6,299 bases of DNA from a virus, in IMG/VR virus record IMGVR_UViG_3300020030_000075, positions 1-6,299 of that record, one strand, 5' to 3'. Under the pieces are notes generated by a model. The model saw only the letters and a program-made list of their open reading frames with translations, had not been told where the DNA came from and did not search any database. Position numbers and translations under genes: made by a program. How positions within the stretch are numbered: the first letter of the stretch is position 1; every line of letters starts with the position of its first letter. Positions 1-6,299 of the stretch are shown here, in pieces.

Positions 1-121
1 AGGCACAAGGTACTTCCCAGTTGCTTGATGCTGAAGCTAAGACCGTTCTTAACAGGTATCTTGACCAACAGCAGCAGGCTGATCTGAATGTCAAGGCTTC
101 TGAGTATTACAACCAGATGTC
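1..121. repeat. Terminal direct repeat: assembly overlap of a circular genome, identical to 6179..6299
   Basis: Read base by base: 1..121 is the same string as 6179..6299. The offset is 6178 nt. The repeat lies inside a coding frame that closes across the junction. Confidence 0.95.
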
Positions 122-452
122 TCATGGTCATTTGAATTATAGCCAGGCTAAAAAGGTTCTTGCTGATGAGGTCTTGACTTATGCTCGTGCTAAAGGTCAA
201 AAGATTAGCAACAAGGTTGCTGAAGCTACTGCTGATTCTTTGATCCGTGCTTCTAACGCAACTAATCATTCGAATGCTGAATTTGAATCTGAAGCTGCTA
301 AATTTAACCGCGAACGTGCTCGTTCTCGTAGTATTGAGGATTGGTATCGTTCCCGTAATGAAGGCAAGAAATATAAGTATTATGACGCCGATAAGGCCGT
401 TCATTATGGTACTGCTATTGGCAATACTGTAGGAAACTTTCTGCCCTGGTAG
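1..452 (+). CDS. VP2: VP2 minor capsid / DNA pilot protein, C-terminal part, continuing 5569..6299 across the circular junction
   Basis: The first full codon starts at 3 and the stop is TAG at 450..452. Position 21 corresponds to 6199, which is in the same frame as the ATG at 5569 (both are 1 mod 3 in genome coordinates). The track start at 21 (TTG) is therefore an artefact of the window edge. The sequence is Q/N/A-rich and coiled-coil-like with a basic tail (RERARSRS, KKYKYY), as expected for microvirus pilot proteins. Confidence 0.85.
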   Translation, partial: AQGTSQLLDAEAKTVLNRYLDQQQQADLNVKASEYYNQMSHGHLNYSQAKKVLADEVLTYARAKGQKISNKVAEATADSLIRASNATNHSNAEFESEAAKFNRERARSRSIEDWYRSRNEGKKYKYYDADKAVHYGTAIGNTVGNFLPW

Positions 453-853
453 TATCTTCTGCTTTTTTGTTTATTGTGTGTTTACCCGGCTCGTAGTGAT
501 ACGCGTCGGGTTTTGTTGCTTGGAGTAACTTCCGGCAACCGCGCGTAGCGTGGTTATACACCTACTGAATTCCGGGAGACTCGTCGACTGGAATCAGAGC
601 CGTTAGGCTATAGTACTGCCATCCTGGAAACTTGACGCTTGCAACGCGTAGGCAATCTCCCGGAGAACTTCTCTCTGCCGTCGCCGCTATACCCCTAAAA
701 TATTGTTTGACGAAGTCTACATGAGTTTGTCCGGAGGAAAAGCGATTTACCTCATCGCTTTCAGTCTCCCCTTGTCTTATATACGCAAACTCACAGACTA
801 GCCTGCCACCCGCATAGCTTATTGTTTATTAATGTTAATATTTCACGTTGACA
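453..853. other. ORF-free, GC-enriched, highly self-complementary intergenic region; candidate complementary-strand origin and/or structured RNA
   Basis: No ORF of 60 aa or more on either strand. Hand count of 541..600 gives 33/60 G+C. Coding stretch 3541..3600 gives 21/60 G+C and 31/60 T. Helices I could pair by eye: 484..511; 515..539; 537..555 (8 bp, 3-nt loop); long-range 571..579 with 656..664 (9 perfect bp); 598..609; 733..769 (perfect 8-bp core AAAGCGAT/ATCGCTTT); and an enclosing helix 715..730 with 785..798. Confidence 0.6.
484..518 (+). terminator. Candidate rho-independent terminator downstream of VP2
   Basis: The stem is A-CCCGGC-(T)-CGTA, loop GTGA, TACG-(C)-GTCGGG-T at 484..511, with one internal mismatch and a GNRA-type loop. 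T-rich TTTTGTTG follows at 511..518. It sits about 30 nt after the VP2 stop codon. Confidence 0.5.
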
Positions 854-886
854 TTTGCTTTATTCAAATTTTTGTTCATATCTTTG
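854..886 (+). promoter_or_regulatory. Candidate Bacteroidetes-type promoter (-33 TTTG / -7 TAnnTTTG)
   Basis: TTTG lies at 854..857, followed by a 21-nt spacer and then TATCTTTG at 879..886. This matches the Bacteroides primary-sigma consensus as I recall it (TTTG, roughly 19-21 nt, TAnnTTTG). It lies about 40 nt upstream of the first ORF of the gene string (ATG at 928). A TTGACA hexamer at 848..853 directly abuts the -33 TTTG. Confidence 0.4.
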
Positions 887-927
887 CCTCTGTCTTTAAA
901 ACATGTCTAATTTAAATTTTTGATTTT

Positions 928-1101
928 ATGGAAAAGTATTATCTGTGTTCTATTCAGTCGAAGGTAAATCCTAATCAGAACGAGACTGTTCTTGTACCCG
1001 TTGACGAAGTTTCTGCATTCGTTTCTTCAAATCTTCGTCCGGACTGTATTCTCATCCTTTCTCAATGTTCAACTTTTAAAGCCATTTCTGATGAAAAGTG
1101 A
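928..1101 (+). CDS. Hypothetical small protein, 57 aa (MEKYYLCSIQSKVNPNQNETVLVPVDEVSAFVSSNLRPDCILILSQCSTFKAISDEK)
   Basis: ATG at 928 and TGA at 1099..1101. It is absent from the track, presumably because it falls below the length cut-off. Third codon positions are T-rich, like the confirmed genes. It is the first ORF after the promoter-like motif. I recognise no family. Confidence 0.4.
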   Translation: MEKYYLCSIQSKVNPNQNETVLVPVDEVSAFVSSNLRPDCILILSQCSTFKAISDEK

Positions 1102-1180
1102 AACTAAATCTAAAATCTGGTCTGCTGTTATTGCAGCTGCTGTCAGCCTTCTTACGTCTATTGCCCAAATTTTTTCGTAA
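1091..1180 (+). CDS. 29-aa signal-peptide-like / single-TM mini-protein (MKSETKSKIWSAVIAAAVSLLTSIAQIFS); candidate holin-like partner or detached signal peptide of the downstream peptidase
   Basis: ATG at 1091 and TAA at 1178..1180. The layout is a charged N-region (MKSETKSK), a hydrophobic stretch of about 17-20 aa, then small residues S-I-A. It is in the same frame as the peptidase gene, which starts 3 nt after the stop. The track's TTG-started 992..1180 version adds an F/L-rich off-frame-looking extension, which I do not trust. Confidence 0.4.
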   Translation: MKSETKSKIWSAVIAAAVSLLTSIAQIFS

Positions 1181-1183
1181 GTC

Positions 1184-1492
1184 ATGAACCCCGAATTAAT
1201 GAAATTCCTTGGATGGCTTCTCTGTCGGAATGTCCATTTTACTGTTACTTCTGCTTTTCGTACCAAGGAACAGAATGAGGCATGTAATGGTTCTAAAACT
1301 TCTCAGCATCTGACTGGAGACGCCGTTGATCTTAAGCCTGTCGACCTTACGGTTGATGGTTTCCTCTCGTTGGTTAGGGTTTCTCCCTTTAAATTTGACC
1401 AACTTATAAAATATCGCACATTTGTTCATGTTTCCTTTGCTCGTGGCCGTAATCCTCGTCAAATGGAATTAGATTTTACAGATAGAAAATGA
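1184..1492 (+). CDS. Zinc D-Ala-D-Ala carboxypeptidase-like peptidase (Peptidase M15 / LAS-type), putative endolysin, 102 aa
   Basis: VTSAFRTKEQNEACNGSKTSQHLTGDAVDL matches the M15_3-type core (SGYR..N..GG..SxH..GxAxD) as I recall it. The H-x6-D pair is H42 and D49, and a second His (H82) lies in TFVHVSF. The ATG is at 1184. The TGA at 1490..1492 overlaps the VP4 start (ATGA). Confidence 0.85.
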   Translation: MNPELMKFLGWLLCRNVHFTVTSAFRTKEQNEACNGSKTSQHLTGDAVDLKPVDLTVDGFLSLVRVSPFKFDQLIKYRTFVHVSFARGRNPRQMELDFTDRK

Positions 1493-3198
1493 TTACTAAG
1501 GAATTGCAGAATAAGCTGGTGACTCGTTGTCAGCATCCTCGTACGGTTATTAATAAGTACACGCGCGAGCCCGTTGTTGTTTCTTGTGGCTCTTGCCCGT
1601 CTTGTATTCTTCGTCGTTCTGGTGTTCAGACCAACCTTCTCACTACTTATTCTACCCAATTCCGTTATGTATATTTTGTTACTCTTACTTATGCTCCTTG
1701 TTTCCTCCCTACTTTGGAAGTTTCGGTTGTTGAGACTTGTACGGATGATATCGCGGATGTTTCCGTCGTTCCCGATATTGATGACTTGGACCCTGGTGAC
1801 CCTAACACTTATTTGTTTGGTTTTCGTAGCGTTCCTCGTTCTGCCTCTGTTAAGTTAAAAACCTCTACTGTTGAGCGTACCTTCAAAGACTCCGAGATAA
1901 AATTTTCTTATCCTATGAAACCTAAGGATTTATTGTCTATTCTTGGTAAGATTAACCATAATATTCCTAATAGGATTCCTTATGTATGTAATCGTGATCT
2001 TGATTTATTTTTGAAACGTTTAAGAAGTTACTACCCAGATGAAAAATTACGTTACTACGCTGTATCAGAATATGGGCCGACTAGTTACCGCCCGCATTGG
2101 CATTTGTTATTGTTTTCCAATTCCGACCGATTCTCGCAAACTGTTCTTGAAAATGTATCTAAAGCTTGGTCTTATGGTCGTTGTGATGCGTCACTCTCGC
2201 GAGGATTCGCAGCTCCGTATGTTGCGTCGTATGTTAATAGTTTTGTCGCTTTACCCTCTTTTTATACGGAGATGCCAAGATTATTGCGACCAAAATCCTT
2301 CCACTCCATTGGATTTACAGACTCAAATCTCTTCCCTCGAAAGGTCCGAATTGCCGAAATTGATGAAGTTGCCGATAAGTGTCTTAATGGAATACGCGTT
2401 GAACGGGATGGCTACTTTCGGATTCTTAAGCCTTCGTGGCCGTATATCCTTCGATTATTCCCCCGATTTTCAGACTCTATTCGTAAATCTTCATCGAGTA
2501 TTTACCAGCTATTATCTGCTGCGTTTACAGCGCCCGAACGAGTCATTCGTAGCGGATTCTCTGATTTGAGTTGTGACCCTTTTAACCCTAATCCTCTGTC
2601 TAAACAGAGCTTATTGTCTTTTTGTAAACAGTATTTAAATTATGTAGATAATTATGGAAAGGAATATTCTTCAAAAAATTTACTTGTACCAAAGGAAAAT
2701 TTACCGTATAGCGATATTCTTGTTCTTACTGAATGTCGTCTCTATGATGGTGTTAATTTGGACCCGGATTTTCGTTTATCCCGCTGCTATCGATTCTTTC
2801 TCTCGATGTCTAAATTCTTTCGGACATATTATGATGAGTTCGGAGCAAACTTCTATCCCGAGTCCGAGCGATATGCCGGCTGCTTTGCGTGTCGAGACAG
2901 AACGTTTCGAATCCTCTCCGAATCAATAGTATCCTTTTGGAATCGTTATGACTATAATCGTCTGGTTGATTTTTATCAGACTTTGGAAGATTCCAATGAT
3001 AAGGATTTGGTTGATTTTGAGCTTCGTAATTATTCGTTTCGTTATAATAGGATTGACTTTGGTAAGAAAGCGGAGCCCGATTATCAAAAACTTCCTCTTG
3101 TTCGTCGTTTGGCCGCCGCTGCATTGATTAAATGCAGGGATAAGGTCAAACACAAGAGGTTGAATGATTTGTCTGGTATCTATTCTTACTCTGATTAA
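1489..3198 (+). CDS. VP4: Replication initiation protein VP4 (HUH rolling-circle endonuclease, phiX174 gpA-like), 569 aa
   Basis: RCR motif I FVTLTY lies at 1675..1692. The HUH motif HWHLLLF lies at 2095..2115. The two-tyrosine motif YVASYVNS lies at 2218..2235 (Y-x3-Y, close to the YVAKYVNK I recall in phiX174 A). There is an N-terminal Cys cluster (C14, C33, C36, C39; SCGSCPSC). Confidence 0.93.
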   Translation: MITKELQNKLVTRCQHPRTVINKYTREPVVVSCGSCPSCILRRSGVQTNLLTTYSTQFRYVYFVTLTYAPCFLPTLEVSVVETCTDDIADVSVVPDIDDLDPGDPNTYLFGFRSVPRSASVKLKTSTVERTFKDSEIKFSYPMKPKDLLSILGKINHNIPNRIPYVCNRDLDLFLKRLRSYYPDEKLRYYAVSEYGPTSYRPHWHLLLFSNSDRFSQTVLENVSKAWSYGRCDASLSRGFAAPYVASYVNSFVALPSFYTEMPRLLRPKSFHSIGFTDSNLFPRKVRIAEIDEVADKCLNGIRVERDGYFRILKPSWPYILRLFPRFSDSIRKSSSSIYQLLSAAFTAPERVIRSGFSDLSCDPFNPNPLSKQSLLSFCKQYLNYVDNYGKEYSSKNLLVPKENLPYSDILVLTECRLYDGVNLDPDFRLSRCYRFFLSMSKFFRTYYDEFGANFYPESERYAGCFACRDRTFRILSESIVSFWNRYDYNRLVDFYQTLEDSNDKDLVDFELRNYSFRYNRIDFGKKAEPDYQKLPLVRRLAAAALIKCRDKVKHKRLNDLSGIYSYSD

Positions 3199-3224
3199 TA
3201 TGTTTCACTAAATTATTTTTTTTT

Positions 3225-5072
3225 ATGGCTTCTTACACCGGAATGTCCAATCTTCAGAACCATCCTCACCGTTCTGGATTTGATATTGGACGTAAAAATG
3301 CTTTTACTGCAAAGGTTGGTGAGCTTCTCCCTGTCTATTGGGATATTTCTATGCCTGGTGACAAGTATAAGTTTAACGTTGAGTATTTCACCCGTACTCA
3401 GCCTGTTGAAACTTCTGCTTATACTCGGTTGCGTGAATACTTTGATTTTTATGCTGTGCCGTTGCGTCTTCTCTGGAAGTCTGCGCCTTCTGTATTGACA
3501 CAGATGCAGGACGTCAACCAGATCCAGGCTTTGTCTTTGACACAGAATTTGGCTCTTGGTACTTATTTGCCTTCTCTTTCTTTGTTTCGTTTATTTGATG
3601 CTATCAGCTATCTTAATGGCAATTCTTCAAATCCGGATAGTTCATCTGGTTATAAAAACTCTTTTGGTTTTTCTCGTGCTGATTTGTCTTTCAAATTGTT
3701 GAATTATCTTGGTTATGGAAATTTTATTTCTTCTGCCCCTTCTGATAATTCTCGTTGGTGGTCTACATCTTTACGAAAAAATAGTGCCTCGTCGTCTTAT
3801 TCTCAACAGTATATCCAGAATAGTATTGTAAATCTTTTCCCTCTTCTTGCTTATCAGAAAATTTATCAGGATTTTTTCCGTTGGTCTCAGTGGGAAAATA
3901 GCAATCCTTCTTCTTATAATGTTGATTATTTCACGGGAACTTCTCCTCAGTTGGTTGATTCTTTGCCTAATTTGGCTTCTAACTATTGGAAATCCGATAC
4001 AATGTTTGACCTCAAATATTGCAACTGGAACAAGGACATGCTGATGGGTGTTCTCCCGAATTCCCAGTTTGGAGATGTTGCTGTAATTGACCTTCCTACC
4101 GGAGGTGCCAGCCTTACTGTTGCTGATACTAATGGCTCTCTGCATCCTGTTGGTACTGCTACTGTCATGTCTTCTGGCATTGCTACTTCTCCTGTCGGTG
4201 TTCAGTTGTCTTCCGGTCAAACGGTAAAAGCTGGTTCTATCTTTTCTGTTGATGTTAAGGATATTGCTTCTAAGTTTACGGTTCTTGCCCTTCGCCAGGC
4301 CGAAGCGCTTCAGCGTTGGAAAGAAATCAGTCAGTCCGGTGATTCCGACTATCGTGAACAGATTCGCAAACATTTTGGTGTGAATTTGCCCCAGGCTCTT
4401 TCCAATATGTGCACCTATATTGGTGGTATCTCCCGTAACTTTGATATCAGTGAGGTTGTGAACAATAACCTTGCTGCTGAAAAAGATACTGCCGTTATTG
4501 CCGGTAAGGGTGTCGGTGCAGGAAACGGTTCTTTCACTTATACTACTGATGAACATTGTGTCGTTATGTGCATTTATCATGCCGTTCCTCTTCTCGATTA
4601 CACTATTACTGGCCAGGACGGTCAGTTGTTGGTTACTGACGCCGAGTCCCTCCCGATTCCGGAGTTTGATAATATTGGTATGGAGGTTCTTCCTATGACG
4701 CAGATTTTCAATTCTCCGAAAGCTTCTGTTGTCGATTTGTTCAATGCTGGATACAATCCTCGTTATTTCAACTGGAAGACCAAGCTTGATGTCATTAATG
4801 GTGCCTTCACCACTACTCTTAAGTCTTGGGTTTCTCCTGTTACCGAGTCTCTCCTTTCCGGATGGTTTGGTTTTGGTTATCAAGAAGGTGATGTTGACAA
4901 GAATACCAGGGTTGTTTTGAATTATAAATTCTTTAAGGTTAATCCTTCTGTTCTTGATCCTATTTTCGGCGTTAACGTTGATTCTACTTGGGATACTGAC
5001 CAGTTGTTGGTTAATTCTTATATCGGTTGCTATGTTGCCCGTAATTTGTCTCGTGATGGTGTACCTTACTAA
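3225..5072 (+). CDS. VP1: Major capsid protein VP1 (Microviridae F-protein family), 615 aa
   Basis: N-terminus: NLQNHPHRSGFDIGRKNAFTAKVGELLPVYWDISMPGDKYKF. Internal: LLAYQKIYQDFFRW and LRQAEALQRWKEISQSGDSDYREQIRKHFGV. These are the conserved blocks I recognise from microvirus capsid proteins, and the FTAKVGELLP form is the Alpavirinae-like flavour. The ATG is preceded by a T9 run (3216..3224) with no Shine-Dalgarno sequence. Confidence 0.95.
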   Translation: MASYTGMSNLQNHPHRSGFDIGRKNAFTAKVGELLPVYWDISMPGDKYKFNVEYFTRTQPVETSAYTRLREYFDFYAVPLRLLWKSAPSVLTQMQDVNQIQALSLTQNLALGTYLPSLSLFRLFDAISYLNGNSSNPDSSSGYKNSFGFSRADLSFKLLNYLGYGNFISSAPSDNSRWWSTSLRKNSASSSYSQQYIQNSIVNLFPLLAYQKIYQDFFRWSQWENSNPSSYNVDYFTGTSPQLVDSLPNLASNYWKSDTMFDLKYCNWNKDMLMGVLPNSQFGDVAVIDLPTGGASLTVADTNGSLHPVGTATVMSSGIATSPVGVQLSSGQTVKAGSIFSVDVKDIASKFTVLALRQAEALQRWKEISQSGDSDYREQIRKHFGVNLPQALSNMCTYIGGISRNFDISEVVNNNLAAEKDTAVIAGKGVGAGNGSFTYTTDEHCVVMCIYHAVPLLDYTITGQDGQLLVTDAESLPIPEFDNIGMEVLPMTQIFNSPKASVVDLFNAGYNPRYFNWKTKLDVINGAFTTTLKSWVSPVTESLLSGWFGFGYQEGDVDKNTRVVLNYKFFKVNPSVLDPIFGVNVDSTWDTDQLLVNSYIGCYVARNLSRDGVPY

Positions 5073-5086
5073 ATCTTGTTTTGATT

Positions 5087-5569
5087 ATGATTGGAAAATT
5101 TAATAGTTTGGATAGTCTGGAACAAGGTTCTGGACTTACCCCTAATGTTACTCCGGATGCTTTTGCAGTTGCTCCCGAATTTGATTCTACCGAGCAGCTT
5201 CGTGTTGAAATTTATGATAACGAAGAAGACCGTCCGGTGCGTTATACTTCTGATATTCGTCTGATTCTTCATACCAAGGACTTGGCTTCCCGTGCCGGTC
5301 TTGCTGTTGCCTCCAAGTTTGGACAGAACAAGCAGTCCGTCTCTCAGATTCAGCAGATTATGGACAGGATGTCTGACGATGACCTTTTGTCGACGGTTCG
5401 CTCCCGTCATATCCAGTCTCCTTCTGAGATTATTGCCTGGTCTAAGGAGTTGTCGGCTTATGCTGAAAATCTTGAAGCCCAGGCACAGGAATTGATTGAT
5501 GCTGAAAACGCTAAACAAGAAGCAGAAAAGGCGGCTGCTGCTTCCGCCGATGCTGCTTCCTCTGAATAA
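5087..5569 (+). CDS. Hypothetical acidic protein, 160 aa; positional candidate for the internal scaffolding protein (VP3-like)
   Basis: The first ATG is at 5087; the track begins at a TTG at 5081. The gene lies between VP1 and VP2. It has an acidic, Ala/Glu-rich helical C-terminus (AQAQELIDAENAKQEAEKAAAASADAASSE). Its TAA (5567..5569) overlaps the VP2 ATG (TAATG). The function is inferred only from position and composition. Confidence 0.7.
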   Translation: MIGKFNSLDSLEQGSGLTPNVTPDAFAVAPEFDSTEQLRVEIYDNEEDRPVRYTSDIRLILHTKDLASRAGLAVASKFGQNKQSVSQIQQIMDRMSDDDLLSTVRSRHIQSPSEIIAWSKELSAYAENLEAQAQELIDAENAKQEAEKAAAASADAASSE

Positions 5570-6299
5570 TGGGTCTTCTTGGTTCAATCACTGGTGGTCT
5601 CCTTGGTATTGGCTCTTCTGTGGTTCAGAATTCGCAGAACAGACAAAATGTCCGGGAGACTAACCAGATGAACTATAAGATAAATCAGATGAACAACCAG
5701 TTTAACGAACGTATGGCGATACAGCAGCGTAATTGGCAGGAGAATATGTGGAATAAGGAAAATGCTTATAACACTGCTTCTGCCCAGCGTCAACGTCTCG
5801 AAGAAGCTGGTTTGAATCCTTATCAGATGATGAATGGCGGTTCTGCTGGAACTGCACAATCCGTTGGTTCTGGTGCTTCTGCCTCTTCTGCTGGTTCTGC
5901 CGTCATGCAGCCTTTCCATGCTGATTATTCCGGTGTTCAGCAGGCTATCGGTTCTGTATTCCAGTCCCAAGTTCAGCAGGCTCAAGTTTCACAGTTACAA
6001 GGTCAGAAAAATCTTGCTGACGCCCAGGCTATGCAGGCTCTTTCCAATGTTGATTGGTCTAAGATGACGAAAGAAACCCGTGAGTATCTGAAAGCTACTG
6101 GCTTGGCTCGTGCTCGGCTTGGTTATTCCAAAGAAATGCAGGAACTTGATAATATGGCTTTTGCCGGACGTCTTCTCCAGGCACAAGGTACTTCCCAGTT
6201 GCTTGATGCTGAAGCTAAGACCGTTCTTAACAGGTATCTTGACCAACAGCAGCAGGCTGATCTGAATGTCAAGGCTTCTGAGTATTACAACCAGATGTC
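5569..6299 (+). CDS. VP2: VP2 minor capsid / DNA pilot protein, N-terminal part; open to the window end and continuing at 122 after removal of the duplicated 121 nt
   Basis: My translation from the ATG at 5569 has no stop before the window end, which is why it is missing from the track. It reads MGLLGSITGGLLGIGSSVVQNSQNRQNVRETNQMNYKINQMNNQFNERMAIQQRNWQENMWNKENAYNTASAQRQRLEEAGLNPYQMM... The N-x-M/N-rich block ending in AGLNP is the conserved microvirus VP2 signature I recognise. There is a Gly-rich hydrophobic N-terminus. The full product is 353 aa (610 nt + 452 nt). Confidence 0.85.
   Translation, partial: MGLLGSITGGLLGIGSSVVQNSQNRQNVRETNQMNYKINQMNNQFNERMAIQQRNWQENMWNKENAYNTASAQRQRLEEAGLNPYQMMNGGSAGTAQSVGSGASASSAGSAVMQPFHADYSGVQQAIGSVFQSQVQQAQVSQLQGQKNLADAQAMQALSNVDWSKMTKETREYLKATGLARARLGYSKEMQELDNMAFAGRLLQAQGTSQLLDAEAKTVLNRYLDQQQQADLNVKASEYYNQM
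6179..6299. repeat. Terminal direct repeat, second copy of 1..121
   Basis: Identical string to 1..121. Confidence 0.95.

Follow-up and report, generated by a model that had tools for sequence, protein, structure and literature searches.

To our knowledge, a few coliphages and plasmids are the only replicons whose complementary-strand origins have been defined. The intergenic region of the filamentous Ff phages (M13, f1, fd) is a noncoding stretch of ~500 nt that lies between a terminator and a promoter and holds strand-specific priming hairpins, the viral-strand origin, and the packaging signal. In phiX174, the primosome assembly site, a PriA (n') hairpin of ~55 nt in the F-G spacer, nucleates complementary-strand priming. 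The ssoA, ssoU, ssoT, and ssoW elements of rolling-circle plasmids are noncoding, orientation-dependent stretches of folded ssDNA, 150-300 nt long, modular and host-specific, that move horizontally between replicons with unrelated Rep genes; ssoA is defined by two blocks, RSB and CS-6, the latter presenting TAGCGT/A in a terminal loop. The G4-type oric (G4, St-1, phiK, alpha3) comprises several hairpins in an intergenic region on the packaged strand of a microvirus. Small hairpins of the c(GNA/GNNA)g type mark ssDNA initiation sites in the G4, St-1, and alpha3 origins, in RSF1010 ssiA, and in the N4 promoters (PMC13037366).

We have analysed a 6,299-nt stretch of microvirus DNA (the window), from a phage whose host is probably a member of the Bacteroidales. 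Like the Ff intergenic region, its gene-free segment at 453-927 is the one noncoding stretch (~500 nt) of an ssDNA phage genome that otherwise has no gaps, and the two may also be alike in placing both origins together. Unlike it, the segment belongs to a different virus family and shares no homology, and while RNA polymerase primes Ff DNA at hairpins that resemble promoters, a comparable mimic of a Bacteroidetes promoter is not evident here. With the phiX174 site it has in common a hairpin structure in intergenic ssDNA on the packaged strand of a microvirus; there, however, a single hairpin acts through a multi-protein primosome, and the sequences are not homologous. A blastn search with 440-940 against 50,697 phage records returned 16 gut microviruses only, with no member of the Bullavirinae and no characterised origin. 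We judge it fairly probable that the core of this segment, at ~533-811, is a cis-acting DNA element of the single-stranded packaged genome, namely a replication-origin cassette that chiefly starts complementary-strand synthesis. For the microviruses of gut Bacteroidales, this would provide a concrete, sequence-searchable candidate for the site at which the injected strand is converted to a transcribable duplex.

A composite gene-free region

Neither strand of 453-927 has an ORF of at least 50 aa (the largest are 48, 32, and 30 aa), in agreement with the sequence-only reading of this DNA, whose quoted oligonucleotides all sit where it placed them and whose hand counts of G+C (33/60 at 541-600 and 21/60 at 3541-3600) are exact. 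Its description of the whole segment as GC-richer and base-balanced holds for the core at 520-800 (GC 49.5%, T 26%) but not for the entire desert, which at 42.9% GC hardly differs from the genome at 41.7%; positions 801-927 have 28% GC. We reject a small conserved protein gene spanning the region, as 92 of the 99 indels relative to related genomes have lengths not divisible by 3 and these genomes share no ORF here. Across 45 relatives, the core is conserved at 92-96% (96.3% in the block 520-563 and 91.5% in 722-800), which is above every gene of the genome (75-84%); the capsid and Rep proteins of these relatives share only ~75-90% identity.

The desert has three parts, a composition that the earlier description had missed: positions 485-518 form a terminator-like hairpin, 533-811 the structured core, and 854-886 a predicted promoter; all features are given on the + strand. 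It begins with a T-rich spacer (453-484) past the stop codon of the DNA pilot protein (ORF 21..452), which is its least conserved part, with 69% identity where aligned. The hairpin that follows, CCCGGC.CGTA-GTGA-TACG.GTCGGG (485-510), resembles an intrinsic terminator and is succeeded by TTTTGTTG (511-518); the motif predicts that 485-518, conserved at 90.4%, is probably the end of the phage transcription unit. Its stem has compensatory variants (TCCGGC/GCCGGA in L023, CCCAGT/GCTGGG in L019, CCCGAC/GTCGGG in L018), and mar62 carries a different hairpin with a T-run at the same position.

On the other side of the core, a conserved AT-rich spacer (ATTGTTTATTAATGTTAATA...) at 812-853, in an interval (801-850) that is ~81% conserved, leads to a match to the consensus of Bacteroides promoters, TTTG-N19-21-TAnnTTTG, with a -33 TTTG (854-857), 21 nt, and a -7 TAtcTTTG (879-886). 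This is the sole such match on either strand of the genome, and 44 of 52 genomes have one downstream of the cassette. A scan for Sigma-70 promoters and simple terminators gave no match, which is unsurprising given an interrupted terminator stem and a host of the Bacteroidetes type. Positions 887-927 are the probable 5' untranslated leader of the next gene, which starts with the ATG at 928 (ORF 928..1101) and in the relatives has the conserved start ATGGAAAAG. Both the terminator and the promoter are predicted signals, and read-through transcription across the core is possible. On its two sides, the core has a covarying terminator-like hairpin and the single match to a promoter of the Bacteroidetes type.

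Secondary structure of the core

Against dinucleotide shuffles, the folding energy is only marginally better than expected, with z-scores of -2.2 (+) and -1.85 (-) under RNA parameters and -2.39 (+) and -1.56 (-) under DNA parameters. With z near -2, thermodynamics alone would not establish a structure, and it is the comparison among homologues that does so. We curated a model of 52 pairs and evaluated it in 34 homologues, with 500 shuffles and slid partners as controls: 99.0% of the positions are paired, 10 pairs have compensatory changes, none of the 500 shuffles matches the score, and sliding the partners makes it collapse. Many helix positions are invariant and hence uninformative on structure. 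Conserved G.T wobbles occur in four helices and would be A.C on the opposite strand, so the fold is specific to the + strand.

Module A (533-686), as delimited by an RNAalifold consensus and pair counts, is closed by the helix CGGC 533-536/GCCG 683-686, which is 100% paired, its only changes being one-sided, C/T and G.T. Its limits are also those of the segment common to mar45, mar40, and mar62; unrelated but still hairpin-rich sequence takes the place of the interior, with the ends kept, in L020/L053/L056/L058, L035, and Dulem 262. Inside the closing helix lies the core hairpin, AACCGCGC-GTA-GCGTGGTT (537-555), which combines an invariant G.T wobble with a GNA triloop, includes a GCGNAGC mini-hairpin, and is directly followed by ATACACC (556-562). 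In Dulem virus 262, which is distant in other respects, 43 nt match without a single difference. Among the relatives, the loop reads GTA, GAA, GCA, or GGA, a C.G pair becomes T.A in the mar viruses, and the stem of mar49 is longer through compensating insertions.

The next hairpin, CTGA.TTCCGG ... CTGGAA.TCAG (565-597), has a variable tip and a covarying stem, with TTCC/GGAA replaced by TTTC/GAAA, both sides changed, in 12 of the 34 sequences, and CTGA/TCAG by CCGA/TCGG in L017 and mar45. It is followed by the mini-hairpin AGCC-GTTA-GGCT (598-609), whose stem also covaries (ATTCAC/GTGAAT for AGCC/GGCT in the mar viruses) and whose loops include GTTA, GTCA, GCCA, GAA, and GTAA. On its 3' side lies the conserved single-stranded tract TATAGTA-CTG-CCATCC (610-625), and mini-hairpin and tract together are a candidate priming site; the window shares TATAGTACTGCCATCC without change with mar62, mar45, and mar40. 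The hairpin ACGC-TTGCAAC-GCGT (635-649), with a conserved CTTG just 5', is 99.3% paired, and C-to-T changes at two of its pairs (7/34 and 15/34) give T.G wobbles that would be mismatches on the opposite strand. The 3' boundary of the exchangeable insert is CTATACCCC (687-695), the second copy of a TAWACMCC motif, and GCTAWACMCC ends all four insert types on this side.

Between the two modules stands the mini-hairpin GAC-GAA-GTC (709-717), which is GGC-GAA-GCC (including GCGAAGC) in most relatives. It has four covarying variants (GAC/GTC, GGC/GCC, GGT/ACC, GAT/ATC), and two of its pairs are changed on both sides, in 11/34 and 7/34 sequences. In module B (722-793; 91.5% conserved), the outer helix TGAGTTTG/CAAACTCA (722-729/786-793) encloses the mini-hairpin TCC-GGA-GGA (730-738), the hairpin AAAGCGAT-TTACCTC-ATCGCTTT (739-761), and the conserved unpaired stretch CAGTCTCCCCTTGTCTTATATACG (762-785). 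Within the module, G744/C756 becomes T/A in 14 of the 34 sequences and CCC/GGG becomes CCT/AGG in L026, and mar63 has module B without module A. Nine nucleotides 3' of the module lies CTGCCACCC (803-811), the second copy of a CTGCCAYCC motif and a direct repeat of 616-624, kept as CCTGCCACCC in most relatives. We also considered an ssDNA mimic of a Bacteroidetes promoter in module B and rejected it, as TGAGTTTG matches TAnnTTTG at 7/8 positions only and the upstream TTTG is not conserved.

These data bear on the helices that had been proposed by eye. The pairing of 722-729 with 786-793 is upheld: it is invariant in close relatives and shows the compensatory change G725C/C790G in mar63. The long-range pairing of 571-579 with 656-664 is perfect in the window and in a single-sequence DNA fold, but is 83% paired among the relatives, shows no covariation, and excludes the covarying local hairpin 565-597; its GGG/CCC core is perhaps the sole part with possible support. 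The proposed outward extension, GTC 715-717 with GAC 796-798, is 71% paired and is contradicted by the local pairing of the same GTC with GAC 709-711, in a covarying G-R-Y-GAA-R-Y-C mini-hairpin. What was described as one strong hairpin at 733-769 is in fact two, at 730-738 and 739-761.

Mini-hairpins of the single-stranded DNA type

Four c(GNA/GNNA)g mini-hairpins occur on the + strand of 520-800, where 0.12 are expected (0 of 2000 shuffles), and none on the - strand. Across 58 genomes, there are 3.59 per cassette, 0.05 on the opposite strand, and 0.056 per equal length elsewhere, an enrichment of ~60-fold that is confined to the cassette strand. The loops in these genomes are of the DNA type: 233 are GNA triloops, and 48 of the 55 tetraloops are GTTA, GTCA, or GCCA and hence non-GNRA.

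The same scan recovers positions 3975-3986 of G4, within the annotated primer (3970-3997), and the origin hairpin of alpha3. Like the G4-type oric, the core is a noncoding, strand-specific spacer with several hairpins on the packaged strand, as its wobbles, its mini-hairpins, and its place on the T-rich strand indicate, and its reader is presumably an enzyme of the host, not a protein of the phage. The likeness may extend to the priming site, where a G4-type oric has a GCGNNAGC-type mini-hairpin with the primase start trinucleotide CTG on its 3' side. In G4, alpha3, and the window, a c(GNNA)g-capped hairpin (CGGCGAAAGCCG in G4, GGCGTTAGCC in alpha3, AGCCGTTAGGCT here) has CTG-C within a few bases: the layout is CGGCGAAAGCCG..CTA-CTG-C in G4, GGCGTTAGCC..CTC-CTG-C in alpha3, and AGCC-GTTA-GGCT + TATAGTA + CTG-CC at 598-621 of the window. 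Differences accompany this parallel. There is no sequence homology to the G4, St-1, or alpha3 origin; the window has four to five mini-hairpins rather than one, in a core of ~280 nt and two modules rather than an F-G spacer of ~135 nt; and CTG follows the hairpin after 6-7 nt here, as against 3 there. The CTG itself is not invariant, being absent in 3 of the 34 relatives, and as the preference of E. coli primase it may not be that of a Bacteroidales primase.

Other signals that work only as folded ssDNA, RSF1010 ssiA/ssiB and the promoters of the N4 virion RNA polymerase, resemble the cassette in their mini-hairpin caps, which are of the CCGAAGG type or have GGA/GAA loops (PMC13037366). CCGAAGG itself occurs in relatives of the cassette (GCCGAAGGC, CCCGAAGGG). 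Those signals, unlike the one proposed here, are recognised by enzymes that the element encodes, the RepB' primase and N4 vRNAP, and the window phage encodes neither; the recognisable enzyme domains in its genome are Rep (1489-3198) and an M15 peptidase only. The F-G spacer of phiX174 yielded no mini-hairpin in our scan, and two occur elsewhere on its + strand, one of them beside the viral-strand origin. In phiHBP1, a cultured microvirus of Bacteroides fragilis, a mini-hairpin cluster (gene-sense 3820-3990) occupies the equivalent position between the pilot and rep genes; it is analogous to that of the window without being homologous, and the antisense strand has none. A resemblance to CS-6 of ssoA (window GCGTAGCGT) was dismissed, as the T in question is the free N of a GNA loop that reads GAA, GCA, or GGA in relatives.

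Orientation and exchange of the cassette

In every collected genome with the core hairpin (~80), the cassette lies on the T-rich strand. Five genomes of a distant clade (mar45, mar40, mar49, L053, L091) have their genes on the strand opposite the cassette, and in the three mar genomes, fourfold sites are 41-64% A and 9-11% T, the mirror image of the window (T 55%, A 12.5%). Characterised microviruses have 46-69% T on the packaged (coding) strand, and ssDNA carries a C-to-T bias (PMC4032129). Base composition leads us to infer that the A-coding clade likewise packages its T-rich strand. The transcription signals behave otherwise. Promoter motifs in the inverted-cassette clade track the genes and not the cassette, lying on the gene strand adjoining the element in mar45, mar49, and L091, and the terminator-like hairpin is absent beside inverted cassettes, so that it belongs with the genes rather than with the cassette.

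The cassettes of L053 and L020 are 90% identical over 308 nt, and those of L091 and the window 83% over 177 nt, although the capsid proteins of the clades concerned are only ~23% identical. On this comparison, cassette variants were swapped between the two clades at least twice, each time with the T-rich-strand orientation kept, which suggests that replication modules are exchanged among very distant microviruses sharing a host. This is the behaviour of plasmid ssos, and like them the cassette is a folded, orientation-dependent, exchangeable noncoding element, although ssos are plasmid-borne and mostly come from a Gram-positive context. The core hairpin remains near-identical in phages with unrelated Rep proteins (the Rep of the window is 29% identical to that of mar45 over 66 aa and 35% to that of Dulem 262 over 79 aa), which points to a host factor.

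We put forward more tentatively, as a proposal that falls somewhat short of an even chance, that the cassette sets which strand is packaged, that it is a self-contained, exchangeable two-origin module, and that the mar45 clade (mar45, mar40, mar49, the IMG/VR genome L053, and the metagenome contig L091) comprises the first negative-sense microviruses. If so, this clade would encapsidate the strand complementary to all its mRNAs, through an origin cassette inverted relative to the gene block, and gut microviruses of one host group would swap their replication module over deep phylogenetic distances. Should the orientation rule mean what it seems to, it would reveal microviruses whose genes lie on the strand that is not packaged, and positive-sense genomes could no longer be assumed for every member of the Microviridae. 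Our literature search found nothing on negative-sense microviruses or on the noncoding regions of Alpavirinae.

A model for the proposed origin cassette and its alternatives

The conservative option of the sequence-only reading, structured intergenic ssDNA that serves as a complementary-strand origin or priming site, is the one best supported by the + strand fold, the mini-hairpins, the flanking signals, and the orientation. We propose that the injected circle would be coated by host single-strand-binding protein, while the cluster of very stable c(GNA)g- and c(GNNA)g-capped hairpins would remain folded and exposed. A conserved host factor, either a primase or RNA polymerase acting as primase, may then recognise the invariant core hairpin, read the adjoining single-stranded tracts TATAGTA-CTG-CCATCC and CTGCCACCC, and make an RNA primer from which the circle would be turned into the double-stranded replicative form. 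Only after this conversion could the single promoter at 854-886 be used, for transcription that would circle the genome and stop at the terminator-like hairpin (485-518). Since cassette and strand asymmetry are inverted together, the viral-strand origin, at which Rep nicks, probably also lies in the cassette or right beside it; with both origins present, the region would be the microvirus counterpart of the Ff intergenic region. In this scheme, we infer the priming, the primer start site, the host factor, and the link to the viral-strand origin.

Strand-linked evidence suits a complementary-strand origin, a viral-strand origin, a Rep-binding site, and a same-strand packaging signal alike, and we know of no packaging hairpin in microviruses. 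The cassette could accordingly be read as mainly the viral-strand origin, at which Rep binds, nicks, and starts or ends the rolling circle, perhaps with a packaging-coupling role, instead of as a priming site. Such an origin must, by definition, flip with the strand asymmetry; two direct TAWACMCC copies delimit the exchange of inserts, as if Rep started at one and ended at the other; and phiX174 has a CCCCGAAGGGG mini-hairpin 25 nt to the 3' side of its annotated viral-strand origin. The conserved unpaired CTTG tracts (CTTGAYG at 631-637 and CCCCTTGTCTTATATAC in the module B loop, 771-785) also resemble CTTG/ATA, the nick motif of phiX174 and pC194-type replicons, which in phiX174 belongs to a 30-nt origin (CAACTTG/ATA...) cleaved by Rep. 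Yet the base after CTTG varies (A, C, or G), CTTG itself is CTCG in mar62 and L023, and a core hairpin that stays near-identical beside unrelated Reps is better explained by a host factor. We regard this reading as unlikely in its exclusive form; it is compatible with complementary-strand priming, and both origins may be present, as in Ff. That the core instead encodes a structured noncoding RNA, be it an independent small RNA or a regulatory element in the 3' or 5' untranslated part of the phage transcripts, we hold to be distinctly improbable. Covarying structure with G.U-compatible wobbles would fit a + sense RNA equally, the element is co-oriented with the genes in the window's clade and could be reached by read-through of the terminator, and mar40 has a promoter-like motif on the antisense strand ~370 nt upstream of it. 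However, there is no promoter upstream of the core, which a terminator-like hairpin precedes; its loops are GNA triloops and non-GNRA GNNA tetraloops rather than the GNRA or UNCG of RNA; the A-coding clade has the element antisense to every gene, and four of its five genomes lack a promoter motif on the strand concerned; and an RNA gene has no reason to stay on the T-rich strand through at least two transfers. An Rfam search of the whole window with E up to 10 found nothing in 453-927 (weak matches elsewhere in the window to SNORD18, SAM_alpha, and Rothia-sucC are below gathering scores and due to chance), and ARAGORN found no tRNA or tmRNA, so that the RNA option left open by the sequence-only reading fares less well on loops, promoter, and Rfam alike.

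The folded strand might also be an attachment site for host Xer-type recombinases, with integration at the host dif as in CTX phage, a mechanism proposed for the Bacteroidetes microvirus prophages BMV1-7. Their dif-like att sites occupy the corresponding intergenic position, between the pilot gene and rep and upstream of the latter, and in some BMVs there are two of them, which recalls the ssDNA integration of CTX phage (PMC3091885); a site made by the folding of ssDNA would likewise be tied to the packaged strand. We consider this very improbable: the consensus of the 28-bp bacterial dif site and a relaxed pattern of XerC/XerD arms have no match within 3 mismatches in the window, a capsid search finds no prophage but short stray contigs only (in Saccharospirillum, Marinomonas, and Chitinophaga assemblies), all metagenome matches are free, microvirus-sized contigs, and phiHBP1 did not lysogenise (PMC13064476). 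The core hairpin pattern has no match in 185,579 species genomes, which tells against an attachment site and equally against the host-derived segment that had been suggested. Ends of IS200/IS605-like or other mobile elements, which the conserved ends and swapped interior brought to mind, were discarded, as there is no right-end hairpin, no copy outside microviruses, and always the same intergenic slot. A last reading takes the region as merely a spacer between terminator and promoter, its apparent structure a by-product of shared ancestry and local GC, in keeping with the weak folding z-scores and the many invariant helix positions that carry no structural information. This is scarcely credible, as comparative sequence data already speak against it: conservation exceeds that of every gene, ten pairs are compensatory and the slid controls collapse, the mini-hairpin enrichment is strand-specific, and the cassette is retained, in a kept orientation, after transfer between clades with such distant capsids.

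Of these readings, the origin cassette that chiefly starts complementary-strand synthesis is the one we retain, and it is also one that can be searched for. A mar-type core pattern had no match in IMG/VR, and a loosened hairpin pattern retrieved 27 microvirus contigs from metagenomes; matches in two large metagenome contigs (L077 and L089) lack the hairpin and were set aside as chance. The simple motif grammar, in which c(GNA/GNNA)g hairpins cluster on the T-rich strand, also picks out the G4, alpha3, and phiHBP1 regions. In phiHBP1, the ORF annotated across the equivalent region has no Pfam match, and several 'hypothetical protein' annotations across the region in public records are probably spurious, which provides an annotation rule for protein calls over the cassette.

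Genome Plan and Noncoding Status

The window is a single circular microvirus genome of 6178 nt, since positions 1–121 recur at 6179–6299 as a 121-nt terminal redundancy. All genes lie on the + strand: a 57-aa ORF (928–1101), an M15 peptidase (1184–1492), Rep (1489–3198), the major capsid protein (3225–5072), the scaffolding protein (5081–5569), and the pilot protein, whose gene starts at ~5570, spans the window ends, and stops at 452. The nearest records, ~82% identical across the genome, are faecal microviruses of lemurs, rodents, and marmots.

The interval 453–927 contains no ORF of at least 50 aa, in line with the sequence-only reading, and the GC counts and every oligonucleotide quoted in that reading are exact. 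The GC-richer, base-balanced composition it described is true of the core (520–800; 49.5% GC) and not of the whole interval (42.9%, versus 41.7% for the genome), whose AT-rich 3′ third has 28% GC. Across 45 near-complete relatives with capsid and Rep proteins ~75–90% identical to those of the window, nucleotide identity is 96.3% at 520–563, 91.5% at 722–800, and 90.4% at 484–515, compared with 75–84% in each gene. Because the core is better conserved than the genes and 92 of 99 indels relative to relatives are not a multiple of three, the interval is noncoding and more tightly constrained than the proteins. In Dulem virus 257 (L002, PP511330), a 67-aa hypothetical protein, XCD03224.1, is annotated at 1672–1875 over structured modules A and B; relatives do not conserve its ORF, which makes a mis-annotation likely.

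Comparative Structure and Anatomy

Dense secondary structure had been proposed for the interval, with dinucleotide shuffles as the yardstick. Folding energy is only marginally better than that of such shuffles (RNA z −2.2 and −1.85; DNA z −2.39 and −1.56), which leaves thermodynamics nearly neutral by that measure, and the case for structure rests on comparison. A curated model of 52 pairs is 99.0% paired across 34 homologues, with two-sided changes at 10 pairs; none of 500 shuffles did as well, and pairing falls to 29–41% when the 3′ partners are slid. G.T wobbles are conserved in four helices and would turn into mismatched A.C on the opposite strand, which assigns the fold to the + strand.

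The long-range helices named earlier fared unevenly. Helix 722–729/786–793 is invariant in close relatives and carries a compensatory G-to-C/C-to-G change in the related microvirus mar63. Helix 571–579/656–664, perfect in the window and in its single-sequence DNA fold, is lost in relatives and competes with a covarying local hairpin, while 715–717/796–798 is contradicted by a local mini-hairpin. In the window, GGGAGACT (574–581) can pair perfectly with two downstream TCTCCC-containing tracts (656–664 and 763–770); relatives keep the GGG/CCC part only, and these pairings may be chance, or else a tertiary or alternative contact.

The interval is composite, with all its parts on the + strand. At 485–510, a hairpin with an interrupted stem precedes TTTTGTTG; relatives show compensatory variants of it, and mar62 carries a different hairpin and T-run at the equivalent position. 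This is a terminator-like signal for the capsid–scaffold–pilot genes. Module A (533–686), closed by a CGGC/GCCG helix, contains the near-invariant core hairpin AACCGCGC-GTA-GCGTGGTT, a covarying hairpin (565–597), the mini-hairpin AGCC-GTTA-GGCT, an invariant unpaired TATAGTACTGCCATCC, and a hairpin at 635–649. The three-pair mini-hairpin GAC-GAA-GTC (709–717) precedes module B (722–793), in which an outer helix surrounds two hairpins and a conserved unpaired tract, and an AT-rich spacer lies 3′ of it. A putative Bacteroidetes promoter, TTTG-N21-TAtcTTTG (854–886), is the sole consensus match on either strand of the genome, and 44 of 52 genomes have such a match 3′ of the cassette. The single terminator-like hairpin (485–518) stands ~335 nt upstream of this match. 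Nearly the full circle may be transcribed as one unit, and with the terminator-like hairpin 5′ and the promoter match 3′, the core would sit between the end and the start of that unit.

Mini-Hairpin Caps

We scanned for C.G-closed GNA or GNNA loops with at least three stem pairs. Four such mini-hairpins occur on the + strand of 520–800 and none on the − strand, against a shuffle expectation of 0.12, and four were reached in 0 of 2000 shuffles. In 58 distinct genomes, the cassette averages 3.59 on the element strand and 0.05 on the other, and segments of equal length elsewhere in the genome average 0.056. The loop census holds 233 GNA triloops, and 48 of 55 tetraloops are GTTA, GTCA, or GCCA, hence not of the RNA-type GNRA class. 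GTA, GAA, GCA, and GGA all occur in the core hairpin loop, G and A being fixed.

The caps are the "mini-hairpin DNA" motifs GCGNAGC and GCGNNAGC. A 2026 review (PMC13037366) reports such motifs where primase primes in the complementary-strand origins of G4, St-1, and alpha3, as CCGAAGG in RSF1010 ssiA, and within the single-stranded phage N4 promoters. As positive controls, the scan picks CGGCGAAAGCCG at 3975–3986 of G4, within the annotated "RNA primer of replication" (3970–3997), and GGCGTTAGCC in the alpha3 G–H spacer. In G4 and alpha3, the mini-hairpin is followed by three bases and CTG-C; the window has TATAGTA and then CTG-CC after AGCC-GTTA-GGCT. A second CTGCCAYCC copy lies 9 nt 3′ of module B; CTG is lost in 3 of 34 relatives and is hence not invariant.

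Exchange and Orientation

Homologous regions were taken from GenBank phages, IMG/VR, and metagenomes (~80 genomes in total), and the element is also present in human-gut contigs. An exchangeable insert has conserved ends, a hairpin plus ATACACC on the 5′ side and GCTAWACMCC on the 3′ side. The ~120 nt between them (TAWACMCC copies at 556–562 and 687–695) exist in at least four unrelated versions, namely the window type, that of L020, L053, L056, and L058, that of L035, and that of Dulem 262 and L070, and a c(GNA/GNNA)g hairpin is kept in each. The insert boundaries might mark points of recombination or of Rep termination. Modules A and B both carry the motifs CTGCCAYCC and CARTCTCCC, and mar63 has module B without module A. 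Further shared noncoding modules with g(CTTG)c-capped hairpins (GCCG-CTTG-CGGC, GTCG-CTTG-CGAC) and a GAGCCGGATAGCCCG block occur in mar49 (L062; ~4560–4760, minus strand), in mar63 (L009; 1380–1440), and downstream of module A in L020, L048, L053, L056, and L058; these extend the set of exchangeable parts in this noncoding region.

In mar45, mar40, and mar49, BLAST finds module A and the genes on opposite strands, which initially appeared to contradict a packaged-strand function. At fourfold-degenerate sites, the coding strand of these genomes is 41–64% A and 9–11% T, the mirror image of the window (T 55%, A 12.5%), G4, phiX174, alpha3, Chp1, and phiHBP1. The coding, and packaged, strand of the experimentally characterised microviruses G4, phiX174, alpha3, and Chp1 has T 46–69% and A 7–17%, and cultured phiHBP1 likewise, in line with the C-to-T bias known on single-stranded phage DNA (PMC4032129). 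L053 and L091 behave as mar45 (gene-sense strand overall A 41–43%, T 19%). The cassette lies on the T-rich strand in each genome examined, and the wobbles and GNA loops remain on that strand; promoter motifs follow the genes in mar45, mar49, and L091.

These five A-coding genomes (mar45, L060, MZ089791; mar40, L061, MZ089786; mar49, L062, MZ089795; L053, IMGVR_UViG_3300006476_000087; L091, PPYF01309261.1) form one clade, with capsid proteins 52–71% identical to that of mar45 and ~23% to that of the window. Their composition suggests that the clade packages the strand complementary to its mRNAs. Among the readings compatible with the data, such an apparent negative-sense microvirus clade, of which we found no description in the literature, is the most surprising. 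Cassette identity is 90% over 308 nt between L053 and L020 and 83% over 177 nt between L091 and the window; variants common to clades with ~23% capsid identity imply that the cassette moved between them at least twice, landing each time on the T-rich strand.

Interpretation and Rival Readings

We consider it rather probable that the cassette is a virion-strand origin that serves chiefly to let a host enzyme begin priming the complementary strand once SSB coats the circle. The orientation rule is expected of an element read in the packaged single strand. The chief rival, compatible with priming and in our estimate unlikely, would make the cassette primarily the Rep origin. Since its orientation reverses along with the strand asymmetry, the cassette probably contains or adjoins the viral-strand origin, an arrangement seen in the intergenic region of Ff phages. 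In phiX174 (L097), the mini-hairpin CCCCGAAGGGG (4331–4341) lies 25 nt 3′ of the annotated viral-strand synthesis origin (4306), so mini-hairpins can accompany viral-strand origins too. The core hairpin is, for its part, almost identical among phages with barely alignable Rep proteins: Dulem 262 shares 43 nt at 100% with the window and a Rep 35% identical over 79 aa, and Rep identity between the window and mar45 is 29% over 66 aa. A conserved host factor would be the simpler reader.

A noncoding RNA, which the conserved fold might recall, is much less likely: the interval has no Rfam match at E up to 10 and no tRNA or tmRNA, and neither an RNA gene nor a duplex-DNA site would readily account for the orientation rule. 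Xer attachment in the same interval has been proposed for Bacteroidetes microvirus prophages (PMC3091885); here it is unsupported and very improbable, with no dif consensus match in the window, no prophage in a capsid protein search, and no bacterial genome with the core hairpin pattern among 185,579 species genomes. An inert spacer, set against the constraint on the core, is the least credible of all. Priming by a host enzyme would place the cassette in a kind of element already known, the single-strand origin of an ssDNA replicon. The cassette family is not homologous to any origin characterised so far, and we found no earlier description of it in the literature; its mini-hairpin grammar is unusually dense, and it is modular and exchanged across deep clades.

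Host and Related Records

Phage phiHBP1 infects Bacteroides fragilis (PMC13064476), shares the genome plan of the window, and carries in its pilot–rep interval a non-homologous cluster of the same motif types (GGC-GGAA-GCC, CC-GGAA-GG, GCGAAGC, ACGAAGT, TGCGAAGCA, and GCGAAAGT), with none on the antisense strand. The analogy points to a Bacteroidales host and makes phiHBP1 an experimental system for the cassette question. In its record (L095, PV598014), a 136-aa hypothetical protein without a Pfam match, CNECMEOK_00004 (2326–2736, minus strand), overlies the cluster; the gene call may be spurious and the region noncoding and origin-like.

Contigs of 1.4–3.5 kb in assemblies of unrelated marine and soil bacteria (L063, Saccharospirillum; L064, Marinomonas; L065, Chitinophaga) encode capsid proteins 49–79% identical to that of the window and look like stray microvirus sequence, not prophages. 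The 2731-nt contig OFMB01009805.1 (L086) is a palindrome in which each strand carries the cassette, mirrored at position 912, and is probably an amplification or assembly chimera, conceivably a replication intermediate.

Follow-up and report, generated by a model that had tools for sequence, protein, structure and literature searches.

A catalytic-domain-only M15_3 peptidase and a conserved 29-residue membrane ORF in an Alpavirinae-like microvirus

Genome and gene order

The window (the whole 6,299-nt stretch of DNA analyzed here) was confirmed to be a complete, circular Alpavirinae-like microvirus. A 121-nt direct repeat at the termini indicates circularity, with a genome length of 6178 nt. 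The capsid protein matches Pfam Phage_F and PHROG 514, and the product of the replication initiator (VP4/Rep) gene (positions 1489–3198, + strand) matches Pfam REP_ORF2-G2P and PHROG 942, in agreement with the original prediction, made from the sequence, that the DNA belongs to an ssDNA microvirus. A string of four + strand genes was identified: an acidic ORF of 57 residues (ORF A, 928–1101), an unannotated ORF of 29 residues with one transmembrane helix (TM ORF, 1091–1180), the peptidase gene (1184–1492), and the Rep gene directly 3′ of it. As these genes abut or overlap, they are probably translated as one string.

ORF A overlaps the start of the TM ORF by 11 nt. Its variation is of the coding type (0.50/0.26/0.79 by codon position), and counterparts occur in relatives both with and without the peptidase. 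No match to ORF A was obtained in Pfam, PHROG, or NCBIfam. The single-sequence AF2 model (pLDDT 81.5) predicts a beta-beta-alpha-beta fold, for which a PDB fold search returned no fold match (best, E=0.46).

An Rfam scan of the window gave no match, and no sigma-70-type promoter was found in 440–1500. The Bacteroides-type −7 motif TAnnTTTG was seen five times against 5.6 expected, and the copy at 879–886 is therefore not evidence by itself.

An integrated close relative, found on metagenome contigs, adjoins a GyrA gene whose product is 89–91% identical to Bacteroides GyrA; this relative has a Bacteroides-type host. Additionally, a peptidase homolog (RefSeq WP_285948558.1) comes from Bacteroides congonensis. 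Among the GTDB species genomes, the search for integrated close copies detected only distant relatives, with at most 47% identity over part of the protein. The virus appears to be an Alpavirinae-like microvirus that is temperate and infects Bacteroides. It lacks the spanin-like gene that a Gram-negative host would call for, which weighs against a lysis function of the peptidase.

The peptidase gene

The peptidase gene (1184–1492, + strand) encodes 102 residues that correspond to a trimmed Peptidase_M15_3/LAS-fold catalytic domain, with neither a signal peptide nor a wall-binding module. The match to Pfam PF08291 (Peptidase_M15_3; E=9.1e-12) reaches 45.5 bits where the gathering score is 23.2, as the HMM check proposed in the original prediction had anticipated, and PHROG 894, labeled 'endolysin', is matched at E=1.1e-15. 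The Pfam match covers profile positions 43–108 of 108, and hence not the full-length domain. The Pfam scan gave no second domain, in line with the predicted minimal 102-residue domain free of a wall-binding module, and NCBIfam gave no match. Since a TAA (1178–1180) lies one codon 5′ of the ATG, no longer ORF is possible.

The gene is real, conserved, and under purifying selection: its dN/dS in 42 genomes is 0.18, whereas the two shifted frames of this DNA give 0.94 and 2.6. The maximum 17-residue hydropathy is 1.06, so the protein has no transmembrane segment; its pI is 9.4. At the 3′ end, the peptidase stop codon (TGA, 1490–1492) and the Rep start codon (ATG, 1489–1491) share an ATGA overlap (1489–1492, + strand), which is kept in 41 of the 42 clade genomes and absent from some more distant lineages. 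The original prediction had described the two genes as translationally coupled; the overlap was found as described, and the coupling itself may be read from it.

Predicted active site and fold

The two presumed zinc ligands His42 (codon 1307–1309) and Asp49 (1328–1330) form the H-x6-D motif (SQHLTGDAVD; 1307–1330, + strand), while the presumed third ligand, His82 (1427–1429), belongs to the H82-V-S84 segment (1427–1435, + strand) that ends with Ser84 (1433–1435). All four residues are invariant among 118 homologs of 102 residues, and His42, Asp49, and His82 remain invariant among 136 diverse representatives. In the homolog alignments Ser23, Arg26, Asn31, and Ser40 are as invariant as the metal triad. 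The M15-type H-x6-D plus distal His triad had been correctly predicted, including its residue numbering. The serine two positions after the last His had been regarded as odd, with Asp as the typical residue. The alignments contradict this view: position 84 is occupied by Ser in 111 of the 136 representatives, by Gly in 22, and by Asp in one. The suggestion that HVS reflects altered activity was consequently rejected, Ser being the subfamily norm. HVS or HIG is also present in phage endolysins of canonical lysis cassettes.

The AlphaFold (AF2) model (pLDDT 97.1, pTM 0.88) predicts a LAS fold with confidence. In Foldseek every top match was a LAS enzyme, with 1LBU ranked first (E=4e-4, TM 0.68, rmsd 2.8 Å); further matches included hedgehog N-domains, LysB4, LdcB, VanY, LysECD7, and Ply500, as well as viral M15A peptidases, other microvirus peptidases among them. 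A profile of the peptidase also reached 1LBU (E=4.8e-12), whereas phmmer with the single sequence found no match among PDB sequences. By both profile and fold, 1LBU, the Streptomyces albus G zinc D-Ala-D-Ala carboxypeptidase (MEROPS M15A), is the best match with a solved structure. It comprises 213 residues with an additional N-terminal domain, is 21% identical to the peptidase, and its sequence alignment ends short of the last zinc ligand; the specificity of the microvirus protein cannot be read off from that of 1LBU.

The presumed zinc site was placed through the profile alignment to hedgehog ligands, and the structural part of the original prediction is borne out at the level of the LAS fold. 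His42 and Asp49 fall on the His and Asp of Sonic hedgehog 'SLHYEGRAVD', and H82-V-S84 on 'HIHCS'. The zinc ligands and H-x-S of the hedgehog N-terminal signalling domain, which gave many of the fold matches, superpose on those of the peptidase, although its biology is unrelated. Sequence, profile, and predicted fold together support the view that this microvirus encodes an M15/LAS zinc peptidase consisting of the catalytic domain only. Zinc binding, hydrolytic activity, and the bond cut are predictions.

The peptidase does not have the ∼30–40 N-terminal residues of typical family members, a feature absent from the original prediction; relative to it, 120 of the 136 representatives carry at least 20 extra N-terminal residues. 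For 14 of 16 short forms the nearest neighbor is another short form, which suggests one truncated lineage. In cluster look-ups, the nearest long-form proteins point to no donor lineage.

Such trimming raises the question of whether the protein is a catalytically dead module that binds peptidoglycan or peptides. In the profile alignment, Tyr77 lies opposite hedgehog Glu177 and Phe80 opposite His181, the first His of 'HxH'; these are positions of catalytic residues in hedgehog and HxH-type LAS enzymes, and no obvious general base was seen in the alignment to them. However, the metal triad and Ser23, Arg26, Asn31, and Ser40 are all invariant, the gene shows the low dN/dS given above, and the Tyr77/Phe80 pair is shared by 56 family members of full length. 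Within the subfamily, 70 members have Tyr at position 77 and 60 have Glu, and the residue at position 80 changes in step with it: Glu77 is paired with Trp80 in 60/60 cases and Tyr77 with Phe80 in 53/70. This looks like a packing pair rather than a catalytic loss, and we consider a dead enzyme highly improbable. Should it prove active, this catalytic core of 102 residues would rank among the smallest enzymes that degrade the cell wall and would hold some interest for enzyme engineering.

Prior reports and phage relatives

Among human-associated Gokushovirinae and Alpavirinae, Roux et al. 2012 (PMC3394797) described 11 that carry M15_3 peptidases, which they suggested to be endolysins. Those proteins and the present one belong to the same Pfam family, come from the same type of virus, are encoded at the same place, with the pilot gene on one side and Rep on the other, and have the same proposed function. 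Kirchberger et al. 2022 listed peptidases among the lysis-associated accessory genes of microviruses, and GenBank relatives (Dulem, bajarodmic, and marmot microviruses) have a CDS labeled 'peptidase'. The original prediction had called the gene probably not unprecedented, and the precedent is stronger than it stated. The closest relatives of the peptidase are at most 78% identical in GenBank and at most 87% among metagenomic proteins. The presence of the peptidase is thus already published, and by itself it adds nothing new, having been reported and read in the same way in 2012. The sole new point is the conserved, unannotated 29-residue membrane ORF in front of it. The published accounts examined mention neither the ∼100-residue truncated form as a clade nor the mini membrane ORF. 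In the literature we found no experimental test of microvirus peptidase function, as the original prediction had assumed.

Outside the microviruses, the nearest relatives are M15_3 endolysins that dsDNA phages encode as free-standing proteins: gp42 of Burkholderia phage KS9, gp29 of Stenotrophomonas phage Salva, and gp6 of Bacteroides phage BS-TP2. They are 32–35% identical to the peptidase over the whole alignment and have a common signature with it (S..R, N, SQH..G.A.D, DQLI, H.S/G, R.Q). In contrast to the microvirus protein, they are 130–150 residues long with an N-terminal 'HFT..E' segment, and they carry Glu77/Trp80 in place of Tyr77/Phe80. Each is the muralytic gene of a lysis cassette, ordered holin-endolysin-Rz/Rz1 in KS9, endolysin-holins-spanins in Salva, and holin-endolysin in BS-TP2.

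This kinship argues against a virion-associated entry enzyme that would open the wall locally at DNA delivery and take no part in lysis. Same-fold M15A-type domains do occur in large tail or baseplate proteins encoded by tailed phages, such as Gp5-OB-fold proteins and a 1191-residue cell wall hydrolase. The peptidase gene, on the other hand, lies between accessory ORFs and Rep, outside the structural genes, and it is missing from close relatives whose capsid and pilot proteins are similar. We know of no microvirus virion that carries such a peptidase. An entry function therefore seems very improbable.

The same cassettes bear on another possibility, that the protein acts in the cytoplasm on wall precursors (D-Ala-D-Ala or UDP-MurNAc-peptide) in the manner of VanX/VanY, starving cross-linking and causing lysis with no holin, as an enzymatic counterpart of phiX174 E. 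This would suit a peptidase with no export signal, whose only solved family member is a D-Ala-D-Ala carboxypeptidase (1LBU) and whose fold is common to VanY and VanXY; blocking of wall synthesis is, moreover, the classical mode of microvirus lysis (PMC3394797). Nevertheless, the homologs are the endolysin genes of cassettes that contain holins and spanins, no VanX-specific similarity was detected beyond the common fold (VanY matches, E>0.06), and the tightly coupled membrane peptide would be left unexplained. Precursor cleavage appears very unlikely on these grounds.

The membrane ORF in front of the peptidase

The TM ORF (1091–1180, + strand; MKSETKSKIWSAVIAAAVSLLTSIAQIFS), which the original prediction had also left out, encodes a Lys-rich N-terminus followed by a hydrophobic helix of ∼20 residues (hydropathy 2.09), and its product is a candidate holin-like partner of the peptidase. 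Its stop codon lies 3 nt before the peptidase ATG. The ORF is intact in 41 of the 42 clade genomes, where its dN/dS is 0.08 against 1.4–1.9 in shifted frames, and its variation is concentrated at codon position 3. It is a real gene, conserved and selected, in fixed juxtaposition to the peptidase. A longer reading as a 62-residue TM ORF from TTG 992 was rejected, since the variation 5′ of ATG 1091 fits the frame of ORF A.

Among the 71 genomes having both genes, the TM ORF lies directly 5′ of the peptidase in 69, with a gap of −4 (ATGA) in 7, +3 nt in 53, and 9–56 nt in 9. Across 88 complete genomes, 66 carry both genes, 2 the peptidase only, 2 the TM ORF only, and 18 neither, counts that are dominated by one clade and not phylogenetically independent. 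In mar62, OP549867, mar56, and Dulem viruses 255, 226, and 243, too, an ORF of 26–30 residues either ends at the start of the peptidase gene or overlaps it. Such mini-TM ORFs persist beside peptidases only 45–55% identical, and they also occur, in another arrangement, beside long-form peptidases. Adjacency alone is weak evidence, because all accessory genes occupy the single interval between the pilot gene and Rep. In Bajarodmic virus 429 and Dipodfec virus UOA04_Rod_499, the TM ORF stands directly before Rep and the peptidase is absent.

The 29-residue product has the attributes by which holins are recognized, namely a small phage membrane protein with at least one transmembrane segment and a charged end, encoded beside an endolysin. 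It does not fall into a known holin family: searches with the window peptide gave no match in Pfam and PHROGs at E<=10 and none in NCBIfam. Its relatives show weak, sub-threshold PHROG holin matches (E 0.03–0.05), and Pfam DUF6486 takes in 3 of 10 mini-TM peptides (the one match shown has E 7e-5 and falls short of the Pfam cut-off). The window peptide is tied to the other mini-TM peptides by position and by an hhalign match of 81% probability that spans 16 columns. Holins of the related dsDNA phages, with 100–150 residues, several transmembrane segments, and spanins alongside, show no resemblance to the 29-residue peptide and are unrelated to it. Mini-TM peptides (26–30 residues, one transmembrane segment) are much smaller than the holins of related phages, and they also occur in genomes with no endolysin. 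If the peptide is a minimal lysis effector, the TM domain at the N-terminus of phiX174 protein E offers a parallel.

This comparison allows a different reading, in which the membrane peptide is an older, self-sufficient lysis or membrane effector, similar to the phiX174 E TM domain or the single-gene lysis proteins of ssRNA phages, and the peptidase a later add-on that speeds wall breakdown; alternatively, the peptide may be unrelated to lysis and merely sit in the same permissive interval. The two genomes with the TM ORF directly before Rep and no peptidase are consistent with it, as is the assignment of some mini-TM peptides to DUF6486. The distribution of the peptidase is patchy relative to capsid similarity, the gene being present at 36–39% capsid identity and absent at ∼50%. 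Furthermore, a peptidase-less sister clade has in the same interval a conserved 65-residue protein whose N-terminus forms a TM segment or resembles that of a lipoprotein, weakly tied to the mini-TM group (hhalign 67%). This family is not, however, tied directly to the window-type peptide, and direct homology between the two was rejected (hhalign probability 0.2%). Also against this reading, genomes with both genes nearly always have the TM stop fused to the peptidase start or 3 nt away from it, across lineages in which the peptidases have diverged to 45% identity, and a cytoplasmic endolysin with no export signal needs a membrane lesion. In either form, this reading is in our assessment rather unlikely.

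Proposed function of the gene pair

In holin-endolysin pairs, the gene of a small membrane protein is joined to the start of the gene of a cytoplasmic muralytic enzyme. The best reading of the locus is such a pair, a mini holin-like peptide with an endolysin, with the caveat that two peptidase-less relatives keep the membrane ORF. The ORF at 1184–1492 would then be the endolysin of the microvirus, an M15_3/LAS zinc metallopeptidase reduced to ∼100 residues, in which His42, Asp49, and His82 may hold the zinc and Ser23, Arg26, Asn31, and Ser40 may line the substrate site. The enzyme would cleave peptidoglycan at a peptide bond, either of the stem or of the cross-link. Because it has no export signal, it is expected to accumulate folded in the cytoplasm, and some membrane lesion is needed for an endolysin of this kind. 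The 29-residue peptide may permeabilize the inner membrane in a holin-like manner, which is most likely how the peptidase would reach the wall.

That the peptidase serves lysis is probable, and a role in lysis rather than entry is suggested by its relatives, as is the holin-like action of the peptide by its composition and position. The explanation as a whole, loosely taken as a lysis peptidase dependent on a virus-made membrane lesion, is one toward which we lean slightly. That the TM peptide is the dedicated release factor of this peptidase is plausible but doubtful. We offer only tentatively the broader proposal that the TM peptide and the trimmed peptidase constitute the smallest holin-endolysin-type cassette described (∼400 nt, two translationally fused genes), and that the mini-TM family, partly DUF6486, may be the lysis effector of Bacteroides-infecting Alpavirinae-like microviruses, acting alone where there is no peptidase and as a release factor where one has been inserted behind it.

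Few phages of the mammalian gut are as abundant as the microviruses outside the phiX174 group, and the gene pair may bear on how they lyse their hosts. The two neighboring genes, 29 and 102 codons long and each strongly constrained by purifying selection, provide a concrete and cheap test object, with which it could be settled if lysis by gut microviruses involves a miniature holin-endolysin system. The finding also concerns annotation. In GenBank the mini ORF is unannotated, and the records of Dulem viruses 226 and 243 have a peptidase CDS that runs on over it in a different reading frame; the small gene is absent from current annotations, and the start of the peptidase is wrongly placed in some records.

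Genome organization and position of the peptidase gene

An exact 121-nt terminal direct repeat (window 1-121 = 6179-6299) indicates that the genome is complete and circular, with a true length of 6178 nt. All genes are on the + strand. The pilot protein VP2 (353 aa) is encoded from 5569, across the ends, to 452, and is separated from the acidic, 57-aa ORF A (928-1101) by a non-coding stretch of ~480 nt. A 29-codon ORF for a putative membrane peptide (mini-TM ORF; 1091-1180), the peptidase ORF (1184-1492), Rep (1489-3198; REP_ORF2-G2P, PHROG 942), the major capsid protein (3225-5072; Pfam Phage_F, PHROG 514), and a scaffold-like gene (5081-5569) follow in this order. The peptidase ORF, the residue numbering H42/D49/H82/S84, and the ATGA overlap with Rep were found exactly as described in the original prediction. 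GenBank relatives of like layout are annotated as Microviridae and were obtained from lemur, rodent, and marmot faeces.

Within the non-coding stretch 3' of the pilot gene, positions 465-798 appear by eye to be G+C-richer than their AT-rich flanks, and are 87.5% identical to the matching part of an integrated relative. This segment, which gave no match in Rfam, could contain the origin or other cis elements. A TTTG-N21-TATCTTTG element at 854-886, 42 nt 5' of ORF A, fits the Bacteroides -33/-7 promoter consensus, although the frequency of TAnnTTTG in the window is at chance level (5 observed vs 5.6 expected).

Identity and predicted fold of the peptidase

The 102-aa product matched Pfam Peptidase_M15_3 with 45.5 bits (curated cut-off, 23.2; E = 9e-12), with no other Pfam domain, and PHROG 894 'endolysin' (E = 1e-15). 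A search of 5.8 billion proteins yielded 1836 relatives. The best 120 of these are nearly all exactly 102 aa long and encoded on contigs of ~6.2-6.5 kb, and H42, D49, H82, and S84 are invariant in 118 of them. An AlphaFold2 model, computed from 136 diverse sequences, reached a pLDDT of 97.1 and a pTM of 0.88, and its best solved-structure matches were LAS-fold proteins throughout: the Streptomyces albus zinc D-Ala-D-Ala peptidase 1LBU (TM 0.68), hedgehog N-domains, the endolysins LysB4, LysECD7, and Ply500, and LdcB and VanY. The 51 matches in a viral model library (E ≤ 0.001) included the peptidases of other microviruses and many tailed-phage 'Peptidase M15A' proteins. The family profile also matched 1LBU (E = 5e-12), and H42, D49, and H82 fall on the zinc ligands of Sonic hedgehog in the profile alignment. 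The Pfam and PHROG matches, the invariant triad, and the LAS fold predicted by the model thus bear out the proposed M15-type zinc peptidase.

In 42 clade genomes, the dN/dS of the peptidase gene was 0.18, as compared with 0.94 and 2.6 in the other two frames of the same DNA. A dead enzyme is a rival reading; the conservation suggests a catalytically competent peptidase with no obvious general base.

The Ser two positions after the last His (HVS) had been regarded as an oddity, with Asp as the typical residue. This view did not hold. In an alignment of 136 representatives, drawn from the results of searching 1.84 billion cluster representatives, this residue is Ser in 111, Gly in 22, Ala in two, and Asp in one. 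HVS is also present in the endolysins of Stenotrophomonas phage Salva and Bacteroides phage BS-TP2, and HIG in that of Burkholderia phage KS9, all within annotated holin/endolysin (and spanin) cassettes. Therefore, H-x-S is a subfamily signature and no deviation, and the hedgehog 'HIHCS' agrees with it.

A truncated form with a covarying residue pair

The microviral peptidase covers only positions 43-108 of the 108-position Peptidase_M15_3 profile, while 120 of the 136 representatives have at least 20 extra N-terminal residues with an 'HFT..E...N.P' segment. A longer ORF is impossible in the window because a TAA (1178-1180) lies one codon 5' of the ATG. The nearest neighbour of a short form was another short form in 14 of 16 cases, so the short forms look like one lineage, which has diverged to ~45% identity within Alpavirinae-like viruses.

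In the profile alignment, the catalytic Glu177 of Sonic hedgehog is replaced by Tyr77 and its His181 by Phe80. Positions 77 and 80 covary strictly in the M15_3 subfamily: Glu77 occurs with Trp80 (60/60), and Tyr77, a type that includes 56 full-length proteins, with Phe, His, or Arg80 (67/70). The two residues covary so tightly that they may well form a packing pair.

Prior reports of microviral peptidases

The presence of such a gene in microviruses is not new, as the original prediction had anticipated. M15_3 peptidase genes were reported in 11 human-associated Gokushovirinae and Alpavirinae, with horizontal acquisition inferred and an endolysin role proposed (Roux et al. 2012, PMC3394797), and later papers describe the same for other microvirus groups, cultured isolates among them. 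Peptidases have also been listed as lysis-associated accessory genes in a paper whose authors state that overprinted genes were left out (Kirchberger et al. 2022). GenBank records up to 78% identical label the gene 'peptidase', and the RefSeq homologue WP_285948558.1, from a Bacteroides congonensis assembly, is named 'D-Ala-D-Ala carboxypeptidase family metallohydrolase'. The predicted gene is real and was correctly interpreted, yet genes of this kind were already published; our literature search found no published activity or genetic test of a microvirus peptidase. The truncated architecture adds modest interest, as does the 29-codon membrane gene at the peptidase start, which is conserved but lacks an annotation.

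A conserved membrane ORF upstream of the peptidase

The mini-TM ORF encodes MKSETKSKIWSAVIAAAVSLLTSIAQIFS, with a Lys-rich N-terminus and a single hydrophobic helix (hydropathy 2.09) with many small residues, and its stop codon is 3 nt from the peptidase ATG. The ORF is intact in 41 of the 42 clade genomes; only L017 deviates, with an insertion as well as an in-frame stop. Variation is located at codon position 3, and purifying selection is strong, with a dN/dS of 0.08 as compared with 1.4-1.9 in shifted frames. At 0.30, dS is under half the peptidase value (0.73), a hint of extra constraint at the nucleotide level. A longer reading from TTG 992 was not supported by the variation pattern. In the window (1172-1183) and four related genomes (L007, L011, L018, and L027), the spacer between the mini-TM stop and the peptidase ATG contains one to several TCGTAA-like units, so that its length ranges over 3-21 nt in the four relatives, with both ORFs intact. 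The spacer reaches 56 nt in the wider survey.

An ORF of the same design (26-30 aa), with an ATGA overlap at the peptidase start, was found in lineages where the peptidase is only 45-55% identical: mar62, OP549867, mar56, and Dulem viruses 255, 226, and 243. In Dulem viruses 226 (PP511396, 3935-4309, 'peptidase') and 243 (PP511322, 3998-4372, 'hypothetical protein'), the annotated CDS crosses a 28-29-aa TM ORF in another frame that ends in ATGA at an internal Met, and its start is probably mis-set about 21 codons too early. Two lineages have a similar mini-ORF downstream of a long-form peptidase. Profile comparison joined the window-type peptide to the other mini-TM types (81% probability, 16 columns). 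Three of ten mini-peptide representatives matched Pfam DUF6486 (best E = 7e-5), on which we found no paper, and two gave sub-threshold matches to PHROG holin families; the peptide from the window matched no Pfam or PHROG family.

Co-occurrence and relatives without the peptidase

HMMs for both genes were applied to 88 genomes of complete size, which had been collected from GenBank and IMG/VR via the peptidase and via the capsid protein. Both genes were present in 66, the peptidase only in two, the mini-TM ORF only in two, and neither in 18, in a set that one clade dominates and whose genomes are not independent. The mini-ORF was directly upstream of the peptidase in 69 of 71 genomes with both, with a gap of −4 nt (ATGA) in seven, +3 nt in 53, and 9-56 nt in nine.

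The order ORF A, mini-TM ORF, Rep is kept in the peptidase-less bajarodmic virus 429 and Dipodfec virus UOA04_Rod_499. Therefore, the peptidase gene seems to have been inserted between the membrane ORF and Rep. Here a rival reading arises, in which the membrane peptide is an older, self-sufficient lysis factor or an unrelated membrane factor. ORF A, which matched no family or fold, is retained in relatives whether or not they have the peptidase, always in the pilot-Rep interval, preceding the mini-TM ORF or, where this is absent, Rep.

A peptidase-less sister clade (L081 and L105-L116; capsid ~50% identical) encodes instead a conserved 65-aa protein (e.g., L108, 1810-2016) upstream of an ORF-A-like gene. 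This protein begins with a TM or lipoprotein-like segment (…LFVQSC…) and ends in a Ser/Thr-rich tail; its link to the mini-peptides is weak. In chicken microvirus mg7_7, a lipobox protein (LVSCG) of 58 aa is encoded immediately 5' of Rep.

Host and possible role in lysis

A peptidase 83% identical to that of the window was found on metagenome contigs that contain more than one tandem virus copy beside gyrA, a TPR gene, clpB, and htpG (L062, 9300-16200; L063; L064, 6420-6620). The adjacent GyrA shares 89-91% identity with Bacteroides GyrA proteins. An AT-rich core of ~25 nt, ATATTAAACAT..TGATGATATT, which resembles a dif/XerCD-type site, is common to the left, right, and viral junctions. The tandem integration beside a Bacteroides-like gyrA indicates a temperate clade with Gram-negative hosts of the Bacteroides type, in line with published accounts of Alpavirinae (Roux et al. 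2012, PMC3394797; Kirchberger et al. 2022).

The peptidase is probably the lysis enzyme. As the endolysin of the virus, this folded, basic (pI 9.4) zinc peptidase without a signal would build up in the cytoplasm and, upon a membrane breach, attack the peptide moiety of the wall. Its cytoplasmic location would also suit the degradation of wall precursors there, and an entry enzyme is another alternative. For the endolysin, the upstream membrane peptide would be the best candidate for the breach-maker, and we tentatively consider it a dedicated holin-like partner, with somewhat less than even confidence.

Related phage endolysins provided two further observations. The annotated endolysin of the crAss-like phage cr114_1 (NC_055897; L074, 1845-2240) is a peptidase relative. 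Its reading frame contains three stop codons, one of which coincides with the Gln of the conserved 'TSQH' motif, a pattern that fits recoding of stop codons by this phage. Two genes at L073 2258-2952 follow the related endolysin of Bacteroides phage BS-TP2. One encodes 52 aa with a C-terminal TM ending in '…VAVAASIIMQIL', reminiscent of the microviral mini-peptides. The product of the other combines a lipobox at the N-terminus with a TM at the C-terminus, as would suit a unimolecular spanin.
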